Below, in pieces: positions 1 through 64,000 of a DNA stretch of 64,000 nucleotides. Within the stretch, counting starts at the first letter, position 1, and each line of letters begins with the position of its first letter. The translations under genes were made by a program, and so were the position numbers. Source of the stretch: Podarcis muralis (lineage: Eukaryota). The notes beneath the pieces were generated by a model, which saw nothing but the letters and a program-made list of their open reading frames with translations, ran no database searches and had not been told where the DNA came from. The stretch lies in the NCBI RefSeq assembly GCF_964188315.1, contig NC_135669.1:41850001-41914000 (forward strand), in the 5' to 3' direction.

Positions 1-27
1 GGTCCCTTTACCTTTATTGACTAAGAA

Positions 28-977
28 CAGGGGTCAGCAAACTTTTTCAGCAGGGGGCTGGTCCACTGTCCCTCAGACCTTGTGGGGGGCCGGACTGTAT
101 TTTGGAAAAATATATGTGAATGAATTCCTATGCCCTGGTGTAAACAAAAAATTGCCCTTTTCCCTTATGGCGTATCCAAGAGTCCATATAGAGTCCTTAC
201 GTAGGTTCCCTATTGGTAGGAGAAAATAACAGAGGCCAACCAGAGAATATTGAGAAGCAAAGCAGCTAGTAAGCTTGATCTTTATTGATCTGTTTCAACA
301 GGGTGCTCCCCTCACCTGCAAGAGAGGAGGAGGGACCCAGAAAAATTGTGTGCAAGGCCTTATAAAGACTTTTGAAATTGCCACCCTGTAGATCAAGACC
401 ACCCCCAGAAACATCATACATACATCACAGAAGGGGTGTAACCTAAGACCACCCCTCAGATACATCACACCTAAATCACAGAAAAGGCAGTCTAAACCGA
501 AATTTGAATGTTGTTTTTCTCCTGTCCTTGTTTATCTCCTGTCTGGCAGGTTACTTGATTGGATTGCCTGGGGAGCCTGGCCAATCTTTTGTAGTGATAA
601 ATACTTAGTTCCTGGGGCATTTCACAGGCTCACACCCTATTCATATCTTAAATGTGCCCTTAATTTGTGAAGGAAAAAACAATGGGAGGTGTCCCACTTT
701 GACCTTGCAGAGAAAACATTTGCTTAGTTTAGGAATCAAAATGGTTCCAGGTCGGTCTTCCTGTGCTGATCTATGTACGTGCGGTTATGAACATTACCAT
801 ATATCTAAGACCATAAAATTCCTATCACAGCCCCACAAATAACCCAGAGATGCATTTTAAATAAAAGCACACGTTCTACTCATGTAAAAACAAGCTGATT
901 CCCGGACCGTCCGTGGGCCGGATTTAGAAGGCGATTGGGCCAGATCCGGCCCCCGGGCCTTAGTTTACCTACCCATA
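28..977. mobile_element. Non-autonomous hAT-type DNA transposon, split by an LTR
   Basis: Terminus caggggtcagcaaact with a decayed right TIR; 8-bp TSD actaagaa/attaagaa; uninterrupted sister copy at 60983-61231. Confidence 0.75.
136..829 (-). mobile_element. Solo LTR (ERV/LTR retroelement), 694 bp
   Basis: TG...CA ends and 4-bp TSD GCCC (132-135, 830-833); the empty site is seen in the sister hAT copy. AATAAA and a TATA-like motif on - strand; internal 23-bp direct repeat. Confidence 0.8.
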
Positions 978-1738
978 ATTAAGAAGCACATGTTCATGGT
1001 TCGAAGCCTTTGTCATTAGTGGTGTTTGTAGCAGAGGTTTAAATTTTGATGCTAGCATGACAGGAAAACCCTGGAAAGCCCACTGAAATCTTGCAAAAGG
1101 CAAGCAAAGAAGGGGAAAATGCAATCTTATTTATCCGATCTCTCCCCCTTGCTCCATCCTGCCGTGGTTTCTGGTGAAATGGCTGCCATGGACCAACAAA
1201 ACACAAAAAATAAGGCACTATATATGCAGGCTGTTTGGATATCTGAACCTGCAGTGTGTTTGGGTACTGATTTGGATAAGTGAATTTTTGTACAGCGAGT
1301 GTTTGGATAGCAAGACCTGTGCCTATCGTTCAGTCCTCCCGAAGCATAGAGTTTTATATTACAGCATTCCCTTTTCTAGGCTACACTCTATGACCTCTGG
1401 CACAGCAGGCAGCCTTTCCACTCCCCATTGCCTTCTAATCCACATTTTGCAAGATCTGTAGGTGGTTTTGAGATCCAAATCGAACTTGACAGCGTACCCG
1501 CCTTCGCCTTCCTCCTCAACAGTTTTAAATATTAACTCAGGCCATTTCCACCCTAGCCCTAAGAAGGGAGATATCACAACCAACTCCTTTTCAGAGATTA
1601 GAAGAACAGCAGTTATAAAGGATCGGAGTAGGATCAGGAAGGCTGTGAAGCTCAGTGGGCGGCCCTGGGCCCTTTCTGAAATATGGCAACCCTGGGGGAT
1701 AGAGGATGAATGGGGAACTTAAGGCCCAAGGCCAAGTA

Positions 1739-1920
1739 CAGTGGTACCTCAGGTTAAGCACTTAACCTGAAACTGTTCTTAACCTGAAGCACCACTTTAG
1801 CTAATGGCGCCTCCTGCACAATTTCTGTTCTCATCCTGAAGCAAAGTTCTTAACCCGAGGTAATATTTCTGGGTTAGCGGAGTCTGTAACCTCAAGTGTC
1901 TGTAACCCGAGGTACCACTG
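1739..1920. mobile_element. Tc1/mariner (Tigger/pogo-like) MITE, family A
   Basis: TIR cagtggtacctc...gaggtaccactg, TA TSD. Confidence 0.85.
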
Positions 1921-3183
1921 TACAGTACAGCCTTCCGGATGCTCCTTAGGCCACGCCCCCTTTTCCGTAGGCCACGCCCCCACCAGCCACGTTTCATACC
2001 CTCCTCTGGCGTTTTTGCCCGACTGGGATTTGTCGCTAAAAGGTGCTTACGGTATGTCTCTTTCTTGCCTGCATGGAGAATGGACGATGGAGAGGTCTGT
2101 GCGTAGAGAACTTTGCTTTGCTGAAATGCAGTCACATCCAACACCCCACCCCCTTTTGCCCCTAGCCCCACCCGCCATTGTCCTGGCCCGCCCCCGCCAA
2201 CATGAGGGAATGCGGCCCTCGGGCTGGAAAAAGCTCCCCTTTCCTGTATTTTTCTTTTCTTTTAAGTACATCCTAGCCATCCTTGTTTTAAAAAACGAAA
2301 CTAAAACACGCCAGGTTAGAGGAAGGGGTGGATTCATTTAAAAATAAACGAAATAAGCCTACAAACCTGTTTGCCCAACACCAGAGGCGCCTCTTCCTTA
2401 TTATGCACCAAATAACACTGCGATCTATCCCAACGCCCACCCGGTACACCCCCCTTTCCCGGAAACCATCCAGCGGGGGAAATGGAACGGAGTCTTCGCG
2501 ACAGGGGTGGAACGCTCGGAAGTCTCGGCGGCCGCAGCCCACGCGGTTCGGAGCGCGCCGTCAACGTTCCGTGAACTCTACGGCCCCGCCCACGCCTGGG
2601 GAGCGGAGCAACTTCTTCAAAGCTCCGTGGAACGTTGGAACGTTTCGCGCGGCGGGGTTTGGAACGTTGAGGCCGCCGAGCGTTCCATCGCGCGGAACGT
2701 TCAGGCAGCCAGCGTTCCATCGCGCGGAACGTTCAGGCTGCCGGCGTTCCATCAGTCCGGGGCAGCGGCAACCGATCTTGCAAAGGGTTCAGCCCCGAGG
2801 GGGCGGGAGATTTATTTAATTTATTTATTTCGAGGGGACGGACGACACAGGATCCTCCTCCTCCTCCCTCTCGACTTCCCTGCACCCCACATTGACGCTC
2901 CTACCGGCTCAGGGGGAGGGAAGGGCCGGCCGCTGCAGAAGGCGGCCCACCGCCCGCCCCTTCCATCACTCTCTCACTATCTCTCCCGCCCGACGACGAC
3001 GACGGCGGCGGCAGCTCCACCTTCTCTTTCGCCGCCGCCGCCGCCGCCGGGCCTGCTGTTGACAAACACGGCGTTCGAGGCGGGCGTCCCGTTGGCGAGC
3101 GCCTCTTCTGTCTCCGGAGCAGATCCCCGGAGCGCCTGGGCGGCCGGCAGGCGGGGAAAGGCTCGCGGGGAGCCGGGGAAGGG

Positions 3184-18288
<15,105 letters not shown>

Positions 18289-19300
18289 TGGCGGCCTGAG
18301 ACCTGCTCCCTGTCGGCTGGGTCCTGCCCGCCCCGACTTTCTGCGCCAGCCTCTGGGGAGAGACCTCTCAGTCGGGACGCCGTGGGCTTTGCCCAGGAGT
18401 GACAGGCGACGCTACCTCTGCAGGTGGCCCCTGGGTGAAATCCGGTTGCCATACGGTGCCAACAAGGCCGGGTTGCTTTTTGTTTTGATCTGTTCTGAGG
18501 AGTCTACTGCCGGAAGAGTGCTGCTGGATCCGGCCACCCACAAACCTCGCCCAGCACCCTGTTCTCACATTGGCACCCGCCAAGGTGCTCAAAATAGGCC
18601 GGGACTCCTGGAAGCTGCAGGATGGGGGCGGCGTGCCAGGATCCGGCGCCCTGCCAGCGCTGGCCTCTCTTGGGACAAAAGGGTGGGCAGAGAGGGGGCA
18701 CTGGGTAGGCCGTCTGTAGGTTCCTCGGTGGCTTCTGTAAAATGGAGGGTTTATTGCTTCCCAAGTCATGCTCTGAATAGGAGCAAGAAAACGACCCCCC
18801 CCCATTATACTGCTGAAGTGAAGAAGGCTGGGGGGGGGGGCAGATAACCCAGAGTACATTTTCCGCAGGGGAGGACTGTGAACTGTTTCGCCCCAGGATT
18901 CGAATCGTGGGCTTGGGATTCGAATGATTGGGAAAATCAAGCTATCTTCCCACCCACTCCCCAAGCTGTAAAAATGGGGTGGAGGGTATGGATTCTATGC
19001 TGGGGAAGAAAATAGGGCATTGGGCAGTCTGGTCATCATATTCGGGGGGCGGGGGTGGGAATGACCAGGCAGCTGGAGGTCTCGGGGCCAAATCAAATGT
19101 GTTGGTGTTTCTTTGCCCTGCCTGTAAGATGAGTATTTTTGTCAAGACCCTGCAGGGGTCGGCCTAAAATCTCCGCACCAGCAACGCCAGCGTCACACAG
19201 GGGTAAAGCTTCCCCACGCAATTCGCACCCGGCTCCCCGTTGACGGTGGCCCTGTGTTTGGAACACAAGAAGTCTGCCGCAGGTGGAGCTTGGGTCTAAC

Positions 19301-19449
19301 CCAGGTCTAGTTCGGCTGGTAGAGCACGAGACTCTTAATCTCAGAGTCGGGGGTTCAAGCCCTGCCCCACCTTGGGCAAAAAAATCGTGCATTGCACGGG
19401 GTTCGACTAGATGACCCTTGTTGTCCCTTCCAGATCGACAATTCTATGA
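19301..19449 (+). mobile_element. tRNA-Lys(CTT)-derived SINE with CR1-type tail
   Basis: ggtagagcacgagactcttaatctcag..g.ggttcaagcc head, then ctagatgaccctt..gtcccttcca..attctatga; second copy at about 56920-57025. Confidence 0.7.
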
Positions 19450-20056
19450 AAAGCCGTGGCCTGCCAGATGGGGCTGGACTACAACTCCCATCATTCCCCT
19501 GGCCATTGACCACGATGGCTTCTGAGATTTTGAGTCCAGCAGCGTTTGATTCCCCCATCACTGGTGCAATCCATTTTCTTACAGGGGTGTTTCCCCCCCC
19601 CCCAATCACTTCTTGTGCCCATTTTCTTTCTGGTCAAGCTGGTCTTTTTTCTACCTCCTTGTTTATGCCTGATCTTTCCGGAACGCCTTTGCAAGTACCA
19701 CGTTGGAGCCGCCTTTGGATTGATGCGGCTACAACTTCTCCTTAACAAACCGGCGTCTCCTCTGAGGTTGTGGTGCTCTCCAGAGGTTCCCAAACTTCAT
19801 CAGAAGCGCCTTTCACTTCGTCAGAAGTGGCTTTTTACTGCCTCCGACACTGTTGGGACACCACAGCCAGCCTGCCTAGCTGCCAGCGATAAGCTTCATC
19901 CTCCACAACTGTGCCTCATCCTCTTTTAAAAACAACCAAGATGGCAGCCCTCACGACAACTTAGGGGAGCAAATTCCGTATCGGCGCTGGACGAAGTTTT
20001 CCCCGCTCCGTTTCCCAGCTCTCAGCTTCATTAGATGTCCCCATTGGATTCTAGTG

Positions 20057-20265
20057 CAGTGGTACCTCAGGTTAAGTACTTAATTTGTTCCGGAGGTCCG
20101 TTCTTAACCTGAGGCACCACTTTAGCTAATGGGGCCTCCTGCTGCTGCTGCGCTGCCGGAACAAGATTTCTATTCTTATCCTGAAGCAAAGTTCTTAACC
20201 TGAAGCACTATTTCTGGGTTAGCGGAGTGTATAACCTGAAGCGTATGTAACCCCAGGTACCACTG
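20057..20265. mobile_element. Tc1/mariner MITE family A
   Basis: TIRs; shares its TA with the next element. Confidence 0.85.
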
Positions 20266-20267
20266 TA

Positions 20268-20498
20268 CAGTGGTTTACCTCGGTTGTCGAACGTAATCCA
20301 TTCCGGAAGACCGTTCGACTTCTGAAATGTTTGACAACCGAGGCGCAAAGGGCGGTCTGCAACATCAATGGGGGGGGGGGGCCCTCACTGGAAGCCATTC
20401 GATTTCCAGAAAGCATTCGAAAACGGAAACAATTCTGGGTTTTTGGCGAAAACCACAATGTTCGGCTTCCAGGATGCTTGAAAACCGAGGTACCACTG
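20268..20498. mobile_element. Tc1/mariner MITE (related family)
   Basis: cagtggtttacctcgg...ccgaggtaccactg TA. Confidence 0.8.
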
Positions 20499-21500
20499 TA
20501 TTTGGGAGGTTTTCTTCCTCATATCCACTGTTCTCCACGCTGTGCATTGTGGAGAACAGAAGATGGGGAGGTTATCTTCTCTACCTCATATAACCCTCCT
20601 TTTTTACTTCCTAAACTAAACCCTCACCCCCCAAATGCTGTCGCTTTTCCTCGCTGTGGAGTCACTCGGAAACCTCAAATCTCTTCCCACAGTCCTTTTC
20701 AGGGATGATGGGAACTATTGTCTGATGACAGCCGCCAAGTTGCCCACCCCTGCCAAAAGCTCTGACCATGCCTATACGTCCCAGACTTTCCTTTATTGAT
20801 ATTATTTTCCTTGAGACCAATAAGGTGCCTTGTGTACAACAGGACGGGGAACAGCCCTCAAATGTCTCTGAAATTGCACAAATCCCAGGAGATATTTTCC
20901 TTTCCCCTCAGCCAACTCTCTGGTTTACAATATCTGCTCCAATATACCTGAATGTCATTTTTATTTGAAAGATCATATGCCAGGGATATGAGAGAGGCAA
21001 ACTCCATCCCTGTTCTACAATATTTAAATGCTGTCTTTTGACTTCCAAACGATGCTACGAGACGTGGCTAGACGTGCCAAACATCTTAAAAATGCCTTTT
21101 GAAGTCGCCCGGTGGAATCGGCAGCAGGGAGGCCGACAGACGCATATTTCCCTCCCTGGGGACCTTCGACGTTATATTGCAAAACGAGAAAGGAATGTAC
21201 TGTAAATAAGTATTCACTGTGTCCCTCAAAACCAGAGGATTCTACGGGTTTTGGGTTCTCCAAAAGATCACAGACAAGTGCCTAGGAGATGCCCAAAACA
21301 TTATAACCACTTGCAGCGTTTACACACTACTCTTTGGGGGACGGCGTCAAGTCTCCTCTCACTGTGACACAACCCTGCCAAAATGGGTGAGGAAGGAAAA
21401 AAAGAGAGACTCCATATTGAATGGTTTTATGTCACTGGATTCACTGTTTTCTCCTGCAAGACTACAGGCCTGGTATATATATATATTTGAAAGCAGACAA

Positions 21501-21506
21501 ATAAAA
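21501..21506 (+). terminator. Candidate polyadenylation signal of TLCD3A
   Basis: AATAAA followed by a U/GU-rich stretch, downstream of the TLCD3A stop. Confidence 0.4.
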
Positions 21507-22914
21507 GATAACCTGTTGAGAAATTTGAATTGTTGACTCTTGTTCAGGGCTCGAAATAATCCTGGCGCATTTTGTGACCAAGTGAAGACACCTGGGGGCC
21601 AGGATGGTGCCTGATGTCTCCACAACTTGGAGATGCATGCCTGGGGATCACGGGATCTTGACCATGGGTAGGCAAACTAAGGCCTACTTTTTGAACCATG
21701 AAACTCTGCCGGTTAAGGATTTAGTAAAACACTAAAATCAAGTGTAACGGACAACTGATTAAAAAGCTAAAAGCAGAACTAGGTAGGCGAAAGACAAGCC
21801 TTAAAGATCTGGCCCAACTAAAAGACTGCAAATACAAGGAGCCCTTCAAATTTAGTGCCCAGGCGCCACAGGTTGGCATTTTCTCTTTGACCACTTTTTG
21901 TGGCAATGCTTTGATTCAGTGCTGCCTCAACTTTTGCAAAGAATGCCTGGACAACTCATCTTGCAGAAGCTTTAGCCGTTAAATGATGTGGTGCAGAGGG
22001 GAATATTGGGTGCCTAACCATTTTAGGATAATCATTATTTTGCTATTACAGGAGAGACCACCAACAGGTGACTGCGTTCTGCCAGGAGGTTTTTCCTCCA
22101 AGCCCCAGAAATAGTAGCTGACTCCGCAAAAACTCTCAGCAGGATTTGCAGTGAGTTACAGAACAGATAAATTAATGGGCCCAAGTCGAGCCACGTCCAT
22201 TAATTTCAGCGGGTCTGCTCTGCACATGGTTAATGTTGCATACTAGCCAGAGATTTTAAAACCCTTAGCTCTTTCAGTGTTAAATCTATAAAATCACCTT
22301 GAGACCTATGTAAAAGGCGATTGATAAATGAACTGGTAACGACAAGCTGCATCCAACATTCGTCCTACTCTGAGTAAACCCACTGAAATTAAAGGATGTG
22401 ACTAGCTTAAGTGCTTCAGTTTCAGGAATCTGAGTTGAATTTAGTAGGAGATATACTCCAATAACCACAAAATAACAACAAACAGGGATTGCCAAAATGC
22501 TTATATCCCATCTCGACCACAGAGGTCATCTGAAGGAGTGTTGTGGGTCATCCCCCAAGTCGGCGAGTCTCATTTGACAACGGCAGCTTTCAGTGCCATG
22601 GGCCCAGTCCTGTGGAACTCTCTGCCACTGGAGACTCAGCAGCGACCTTCTCTGCCAACTTTTAAGCACCTGCTGAATTTTTTTCAAATTCCACTAGGAC
22701 TATGGAGGTAATTAAGAGTGCACCCTTCCACAATGGTTTGCTGCTGCTCGTTTTCAAGCTTTTTTTGTGCTTTTACAATACACGTTTTACGTTTTCCTTG
22801 CTGTAAACCACTTGGATATGTATATTTATGCATATGGCAGCATACAACTTTCCCCACAAATAAATACCGATTAGCCGGTTGCGAAAACCATCAACAAGGA
22901 AAGTGATAAAAAGG

Positions 22915-22920
22915 TTTATT
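22915..22920 (-). terminator. Candidate polyadenylation signal of GEMIN4
   Basis: tttatt on + strand (AATAAA on -), about 140 nt past the stop. Confidence 0.55.
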
Positions 22921-23060
22921 ATAGAGGTTCCCAATCTCCCACCCTGCTCCTTTGGGGCGAGACGCCTGCAGAACAAACCGGGGTCCTGAGGTCCAGAAGG
23001 CACCTTCAACTCCGTACGGACCGCGCGACCTGCTTCCCAGTTCTCGAACCGCGGCCGGCT

Positions 23061-26000
23061 TCACAGCTTCCGAAGCTTTTGCAGGAGCATCGTTCGCAGC
23101 TCCTTGTTGGTGACGTTCTCCGCGATGGACTCCAGGAAGTGCCTCTCGTTGGCCTTCCTCAGGGCGCTGCCGAGGGCCTCGTCGGCGTCGTAGAGCATCT
23201 CGTACTGCGAGAGGATCTCCAGGGAGAGGAGGAGGAGGGGCTCGCTTGTGCCGTCGTCCGGCAGCATGGCGGCCACGTGGAGGGCGTGGCAGAAGATCTG
23301 GACGTAGACGAAGGACAGCTCTCGCGTCACGTTGCTCTTCTCCTGGGCCGGCTGCCACTGATTCCGGGCAATGTCCTTGACCGAACCCAGCAGATCGGAC
23401 ACGGCCAGGCAGTACAGCCGGGCCACGTGCCTCCACGCCTCCGCCGGCAGCCAGGTGGAGCCGCTGGCGCCGCAGAGGAACTGGAAGGCCCTCAGGAGAA
23501 GAACCGAGAACTGGAGATGGTAGGCAAACGGGCGGAAGTTCAGCAAGGGCAGGAACTGGACGTACTCCAGCGAATAAGGCACGTACATCACTTCCTGGTC
23601 TAAGAGGCTCTGAACCACGCCAACCAGCCTCCGCCACTCGCTGTGGCTGCACCAGGGGAAGACCTGGACCAGGGCCACCAGGAAGCCTTTGCTGAAGAGG
23701 TTGACCTCCTCGGGGTTGTCCACGTTGACCGTGAGCAGCGCCAGCATCTCCTCCCGCAAGGCGGCAGAGACGCAGCAGCACTCCATCCACGCCAGCAGGC
23801 CGCTGCCCGCGCCGTAGTTCGGGAGCGGACAGGACGTCCACTCGCCCTCCGGGAGCTTGCAGACCTCAAAGAGCGTGGCCGGGACCTCGTTCTTGAAGTG
23901 CTCCCCGTAGATGCTCTTCAGGCGGAGGCCGACGGTCCAGTCCAAGGCTGCCACCTTCTTATGCAACCAAGCCACCGACTGCGCCCACAGCTCGGGTGAC
24001 AGGGAGTCCTTCTGCGCCAAGAGGGCGTCGCAGAGCTGAGCTAGGTTGGCGGCCACCAAGTCCTTGGCTTCCAAGGAGAGGCAGTGCTGGTCTTGCGGCT
24101 CGTGCCAGTACTGGGCAAAGCCGTCGAGGAGCTTGCAGAGGCAGAAGAGGAGAGGGAAAGGGTGGCAGCTGTGGAGCCAGCTGCCCTCCTCGGCGGGCAG
24201 CGGCACTTTCAGGACTTTGTTGAGGATCTGCAAGCACAGCTCGACGCAAGGGGAGCCCGCCTTCAGGAAAGGGAGGACGAGGGCCTGGGTCACCTCTGCC
24301 GGAGAGAGGAGAGGCCTTGCTCCGCTCGGCTGCATGAGATAAACCAAGAACTCCAGGAACTGCTCCTTCTCCTTGGGCGACGAGAGGCGGTCCCAGACGG
24401 CTTCTTTCAGGCACCCCAGCAGCAGGCTGACGGGCGCTCCCTCCGAGTCCAGAGTCTCCCGGAAGCTCAGAGCCGGGAAGGAACACAGGATCTCCGCCAA
24501 GAACTGGTGCGTCCCCAGATTGGCCACGGCTAAGTTGCTCATTTTCTTGATGGTGGCCTCCGGGTTGAGGACGACCAGCCGGGACACGGAAGCCACGGCC
24601 TTCTTCAAGCCTTCTCCGGAGGCGCTCTGGATGATCTGGTTGAAGGCCACGTTGAGGTCCTCCTGGAACCCCTCAGAGAAAGCCGGAGACACCTTAGAGA
24701 GGCCCCGCCTGCCCCAAGCAGCCAAAACGCCCCAAATCACTTTGTTCTTATCGGGCAAGGGGAGGTCCATGTAGCACTCCAGCAGGACCCTCGCCACCGT
24801 GGCTTGCTGCTCCTGCTTCCCGGAGGAGTCGGCAGACGCCAACGTCTCCAGCAATTTCGAGACCAGCTCTGGTTCCCGGAACAGGTCTTTGTTCCGAACG
24901 AGGCAAGCGACCCACTCGTCTGTGAACGCCCAGCTTTTCTCCGAAGCAAAAAGGGAGCACATCTCTTGGTGCCTGTCCATCTTCTTCTCGATGACCACCA
25001 TGGCCACCGATGGCAGGAGGTCGCCACCGGCGCTCTTGCCCCACAACTCAGGGCTCACTTTCTTCAAGAAGCCTGCGATGAGGTCACCCAGCGCCGACAT
25101 CTCCTGCGCAGCATCTCTGTTGTGGTCTTCCTGTTTGGAGCAGTCCGCCAGCTTCTTCTTGAGAGAAGCCAGGGCCTCCAGGAGCCGGTAGCTCTCGTAG
25201 CAGATCTGCTGTGGGTCGTTGAGCAGCTCCTGCAGAGCGGGGGACCACTCCTCCAGCAAGGCCCGGAGGAAGCCCACATCGACGGGCAGCGCTTCGCCCG
25301 GTGGCCTCGTGGCGTTCAGCAAGCTGATGCTCCTCTCCGCCTCTTTCACCTGCTCACTCAGTTCCTGCTTGCTGTAGCGACCATCGCAGTCGCTGCTCCA
25401 GAGTGTTACCACGGAGGAGATCTTCTCCAAATAAGCCTGGACCGGCAGCGAGTCCGCCTCGCGCTGCGCCGCGAGCGACACGGACAGCACGTCTGCCAGG
25501 TTGGCGAGAGCGTGGCATTTCATCCTGGCTGGGTTGACGTTCTCCTTGATGAGCTTCAACCCTTCGGTCAAGACCGGGAGGACGCCAGCGGCCACGGAGG
25601 AACCTAGCAAAGAGGGGGCGTCGCTCTTGAATCTCTTTGGGGGCTGCCCCACCTCGTCAGGCTCCGAGAGATATTGGTGGGACACCGAGCGGAAGAGGAG
25701 CATCAGCCTGTCCTCCTGTCCCTCCTGATGCTTCAGGATTTCCCACCAGACGTCCAAGAAGAACGAGACGTCGGCCGGGGAAGTCTCGTTGGCCACGTAC
25801 CCCACAAAGGCCTCCAGCTCCTTCCGGCAGACGTGTTCCGGCAACACCAGCAGCAGCTGGGCGAACAGCCGTGGGGCGTTGATAGCCTTGAAGAGCTCAA
25901 AGAGGACAGTGTGGTTGATCTCCGGGATCATGTTGCTGGCAGAGAAGAAGACATCTTCCTTCCACCTCTGGTTGGCGGAGACTGAGGGCGACGAGAGGAG

Positions 26001-26227
26001 AATCTTGGACCAGAGGACCACGGCGGCTTTCCGCTTCCAGGCACCGGGCTCGGGCGGGTATGACGAATGGGACGTGCAGATCTCTTCCAGGGCGTCGATG
26101 ATGGGCTTCCCCACTTGGGGCCAGTCAGACTTGGCCAACTCCGACAGTGGTTTGGGGTGGCAGATGCTGGAAGCCAGCAGGAACCCCCCGTGCAACACAC
26201 TCAGTTCTCCGCAGATGGTCACCGGCC
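23061..26227 (-). CDS. GEMIN4: GEMIN4 exon 2 (3167 nt)
   Basis: Part of the 1082-codon ORF 23061..26309 downstream of the cag acceptor at 26228-26230. Confidence 0.96.
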
Positions 26228-28082
26228 CTGTTTGAGCAAAGACAGGCATACTGAGAAGGCAAAGACCTGCATCCAGCCCTATACAGCCCACTCTGACTGG
26301 CAGCAGCACTCTTCGCTCCTGAGCAGAGACACATTGGAAGCTGCCTTATATAGGGTCACACCACTGGGTCCAAGTAGCTCAGTACTGCCCACACTGATTG
26401 GCAGCCACTCTCCAGGGCTACAGGGAGAGGCTAATTCCCAGCCCTATCTGGAGTTGCTGGAGAATGAACCTCAGATGCCCTGCTGCTGAGCCTGAGACTT
26501 TCCCACCTACTCCACGATCCTTTGAGCTGGAAGCATGGAGATTCGAACCCAAGACCCTTCTGTGACAAACAGTGTTAGTCAACAGGACCCCACCTGTACC
26601 CTTTCGACGGTCTTGATCTATTCTTGATCTATGGAAATGGCAGTAGTAAAAGTGCCACATAATAGTCGTTCTGCACTTGTATGGAATAGATTTTTCAGGA
26701 TGGCAGCATCCAGACTTTGGAACTCCCTGCCTCTTGATGTTAGACAAAGCCTTAGCTGCATTCTTTTTGCCACCTGCCAAAAACTATTTCCATTTAGGCG
26801 AGTGTTCCAGGGGGGGCATACATTTGAATCCATTTCAGCTTAACTGCCGGTTTTAATTATATTTTCAATTTTTAAAGAAACACCTTTTTTTATTTCTACC
26901 TATCATTTTAATGTATATTTTTAATGTGGGGTGAGGTTATCTTTGGTAAACGCCTTTCGAGACTTTGCTTACAGTTAAGTGGAAGACAAGTTTTCCCCAA
27001 TAAATTTAAGAAAACAGATAACGCCATGGAGCACACCTGCTGCAGAGTGTGGCGGAATTTTATTTTATCTTAAAAGGAACTAAAGGGGAAAAGGAGCACC
27101 TGAGCTCAGGCAGAGTGCCTTCTGAAAGGCAACAGGGTTGTTTTGTCTGCTTTAGAGAAGAAGGAAACTTATCAATGCTTCTGAACATGTGCAAAGTTCT
27201 TCTCCCCTCTGAAGGGCACCATCCTTTCTTCAGAAAAGCAGATCGGCAAGGAAAGAAGGATGGTAACAGTAATTCTCTTAATAACCACCATCAACTACTT
27301 TGTCATCATCTAGCTGACAATCACAACAACCCTGCCGGCAAGGCAAAGTCAGTCTTATAATCAGCCCATATTCCAGGGATGCAGTGACTTGAGCGAGAGA
27401 GACACCTGGCTTTGCTTAAGCCTCCAGCTGTTTTGGGACTACAACTCCCATCATCCCTAGCTAACAGGACCAGTGGTCAGGGATGACGGAAATTGTAGTC
27501 CCAAAACATCTGGAGGGCCGAGTTTGGCCATGCCTGGAAGGCCACTAAGTCGGCTCAGGGTTCAAACCAGAACCTTCCCTATTCATTTTGATTAATTTAA
27601 TAAAACTGCTTGATTTGTGTGTGTGTGTATACACACCCCCACACACCTACATATATACACGTGTGTGTATACACCCACCCACACACCTCAAAACAGTTCA
27701 CACACAAAAAAAGAACAATAACATTGTACGGTTAAAAGCAGCTATTTAAAATGTCTAGAAGAGAGTTAAAATAGACGATACGCTTAAAACACACGTCCAC
27801 TGGCTACACTTCTGGGTGGGTTTCCTTAAAATGTTTTTTCCCCCAGGCTCTGAAAAGAGGACAGTAGGAGGCGTGTTCAAAAGTGTGCGTGTTGCCCTCG
27901 CTAAAAGCCTGATTTCTTACAAATGAGCTCCTTGGCAGGAAAAGCCGCTTAAGAAAACCCAAGTCCTACTCAGTGCAGAATCCCCTGAAACGAACTGGGC
28001 TCCGTTCATTCCAAAGGGGTCTACTCCGAGTAGCTGGAAGCGAGAGAGGAAGGCCAGCAGCCGCCCAACTACCTAGCTCCAT
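23061..28082 (-). CDS. GEMIN4: Gem-associated protein 4 (SMN complex), 2 coding exons, 1058 aa: complement(join(23061..26227,28073..28082))
   Basis: Exon 1 ATG GAG CTA G|gtagtt spliced to aaacag|GG CCG GTG ACC gives [22 protein letters not shown]..., matching human [22 protein letters not shown]. 3177 nt total, and the same 10-nt + giant-exon structure as in mammals. Confidence 0.96.
27424..27535. mobile_element. Palindromic hAT MITE (136-bp family, left end truncated)
   Basis: Near-identical to 11560-11695. Confidence 0.8.
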
Positions 28083-28900
28083 GGCTTCGGGGCTGCCTCC
28101 TAGCCCGGCTCCGGCAGGCGAGGGGAAGGCGGCATGGCCGAGAGCGGGGCTCCTCCGCCGCCTGCCCGCGCCGGGATCCTCGACGGCGGCAGCGGCTCGG
28201 GCGCCCTCCGGGGCTCCGCAGTTGGAGACGGCGGCGGCGGCGCCGTCCATTGTGCGCTCAGGGCGCACGGCACAAAGCTTTGGAGAGGGGCGCACGGGCA
28301 GGCTCGCCAAATTGCGCCACGCCGCCGCCGCAGCAATACTGTAGCCGCTTTCCAACCGCGCGGGCGCGCTGGATCCCGGCTCCTCCTCCCGGATCTCTCG
28401 GTCCCTGGGCGGATCCCTTTCCAGCCAGCGAGACGGGGCTGCGCAAGCAGAAGCGCCGTCGGAACAGCTACCTCTGCAGGCTCCTGCGCAACACTGCACG
28501 GCGCAGGGGTCGCCGAGCCATCCTCCTGCCCGCCTACACCGGCTGGTAAAAAAAAAAGCTCCTGGATGGAGGGGTTTTTGGGGGGGGGCTCTTTCTCTTC
28601 CTCCTTCCTTACTAGGAGTAGCAAGTGCCGGGGCTCCCCGATTGCAAAGCGAGAAGGGCGCCGGGGTTTGGAAATATTGGGGCAGGAGACATTCTCCTCC
28701 AGCTCTCGACGCTTCGCACCTGCCACCTTTTAAATCGCCTCCTGGGGATAGCTTGAGGGAGGCGTCTCTGGGCGTGTGCAGAGTGCTTTCTTGCATTTCT
28801 GTCTGCATAGTGGCACTGCAGAAGCGTTTGCAAGCCAATAAAACGCATACGGGTTATAAAACGCCCCGCTGTATTTTGGGGTGAGTGGAGATTTAATCGC
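28050..28900. promoter_or_regulatory. CpG island / promoter of GEMIN4, possibly bidirectional
   Basis: CpG-dense region over exon 1 and upstream; CCAAT at 28835 and TATAAAA at 28855 on + strand; boundaries approximate. Confidence 0.7.
28073..28082 (-). CDS. GEMIN4: GEMIN4 exon 1 coding part (MEL-G, 10 nt)
   Basis: gaagccATGGAGCTAG|gtagt, strong Kozak context, phase 1 matches exon 2. Confidence 0.9.
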
Positions 28901-28938
28901 AGGCTGCCCCGGTCCCGATCCGAAACTCTAAAGGAGTG

Positions 28939-29030
28939 CATAGCTGTCAACTTTTCCCCTTTTTAAAAGGGAAATTCCCTTATTCCGAATAGGATTCCTC
29001 GCAAGAAAATGGAAAAGTTGACAGCTATGA
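28939..29030. mobile_element. Short hAT-like MITE
   Basis: 17-bp TIR catagctgtcaactttt/aaaagttgacagctatg; TSD aaggagtg/gaggagtg. Confidence 0.7.
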
Positions 29031-30004
29031 GAGGAGTGGGGAGTCTCCGGATGCTGATAGACTACAACGCCCATCATCCCTCGCTACTGGACATTGTAGT
29101 TGGGGCTCATGGGAGTTGTAGTGGCACAGCTGGAAGGCCACAGGGTTCCCTCTCCCGTTGTTCGCCTCGGGTAGTCTAGGACCATCGGCCATGCTGGTTG
29201 GCCCGACACCATCCAGACAAGCGTATCTCTCTGTAGGCTACCAATTTCTTTGAGGCATTGCAAAGAAAAAAGGCTCAACAGCTTTTCTGCCCAGATTTTC
29301 ACTTTTTGAAATATGGCAACACTGGAATTACAGCTCTGGGAAGCTGAAGCGAGGGAGCCTTTTACCTCTCTGGAACGCAGCCACCTTACAGGGGTGCTGT
29401 GTCAGAAGATAATTACTGTATAGGCGCTGCATTTTTAAATCCATGAACGGTCCTCCCACAATTCATCACTGCTCTGAGCAAAACATACACTGTTATTGTC
29501 ATCATTATATTATTACAACAACCTCACTGCTGTGATTTTTACGTCGCCTTAAACTGTCTTTAATATTGTGTTTTAATTACTGTAACCCTGGGCCGTTAAG
29601 AGTGAAGGGCAGGTTAATTAATTATTAATAATTAAATTATTATTATTATATTATTATAAATATTATTATTATTCCATAGAATGTATATCCCACTTGGTTG
29701 TAGAAATCCTCAGTTTACAAAAAGAATAAGATTACAAGTAAAAACAATTAAAGCATTCAAAACATTTCGCAACAAACTGAACACGCATCAGCATTCCAAA
29801 TATCTGGCTAGGCTTGTCTAAACAAAAATGTTTTTAGCAAGCGCCAAAAAGAGTATGGTGAAAATGCCCGCCTCGTATCACTAGGCAGGGAGTTCCAAAG
29901 TGTAAGTGCTGCCACACTAAAAGCTTGAGTTCTTACAAATGGCCGTTATGTGGTACCCGTCACAGGGCCAGTTCTGCAGATCGAAACAGCCAAGAGGGCA
30001 TATA

Positions 30005-30254
30005 CAGTCATACCTCGGGTTGAATACGCTTCGAGTTGAGCGCGTTCGAGTTGCAACCCGGTAGTAACGGAGCGCTTTACTTCCGGGTTTCGCCGCTTGC
30101 ACATGCGCAGACACTCAAAATGACGTCACGCGCATGCGCAGAAGCGGCAAAAAATGACATGCGCATACGCAGATGTGCCATCGCTAGTTACGTTTGCTTC
30201 TAGATGCGAACAGGGCTCTGGAACGGATTCCGTTTGTATCTAGAGGTACCACTG
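30005..30254. mobile_element. Tc1/mariner MITE (family D)
   Basis: TA cagtcatacctc...gaggtaccactg TA. Confidence 0.75.
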
Positions 30255-30256
30255 TA

Positions 30257-30823
30257 CAGTGGTACCTCAGGTTACATACGCTTCAGGTTACAGACTCTGC
30301 TAACCCAGAAATAGTGCTTCAGGTTAAGAACTTTGCTTCAGGATGAGAACAGAAATCGTGCAGCGGTAGCAGTGGGAGGCCTCATTAGCTAAAGTGGTGC
30401 TTCAGGTTAAGAACAGTTTCAGGTCAAGTACGGGCCTCTGGAATGAATCAAGTACAGTGGTGCCCCGCAAGACGAATGCCTCGCAAGACGGAAAACCCGC
30501 AAGACAAAAGGGTTTTCCCTTTCGGAGGTGCTTCGCAAGACGATTTTCCCTATGGGCTTGCTTCGCAAGACGGAAACGTCTTGCGAGTCTCGCCATTTCC
30601 CCCCCGCTTCCCCCCCCTTTTTCAAAGGCGCTAAGCCACTAATAGCTTTTTAGCAGCTTAGCCGCTAATCCTTTAATAGCCGCTAAATCGCTAATAGCGC
30701 TAATCCTCTTAGCCGCTAATGGGGTTGCTTCGCAAGACGAAAAAACCGCTAGACGAAGAGAATCGCGGAACGGATTATTTTCGTCTTGCGAGGCACCACT
30801 GTACTTAACCCGAGGTACCACTG
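30257..30823. mobile_element. MITE family A with a nested family B element (30455-30801)
   Basis: B has TIR cagtggtgccccgcaagacgaa/ttcgtcttgcgaggcaccactg with TA TSD, inserted at the aagta|cttaa site that is empty in the copy at 4627. Confidence 0.85.
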
Positions 30824-30846
30824 TATGGGGTAAGGTGATGCTCACC

Positions 30847-30847
<1 letters not shown>

Positions 30848-30896
<49 letters not shown>
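30848..30896. repeat. (AAT)n microsatellite
   Basis: Direct reading. Confidence 0.9.
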
Positions 30897-30897
<1 letters not shown>

Positions 30898-31015
30898 GGC
30901 TCCTTTTCCTGCCCTCTGTTTGGAACACCAGGGACAGCCCTTTCAAGCATGACTTGCACCTGATCTCGAGAAGGGCCCTGTGCACAGGTCAGAAGGAAGG
31001 TGCGCTCATGACAAC

Positions 31016-31249
31016 ATGTCACAGGCTGAGCTTGAGAAAGCCCCTGGCCTGGTCTCGCAAGTGAAAGGGTCCGTCTCCGTCATGGATCTGCTGCACAAGA
31101 GGGCCGCCCCCTGCCTGGCCAGCCACGACCTAAACTCCAAAGCGACAAGGGAGGCAGGGAGCGACCACCAAGACCTTTCGGAGGAGGAGGCCGCTGAGGA
31201 GGTCCACATCACCAGGGTGGAGGAGCTGGAGAAGAAGGACAGCAGATGA
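31016..31249 (+). CDS. DBIL5: Divergent acyl-CoA-binding protein (DBI/ACBP family), DBIL5/ELP-like, intronless, 77 aa; could be a pseudogene
   Basis: MSQAELEKAPGLVSQVKGSVS...LLHKRA...SKATREAG...HITRVEELEKKDSR aligns to ACBP/DBIL5 (MSQ.EF..A....QLKG.VS...YKQA...KAKW.AW...YI.KVEELKKK). It sits between GEMIN4 and GLOD4, the DBIL5 position. aacATG context; AATAAA at 31330. Confidence 0.75.
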   Translation: MSQAELEKAPGLVSQVKGSVSVMDLLHKRAAPCLASHDLNSKATREAGSDHQDLSEEEAAEEVHITRVEELEKKDSR

Positions 31250-31329
31250 CTGCGGAGAGGGCTGTGCGGGACCCGGCTTCCAGGTCGCTTCAGTCATCTT
31301 CCGCCCCGACGATCTCTGGCGGTTAAGGC

Positions 31330-31335
31330 AATAAA
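31330..31335 (+). terminator. Candidate polyadenylation signal of the DBIL5-like gene
   Basis: AATAAA 80 nt after the TGA. Confidence 0.55.
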
Positions 31336-31895
31336 GGGCCCCTTGAGAAGCTCTATGGTGTCACCTTGCGGTATTTTGTCGTTTCAAATTGGGAGCGGTG
31401 CACTGGGCTTAGTTTTGTGGTACAGCCCTGCTAGGGTTGGAGGACTGTACTGCCGTGGGGGTGGTGGCCTAAAAAGGAGACCAAACCTGCTCCTTAAACC
31501 TTTTCCTGATGTGCTTAAGCAGCTTAGGGAGCAGCCTTCTATAGGTCAGACACTTTCTCCATCAAGACCACTGCTGCCTGCTCTGACTGGCAGCTGCCGC
31601 CCATGTTTCAGGCAGCTCTTTCCTCATCACCTGCCGCTAATTAATCCCTTTAACCTGGAGGTGCTGAGGATCAAATTGTGGGAGCTTCTGCATGCGAGGC
31701 AGGGGCTCTGACATTTGTTTGCCGGCAACGGTCTGCTAGAATTTCTAGGTGCAGAGAATTTAGTAAAAATGCGGCACTTAAAAACATACACGCACATTTT
31801 GCAAGATAGAGTGGTATGGTCCCGACAATTTGGGAAAAGAGGGCCTGTTCTTTTAGAAAGCAGGAATGTACAGTAGGATAGAATATTTATATCTA

Positions 31896-31901
31896 TTTAT
31901 T
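31896..31901 (-). terminator. Candidate polyadenylation signal of GLOD4
   Basis: tttatt on + strand, about 350 nt past the stop. Confidence 0.5.
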
Positions 31902-32247
31902 TATATTTTGCTGGCTGAGCCGGACAGAAAAGTTCTCAAAGGGGTGTGTGCTTTGGAAACACTGGACAGGACCATGACATGCAGCGGCGTTTTGCTTTGG
32001 CGAATCATCACACCTTTGCAGGCTGCATCCGTCGCAGCCAAGAGGCCTCTCCCCGCTCCATGCACACACAAGAAAGGAACAGATTTAAGAGAGGAAGGAA
32101 GGAAACTGCAATTAATTTAATTAAAAGAGAAGGAGTTCCAAGCGATAGCAGCACTACTCATCCACGTGCACAGAAAGTATGGCCGGCGGCCTCCTTTCCC
32201 AGGTCCCCACAAAAGACACTGCCAACCAGACGATTTCCCCACCCGGG

Positions 32248-32313
32248 CTAAGCGGAAGGCTTTGGGGTGTTCCGTTTGGCAAACCATTCGTGGCTCTTGT
32301 CGGCCGCCATCGC
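32248..32313 (-). CDS. GLOD4: GLOD4 exon 9 (coding part, 66 nt)
   Basis: ctgcag|[21 protein letters not shown] (TAG). Confidence 0.95.
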   Translation of the reverse strand, partial: AMAADKSHEWFAKRNTPKPSA

Positions 32314-35300
32314 CTGCAGGAGAGTAGAGAAAAGCCGTGAGCCACATCGCGGTGGAGAGAAGCTGAGCCCTTGGATCACCTTTAATTTGGAATAAACGTT
32401 GAAAGGGGGAGACTCACCTCGTCTAAAAGCTTCCCACCGTTTGGGTCCACCTTGGAAAGCTCTCTGAAAGCCTCGTCCCCGACGAAGCAGATTTCGTGGC
32501 CGTCCTAAAGCAGGTGGAAGAGGAGGAACAGCAAGGGGGTCACCTGAAGGGAAGCAACATTTGCCACGGCGGTCGCAGTCACTACTCAAGGGAGCTGGAA
32601 ATTATTTGGGGGGGGGTATACTGTCAGTTTGCATTTCTTAGTACTGAAGGTATTGATCTGATGTGTGGAGGTCTTTCCTGTTCTGCTTAGTTCAAGTCTT
32701 CTGGAAGGTTTCTTACTACGTGAAAGAAACAGGCGGGTGGTTTCTGGTGTTTGGGTTATTCCTTCCGGGAAGCCGAGCACAGCTGGTTTAAACTGGTTCC
32801 TTATCCTTTCTTGTCAAGGTCATTTTGACTATAATAGTCAGGCCAGGAGGAGCCTGCATGTTCTCTCTGTATGTTCTGGTGTCGTGTTCTGTATGCTATA
32901 GTGTTAAGGTTTAGTCTTATTATAAGTTATTGTTAAGTTTAAGATAAGACTGCTGTATGGGACGCGGGTGGCGCTGTGGGTTAAAGCCTCAGCGCCTAGG
33001 ACTTGCCGATCGAAAGGTCGGCGGTTCGAATCCCCGCGGCGGGGTGCGCTCCCGCTGCTCGGTCCCAGCGCCTGCCAACCTAGCAGTTCGAAAGCACCCC
33101 CGGGTGCAAGTAGATAAATAGGGACCGCTTACCAGCGGGAAGGTAAACGGCGTTTCCGTGTGCGGCTCTGGCTCGCCAGAGCAGCGATGTCACGCTGGCC
33201 ACGTGACCCGGAAGTGTCTGTGGACAGCGCTGGCCCCCGGCCTATAGAGTGAGATGGGTACACAACCCCAGAGTCTGTCAAGACTGGCCCGTACGGGCAG
33301 GGGTACCTTTACCTTTAAGACTGCTGTAACTGGATTTCTTATGGACTGTGCCAATCCTGAATGTATTGGATTTGTGACCACTGTGCTCATTTGCCTTCAG
33401 CAGCAGTAAAGCTTTGCTGGATGAAATTGCCTCTGGTTTATTTTTTGGGAACTTTGCAATGTGTCAAAATTTTCCCTCCGCATGCACTACATATACAGGA
33501 ACCCATAGAGATGGTAGGAGTCGGAAGTCCTGCATTTGGAGGTCTACACAGCTTTGTCAATCGTTGCTCCAAGAAGAGGAATTCTCTTCTCTCAGAAAGG
33601 ACCCCCTCTGCTAAACAGAGGCATTCCTTCATCTCTTGCACACAAGTAGGGAATGCTGCTTCGTGGGATCAGGGATAGGGGACCCTGTGGTCCTCAAGAT
33701 GCTGATGGACTACAACTCCCATCGCCCCTGACCACTGGCCCTGCTGCAGCCGGGGCTGATGGGAGTTGGAGTCCAACGACACCTGGCCACAGAGCCCTCG
33801 TTCCTGACCTGCACGAAAGCTGTTTTGAGGCTGCACTCACGGGATCCGCCAGGATGACCACTTGAACCGTCGCTTTCCCAGGCGTGTCCAGGCTCACGAG
33901 AGGGGTCAAGATCTTCTGGCCTTCCTCCTTCATCAAGGCTTCGATGCCGGGCAACTGGGGAGGACAAACGAAACGGGGAAAGGAAAATCAGCAGAGTGCG
34001 AATGTGTCCGTTTTGAGCGAGGGAAGAGAAGAGGAAGCCCATTTCTCTTTTGGAAAATCTTTGAGCACCTTTAATGAAAGAAATCTAGAACGTGGATGTC
34101 AAATAGTTTTTGAAGAATCCCTTCCAGTTGTGTTTAAGGTGTAGTGGTTAGAGTGAGAGACTGGGAGCTGGGAGATCAGGGTTCAGATCCTCACTTGGCC
34201 ACAAAGCTCCTTGGGTGACCTTGGGACAGTCCCTGACTCTCAGCCTGGACCTACCTGGCAGGCTTGTTGTGGGGATAAAATGGGGAGGAGGAGTATGGAC
34301 ACCGCCTTGTGCTCCTTGGAGGAAAGTTGGGATCCATATGTCATCAAATAAATAAATAAGCCAAATGAATCCATTTACAGTAGTCAAGAACTAGCTGAAT
34401 TAAGACTGTGAGAAGAGATTTAAATAAACGTTCACATTATTAGTATTAGAAAATGTGCAGAAGATAGAGAAATAATATGGTGTATTCATTGTTATTTTTA
34501 TGTTCGATGTTATTGTATAAATATGTTATTAGTAGTTTTTTTTCTTTTAGGAGGTAGCAAAGTGGGTGAAAGGAGAAAGAAATCAGAAGTTGGGGGAAGC
34601 CCAGGAGGGGAGGGAGGGAGGAACGCGTAGTAAATGTTGTGAATATGAGATGTATATAATGAATGAAAAAGGGAAATGAATTTAAAAATAAAATAAAAGA
34701 CTGTAAGAAGAAGGGGCAGCGGCCCCTCTAGCCCAGCCCCCTGTTCTTACAGTGGCCCCCCGGAGGCCCCTGTGAGGATTCTGCAAGTGGGACCTGAGCA
34801 CAAGAGAAACTCTCTCTTCTTGTGGTTTCCAAGAACTGGCATTCAGAAGCATTGGGAGGCAGAGCACAGTCATTGCGACTAGTAAACATTGGCAGCCTTT
34901 TCCTCCGTGAAATTGTCCAATCCTCTTTTGAAGCCATACCTGCCACTGGAAGAGTGAGCACCACAGCTTCACTTTGTTCTGCGTGAAGAAGGACTTTAAT
35001 GAACAGATTGGTAGCCATTCATCATTTTTATTTATGAACAGGTGTCGCATGCTTTTGATATTTCCCCACTAAGCATTTATTTCAAGCTAAAGTTGCCTTT
35101 GTCTTGTTGGGAATATCAGGAACACAAGAAGCTGCCTGATTGAAAGTCCAGGCCACTGGGCCTACCTCAGTGTTCTCTACTCTGACTGGCAGGGGCTCTG
35201 CAAGATTTCGTGCAGGAGTCTCTCCCAGCCTGACCTGGAAATGCCGCCAGGAACCGAACCCGGGACCTTCCATCTACCACTTGAGCGGCAGCCCCTTTCC

Positions 35301-38300
35301 TGACAAACCTTGTAAGCAATCCCCACTGACCTCTTCCTTGGGGCAGGAGAAGGCGATCCTCCCAAAGGCTGCCCCGTGGTCCACGGCTTGGCCGATGCCC
35401 TGCAACTCCAGCTTACACTGGAAGGGGGAAATAAAAGGAAATCAGGCCATTGGGTTTGCAACGAAGACTGGTGCCGCAGCAGCAGCAACAGCAGAAGTGG
35501 GGCTTGCGAAGAGAGCGGTGACATCCATGACACCCATTTAAAGCACATGACTTCCCCGATGGAATCCTGGGAACTGTATAGTTTGTTAACAGTGCTGGGT
35601 AAGGTAAAGGGACCCCTGACCATTAGGTCCAGCTCATCTCGCTTTACTGGCCAAGGGAGCCGGCGTACAGCTTCCGGGTCATGTGGCCAGCATGACTAAG
35701 CCGCTTCTGGCAAACCAGAGCAGCACACGGAAACGCCGTTTACCTTCCCGCCGGAGCGGTACCTATTTATCTACTTGCACTTTGATGTGCTTTTGAACTG
35801 CTAGGTGGTCAGGAGCAGGGACCGAGCAATGGGAGCTCACCCTGTCATGGGGATTCGAACCACGGACCTTCTGATTGGCAAGCCCTAGGCTCTGTGGTTT
35901 AGACCACAGCGTCCGGTAGACAGTGCTGAGTAAAGGTAAAGGGACCCCTGACCATTAGATCCAGTCATGGCCGACTCTGGGGTTGTGGCGCTCATCTCGC
36001 TTTATTGGCCGAGGGAGCTGGCATACAGCTTCCGGGTCATGTGGCCAGCATGACTAAGCCGCTTCTGGCAAACCAGAGCAGCGCACGGAAACACCGTTTA
36101 CCTTCCCACCAGGGTGGTACCTATTTATCTACTTGCACTTTGATGTGCTTTCAAACTGCTAGGTTGGCAAGAGCAGGGACCGAGCAATGGGAGCTCACCC
36201 CGTCGTGGAGATTCGAACCGCCGACCTTCCGATCGGCAAGCCCTAGGCTCAGTGCTTTAGACCACAGCGCCTGGTACCCAGTGCTGGGTACTGAGAACCA
36301 AAGACGCCCAACCACTGCAGAAGCTGGAATGGCGGCCCCTGTCTCTGCCACCCCTACCTGGAAGACGCCCTGAGGATCCCCTCAGCTGCCTGGTGCCCCT
36401 TCAGCCTCACCTGGTTATCTCCATAGCCGAGCAGAGCCTTCTGCTTGTCTTCGTCCTTCTCGTACAGCTTCATGCCCAGGAACTTGGACCAGTAGTCCAC
36501 AGATTTCTGCAGGCTGGACACGGCCAAAGTAACCTTCAGCACAGGATCTGGGAGGGCGGAAGGTCTTCAGGAAGGGATGGGCTTTAGGCACAGGATTGAG
36601 GATTGCAAGAACTTTGGGGCTGGTGGCTGGTAGTTCCTCTCCCCAACTTTATTGTTATTCTTTAGAAAAACTGGTTATATACAGGCAACGCCTCTCCCCC
36701 ACCCGCATTTATGCAGGGGTTATGTTCTGGCCACTGCACGCATCAGTGAAACTGCGTATGTTTGAAACACCTTTTTAAAAGCTTGCAAACACCCTATTCT
36801 GACCCAGTTCCATCCCTCCCCAGCTGAGTTCTGCTCCTTTTTGTGACATTCTTAGGTCACTTCCAGGGGTTTGGCATGATGAGCGTGTGCACAGTTGCAC
36901 ACATATTGAACGCGCGTCAATAGGGGGTTGCCTGTACTGCTGATTCATTATTTTAAAAAATCTGAGCCATTTGCAGCAATTGAACATAAAAACAATACGA
37001 TGGAAGCCGTATCAAATACCGTATTTTTTGCCCTATAAGACTCATTTTTTCCCTCCTAAAAAGTAAGGGGAAATATGTGTGCGTCTTATGCAGCGAATGC
37101 AGGCTGCACAGCTATCCCAGAAGCCAGAACAGCAAGAGGGATTGCTTTTTTTTCTTGTTTTCCTCCTCCAAAAACTAGGTGCGTCTTGTGGTCTGGTGCG
37201 TCTTATAGAGCAAAAAATACGATAATTAAAATCGGAAATCAGTTAGCAATTGTGGAAAGAGGCATTCTTGCCTGCATAAGCTTGAAGGAAAAGAATTTTT
37301 TTTTCAGAAGGCTGAATCCCCACGGGCAGAATAATCCACTGTCATCCTAACTACAGAGTATCATATGGCACCCCCTCTTTACCTTCCTTTGATGACGTTT
37401 TGTCTTCTAGGCAGAACTTGTATCCTCCTGGGGCTTCCGTTTCGTAGACGCCTGCTGAGATCTCTTTGAGCGGCCACTGCAGCTTTTTGGCATTGCTCAC
37501 AGCCTGGCTGGACACAATTGTCATCCCCTGGCATGGCAAGAAGAAGAAGACGAAAATAACCCCAGAATCACAGCCCTGGATGACCTGGGGCCAATTGCCC
37601 TTTCTCAGCCTAACCTGCCTCACAGGGTTGTGTTTGCAATAAAATGGCAAGAGGAGGAGGAGGAGGAGGAGGAGGAGGAGGAGGAGGAGGAAAACATGTT
37701 CACCACCTTGAGCTCCTTGGAGTAAAAGCGGGATATAAATGTAGAATTTGTAGCAGTATAAAAAAATAACACCCGCCTGCCACATTTGACCCCTGAAGTT
37801 TCTGATCCTGCCCAAACTGTTGGATAGGCTTCAGAGGTCTCGCTTTCTGACCGGCCTCTCTTGACAAGACCATCTTTCTTTACAATTGTTTTCGTTTCAT
37901 AAGCCTTATACACTGCTTGATTGTAAAAGAAAAACCCTCAAAGCACTTTACAGAAAGAATAAAATCGTCAATAATAAAAATTAACAATAATTTAAGACTT
38001 TCAAAAAGTTAAAATAAAAATCGACTAAGAACAGATTAAAACGGTCCTGGAATATTTTGATGGAGGACATTGAGCAAGATTTTCTTAACTACAGCTCCCA
38101 TCCTCTGTGCCCATTGGACATGCTTGCTGGTGCTGATGGGACTTGTAGTTTAGCAGCATCAGGAGGGCCAAAGGTTTCCTAACCCCTGCAGTACACCTAA
38201 CCCTACCACAATCGAAGACTCCAAGTCTCAGAACACACAGTCCACGAAAGCTCACTGATCTAGTCCCTTTGCTATGCAAACTCCAAAGTCCCCAGAGCTT

Positions 38301-39694
38301 TTTACCTTTTCTATACTGAGAAATGTGGCCCACCGCACTCCCAGGGCCTACTCAGTGCTTTGTTCATTTCAACTGTTCTTTTGAGCAGAAACTAAGCCTT
38401 AGCGATCCCAGAACCAACGTACTTTGCAAACCTTCTCACTTATCAACCGAATGAAGCGGTGCCTACCAGGAAATCGTTGCCGAGGCGGTAATCTCCGATT
38501 CCGTAATTGTAGGTTAGCTCCGCGACGAAGTGGTTGTCTTCTGGACCGTAGCCCACCATCGTTTTACTCCACTTGCCGTCATAGGGGCTAGAAACACAGC
38601 TGCCTTTTATTTGTATTGCAATAACTCAGGAGGAAAAAAGCCTACATCTCCCACTCCTCTGGGGTTCTTCAGCTCACTCAGATGCCAATGTAAAGGTTCA
38701 ACCTCCAGCATCTCTGGGTAGGGCTGAGCGAGACTCTTGCCTGAAACTCTGGAAAGCCACTGCCAGTCAGAGAGGGTAATAAAGGGCTTGATGGGCAGAC
38801 ATGCCAGGTCAGATTAAGGCAGCTTTTTCTATTCTATTCTAGCTTCCCAGCCTTCTGCTCTCATCAATGGCACAGAACTCCTCCCCACCCAACGCTGCAC
38901 TCATTTGAAGGGCAGCATTCTACCCAGACACTGGCACTATACACAGGTAGAATTGTTGCGCCCGTCCCATGATGTCACAGAAGGTCAGCCAATGGGAAGT
39001 GAGGGAGCATTTATTTTGCAGGCACTACTGGCAGAAGAAGCTTGTGTTGCCAGGCAGCAGCACCTGCCTCAGAGCAATCCACCCCTTTGGGGCTACCGCC
39101 TCCGAACACTCAAGGGCAGGCACATGCAAACTCGGCCCTCCAGATGTTTTGGGACTACAACTCCCATCACTCCTGACCACTGGTCCTGTTAGCTAGGGAT
39201 GATGGGAGTTGTAGTCCCAAAACATCTGGAAGGCCGAGTTTGCCTAGGCCTGCTCAAGAGTGTCGAGGGAAACGTCCGCTTTGATTAGAAACCACCAAAA
39301 TGAAGACAACGTACCCGTTACAAGTGGCCTTGCAGCCTTCTTCAAATTCTTCATGCCTTAGAACCTGTTTGTTTAAGAAAAATAAGTTAACGTTCAGGCA
39401 CAAACAAGAAGGCTTTTGACACTTTTGATGTGCATGGTTTGGAGACACTTTATTTTTAAAATTGTTTTTATTATTGCATTTTAACACAAGGCGCCTGCCC
39501 TGTGGAACGCCCTCCCTTCAGATGTCAAGGAAATAAGCAGCTATCTTATCTTTTAAAAGACATCTGAAGGCAGCCCTGTTCAGAGACGTTTTTAATATTT
39601 AATGCTGTATTATTTTTAACACTCAGTTGGGAGCCACCCAGAGTGGCTGGGGAAACTCAGCCAGATGGGCGGGGTACAAATAATAAATTTATTA

Positions 39695-39728
<34 letters not shown>

Positions 39729-40198
39729 TAACGTTATCTTAAACGCAACATGTGACTATATCAATATAGATATACAGAGACACACACAGATTTTTTCCTG
39801 AAATTTGTTACTTATAAAAAACCAATGCATTCCTGAAAAACTACGTGCGCCGCTCTGCGGCGTAATCAGGAGCGACAAACGTTCACGAAAGCAAACGCCG
39901 CCTCTGTAGGAAAGATTGGGCCAAAGAGGCCGCCGTAACTAACTAGCCGCTCTAGGGAGAGACGCTGAAAAACCAAACCAACTCGTTCCCGCGTGGCTTG
40001 GGACCCTGGGGCACCCGTAGCCGTGACGTCACCCCTGCCTCAAAAAGCCCTCCCCCCAAACTGCCAAGGCCGCTTCCTAACCGCCCACCGTCTCGCGCCC
40101 CCACTTACGCGCATGCCCAGTACATCCCGGTAGAAGCGCGCGGTCTCGGCTCGGTCGCCCACTTTGAACACGAAATGCAGCGCCCGCCGAGCCTTCAT
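32248..40198 (-). CDS. GLOD4: Glyoxalase domain-containing protein 4, 9 exons, 298 aa: complement(join(32248..32313,32418..32504,33841..33954,35331..35417,36411..36547,37383..37527,38467..38587,39315..39364,40109..40198))
   Basis: Spliced translation [16 protein letters not shown]...[31 protein letters not shown]...[17 protein letters not shown]...[13 protein letters not shown] matches GLOD4. All introns GT-AG; 897 nt. Confidence 0.97.
32418..32504 (-). CDS. GLOD4: GLOD4 exon 8 (87 nt)
   Basis: ctttag|[29 protein letters not shown]|gtgagt. Confidence 0.96.
32959..33316 (+). mobile_element. Full-length Sauria SINE
   Basis: gggacgcgggtggcgctgtggg...gggtacctttaccttt; TSD taagactgctgta (32945-32957, 33316-33328). 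Confidence 0.92.
33841..33954 (-). CDS. GLOD4: GLOD4 exon 7 (114 nt)
   Basis: ccccag|[38 protein letters not shown]|gtgagt. Confidence 0.96.
35331..35417 (-). CDS. GLOD4: GLOD4 exon 6 (87 nt)
   Basis: ttccag|[29 protein letters not shown]|gtcagt. Confidence 0.95.
35600..36271 (-). mobile_element. Two tandem Sauria SINEs (35600-35912, 35931-36271)
   Basis: Both begin aaggtaaagggacccctgacc; bracketed by three copies of cagtgctg(g/a)gta. Confidence 0.88.
36411..36547 (-). CDS. GLOD4: GLOD4 exon 5 (137 nt)
   Basis: tcccag|(D)[45 protein letters not shown]|gtgagg. Confidence 0.95.
37019..37222. mobile_element. Tc2/Kanga-like non-autonomous DNA element
   Basis: TA ccgtattttttgccctataagac...tcttatagagcaaaaaatacga TA. 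Confidence 0.75.
37383..37527 (-). CDS. GLOD4: GLOD4 exon 4 (145 nt)
   Basis: tgccag|[48 protein letters not shown]|gtaaag. Confidence 0.95.
37651..37690. repeat. (GGA)n microsatellite
   Basis: Direct reading. Confidence 0.9.
38467..38587 (-). CDS. GLOD4: GLOD4 exon 3 (121 nt)
   Basis: ttctag|[40 protein letters not shown]|gtaggc. Confidence 0.95.
39117..39252. mobile_element. 136-bp palindromic hAT MITE
   Basis: TSD ctcaaggg/ctcaagag. Confidence 0.85.
39315..39364 (-). CDS. GLOD4: GLOD4 exon 2 (50 nt)
   Basis: aaacag|[16 protein letters not shown](G)|gtacgt. Confidence 0.95.
39490..39727 (+). mobile_element. L2-type LINE 3' end with (ATT)n
   Basis: Same family as 6511. Confidence 0.75.
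40109..40198 (-). CDS. GLOD4: GLOD4 exon 1 (90 nt)
   Basis: [30 protein letters not shown]|gtaagt. Confidence 0.95.
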
Positions 40199-40830
40199 AT
40201 TCAGGGGCCTTGTCTTTCTTCCCAGACTTCACCTCACGCGCAAAGCCGCCCACACAGAAGTGATTCGCGAGCAAGCGCGGTCGCCTGATTCAGGGGGTGG
40301 GGTTGCTTTTGTATTTACCCTCTCCCCTTTCTGGCGCGTGGGAATGACGTCACGACACGCCGCCTAAACCTGAGGCAACTTTTAAAATGAATTCTAGAAG
40401 CCTTCAAAAATAAGTTTTAACTTTTTCAAGAGCGCTGTCGCCCCAAATCTGACAGCACTCTTGGAAAAGATACGACTTATTTTTGAAGGCTTCGAAAATT
40501 CATGTTTTTCCACGAACGCTGAGTGGCGTCTCTATAACTTTATACATCTATGGTGAACACCATGTCGGGTGCGTCTTAAAAGTGTGAGCCTGGAAATCGC
40601 AACAATGACTCTACAATGCCATAGCTCTACAAGGGACTCTCAGCCAATGGCCGCTTCCGAATGTCCCCCGGAAGTTGCGCACAAACGTTTTTACGCCCCT
40701 CTTCCATCTCTATGGCTTTTTAGGGCCGGTATACATATATATAAAAAGGACGCTGTTGCCATTAGTGACGGAGATCTCGCGATAGTCTGAGAAGGGGAAA
40801 TCCCGCTCGACGCCCGCGCCAGTAACCAAG
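40199..40830. promoter_or_regulatory. Bidirectional promoter of GLOD4/MRM3
   Basis: Start codons diverge 632 bp apart. CRE TGACGTCA 40345-40352, CCAAT 40644, ETS/GABPA CCGGAAGT 40668-40675, TCTCGCGATA 40775-40784 (ZBTB33/BANP-like), and YY1 CAAGATGGCGGC over the MRM3 ATG. Confidence 0.85.
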
Positions 40831-41159
40831 ATGGCGGCCTTCATGAGGGGAGCGCGAGCCCCCTTCTTGCTGCTCAGGCCGGCCTTGGGCAGCGCGGCCG
40901 GGCGGCGAGGGGTCCGCGCGCTGAAGAGGAGCCCCGTCCGCGTGCTGCCCTCCGTCGCGGAGACGCGGGAGGAGCAGCGACGGGTCGTCCCCGGCGCCCC
41001 TCAGCCCAAGGCCGGCCCTTCGAAGAAGCCTCGGGACCAGGCCGGCTGGGAGAGCAAGGCCCCAAAGGCAGCGGCCGCGAAGGAAGAGAAGAAGGGGCCG
41101 GAACGCAAAGAAGCGGAACTTTGCTTCCAGAAGGCGCAGTCCGGAGACAAGAGGCTTAG
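40831..41159 (+). CDS. MRM3: MRM3 exon 1 (329 nt)
   Basis: caagATGGCG start; ...ELCFQKAQSGDKRL(S); donor AG|gcaagg (GC type). Confidence 0.88.
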
Positions 41160-41533
41160 GCAAGGCCACGCGTGCGCGCAAGGCATTCTGGGGGTTGTCG
41201 TTGGGCAAGGGCGGAGGCCGGGAAGCGACGAATGGGAAAGGGACTACAACTCCCAAGAGCCACCAGGGCAGGCGAGAAAGGCTGCGCGCAAGGGCCTCTG
41301 GGAGTTGCAGTTCTGGGTGAATGGGAGCCAGAGAAGGATGGAAATGTTTGTTGTATTTAAACCCCACCCTTCCACCAAGGAGCAGGGTTCTTTCCCCATT
41401 TTATTCCCACACGAACCCTGTGAGGTTGATTAGGCTGGGAGAGCATGACTGCTTCACGGCTGAGAGGAGTTGAACTCTGGTCTGCCAGTGCCTAATCCAA
41501 CATTCCAGCCGCTGCAGCACACTGGTTTACTAC

Positions 41534-41600
<67 letters not shown>

Positions 41601-44600
41601 GAATAAGAAGCTATTTTAAACTACCTTGAAAAAAGTGACAACTGTATATTAAAACATAAGGCAGTCTTCTCTGTCTGCTGATTCACAGTCTTTAGTATTT
41701 GCAGTGTGAAAGGAAAAACAGAAGGGAAGGGTGTTGTTGTTGTCATTTAGTTGTTTAGTCGTGTCCGACTCTTCATGACCCCCTGGACCAGAGCACGCCA
41801 GGCCCTCCTGTCTTCCACCGCCTCCCGCAGTTTGGTCAGACTCATGCTGGTAGCTTCGAGAACACTGTCCAACCATCTCGTCCTCTGTCGTCCCCTTCTC
41901 CTTGTGCCCTCCATCTTTCCCAACATCAGGGTCTTTTCCAGGGAGTCTTCTCTTCTCATGAGGTGGCCAAAGTCTTGGAGCCTCAGCTTCAGGATCTGTC
42001 CTTCCAGTGAGCACTCAGGCTGATTTCCTTCAGAATGGAGAGGTTTGATCTTCTTGCAGTCCATGAGACTCTCAAGAGTCTCCTCCAGCACCATAATTCA
42101 AAAGCATCAATTCTTCGGCGATCAGCCTTCTTTATGATCCAGCTCTCACTTCCGTACATCACTACTGGGATGATCACCAAAGAATTGATGCTTTTGAATT
42201 ATGGTGCTGGAGGAGAAGGGAAGGGTAGAGGAAAGGAAACGAGCTGGGTTATTCGCCCTTGCAATGATGCTCTCTGGCAGGCAAGGCAGTGCAACTTCCC
42301 AATGTCCCTAAGTCCACATGGCTTTCATTTAGTCAGTCTTCCATGTGGCTCTGGAAGCAGGGTAAGTTTTCCTTCCCTCCCTCACCATAGATACACATCC
42401 TCTCTAGGTTTTTTTTTGGCAGAAAAAGGCTGCAGAAGGATGTGATGGAGATTGGATGGGTTGATACAGAAAGCTGCCTTATAGCAAGTCAGAGCAACCC
42501 GTCCATTTAGCTCAGAATTGTCTGCACTGCCCAGCAGTGACTTTCCATGATTTCAGGAAGGCAACACTCCCATGAGACGCCAGGGATTGAACCTGGAGCC
42601 TTGTGAATGAAACGCTGAGGCTGTACCGTGGAGCTACAACCATTCTCCTGGTATTGGTGGGCTTGTTGTAAATGGAAACAGTTGTGCACATTTTGGATTT
42701 GTTTCTCTTGGAAGAAGCACCTCTGGTTGAGCAGGCCGATGTGCTCTATCGCTTTTGGTGGTTGTCATTTTTTTGGGCTACAGATAACATTTGTCAACCA
42801 GCCTGGGGAAGAAAAGTTTGTGGGCTTGACGGATCTGTTTCTCTGCAGCAAAGTGGTGACGCTTGCCAAGTCCAGGTCGTTTCGCGAGAGACACGGGAAG
42901 ATCCTGCTGGAGGGCAGGCGACTCATCGCCGATGCGCTGGCAGCTGGCGCCGTTCCCCAGACACTCTTCTTCAGTGCCATAGAGCATTTGAAGGAGCTGC
43001 CAGTGGACAAGCTGAAAGGCGTCAGCCTTGTTAAGGTGAAGTTTGAAGACCTCAAGACCTGGTCTGATGTCATCACATCTCAGGGTGTGATTGGTAAGTT
43101 CATCAGGAACGTAGGGAGGCTGCCTTATGCACAGCCAGGCCATTGGTCCCTCTGAGCTCAGTAATGTCCACACTGGCTGGCAGCAGCTCTGCAGGGTCTC
43201 AGACAAGAGGATATTCCCAGCCCAAGCTGGAAGTGCTGGAAATTAAACCAGGGAGAGGCTGATACAGTGGTACCTCGGGTTACATACGCTTCAGGTTACA
43301 GATGCTTCAGGTTACAGACTCTGCTAACCCAGAAATAGTACCTTGGGTTAAGAACTTTGCTTCAGGATGAGAACAGAAATCATGCTCCAGCGGCGCAGCA
43401 GCAGTGGGAGGCCCCATTAGCTGAAGTGGTGCTTCAGGTTAAGAATAGTTTCAGGTTAAGAACGGACCTCTGGAACGAATTAAATACATAACCAGAGGTA
43501 CCACTGTACTTTGTCTCGGAGTCACAGCTCTTTTCCTGAAATTAAAACAAGATTCTAGTCCTTATGAGGGGCTGGTTTAAAGAGGAACATGGGAAGCTGC
43601 CTTATACTGAGTCAGACTGTATTGACCCTTCTAGCTCAGTAGTGTCTACACTGACTGGAAGTGGCACTCCAGAATTTCAGGCACTCGTGGGGTGTGTGAA
43701 GCAGGGCCAGTAGGGGGTGTGGCCTGGGGAGAGGCTTTGGGAGGGTCTCGAGGGGCCCATTTGAGGCTGCGGGTCTGAGCCTCCACCCTTGTACTAAAGG
43801 AATCTTCCCTGACTGCATTTCCTCCAGGAATCTTCTCCAGACCAGACCACGCCAAAATGGCGTACCCAGAAGTCCAGCGAGAACATGCGCTGCCCCTCTC
43901 TCTGATCTGCGACAACATCCGCGACCCAGGGAACATGGGCACCCTCCTAAGATCAGCAGCTGGAGCAGGCTGCAGCAGGGTGCTGCTTCTAAAAGGTGGG
44001 GAGCGTCACTCTATGGATAGATCAGAGCTGGGTTCCAATTCCGCTTCTGCTCCTGGGGGCAGGACCTGTTTGGGGTCTTCCCAGAGGCCAGGTGGTTGGT
44101 CCCACAAGAGGCAGTGACTGCCTCCAACCTGGACAGCTTTAAGAGAGAGTGAATCAGAAACTGCAACATGCCTTTGAATAACAGTTGCTGGAAATTGGAG
44201 ATGGGGAGAGGGCTCAGAAATATTACCTGTCCCTGCTCTCAGGCTTCTTTCTCTTTCTCTGCATTCTGTGGCCTGATGGGAATTACCGTATTTTTCGCTC
44301 TATAACACGCAGTTTTTTCCTCCTGGAAAGTAAGGGGAAATGTCTGTGCGTGTTATGGAGCGAATGCCTACAGATGGCAGGGGAATCCGCTGCAGTTGTG
44401 AGCAGTCCGTGGCTCTCTTTGAAACTGCAAAGCGGGTGTAAGCGGCTCCTGTCAGCGAGCCGAGCCGGGCAGGAGGGAGAGAAGCAGAGCGGGGTTGGTT
44501 GCTTTAAAACAACCCCGTGCTCTATGTCCCTCTCTCTTCTCCACTGAGCTGCTAAGTAGCAGCAAAGCTTTTCAGCCAGCCTAGCCGGGAGGAGGGAGAG

Positions 44601-47551
44601 AAGCAGATCGGGGCTGGTTGCTTTAAAACAGCCCTGTGCTCTATGTCCCTGCCTGCAGTTTTTTGCTGTCCGATTTTGGATCAGCCACTGTAGGGGCTGT
44701 GTGTGTGTGTGTGTGTGTGCTTGAGCTATCGTTCTCCTCCTCCTCCTTCCTGTTCACTCTCACAGCGCCCCAGCGCTCTCCTGCGACTTTAGGAGTGATA
44801 CTCTGTGTGTCTCTCTGTGTGTGAGGCATCGTTCTCCTTCTCTTGCTTCCCCTTCACTCTCCCAGCGCCCCTGCTACTTCCAGCGCCCCTGCGACTATAG
44901 GATTGATACTGTGTGTGTGTGAGAGAGAGGGGGGGGGGTCGTTCTCCTTCTCTTGCTTCCCACTCCCAGCGCCCCTGCCTCTCCTGCGACTTTAGGATTG
45001 ATACTGTGTGTGTGTGTGTCTGTGTGTGTGTGAGGCATCGTTCTCCTCTTGCTTCCCCTTCACTCCCCCAGCGCCCCTGCGACTTTAGGGCGACTTTAGC
45101 ATGGATCCACATGGATCCTCAGGATTTTTGCATTGGGCTACCCCAAACTCACCATCAGATCACATGTCTGTGGCCACAGCATGAACCACAAAAATCATAC
45201 ATCCACTGTTTTGTTTAGAATATTTTTTTCTTGTTTTCCTCCTCTAAAAACTACGTGCGTGTTATGGTCTGGTGTGTGTTATAGAGCGAAAAATACGGTA
45301 ATTGTCCCAAACTTGAAGGCACCAGGCTGAGAAAGGTTTATATAGACTAGAACCTGATGGGTTTGGGGCGGTTTGGCTCCAAGGAGATAAGACTGATGGG
45401 TAACTGAGTTTTCTTCATCAACATGCCTGTTTCCATTAACCCTTTAACAAAGCAGCTTTTGTTATGACACATTTCCAAACCTATGGCTGTAAGATATGCA
45501 GGGCCCCTCTCCAAAGCTGACCTGACTCAAGGACTTGATAAGGCTTCAGATATGCAAAAGGGGCAGGCTTTGCTTCTGGAAAGCTTCCTTTTAATCTTTT
45601 AAAGAGATCTGTGGAATTGGGATTGCGACTGCTTTCATCAAATGAGAATCCTCCCCCCCCCCCCCGCCTCCCCAAAGGAAGTTTACTTTTCTATTCATAT
45701 TTTTTGAAGCATTTGTTACAATTAAAAAACAACACATGCCTTTGGGCTTTGCAATCTCAAAGTCACACCATAAAAGGAAAAAGGGATGGGGAGGGTAGAG
45801 GGGGAAATTTCAGAGCTCTTTTAGGGCCAACTGAACCTGAGTCAGTCTCTTAGCAAACCCTAGTGCTCCAGTTTCTCGCTGGCAGCTGCTGAGTGACAGC
45901 CGAAGAGGCTCCTTGAATGAGGAGTGCTTAAGTGGGCTGTGCCTTTTTCATCTACCAGCAGGGCTAGTAATGCTTGGCTCCACTGTTAAAGGCAGTCAGG
46001 CATTCCTGAAGGCTCACAGGGAGAATGCATTGGTGCTTGAATCCTGAGCTCCTTTTTTTGTTTATTGGATCACATTGTTATAAGGTGTGCGATCTTTGCT
46101 GTTTCTTCAGCTTCTAAATCACCCTGCGCATAGTAATATAGAAAGGAGGTATACAAATAAAAATTAAAAGCAAAATGAAATGCTAACACAGACCTGTCAT
46201 TAGCTGGTTGCTTAAAATATTTTTAGGTCAGCAGTGTGTCATTCTCTTTTATTTATTTTTTTAATTAATTTTCTTTTCTCTCATTACATATATACTTATA
46301 ACATACAGCTTACATAACCATCTCTCCCTCCCCCCTTTTGGACTTCCCTCGACTTCCATTTCTGATTTACTAACCTCATTAGTATATTTTGCTATTTTCT
46401 AAAAATGTCATATTTTTTTCCTTTTATTACATTATCTATTCACTATCCATAAAATTGTGAATGTTTATTTAAATCCTACCATCAGGTCAAAATTCTTTGT
46501 TTCTGCAAATATAATATAAAAGGTTCCCACTCTTTTTCAAAGTCCCTATTGTACTAAAGTTAAAGGGACCCCTGACCATTAGGTCCAGTCATGGCCGACT
46601 CTGGGGTTGCGGCGCTCATCTCGCTTTATTGGCCGAGGGAGCTGGCGTACAGCTTCCGGGTCATGTGGCCAGCATGACTAAGCCGCTTCTGGCGAACCAG
46701 AGCAGCGCACGGAAATGCCGTTTACCTTCCCACCAGAGTGGTACCTATTTATCTACTTGCACTCTGACGGGCTTTCGAACTGCTAGGTTGGCAGAAGCAG
46801 GGACCGAGCAACGGGAGCTCACCCTGCCGCGGGGATTCGAATCGCCGACCTTCTGATCAGCAAGTCCTAGGCTCTGTGGTTAACCCACAGCACCACCCGC
46901 GTCCCACCCCTATTGTCCTAGCAGTGTGTCATTCTCCACAAGACTGCTCCAGACTCTTCTAACATTTCTCCTTCTCCCTCTCCCCGCACTCCAGGCTGCG
47001 TCGACGCCTGGGAGCCCAAAGTCCTCCGGGCAGGGATGGGAGCTCACTTCCGCCTCTCCATCCTTTCCAACCTGGACTGGGAGGTCCTGCCAAGCTACCT
47101 CCTCCCTGACAGCTGTGTGCATGTGGCCGACTGCTCCCAGGCACAGGCCACACCGGCAGTGGCAGAGAACGCCGCCAGCCATGGCTGGGTCTCACGGCCC
47201 TACAACCTGAAGGCGAAGCCGGCTCTGCAGGATTGGGACCGTGATTTGGATGGCAGCGAAGACGAGAGGCAAGAACCGGGCCGGCTGGAAATCCAGCCTT
47301 ACTCTGAGCCCTGGATGGAGGGTCCCGCGACGGCGGTGGTGATCGGTGGGGAGACCCACGGCGTGAGCACGGAAGCCAGGCAGCTGGCCCAGAGCACTGG
47401 GGGGAAGCGGCTGGTCATCCCCGTGGCCCCTGGCGTGGACAGCTTGAACTGTGCCATGGCTGCCAGCATCCTCCTCTTCGAAGGAAAGCGGCAGATGAAG
47501 CTATCAGAGGCGGGGAGAAACCCCGTTTCCGGGATCTGGCAGAACTGTTGA
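40831..47551 (+). CDS. MRM3: Mitochondrial rRNA methyltransferase 3 (RNMTL1, SpoU/SPOUT family), 4 exons, 432 aa: join(40831..41159,42849..43093,43828..43995,46995..47551)
   Basis: Arg-rich N-terminal presequence; KILLEGRRLIADAL; SPOUT motifs ICDNIRDPGNMGTLLRSAAGAG, VVIGGETHGVS and VDSLNCAMAASILLFE. 1299 nt; head-to-head with GLOD4 as in mammals. Intron 1 is GC-AG. Confidence 0.95.
41533..41598. repeat. (AAT)n microsatellite
   Basis: Direct reading. Confidence 0.92.
41733..42214 (-). mobile_element. BovB LINE 3' fragment with an inverted 5' segment
   Basis: VMYGSESWIIKKADRRRIDAFELWCWRRLL frame; 12-bp TSD gaagggaagggt (41721-41732, 42215-42226). Confidence 0.9.
42849..43093 (+). CDS. MRM3: MRM3 exon 2 (245 nt)
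   Basis: ctgcag|C AAA GTG = KVVTLAKSRSFRERHGKILLEGRR...SQGVI(G)|gtaagt. Confidence 0.95.
43265..43506. mobile_element. Tc1/mariner MITE family A (reverse)
   Basis: TIRs and TA TSD. Confidence 0.85.
43828..43995 (+). CDS. MRM3: MRM3 exon 3 (168 nt)
   Basis: ctccag|IFSRPDHAKMAYPEVQREHALPLSLICDNIRDPGNMGTLLRSAAGAGCSRVLLLK(G)|gtgggg. Confidence 0.95.
44286..45298. mobile_element. Tc2/Kanga-like non-autonomous DNA transposon (1013 bp) with internal tandem repeats
   Basis: TIR ccgtatttttcgctctataacac/gtgttatagagcgaaaaatacgg, TA TSD. Confidence 0.85.
46247..46555 (-). mobile_element. L1-type LINE extreme 3' end
   Basis: Poly(A)-like tail, FEKEWEPFILYL frame, 17-bp TSD agcagtgtgtcattctc (46230-46246, 46920-46936). 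Confidence 0.65.
46556..46905 (-). mobile_element. Full-length Sauria SINE
   Basis: Family match; TSD ccctattgt(a/c)cta. Confidence 0.9.
46995..47551 (+). CDS. MRM3: MRM3 exon 4 (coding part, 557 nt)
   Basis: ctccag|CVDAWEPKVLRAGMGAHFR...VDSLNCAMAASILLFEGKRQ...; stop TGA. Confidence 0.95.
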
Positions 47552-48797
47552 GGAATAGATGCCGGAGTCTTGCCTGTGGGGGTGTTCAGAGAAACAAACA
47601 TTGCCCTTTCGTTTTGGCCCCTCCATCTTGGAGAGCCAATTCTCTCTGACTTGGTTGCCGAAGAGAACCGAAGTGAACAGGAAGGGAGGGGGCAAGTGTC
47701 TCTTAAGAGACTGTAGTTTACAAAAGGCTGTTTGCCAGGAAGGGCTCTCTGGGAGAGGTAAGTGTGATTGCAAGAAAGCCCAGCAGAAACATTCAACCCC
47801 ATTTTTACTCTTTTTCTGCTTCATTCGGTTGTTTCCCCACATTGCGTCACTGGGGCTTATGGGGGCATATGTACGTGGAGTGCCTGTGCATTTGAATTCC
47901 TTCCACCCCTGGTGGGAAAACACAAAAACCACAGGTCCCTGCATCTAGAAAACCAGCACTTCAGGGGGAAATGTTTGGATCTTTCCTTGAGGTTCTAGCT
48001 AACTCCATGCAGGGATACTTTGATAGGAAAAACAACAACTATCGAGGGACATTCCAGAATAGGACCCTGCCCCAAGCGCACATACCTGGCTGGCTAAAGG
48101 GGTACAATCCAGACTCTCAGATCTTGCATGCGTTTTGAATTCTGAAACTCAGAGATAACAAAGAAAGCTTTTGCCTTGGGCCCGGAGGCCCTCACCCTGT
48201 GAAGCTGGCACAAAATCAATGTAGCCAAGCACCCCAGGGCTGTGGCATCTGCCAGCGTGTACTTTTTTAAAAGCTTCATCCCCACCCCATCTTTTTCCCC
48301 CTCCTCCCTTTTCTGGCAGCAAAGGTGAATTGCTGGGTCTGTGACTCAGCCTCTGGCACAGCTTCTAGGGTGACCTCACCAGGTCCTCTCTGATCCCTTG
48401 CCAAGGGCACGGCGCAGCTTGTCGCCTGTGGCGGGTGACCTCAAGCTGCCACAGGCTCCCTTGCCGTAGTCCCTCCTCACAATGCAATGTGTTTGTTCAG
48501 GCCTTTTTCCGGTTGGCGTCTCTCTCTCCTGCTGAATGACCCTTCCTGGCTGAGCCTATAAACTCCTGATTTGGGGGGGGGGGGAGAATCTCCATCTATT
48601 TCCTTCCTAGCCCTCCCAATCTCTTCTTTTGTCCAAATCAGATGCACAGGTTTCTTACCCAGATAACGTTTTAGTGCATTAAGCCAATAAGTTAAAAGAC
48701 AAACCTGCCAAACGGTCATCCTGGTTAAAGATCAAGCTTTTAAATCTCTTTCTGCTGGGAAAAGAGATCTTCCCATTGTTTATGTGGAGTTGTACAG

Positions 48798-48803
48798 AAT
48801 AAA
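48798..48803 (+). terminator. Candidate polyadenylation signal of MRM3
   Basis: AATAAA about 1.25 kb past the stop. Confidence 0.4.
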
Positions 48804-49978
48804 TTCTGGATTTGCTCCCCTCTCTCTTTGTTGAGTGTATTTCTAATAAGCCACGGAGGCTTCTCCTCATTCCAGATTGCCAGCAAGGTTTAAACGTTCT
48901 GTAAAAGCCAGTTTGGACTGACAGGTGTCTGCTCTGCTCTGCCCACCCTTAATGGAAGCCTGAATGCTGCCATCTGCCAGAAATGTCTTTTAAATGTTTC
49001 CTCTCTTTTTGAACCTCCAGCTCTGACCCTTGCCACTCTGGCTCCTCCAAAAGGAGCTTTTGGAAAATTATTAGTACCATATACGTGTTTCTCTCAAACT
49101 GCTAAGATTCTTTTTCACCAGAAGGTGGCAGAACACTCGCAGAAGCACTTGATGGCAAAAGGGTGGGGACTCTACATGGAGTAGTTAGCACTGCCAGATT
49201 TCTTTACCCTCCTTTACTCCTGGACAGGATCGGTGCACCTGCGATGCCCCTGGTCCAAGGCTAGTCTCCTATCAGCTCTGGGCAGTTTGGTAAATGGTCA
49301 AGGATGAGAGCAGCACTCCTCCAAGATCCGGAAGGCCAGAGCTGCCATCGCCCCCTGCTCTGGATGTTGTTGGACTTCAATTCCCATCAGCCACAGGGGT
49401 GGCTAAGGATCATAGAGTTGGGGTTCCAGCTAGAGGGCCACAGAGTCCCTTCCCCCACCCTTGCTCTAGGCAGTGGCGAATTCAGCTTCGCCACCCCATC
49501 CTGGTTTGCATCCTGCAGAAAGAGGGACGCCTGGAGGAGGCAGGACTTTCTAGCTATTGGACCTGTGGCCTAAAGCATCACTCTACTTGTTCAAGGCCTT
49601 TTTATAAACTCCAGGCTCCTGGGTATTATCTATAAGCAGAGGTCCTGGAAACAAGGTCTCTTGCATATGATAATTTAACGGGGTGAGCAAATGAGAAGCC
49701 CCTGCGAATGGCTGTGGGACTCAACTCCCAGCAGCCCCAGCCAAGGATCATGGGACTTGTAGTCCAGCAACATCTGGAGTAACACAACAAATCACCTCCA
49801 TGTTGCAAGAAAACGGGGGGGGGGGCGGATCTGCCCTGAGGCCCCTTGCCATGAGTTTCTCTCAAGAGTCTTCTCCCACGCTATCCTGCCCAAACACGTC
49901 CCCACATTCTAGCAACCTGCCTCTGCAGCCTTGACAGCAAAACCACACTCTGGGCGAGCTGACGTTACTAGAACGGGT

Positions 49979-49984
49979 TTTATT
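49979..49984 (-). terminator. Candidate polyadenylation signal of NXN
   Basis: AATAAA on - strand in a typical terminal 3'UTR context, about 2 kb past the stop. Confidence 0.5.
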
Positions 49985-52043
49985 ACAAAGTTCCAGTCAC
50001 CATGTACAAGTTTGTTTGTTTTTTACAACGTCCAACTTTGCCAGGGAGAGAGAAAGAGAGAGAGAGAGACGATGGGGTTGGGGAGAGAGGATCTGGCTGT
50101 GCTATCCCAGCGTAATCCCAACCCAACCCACCTTGCTTGCCAAAACGGCTAAAAACATCACAGTCACCTCTATCGAGAATTGCTCAAGCTTTTATCAGCT
50201 GCATGTTTAGGGGGGGGATGTATTTAACATGGGATTAAGGAAGAAAAAAAGGCGAGGGAGGAGAAAAATACCTAAGAGAGTCCTGGGTTTTATTTCAAAG
50301 TCAGTGGAAGAAAGCACTCTGCAGAAAGTTGATTGCAAAGCAGAAGGTGGAATTCAACAATTCAGAGCGACTGGAAAGTTCTCTACTTGCTAGTGGCCTG
50401 AATGTTAGGATGGCAGCTACAGACGCCTCTCACAACCAGGCAGCTCGTTTTACTGGGGTCCCTGACCAGGCAGAAGCTTCTGGTTACACTTGAACAAATG
50501 TGACTTAAAAGTTTTGCATATCTTTAAGCCACACAACGCAGTAGGGTGGGGAAGTCATGTGTACCCCTCCTCTCCTTACTCTGAGCCCTTGAACGTTTGG
50601 GCAAATGGCGGACTACACCTCAGGCGACACCCCACTTAACTGAGCCAGTCTTGACTTGCTTGAATTTCTGAGGGGCAGCAAAATGGTGCTAATTTTAGCA
50701 AAAACAGGCCACTACCAAAACACCCCACCAACCCACGGTTGAAAGTTTTAAACAGTGGGTGAACAACCTTCCATTCGATTTAGAATTGCGCCTGGTCATT
50801 CCTAAAAGAAGTCAAATTGCTGATTTTCAAAGCTAGGCTAAAAAATGCAAGAATACCTCCTCCTCCCCGGGGCAAAAGCTAGCGCAAGAGGATGCAACCA
50901 TTTCCCAAGGCCTCTAATTTGTCCTACACCGCCCATCTCAATTTATACGGTCAGCACCAGCAAGATCTCACACAGAGACCCCACGGGCACATCCCATGAC
51001 TCCCCATGTGCCCTGCATGGCAGATATGGGGCTCGAGGAAATCTCATTATCCCAGGGCTCCCGAGTCTTTAATATTGACCTTTCAGGTGGCTTGGCAACT
51101 ACAGGCTCCCAAGATGCAACTGTTGTGTACAAATTGCCAAAGAGAGAAAGGCATGGACAACTGGATTACGATCCAAGTTGTAGGAAGATTCAAGGGGAAG
51201 CGAGAGAAAATTCGATTCGATTCGCAATACAGGTGAGCATTAAATGCTTTTGCATTTTGAACCCGGAGCATTCCAGCAAAGCTGGAGAGGTGACCCTCAC
51301 CTAGGAAACCTGATGCTGTTTCCCTGCTGAAAGACACCCTAAGGGAGTTCAGCTGGAAGAAGATACAGAGTATTTGTTAGAGGATCCTAGCTTCACTCCC
51401 CTACCCCTCAAAAGAACATAGCCAGGAGGGCAGTGGCCTGCTCTGCAAGCTTTTATTTTTCTTCAGCCTCGAAAGGCAAACAGTTTTGATGGGTTAACTA
51501 CCCTACCCTTCCCCCAAAATATTACATATGGCGGATTTAGGTGTGGGTGCTTGTATGTCACTTGTCATCTTGGAAAGATGGAAAAACTGGGCTTTGATAA
51601 AGGATCTGTGTTTGGACAGGTTACATGAGTGACCAGTAGAGATTTTTTTTTTTTTAAATAAAAAAACAGAATGCAGCCACAGCTCTGGCTGGGACCGTGG
51701 GAAATCCATCACTTCCCCTTCACCTGGGCTCTTGGGAAACCTCCCACTTCCCACCTCCCCTCACAACCCAGAAAACTATAAGCCAAGCCTCCTCTGACCA
51801 GCACCTCCCAGCTGAAATGCAGCACCTTTTAAAAAGAGTTTGGTTAAGGAGGGGAAATCAAGAAGAGAGAAACTTGCTGTGTTTGGAAAAAACAAGGCAC
51901 CACTAGAACGTCAAGAGTTAACGTTGTGCACAGAGCTGGAGAGAGGAAAAAAATCCTGCAATTTTTTAAATAAGGTCCAAGCTGGGAGTGGGGGCAGGAA
52001 AAAAGAAGCCCCCTCCCCTTTTCAACCCTGCCTCTGCTTCTCT

Positions 52044-52226
52044 TCAGATGGGCTCCGGTTTAAGCTTGTCCATTAGAAAGTCATTCACAAAAGCTTCCAC
52101 GATGTCGGGTGTGATCTCCTCGACGTCCTTGACGTACTTGGCACGGGCAGACATGTCCAGGATGGTGAGAAGAGGAGCAGCCTCCGGGAGGTTGGTGAAG
52201 TCCCGAAGGGAGTCGGTCATGTCATC
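52044..52226 (-). CDS. NXN: NXN last exon (coding part, 183 nt)
   Basis: ttgcag|DDMTDSLRDFTNLPEAAP...PEPI* (TAG). Confidence 0.96.
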   Translation of the reverse strand, partial: DDMTDSLRDFTNLPEAAPLLTILDMSARAKYVKDVEEITPDIVEAFVNDFLMDKLKPEPI

Positions 52227-53236
52227 CTGCAAAAGATGGACGAGAGAGATCAGTTATCCCAAAATCTAAGAGGCAGGAACACCGGAAGTTACCTTATCCC
52301 CTTGCTCCCTCCAAGTTCAGTATTGCTTGCACTGACTGGCACCAGCTCTCTAGACAGGGGATATTTCCAGCCCTAGCTGGAGATGCCCTTTGGGGAGTGA
52401 GTCTGGGACCTTCTGTCTGCAAAGGGGACAAAGAGGCTGTAGCTCAGCCCCTGCTTTGCATGCAGAACGTCCCAGGTTCAATCCCCAATAGGATCTCTAG
52501 GCAGGGCTAGGAGAGACCCCCTGACCCAAACCCTGGAGAGCCCCTGCCCGTCAGAAAAGGCAATTCTGGGCTAGGTGGAGTAGCAGCAGCTCCCTGTGTC
52601 CCTCTAAAAGATTCCAGTCCTCGTGGTTCTGAACAAAGGAATGCTTTATGCAGGAGTATGGGAAGCCACCTTATACAGAGTTAAATCAATGGTCCATTTA
52701 GCTCACTGTTGTCTACACTGACTGGCAGCAGCTCTGCACAGTTTCAGGCAGGAGTCACTGCGATCCCCAACCCACTGTTATTCAGGGGCAGTGTGCCTTT
52801 GAAAGCAGAGGGGGGAACACAGCCGTTGCAGCTAGGAGCTCCAGACTAGAGGGGCCTTTGATCCGATTGCAAACCCTTTTCGGTGCGGAACATTAAAAAA
52901 TACCCCAAAACAACCCCACACATTTTTTTGCTTATTTGTAAAACATCTCAGGAACTGCTGGTACCATGTAAAATAAATATGATCATCAACTAGGCAGGAG
53001 GGTCTTGTGTTCATTGCGGCCTGGTGTAGAGGGGGGGGGGGAGGAGAAAAAAGAAGCTGCCCTTTGTCTGTACTTGCAGACCCTCTCACCCTGCCTGTCA
53101 GTCAAGCCACAATGAAAACCGGGGGGGGGGGCAGTACAAAGGGGGGTGTCTGTGGCATAGTGCCCCCGCCTCTCCTCTCTGCTTATAAAGGGTGAAAGCC
53201 AGGCCAAAGGTTAAGGTCTCCTCCCATTCTCTCTCT

Positions 53237-53313
<77 letters not shown>

Positions 53314-56300
53314 CTGACTGAAGCCAGCAAGAGTTCCCCTATCTATTTTGGCTCTGTTATCACCCAGACAGGGAAAAGGCTGTGAACAGAGAGCATGGCA
53401 AATTGTGGTTAGGTTAAGTGGAGCAACAGGTTGCTCTTTAGCATCTTGAGAAGCTCCACTTGCATTCTTTTAAAAAAAAGCAAGCCAAGGATCTAGTCCT
53501 CATGGCTGAATTAGAAAAGGAAAAAAGGACAGGCTTAGAACGGTGCAGGAGACAGAATCACAGGAGGGGACCCAAAGGTTAATCCACTGCAACCCCCTGC
53601 AATGCAGGAATCGCAGCTGAAGAATCCCTGACAGACGACCAGCCAACCTGTTTAAAAACCTCCAAGGAAGGAGAGTCCATCACCTTCCAAGCGAATCCGC
53701 TCCACTGTCGAATGGCAGAAAGCTCTTCCTAATTTTTAGTCACAATCTCTTTTGCCGTAACGCGAATCCATCCCAAACTCCCTCATAAGGCTTGGTTAGA
53801 GATACCTGAAGGCATCCACAGGCGCAAAAGAGGTGTGCCCAGGCACCCGCACAGAACAGGCGGCCTGAACATCGATATCCCGGGCCGATCAGCCCACCCT
53901 GCCTGATAAAGGTGGAGTGCCAAAGAAATGGGCAATAAAAACCTTAATAAAGAAGCAGATGGATGCAAAGGATCTGTTTGTGTGTAACGTCTGTGTGTTG
54001 CTGAAGGCAGTTTTTGCTTTGTTTGGGTCTTGGCACAGTGACTGCAGCTAGCGTGGGCTGAGAGAAAGGATTCTGAGCCATGAAGGCCCTGGTGAGATTT
54101 ATTCCTCTTTTCCCCTAGTTTTCTGGCAGGAGATGCAGGCAGACACGACAGCCACGATTAAAAGAAAAGCAAAACGGACCTCCTCAGTGCCAGGAGCACA
54201 AACTCTCTCTGCTTTTCACCCCCAGCCCTGTCTGCAACATGGCCACTGCTTACCTTTTGGGGATGTTGTTGAGGGCTAACCTAGGCACGTGAAGGGCTTA
54301 GACTCTCCTACGTATTAACTGCATCAATATCCCACCTTTCCGACAAGTACACGGCAGCATACAGCTCCTCGTTTTACCCCACGACACCCCTGGAAGGTGG
54401 GCTAGGCCAAGGGAAAGTGTGAACTTCATGGCTGAGTGGGGATTTGAAGCCGGATCTCCCTGATTCTACTCTCTGAGCCCAGAGATGGCGACCCCAGGGC
54501 CTTCCAGAGAGCCCCAGGCTCCAACTTCCATCATCCCAGACATGCTAGCTGCTGGGGCTGCTGGGAGCTGGATTCCAACGTGCCTTGGCAGGTTCATCAG
54601 CTAACCATCACGACACAGTGGATCTTAAACTGCTCCTCTGCTAAATAGGCAAATATTATTTATTACTCGTCCACTCTTATCCAACCCTGAGCGCTCCCCT
54701 CTTTCTTCGACCGCAGCTCTCCCCCACCCCCCACCTCCATCCATCTTGGTCTGCCTCTCTGCCTCGACAAAATGGCGGGCGCCCATCCCTCCACGCCCCA
54801 AATCCCATCAATGCCTGGAGCACGCAGGCGCGGGAACAGGGGGGACGGGGGGAAACGCAGGAATTGTCAACCAAGTCCAGGGGTGCTCAGAGACGCTGCC
54901 CCTTCCCTAGTATTGTCTGCAACCAATCTTCCTCAGGCCGACCCAACGGTGCTGGGCGCATTATAGAGGATGGAAGCCGCATCTTGGAGCGGCTTTCTGG
55001 ACGAAGGGGGCGAGGAGGCATTGTTGCCAGATGCCGGGATCAGAGTTCTCCGAAATCTCCGATTCCCTCTCTCCGACCAGCCCAGAGGGCCTCAAAAAAA
55101 GGCTTGACATTTGTTCCGTCTTCCACAAAGGACCCTCCGTGCCCCAAGAAGCCCCCCGGGGTCGCCGTGTCGGGTCCCCAGAGGCAAGAGGGCGTTCCCA
55201 GCACCTTCGGGGGCTAAGGCCAGCTGGCGAGGGGGCGGGTCCCGCCAACCCTGTATTATCGGTGCCCAACAGGTGCGGGACTAGGGAGTCTCCCCTCCCC
55301 TTTCACTGCCCCCTATTTATTTCACCCCTCCCTTGTCCGTTTGTTATTTGCTTTTAAAAGGGGGGAGACGGCGCAGGGAAGCTCCGCCCACCGCAAAAAA
55401 GCGCAGTGCCCGTAAATCAATGCGGTGGACGTGGTGGGAGCCGCCCTTCCTCCCCCCCCCCCCGCGCATGTGCATGTTCCCGCAGCCCCCTTTCGCTCGC
55501 AGGGTTAGCGCAAAACAACGCCGGGGGGCGTCATCCAGGAGCTACGGCGTGGGTGATGAATGGGTCATTCAGGCGGCTGTCAGGGAGCCTGCAAGCAGAT
55601 GGTGTTGGAAATGAATGAAGGGCTGTGTTTGTCAATGTGGGGCTGGTCCGTGGAGGGGCTTTGGGGGGAGAGCGAGAGGGAGAAAAGCAGGAGGAAGGGG
55701 GGGGGGAGAGAAGGGAATTTCCCGGGGCTATCTGGGAGGGAGGGAATAGGGTGCTGGAGACCTTTGTTTTAGAAGGCATTTTTTTTTTACAACAAGGAGC
55801 GCATTCAGAAATCCCCGGGGCTGGGTGGCAGGCAGGCATTTCAAACATGTTAGGGGTCGCGGGGCAGGGGGAAGCCTATGGACGGAGGAGCAACAAAGGC
55901 CTGGAAAACGAGGGGTGGTCTCTGGCAGGAAGGGAACGCCGCGTTCGTTTGGCTCGCTCGGGAAACAAGGGGAATGGCCACATGTCCCGTTCGCCCCCCC
56001 CCCCCCAGTTGAAAAGCTGAGCCGTGTCTCGGACAAGGCCCCCTAATTTACATACTCAGCCCCCAAAACTCCTTTAAAAAAAAGGAGTGGGGTGAGAGAA
56101 CTTAAGAATCACATTGCTAGATCGGGCCAAAGGCCCATTTATTGCAGTGTCCCCGGAATCTGATATTCAGAGGTAGACTTTCTGTGGACAGGGAGGCTCT
56201 GTTCCAAACTAATTGTGGTAAATTAGTTACAGTCATACCTCGGCTCCAGAACGCTTTGGGAGTCAAATGTTCCGGCTCCCGAACGATCAAAACCCGGAAG

Positions 56301-58321
56301 TGAGTGCTCTGGTTTTCGAATGTTGTTTTGGAAGCCGAATGTCCGATGGGGCTTCCGACTGGCTGCAGGAGCTTCCTGCAGCCAATCAGAAGCTGCACTT
56401 TGGTTTCCAAACGTTTCGGAACGTTCGACTTCCAAGGTACAGCTGTACATGAGAAGACCTGACGGCTCCGATCCAAATAGAAGCCGGTCAGCAAAAGCTA
56501 CGGAGGGGAGCCAGGTTGGAAGGGAGACGGCAGTCAGCAGTCTGGAAATGTCCTGGCACACGGGGGTTATACACAAACCCCTTTTGACTGCCAGCAGCCC
56601 ACACATAAGGAGACAACAGGACACCTGAGAATGTGCAAAGAACCAGATTTGAGTTTGGTCCAGGGTGCTGAAAATTCTCTTAGTGATCCCTTGCAACTCT
56701 TTGGCAAACAAAATTGCTCTCTCTCTCTCTGACATCACACACACACACACACACACACAGGCTTGCCACTTCTGAATATAAGTAAAGCTCTGAGCAACTG
56801 GGTCAGGTTTCCAAGTTAAATCTCAACGGACATGACCTCATCTTGTTCCCAAAAGCCTTCACCCTAACCATGCGCCTGGGACAGTGTTTGGACTGTGTGC
56901 TTCTCAAACAATCAAAGGTGCATAGCTCAGTCAGTAGAGCATGAGACTCTTCAAAAGATTCCTGCATTGCAGGGGGTTGGACTAGATGACCCTTGTGACA
57001 CCTCCCCGCTATGATTCTATGATTTAAAAACCATGTTTTTAAAATGGGTGCAGTGCTTTGCGGACATTGGCTTTCTCAATCCTTACAAACCAACCTGCAA
57101 GGAGGGCCAGTATTATTTTTTGCAGATTGGGGAGGCAGGTGGAGGCCTAAGCTAACAGTCTGTAAAGCCTCGCTTGCTCACCGACAGCAGGAAAAATGCT
57201 AAAGTTCCCGTTTCTGGACTGAACCACATCAAACTGGATACAAGAAGGGAAGGGATCACATAGTCAAATGCTCCTCCAGACTAAATTTGTTCCACATAGA
57301 AAGCTACCGTGTCCGTGAAAAGTGGTCTAGCCTAAGCTTCTCACCTGATAGGCAAGGTTTCCGTTTATTCATTGAGAAAATATTGAACTGTATTAAAGCC
57401 ACAACCATGAACTGTAATCTGCGATGGTATATTCTATGTAGGACTTCTATTTGGTTACTTGCTGTTGGCATGATATCGGCCTTAGTCAAGCTATTACCTA
57501 TAAGTATTGCAGGAGGGAGGGCAAGGAAGCGCATCTGTAAAATGAGGATAGTAGTGCTTTCCTACCTTGCAAGAAAGTTGTAAGCCCACCTAGAAAGTTC
57601 ACGGCTGGGCTGGCCTGAGATTTGAACCAGCAGCTTTACAGCTTGCATTCTTTGACCCTGGGACAGCAATCACAGCTTTGCCTTAAGCAGCAGGGGTGGG
57701 GAAACTCAGATCGGCCCTCAGGGCTTCCCTATCTGGCCCTCGGTCCTCTCCCTAGGACATCCCCTCCCCTCTGTGAGTGTGCAGAGAGTGAGACACCTCT
57801 GACTTTGGTGCAGCTGGAAAGTAACTTCCTCTACAAATTTATGCTGCATCCTTTGCTCCGCTCACTCTGGCCTCGCCCCAAGCCCAAGCCTGTGGCCCTT
57901 AGAAGATCACTGACAGCCCTTGGCTGATGACACTTCCCTCGCCTCTCCCCTGAGGAATTCTGGGTCTTGTAGGCTGGTGAGGATGCTGAGTTCTGTTCAA
58001 GAACCCTTGCCCCTTTCCCAGGGTGCACTGGGGAAAGGGGCAGATGGCCTAGTGTTGCAGCTTTCAGCTTTTAACACAGATGCCCTCCCTAAGAGGAATC
58101 AGCAGCCCACAAACATTAGCAGTGAACTGTGTCACGTGCCCATGCAAGACCCACCCCTTTCCCCCGCTGCCGCGGCTCCCCCTTCCCTGGCCGTACCTCT
58201 CCGGCAACGAAAAACAGCAGAGGAGCCTCTTCGTCTTTGGCTTTGTATTTGGCAATTATTTTCTCGGCAATGGGCTGGATCAGCTGCTTGGCGGCCTCGG
58301 ACTCCCCGTCGTCGTCAGAAT
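52044..58321 (-). CDS. NXN: Nucleoredoxin, 3' part only (last two exons): complement(join(52044..52226,58197..58321)); upstream exons not found in the window
   Basis: (D)SDDDGESEAAKQLIQPIAEKIIAKYKAKDEEAPLLFFVAGE + DDMTDSLRDFTNLPEAAPLLTILDMSARAKYV...KLKPEPI* matches the NXN C-terminus; GT-AG sites. Confidence 0.95.
53230..53312. repeat. Compound (CT)n(CA)n microsatellite
   Basis: Direct reading. Confidence 0.9.
53545..53775 (-). mobile_element. CR1 LINE 3' fragment
   Basis: aaccccctgcaatgcaggaatc...aaaaacctccaaggaaggagagtcc, same family as 5095. Confidence 0.65.
56230..56445. mobile_element. Tc1/mariner MITE (family related to 20268)
   Basis: TA cagtcatacctcgg...ccaaggtacagctg TA. Confidence 0.7.
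58197..58321 (-). CDS. NXN: NXN penultimate exon (125 nt)
   Basis: ctgcag|AT TCT GAC...GGA GAG|gtacgg. Confidence 0.95.
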
Positions 58322-58475
58322 CTGCAGAGCAAGAGATGTGGAGGAAAAATGATACACATCAGCTTCAAGGTTCCAGTCCTCACCTTTTAAAAGCAACTCC
58401 TGTCTGTGTATCCTGGGAGGGCTTTGTGTATGGTGCAGTTTCAGCTACATGGAAGCTGAATGGTACAGCAAAGAC

Positions 58476-58509
<34 letters not shown>

Positions 58510-58599
58510 GGGTGCTTTCTATACTTATGTGAAATTGTGGCATGCATTTGTTACTGAAAAGCGTCGAATACACACCCACACACTTCTTCAATCAGCTTA

Positions 58600-58960
58600 G
58601 AACATTATAAGAAGAGCTGGGTCAGACCAGAGGCCCATCTTAATCCAGCATCCTGTTCTCACAGTGGCCAACCAGATGGCAGATTTGGCTCCATGCTGCC
58701 ATCACTGACGGCAAGCGAAATCAAGTACATGAACAAAAGAGCCCTGCTTGATAAAGCCCGTGGCCATGCAGCCTGACATCCTGTTCTCACAGGGGCCAGG
58801 GAAGCCCACATGGGAAGCGGGGTGCAATGGTGACAGCCCCCCCCCACTCGTGATCCCCTCCTCCTGGTGATTCACAAGCCTACTGCCTCTTGCACTGAAG
58901 GGCACTGAATTTAAAACAATCTCTAAAAACAAAACTAGCCAATTCCAGGTACTTTTAAAA
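58600..58960 (-). mobile_element. CR1/L3-like 3' fragment
   Basis: agaacattataagaagagc...tcagaccagaggcccatc..atccagcatcctgttctcacagtggcc. Confidence 0.55.
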
Positions 58961-60982
58961 ATATAAATGAATACCTAACAGGGCAATCTGTCTAACAGGG
59001 TCTGATATAAAGTTATCGCTTCCCACGTTCCTAAAAGTAGATCACTGCTTTGGGGGTTTCTACAAACAGTCCCCTGTTCCGACCTGCTCCGAGTTAAGGG
59101 AAGCGGTTTGGGGCTTTGACAGTCTCTTTGTCTAAAGCCGGCTGGAATGCGCAGGCCTCACCCGCAAGAGCCCCGAAGGCCAAAGCCACACTGCTGACTC
59201 GATTAGGAACGTTTTGAATGTTGCGGTGCTTGTGTCTGGATTGGCTGTGTAATTTCAACCATGGGATGTCAGCCTGCAAAGACCCCGTGAGATGAGCTCC
59301 CTGTTCCTCTCGATTTTTTAAAAATTTAAACAGAGAACAAGAGAGGCTGGAGACACAGACAATCCCACCCACCCTCCGTGTTTGCATTCGGGGAGAAAGA
59401 TTAATAATGGGATTAATTTTTTTCTCTCCCCTTCTCCCCCCACCAACAAAGCTAATTGGCTGCGCTCCAGCTCCTGTGCCTCCAGGCTGACCTCCCAAGT
59501 AGGTGGCAAACATATACGGCACAAAGCTGATTAATAATAGTCACAGATGCAGCTCTGTGTAAAGACACATACACCCCCCCCTCCAAGCTGCGCTGAGGCT
59601 CCTGGTGTTTAATTTAAAGGAGGGGGGGTCATGAGGAGAGAGAGATGGAGAGACGGGGGACTGGAAAACAGGGCTTTGCTGTCGGGCTGGATCGATAGGG
59701 GAGGGTGTCCCGCAGCTGAAAGGACAGCTGAATTATCTGGGGAACTTTTAGAGCAATTTTAAATGTTTGTGTGTGTGTTGGGTGTGTGTGTGTGTGCGTG
59801 TCACAGGAAGCCAAGTCCTGCGTCTCATCACAACCCCATGAAAATACTGGCAAGAATTTCGTTGTCCCCGAGAGGGGGCAATGACAATAAAGATATTATT
59901 ATTATTATTATTATTATTATTAAGAATGCATGATGTGGTCCTGGCTCCAAAACTTAGATTCCAGAGAATAAAAAGCTTCTTTTTTAAAAAATCAACTTTC
60001 TAGTCCATTTGGGTGCAAAGATGTTCGGAAAACATGGGAGCAATGCCTGCTGGAAAGCCACAGGGAGGGAGGGAGGGTGTCGTTTTTGGTATCTAACTTA
60101 ATGCAGCAGCAATTCAAGTGTCAGAAGGCACCTGTAACTTGCCCGTTGATTTTCACGGCGACTATTTCAAAAGTCCCTTGTCCCTATCCCTTTTTGTTGT
60201 TGTCCTATTCCTTTTTGTTGTTCTTGTTGTTGACTTTGCGGCATTAAATGTGCATTCTGCAGCTGACCTCCCTTGCAATGTTTAATTCCGGTTTAATTAT
60301 GTTGCTTTGAATGTATACTTCAGATTTGACTTTCTTCAATCATGTTTCATTCTGGATTGTTTTATTTGGTGTTTAAATGTGTTGTAAACAGCTTTGAGAT
60401 TTCCCCCCCTTAAAAATAGAAACCGGCATAGAAATGAAAATAATAATGATAATGATCATAATGATCATAATAATAGCAGCAGCAGCAGCACCTGAAGAGG
60501 AATTTCAGGAGCCAGAGTGGTGCAGAGGTGAAGGGGGGGGGCAGCTGTAGAACAGCAAGATCTCTATAGAGGTATAGATGCTGTCGGGTGACAAATCCCA
60601 TCAGCACCCGCCAGAATGGCCAATGGTCAGGGGATGAAGGGGTTTGCAGCCGACAAAATCTGGAGGGAGCCACAGTGGCTACCCCAATCTAACTTTATTT
60701 ATTTACTTTGTAAAAAAAATTATATACTACTTTACTTAATGTGGTGTTTTTTAAGCACAAACCTCAAAATAGTTTACGAAAATAATAATACAATACTGCT
60801 ATAATCCACCTTGAGACCTTAGGGTGAAGGGTGGGTAAATAAACAAACACATAACCAATAAAATTATCAGTAAAAACCGTTCTCTGAAAAGCATTCAAAA
60901 AAGAACTAAAATCAACGATAAGCTAAAAACAGATTAAAACACATGCCAGCATTCTACATGTCATGTCTGGTTTTGCCTAAAC

Positions 60983-61231
60983 CAGAGGTTAGCAAACTTT
61001 TTCAGCAGGGGGCCGGTCCACTGTCCCTCAGACCTTGTGGGGGACCGGACTATATTTTGAAAAAATATATGAACGAATTCCTATGCCCCACAAATAACCC
61101 AAGAGATGCATTTTAAATAAAAGGACACATTCTACTCATGTAAAAACACGCTGATTCCTGGACCATCTGCAGGCCAGATTCAAAAGGCGATTGGGTTGGA
61201 TCCGGCCCCCGGGCCTTAGACCCAACCCATG
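60983..61231. mobile_element. hAT-type non-autonomous element (uninterrupted copy of 28-977) inside an old L2
   Basis: Perfect 8-bp TSD gcctaaac (60975-60982, 61232-61239). Confidence 0.85.
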
Positions 61232-63195
61232 GCCTAAACGAAAAGGTTTTTAGCGGGTGCTGAAAAGTGTACAATGAAGATGCTTGCCTGATGTCAAGTC
61301 GCAGGGAGTTCCAAAGGGTGAATTTTGCCACATTAAATAGTGGATTTCCTAGAAGGTGGAACAAGTATTATGTGGCGCCTGTAATGGTGCCAGTTCCACA
61401 GATCGAGTCAATATGTATACTAGGCTAAGACAAAGAAGCTGAAACAGCCTCATCAACCATAGCTATGCGCTAACTCCCATATCGTCTACTTATTCTTTTT
61501 TTCAGAGAGCAGGCTATAAACAAAAATAACATAAAATAAACCATATAAGGAAGACAGAAAAACAATTTCTTTCTTTGAATTGTTGGAATACTTTGTCAGT
61601 CTTGTTTGCTACACGTATAACAAGTAATGAAATAAAAAAGAAAGATACTGTATTAAGATTTTTTAAATAACTGGTGTTATGTATAAACTACGAAGAAGAG
61701 CTACAGATGAAATATTAACTGCTGTCATTCATTCAGGCTAATTTAAAACAGCATTTGCGAACCATGTGCTGTTGTAGCTAACGACTGCATTTAAAATTTT
61801 GGACTGTCTTGCAGTTTTATTATGTTTACATTGTCATTTTCAGCACACTTTTATTGTATTAAGGGGCCGTTGTCTGGTATTTTAATATGCACTGGTCTAG
61901 AATCAATCTGGGGGAAAGGAAAATATAAAAAAGTGGAATGAAACTGGGTAAACTGAAAGGTTTTCAAATATTCAGCTGAATTAATTGCACAATTAGCATA
62001 GGTTCCTTTTGATATGGGATGGCTGGATTAATTGAATTATTGATCGCCGTGATTATATATATACAGGGATGGAGCATCACTAAAGCTTTCAGTATACATG
62101 TATATATAAATTTATTTTTTTAAAGAAATACAGAAACAACAACAGCCCTAAACCAGTCAAAAAAAAAGAAAAAGGACAAGGTTTTCCCTAGGCAGAGTAA
62201 TGACAGGTACTCATTAGCAGAGGGCTTGACATTTGTCATCATGGCAACAGATAGAGTTCTAGGTCATTTTCACCCCGCAAGGACACAGCACGATCCACCC
62301 TCTAACCGAACCCCTGGAAACGATTCCTGGATTATTTGTTCCCCCGCTGAATTTCTGCCCCACAGGCAAGCATGGAAGGGGGGAGGATGTTATTATGCTG
62401 CTGGGATAACTCTCTTCCAGAGTGGTCCATCATTAGCCAGACGGGGCCGCCCTATCAATCATTCCCCACTCACCCGCAGGGAGCGCAACAATCTATTCCC
62501 ACCCCCGGCTACAAGAGTCAGGCTCCCAGTGGGCTGGAGGACCCTCACGCAGCAGCGCTTTGCTGAATAAATAAGAAGGGTCACAGTGAGCTCAGCTTGA
62601 ACAGAGAGCTAGAAAGCGGAGAGGAGGGTGAATTACTAGGGGGCAGCGGTGAGGGGGAGAACTAGGCTGAGGAGCAGAGCTGCCCCATCCCAGTAGGACA
62701 AAAAAAGACAACTTCGTCTAAGACCAGAGACTATCGTGTTTGTTTCACATATAACACACCTCGAGAACTGATGAGGACATAGATAAAAACGTATTCCACT
62801 AAAACGAAGGGGACTGCTATACATGCTTAAAGCCGTAATAAATAAAATGATCTACCTGAAGAGATGACTGATCAACAGACATGAATTCTGTTGATCAGGC
62901 ATCTATTTGGATATATCATTTTGGTTGTTTTTTTGGTTTTTTTTAACAAAACAAACTTACTGTCTCAGTGCTATTTATTTCTGTAATGAAATCAATATAC
63001 TGTTTGATTGCAACATAGCCTCCATTAAGCACAATCCATCACATTGATTTTGTTGGACGTTATCATTTTGTTTTATTTTTTGCATTTAAGCATGTATAGA
63101 CATTCCCATTCAGAATACATTTCACCTACAGCATTGTGAAAGATTGTATGATTCATTTTGTTGTAGCATTTTAAGCAGCAGCAAGTCTTAATTAT

Positions 63196-63203
63196 ATCTA
63201 TTT

Positions 63204-63267
<64 letters not shown>
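63196..63267. repeat. (TCTA)n microsatellite
   Basis: Direct reading. Confidence 0.9.
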
Positions 63268-63268
<1 letters not shown>

Positions 63269-63487
63269 TTCCCTAATCCAATTCACTGTATGAGAAACCA
63301 TTTTTGCATTTCCCAAAACACTTTTTGGGGGGCTGGGGGCGAGGTGACATTTCAGAGCGAAACAAACCTCAATGGTGCAATCTGAGCACATTTAAACCCA
63401 GATTTGGTACTGTTACAACCAGAAAACAGGAACAAAATGGCGAGAGCCTGGTTTGAATATCCACGTGTCCGTGGGTCTGTCTGCCTT

Positions 63488-63528
<41 letters not shown>

Positions 63529-64000
63529 CTAAGCACCTCGCAAGGGAAGGACACAATTGCGATAAAGGCAGGAGATGTACAGCTTACACAAGCGGCGTTG
63601 CAAAAGACGAGCCGTTCCAAGCACTAAACGGTCTCGAGTGTGCGCTCGTGCGAAAAAGCGTTTGTGTATTTTCAAGCACTTTGCAGACAAAACAGCGCTT
63701 TACAAAAGGTTAAGCGTGAGTTCAAATCTAAAGCAAAAGAATTAATTACGTGGGGAGGTGTTACACTCACCGCCCCCGTTTCCCCCCACGGCCGCTGACA
63801 CAAACCGAGAGCTGTTGGGGTTGGTGGGGGGGCTTAGATGTACGTGCCGTGAAAGAAGCGCAATTGGCCCCGCACTCCAGGGGGGTTACAGACAACCGCA
63901 TTCAGACACAGCTTGAGTCCTCGGTTGGGTGGAGGGGGAGAAGACTCCAGGGGCAGAAACAGGAAACGGATGAATGTGAGGCTTGGAGTGCCGCCATTGT

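What the first reader, a model, noticed from the sequence alone, without database searches (positions are those of the whole stretch)
31016..31249. Intact DBIL5/ELP-like acyl-CoA-binding-protein gene in a lizard, at the mammalian DBIL5 position
Seen: an intronless 77-codon ORF, MSQAELEKAPGLVSQVKGSVSVMDLLHKRAAPCLASHDLNSKATREAGSDHQDLSEEEAAEEVHITRVEELEKKDSR, with A at -3, strongly G/C-ending codons, retained CpGs and AATAAA 80 nt downstream. Known: mammalian DBIL5 (endozepine-like peptide) is a testis-expressed, intronless-CDS DBI/ACBP paralogue lying between GEMIN4 and GLOD4; it is a pseudogene (DBIL5P) in humans and is usually discussed as mammalian. Inference: this is its orthologue, so the retroposition would predate the mammal-sauropsid split. 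Against the mouse sequence as I recall it, the indels are about -5, -6 and +1 codons, all frame-preserving, which argues for selection on the reading frame.
Basis: partly seen in the sequence, partly recalled or inferred. Interest (0 to 1): 0.8.

Follow-up and report, generated by a model that had tools for sequence, protein, structure and literature searches.

The report
Decayed but transcribed lizard DBIL5 relic
The small open reading frame is the lizard counterpart of the mammalian testis gene DBIL5 at the same chromosomal position, and it is still transcribed and spliced. Its protein has lost the hallmarks of an acyl-CoA-binding protein and changes at the neutral rate, and reptile DBIL5 genes were already known.

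Summary
A 77-codon ORF lies at 31016-31249(+), with A at -3 and AATAAA 80 nt after the stop. It sits between GEMIN4(-) and GLOD4(-).

It is homologous to DBIL5/ACBD8:
- Rhineura's annotated 87-aa DBIL5, at the same position, matches it over its full length (39% identity; gaps -5, -6 and +1 codons).
- The genome-wide E-value is 8.8e-5, and hhalign gives 98%.
- The tree puts it inside the DBIL5 clade, next to Rhineura.
- Turtle and gharial have the same gene arrangement.

It is also expressed. Stranded RNA-seq shows a + strand RNA of two exons, with non-coding exon 1 about 190 bp from the GEMIN4 start codon.

"Intact ACBP gene" is not supported:
- Pfam ACBP gives no hit.
- Five of the seven acyl-CoA-contact residues are deleted or replaced.
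- AlphaFold gives pLDDT 59, against 89 for Rhineura with the same alignment.
- omega is 1.05 among three lacertid genera, against 0.145 in intact DBIL5 genes.

The ORF is open in Lacerta and Zootoca too, but neutral simulation gives that a 22% chance. The best reading is a transcribed, decaying relic; a rapidly evolving protein that no longer binds acyl-CoA is not excluded.

The amniote-wide origin was already published (Islinger 2020) and is in NCBI annotation. The new part is the state in squamates: intact in two lineages, broken in four, and undetected in a fifth.

The parts
28437..28545 (+). Non-coding exon 1 of the DBIL5-like transcript. The 5' end is approximate; the 3' end is the splice donor, followed by GT at 28546-28547.
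   Evidence: Contigs of X3 and X7 and 7 raw RNA reads of X23 continue for 102-108 nt upstream of the exon 2 boundary with letters that end in a 30-mer. That 30-mer is found once in the window, at 28515-28544. The block is conserved at 72-82% in all squamates sampled.
28546..30931 (+). GT-AG intron in the 5' UTR (2386 nt)
   Evidence: Loose ends at 30931 in three runs. The donor GT and acceptor AG are read.
30005..30823 (.). Dispersed-repeat insertion specific to this lineage, inside the intron, followed by (ATA)17 at 30847-30897
   Evidence: Absent from Lacerta agilis and Zootoca at a clean junction. More than 11,000 first-look candidates in the own genome, at 93-96% identity.
30932..31365 (+). 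Exon 2, holding the 5' UTR, the ORF and the 3' UTR. Raw-read depth falls to zero after about 31365; two contigs run on to 31419 and 31427.
   Evidence: In X23 (stranded RNA-seq) the depth is 5-9 and only first-mate-on-minus, the opposite of GLOD4, so the RNA is on the + strand.
30955..31065 (+). Block of nucleotide conservation covering the 5' UTR and the first ~16 codons. It is conserved across squamates even where the ORF is destroyed.
   Evidence: Alignment A5 and blastn.
31016..31249 (+). 77-codon ORF, a degenerate DBIL5/ACBD8 coding sequence
   Evidence: homology; no ACBP signature; omega about 1; low-confidence fold.
31330..31335 (+). AATAAA polyadenylation signal
   Evidence: It is conserved in Lacerta and Zootoca, and read depth ends 15-35 nt downstream.
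28071..28250 (-). GEMIN4 exon 1 with its start codon at 28250, head to head with exon 1 of the DBIL5-like transcript (about 190 bp apart)
   Evidence: tblastn of the Lacerta agilis GEMIN4 N-terminus, 92% identity.
23061..26309 (-). GEMIN4 main coding exon
   Evidence: 93% identical to Lacerta agilis GEMIN4; Pfam TPR_Edg1.
31877..32312 (-). GLOD4 terminal exon and 3' UTR, tail to tail with the DBIL5-like transcript
   Evidence: A joint 32312/32417 (CT..AC, that is GT..AG on the minus strand) in four runs, and a poly-T loose end at 31876. GLOD4_C Pfam hits lie at 32457-32504 and 33841-33972.

Best explanation
This is the lacertid orthologue of DBIL5 (endozepine-like peptide, ACBD8). DBIL5 is an ACBP paralogue with an intronless CDS that has lain between GEMIN4 and GLOD4 since before the mammal-sauropsid split. 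In lacertids the locus is still transcribed. A non-coding exon 1 starts about 190 bp from the GEMIN4 start codon, probably from a shared bidirectional promoter. It is spliced to exon 2, which carries the ORF and an AATAAA signal. The coding sequence has decayed. Two in-frame deletions removed half of helix A2 and the A2-A3 loop. Five of the seven acyl-CoA-contact residues are deleted or replaced in this species, one is ambiguous and only Lys33 is kept. The net charge went from about +3 to about -6. Since the lacertid stem the sequence has evolved at or near the neutral rate. The product, if it is made at all, is not an acyl-CoA-binding protein. Most likely the ORF is a relic that has not yet been hit by a stop codon, that is, a transcribed unitary pseudogene in the making. 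Its transcription may persist because the promoter region and splice sites are conserved for other reasons. Shown here: orthology, transcription, splicing, loss of the ACBP signature, and omega about 1. Inferred: lack of protein function, and the reason transcription persists.
For: Homology and orthology. tblastn with Rhineura DBIL5 gives E 5e-9 and BLASTP E 5e-17. hhalign of the lacertid trio against ACBPs gives 98.2%. The genome-wide E-value is 8.8e-5. Turtle and gharial show the same GEMIN4(-)/ACBP(+)/GLOD4(-) arrangement, and Rhineura and Hemicordylus the matching one. The tree is and the AU test.

Decay. There is no Pfam hit and no phmmer hit among 1.84 billion representatives. By alignment A1, Phe6 is Leu, Tyr29 is deleted, Tyr32 is His, Lys55 is Thr and Tyr74 is His. 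The residue list comes from PMC7057175. AlphaFold2 gives pLDDT 58.7 and pTM 0.23, against 89.3 and 0.78 for Rhineura with the same 24-sequence alignment.

Selection. A branch-model codon ML analysis gives omega 0.145 for the background, 0.69 for the lacertid stem and 1.05 for the crown. Crown=1 is not rejected (2dlnL 0.01), and crown=background is rejected (2dlnL 19.8). ORF identity between genera (89-91%) is no higher than in the flanking non-coding DNA. Both SNPs seen inside the ORF are non-synonymous. Neutral simulation keeps ATG and frame in all three genera 22% of the time.

Context. The same gene is visibly broken in Tiliqua, Elgaria, Eublepharis and Pantherophis, so loss is the common fate in squamates. 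NCBI annotates no gene here in Lacerta agilis or Zootoca.

Transcription. (stranded reads and the spliced form in three runs).
Against: The frame is open in all three lacertid genera, and every indel inside the ORF is a multiple of three. These are -15, -18 and +3 nt on the stem, +3 in Zootoca and -15 in Lacerta, whereas the flanks carry indels that are not multiples of three. If about two thirds of the stem was neutral, as omega 0.69 implies, simulated survival of ATG and frame is only 3-9% on the stem. Multiplied by the crown, that is about 2%. This hints that the ORF was kept for some time after it stopped being an ACBP. The crown omega interval is wide (about 0.47-2.7), so moderate constraint is not excluded. 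The RNA is reasonably abundant, about a fifth of the depth of the GLOD4 3' UTR in X23. SNP density looked lower in the ORF (2 in 234 nt) than in the UTRs (9 in about 254 nt), but the counts are small. Several of the indels lie in triplet repeats (GAG, TGC/TGG), which weakens the argument from the indels.
Confidence: 0.6

Rival explanations
1. The ORF encodes a functional, rapidly evolving small acidic protein. On this view it derives from DBIL5, has given up the ACBP fold and acyl-CoA binding, and is kept for a new role, for instance in male germ cells, where mammalian DBIL5 is expressed.
For: The frame and ATG are kept in three genera and all ORF indels are in frame. Strict neutrality over stem plus crown has a simulated probability of about 2%. 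The RNA is spliced, polyadenylated, on the sense strand and of moderate depth. The start codon has A at -3. An omega near 1 can be an average of positive and purifying selection, as is common for reproductive proteins (established knowledge).
Against: Crown omega is 1.05, with no excess conservation over the UTRs or the intergenic DNA. No confident fold is predicted. Two upstream ATGs lie in the exon 2 leader, one of them overlapping the start out of frame. No protein-level evidence exists, and no homologue outside lacertids shares the derived sequence.
Confidence: 0.3
2. One reading: an intact, functional acyl-CoA-binding DBIL5 protein.
For: Both ends still look like ACBP (MSQAELEKA......RVEELEKK). 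Lys33 is kept, and Lys55 and Trp56 are kept in Lacerta and Zootoca.
Against: There is no Pfam ACBP hit. Eleven core codons are deleted, including Tyr29. Phe6, Tyr32, Tyr74 and Trp59 are replaced in all three genera. The net charge is acidic. AlphaFold gives pLDDT 59 and merges helices 3 and 4 into one, where the control shows the four ACBP helices. Omega is about 1 against 0.145 in intact orthologues.
Confidence: 0.04
3. A recent, independent retrocopy of squamate DBI or ACBD7 that happened to land here, or a chance ORF without ACBP ancestry.
For: The genome does hold DBI and ACBD7 retrocopies elsewhere. Sequence alone does not formally reject placement somewhere on the DBI/ACBD7 side (p-AU 0.068).
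Against: The AU test rejects a clade with squamate DBI (p 0.0004). The ORF keeps the DBIL5-type PC.A..DL motif, not the ERPGMLDF of DBI. Position, orientation and the 5' UTR splice acceptor are shared with Rhineura and other squamates. The homology statistics are significant.
Confidence: 0.01
4. The functional unit is the RNA or the DNA, not the protein. This could be a long non-coding RNA, an alternative terminal exon used by read-through TLCD3A transcripts, or a regulatory element whose conserved core is 30955-31065.
For: Exon 1, the splice acceptor and the first ~110 nt of exon 2 are conserved in all squamates, including those with a dead ORF. The 5' flank is more conserved between lacertids (94-96%) than the ORF (89-91%). 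NCBI's TLCD3A gene ranges reach this exon in Pantherophis and Hemicordylus.
Against: No function was tested. Some of the conservation near GEMIN4 may simply be the GEMIN4 promoter. This reading is compatible with the best explanation rather than exclusive of it.
Confidence: 0.05

Closest known systems
DBIL5 / endozepine-like peptide (ELP) / ACBD8 of mammals (mouse Dbil5; human pseudogene DBIL5P)
   Same: The chromosomal position next to GEMIN4 is the same; the human order FAM57A(TLCD3A)-GEMIN4-DBIL5P is given in PMC6029155. Both have an intronless CDS of ACBP ancestry, and the ORF falls in the same clade on the tree. Like the human and some other primate copies, it is losing its function (Ivell 2000, cited in PMC7057175).
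   Different: The lacertid ORF is still open but lacks 11 core codons and most ligand-contact residues. It is 77 aa, not 87, and acidic. Tissue specificity is unknown here. The transcript starts at an upstream non-coding exon next to GEMIN4.
Sauropsid DBIL5 as already annotated: Rhineura floridana (P0128), Chrysemys, Lepidochelys and Pelodiscus 'diazepam-binding inhibitor-like 5', Gavialis 'acyl-CoA-binding protein-like', Sphenodon ACB-domain protein
   Same: Where it was checked (Rhineura, Chrysemys, Gavialis), the locus and orientation are the same. Rhineura is the nearest sequence (39-45% identity).
   Different: Those proteins are 86-89 aa, match Pfam ACBP, keep the binding residues and evolve at omega about 0.145. 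The lacertid copy does none of this.
DBI/ACBP (ACBD1) and ACBD7
   Same: They share a distant ancestry. The only PDB sequences that phmmer returns are ACBPs, weakly (E 0.32).
   Different: These genes have several exons and lie elsewhere in the genome. They are separated from all DBIL5 sequences by a 100/99 branch.
Transcribed unitary pseudogenes (a class from established knowledge)
   Same: An orthologue of a gene that is functional in relatives, at its ancestral locus, still transcribed, with neutral coding evolution.
   Different: It has no disabling stop or frameshift yet, so it does not meet the usual operational definition of a pseudogene.

Membership tests
ACBP domain family (Pfam PF00887) | Matches the family HMM above the gathering score | tested here: not met
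   hmmscan of the 77-aa and 89-aa translations at E<=10 finds no family. A six-frame scan of the whole genome with PF00887 at E<=10 finds no match on this contig.
ACBP domain family (Pfam PF00887) | Common descent with ACBPs (detectable homology) | tested here: met
   hhalign gives 98.2% and E 3e-14. BLASTP against Rhineura DBIL5 gives E 5e-17. The genome-wide E-value is 8.8e-5.
ACBP domain family (Pfam PF00887) | The acyl-CoA-contact residues Phe6, Leu26, Tyr29, Tyr32, Lys33, Lys55, Tyr74 (list from PMC7057175, Fig. S3 legend) | tested here: not met
   In alignment A1 Phe6 is Leu, Tyr29 is deleted, Tyr32 is His, Lys55 is Thr (Lys in Lacerta and Zootoca) and Tyr74 is His. Leu26 is ambiguous because it sits at the edge of a gap. 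Only Lys33 is kept.
ACBP domain family (Pfam PF00887) | Four-helix bundle | tested here: not met
   AlphaFold2 with a 24-sequence alignment gives pLDDT 58.7 and pTM 0.23, with helices 3 and 4 fused into one long helix. The Rhineura control gives 89.3 and 0.78 with four helices. This is a prediction only.
ACBP domain family (Pfam PF00887) | Binds long-chain acyl-CoA | not testable with these tools
   This needs recombinant protein and ITC or a Lipidex assay.
DBIL5 / ACBD8 orthologue group | Lies between GEMIN4 and GLOD4, on the strand opposite to both | tested here: met
   for the window. Turtle and gharial show the same layout, and Rhineura and Hemicordylus the matching one.
DBIL5 / ACBD8 orthologue group | CDS without introns | tested here: met
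   The ORF is continuous. The only intron seen in RNA is in the 5' UTR.
DBIL5 / ACBD8 orthologue group | Groups with DBIL5 and not with DBI or ACBD7 on a tree | tested here: met
   100/99 for the split and 96/89 for the pairing with Rhineura. The AU test rejects a squamate DBI clade at p 0.0004. The lacertid branch is long (1.08) and its composition deviates, so synteny carries much of the weight.
DBIL5 / ACBD8 orthologue group | Expression in post-meiotic male germ cells | not testable with these tools
   Transcription is shown, but the tissues of the runs are not given.
DBIL5 / ACBD8 orthologue group | Purifying selection on the protein, as in intact orthologues | tested here: not met
   Omega is 1.05 for the crown (interval about 0.47-2.7) and 0.69 for the stem, against 0.145 for the background. 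Crown=background is rejected with 2dlnL 19.8.

The most novel reading that the evidence does not exclude
After losing the ACBP fold, the lacertid DBIL5 descendant was retained as a new, rapidly evolving acidic micro-protein of about 77 aa. That would explain why the frame survived a long stem branch with only in-frame indels, and it would be a documented case of a lipid-binding domain turning into something else at a conserved locus.
Probability: 0.27. Interest if true: 0.55.

Novelty: new member of a known kind. Interest (0 to 1): 0.3.

Why it matters
Islinger et al. 2020 already reported ACBD8-like proteins in turtles and crocodilians, and NCBI names DBIL5 in turtles and in Rhineura.

- The gene is intact in an amphisbaenian and a cordylid, as it is in the tuatara, the sister group of squamates.
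- It is visibly broken in a skink, an anguid, a gecko and a snake.
- No ORF remnant was found in an anole.
- In lacertids it is caught in an intermediate state: transcribed, spliced and open, but no longer an ACBP and evolving neutrally.

This parallels the progressive inactivation described in primates. It makes the locus a small natural series for studying how a tissue-restricted paralogue dies while its promoter and exon structure persist. It is a useful annotation note, not a surprise for specialists.

Tried and rejected
- Pfam hmmscan of the ORF gave nothing, as did a six-frame PF00887 scan of the genome on this contig.
- phmmer against PDB gave only ACBPs, at a non-significant E of 0.32.
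- The word-index homologue search with the ORF found no candidate. Exhaustive phmmer against 1.84 billion representatives gave 0 hits. The derived lacertid sequence is therefore unannotated and has no close relatives in those collections.
- Other reading frames around the ORF hold no hidden ACBP segments, so the missing core is deleted, not frameshifted.
- The look-up of Podarcis muralis GEMIN4 was 'not on record'. I take this, together with the 93% identity to Lacerta GEMIN4, to mean that the window comes from Podarcis or a close relative. This is an inference.
- The protein atlas look-up of GEMIN4 was ambiguous, with Med23 first and GEMI4 second. One search settled it.
- The search of earlier findings returned only this same finding.
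- The idea that the 819-bp insertion upstream of the ATG had destroyed the promoter was dropped, because RNA shows that it lies inside an intron.
- Whether ORF survival alone proves selection was tested by simulation. It does not for the crown (22%) and does so only weakly for the stem (3-9%).
- I did not fold-search the window model, because its confidence is too low for matches to mean anything.

Full report
OBSERVATION

The ORF is exactly as described. Positions 31016-31249 on the + strand give 77 codons plus TGA with the stated translation. The start context is gacaacATGt, with A at -3, and AATAAA lies at 31330-31335, 80 nt after the stop.

The 1082-codon ORF at 23061-26309(-) is GEMIN4, 93% identical to Lacerta agilis GEMIN4. 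GEMIN4's first exon and ATG lie at 28250-28071(-). GLOD4_C exons lie at 32457-32504(-) and 33841-33972(-).

The best GEMIN4 match is a lacertid, and the Podarcis muralis record is withheld as 'own or very near'. The window therefore probably comes from Podarcis or a close relative; this is an inference.

IS IT AN ACBP?

- Pfam PF00887 does not hit the protein at E<=10.
- A six-frame PF00887 scan of the whole 1.52-Gb genome finds 22 ACBP pieces, none on this contig.
- Exhaustive phmmer against 1.84 billion representatives returns nothing.
- PDB returns only ACBPs, at E 0.32.
On its own, then, the ORF is not recognisable as an ACBP.

ORTHOLOGUES SETTLE THE ANCESTRY

I fetched the GEMIN4 neighbourhood from other reptiles.
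- Rhineura floridana has an 87-aa gene between GLOD4 and GEMIN4. It carries Pfam ACBP and NCBI calls it 'diazepam-binding inhibitor-like 5'.
- Hemicordylus has an intact 85-aa copy that is fused in annotation to TLCD3A.
- Chrysemys and Gavialis have an 87-aa intronless ACBP gene in the same GEMIN4(-)/ACBP(+)/GLOD4(-) layout.

Rhineura DBIL5 aligns to the window ORF over its full length at 39% identity, with gaps of -5, -6 and +1 codons.
- tblastn gives E 5e-9 and BLASTP E 5e-17.
- Searched against the whole genome, it finds 31016-31237 at E 8.8e-5.
- A profile of the three lacertid ORFs matches an ACBP profile at 98.2%.

On a 41-sequence tree, all DBIL5 sequences (sauropsid, primate and lacertid) are separated from DBI+ACBD7 by a 100/99 branch. 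The lacertid ORFs are sister to Rhineura at 96/89, as the species tree predicts. An AU test rejects a clade of the lacertid ORFs with squamate DBI (p 0.0004). Placement anywhere on the DBI/ACBD7 side is only weakly disfavoured by sequence (p 0.068), so synteny carries part of the argument. The ORF also keeps the DBIL5-type PC.A..DL motif, not the ERPGMLDF of DBI. The human order FAM57A(TLCD3A)-GEMIN4-DBIL5P matches (PMC6029155).

WHAT STATE IS IT IN?

Sequence and fold. Against intact DBIL5 the lacertid ORF lacks five codons of helix A2 (including Tyr29) and six of the A2-A3 loop. PMC7057175 lists seven major acyl-CoA-contact residues. In this species five are deleted or replaced: Phe6 is Leu, Tyr29 is deleted, Tyr32 is His, Lys55 is Thr and Tyr74 is His. 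Leu26 is ambiguous, and only Lys33 is kept. Trp59 is Gly in all three lacertids. By my count from the sequences, the net charge shifts from about +3 in Rhineura to about -6. AlphaFold2 with one and the same 24-sequence alignment gives pLDDT 58.7 and pTM 0.23 for the window ORF, with helices 3 and 4 fused. It gives 89.3 and 0.78, with the four ACBP helices, for Rhineura.

Other lacertids. The ORF is open in Lacerta agilis (76 aa) and Zootoca (78 aa), with in-frame indels. NCBI annotates no gene there.

Selection. A branch-model codon likelihood analysis that I wrote used GY-type rates, F3x4 frequencies and seven taxa.
- Omega is 0.145 for intact DBIL5 lineages, 0.69 for the lacertid stem and 1.05 for the lacertid crown.
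- One omega for all branches is rejected (2dlnL 25.1, 2 df).
- Stem=background is rejected (2dlnL 10.6).
- Crown=background is rejected (2dlnL 19.8).
- Crown=1 and stem=1 are not rejected.
- The profile intervals are about 0.47-2.7 for the crown and 0.30-2.1 for the stem.

Nucleotide identity in the ORF between genera (89-91%) is no higher than in the 5' flank (94-96%), the 3' flank (88-92%) or the surrounding intergenic DNA. Both SNPs seen inside the ORF in RNA reads are non-synonymous: 31058 C>G gives Q15E and 31135 C>A gives N40K (the codon reading is mine).

Does the open frame prove selection? Simulating neutral HKY evolution from the inferred lacertid ancestor, all three genera keep ATG and frame in 22% of replicates. 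The crown is therefore uninformative. On the stem, a neutral distance of 0.3-0.49 substitutions per site leaves the frame and ATG intact in 9-3% of replicates. Together with five indels that are all in frame, this is a real but modest argument that the ORF was kept for some time. Several of the indels lie in triplet repeats, and the locus was picked because it is open. Both points weaken that argument.

EXPRESSION

Raw reads of a stranded RNA-seq run (X23) cover 30931-31365 at depth 5-9. All have the first mate on the minus strand. GLOD4 (a minus-strand gene) shows the opposite, so the RNA is on the + strand, sense to the ORF.

Reads and contigs from three runs continue upstream of 30931 with 102-108 nt that are not adjacent in the genome. 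That sequence maps once, ending at 28544. With the shared G, exon 1 ends at 28545, followed by GT, and the acceptor is ...caccag|G at 30931/30932.

The gene therefore has a non-coding exon 1 (about 28437-28545), a 2386-nt intron and exon 2 with the whole ORF. Exon 1 starts about 190 bp from the GEMIN4 ATG on the other strand, which looks like a bidirectional promoter; this is an inference. Depth is about a fifth of the GLOD4 3' UTR. The tissues of the runs are not given.

The 819-bp insertion at 30005-30823 is absent from Lacerta and Zootoca and belongs to a very abundant repeat family. It lies inside the intron.

SQUAMATE CONTEXT

The same gene is dead in several lineages.
- Tiliqua has GTG for ATG, an in-frame stop and a deletion.
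- Elgaria has a frameshift after about 17 codons.
- Eublepharis has a stop at codon 6 and frameshifts.
- Pantherophis keeps only the first ~16 codons, without an ATG.
- Anolis sagrei has no detectable ORF remnant.

Yet exon 1, the splice acceptor and the first ~110 nt of exon 2 (window 30955-31065) remain alignable in all of them. NCBI's TLCD3A gene ranges run into this exon in Pantherophis and Hemicordylus. Some feature of the locus other than the ACBP protein is therefore conserved. That also gives a reason why transcription can outlive the protein.

COMPARISON WITH WHAT IS KNOWN

Islinger et al. 2020 (PMC7057175) named this paralogue ACBD8 and reported relatives in crocodiles and turtles. 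They inferred an origin early in amniote evolution. They also stated that no full-length sequence could be retrieved from squamates, birds, monotremes or insectivores. NCBI now names DBIL5 in turtles and Rhineura.

The squamate detail is new, and so is the intermediate state in lacertids. I could not examine birds or monotremes.

VERDICT

- Best explanation: a transcribed relic of DBIL5 that has lost the ACBP fold and acyl-CoA binding and evolves neutrally (confidence 0.6).
- Main rival: a neofunctionalised, fast-evolving micro-protein (0.3).
- Novelty: a new, degenerate member of a known kind.
- Interest: 0.3.

Noticed in passing
window 30955-31065; L028:8590-8765(-), L027:6605-6790(-), L029:6400-6580(-), L031:6880-7000(-): The 5' UTR of exon 2 plus the first ~16 codons are conserved at about 75-90% across all squamates sampled, even where the ACBP ORF is destroyed. 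The block contains AGGTCA and TGAC(A/G)ACA. Mouse ELP is reported to be regulated by CREM and GCNF (PMC2853129). A link between that and this block is speculation.
   Followed up: partly
L031 7011-27867(-), L026 8496-24511(-): NCBI's TLCD3A gene ranges in Pantherophis and Hemicordylus extend across GEMIN4 into the DBIL5 exon. The intact Hemicordylus DBIL5 protein (P0174) is named 'TLC domain-containing protein 3A isoform X3'. This is either read-through transcripts or a mis-merged model.
   Followed up: no
window 30005-30823 and 30847-30897: An 819-bp dispersed repeat with an (ATA)17 tail, inserted in the intron in this lineage only. The own genome has more than 11,000 first-look candidates, many at 93-96% identity, which points to a young and abundant retroposon family.
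   Followed up: partly
L029:6217-6462(-), L028:8300-8760(-), L027:6350-6790(-), L031:6600-7000(-): DBIL5 is pseudogenised, apparently independently, in a skink, an anguid, a gecko and a snake. No ORF remnant was found in Anolis sagrei (L030).
   Followed up: partly
own genome G000:C16:36864520-36864771(-); C1:102562955-102563212(+); C8:1932850-1933092(-): C16 holds an intact intronless 88-aa ACBD7-like ORF that groups with ACBD7 on the tree. C1 holds a DBI-like retrocopy with stops, and C8 holds one without an evident ATG.
   Followed up: partly
P0137 (Pelodiscus sinensis 'DBIL5'): It carries Y29S, Y32C, W59G and a one-residue deletion before Tyr74, so the soft-shell turtle copy may also be losing acyl-CoA binding.
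   Followed up: no
window 31877-32416: The GLOD4 3' end is at about 31877 (poly-T loose end), and its last intron is 32313-32416. The two transcripts end tail to tail, about 450-500 nt apart.
   Followed up: yes
window 30950-31062: There are two upstream ATGs in the exon 2 leader. One opens a 4-codon uORF at about 30948-30962. The other, at 31008, is out of frame, overlaps the main start and runs 18 codons. It is present in the three lacertids, Elgaria and Pantherophis, but not in Rhineura.
   Followed up: partly
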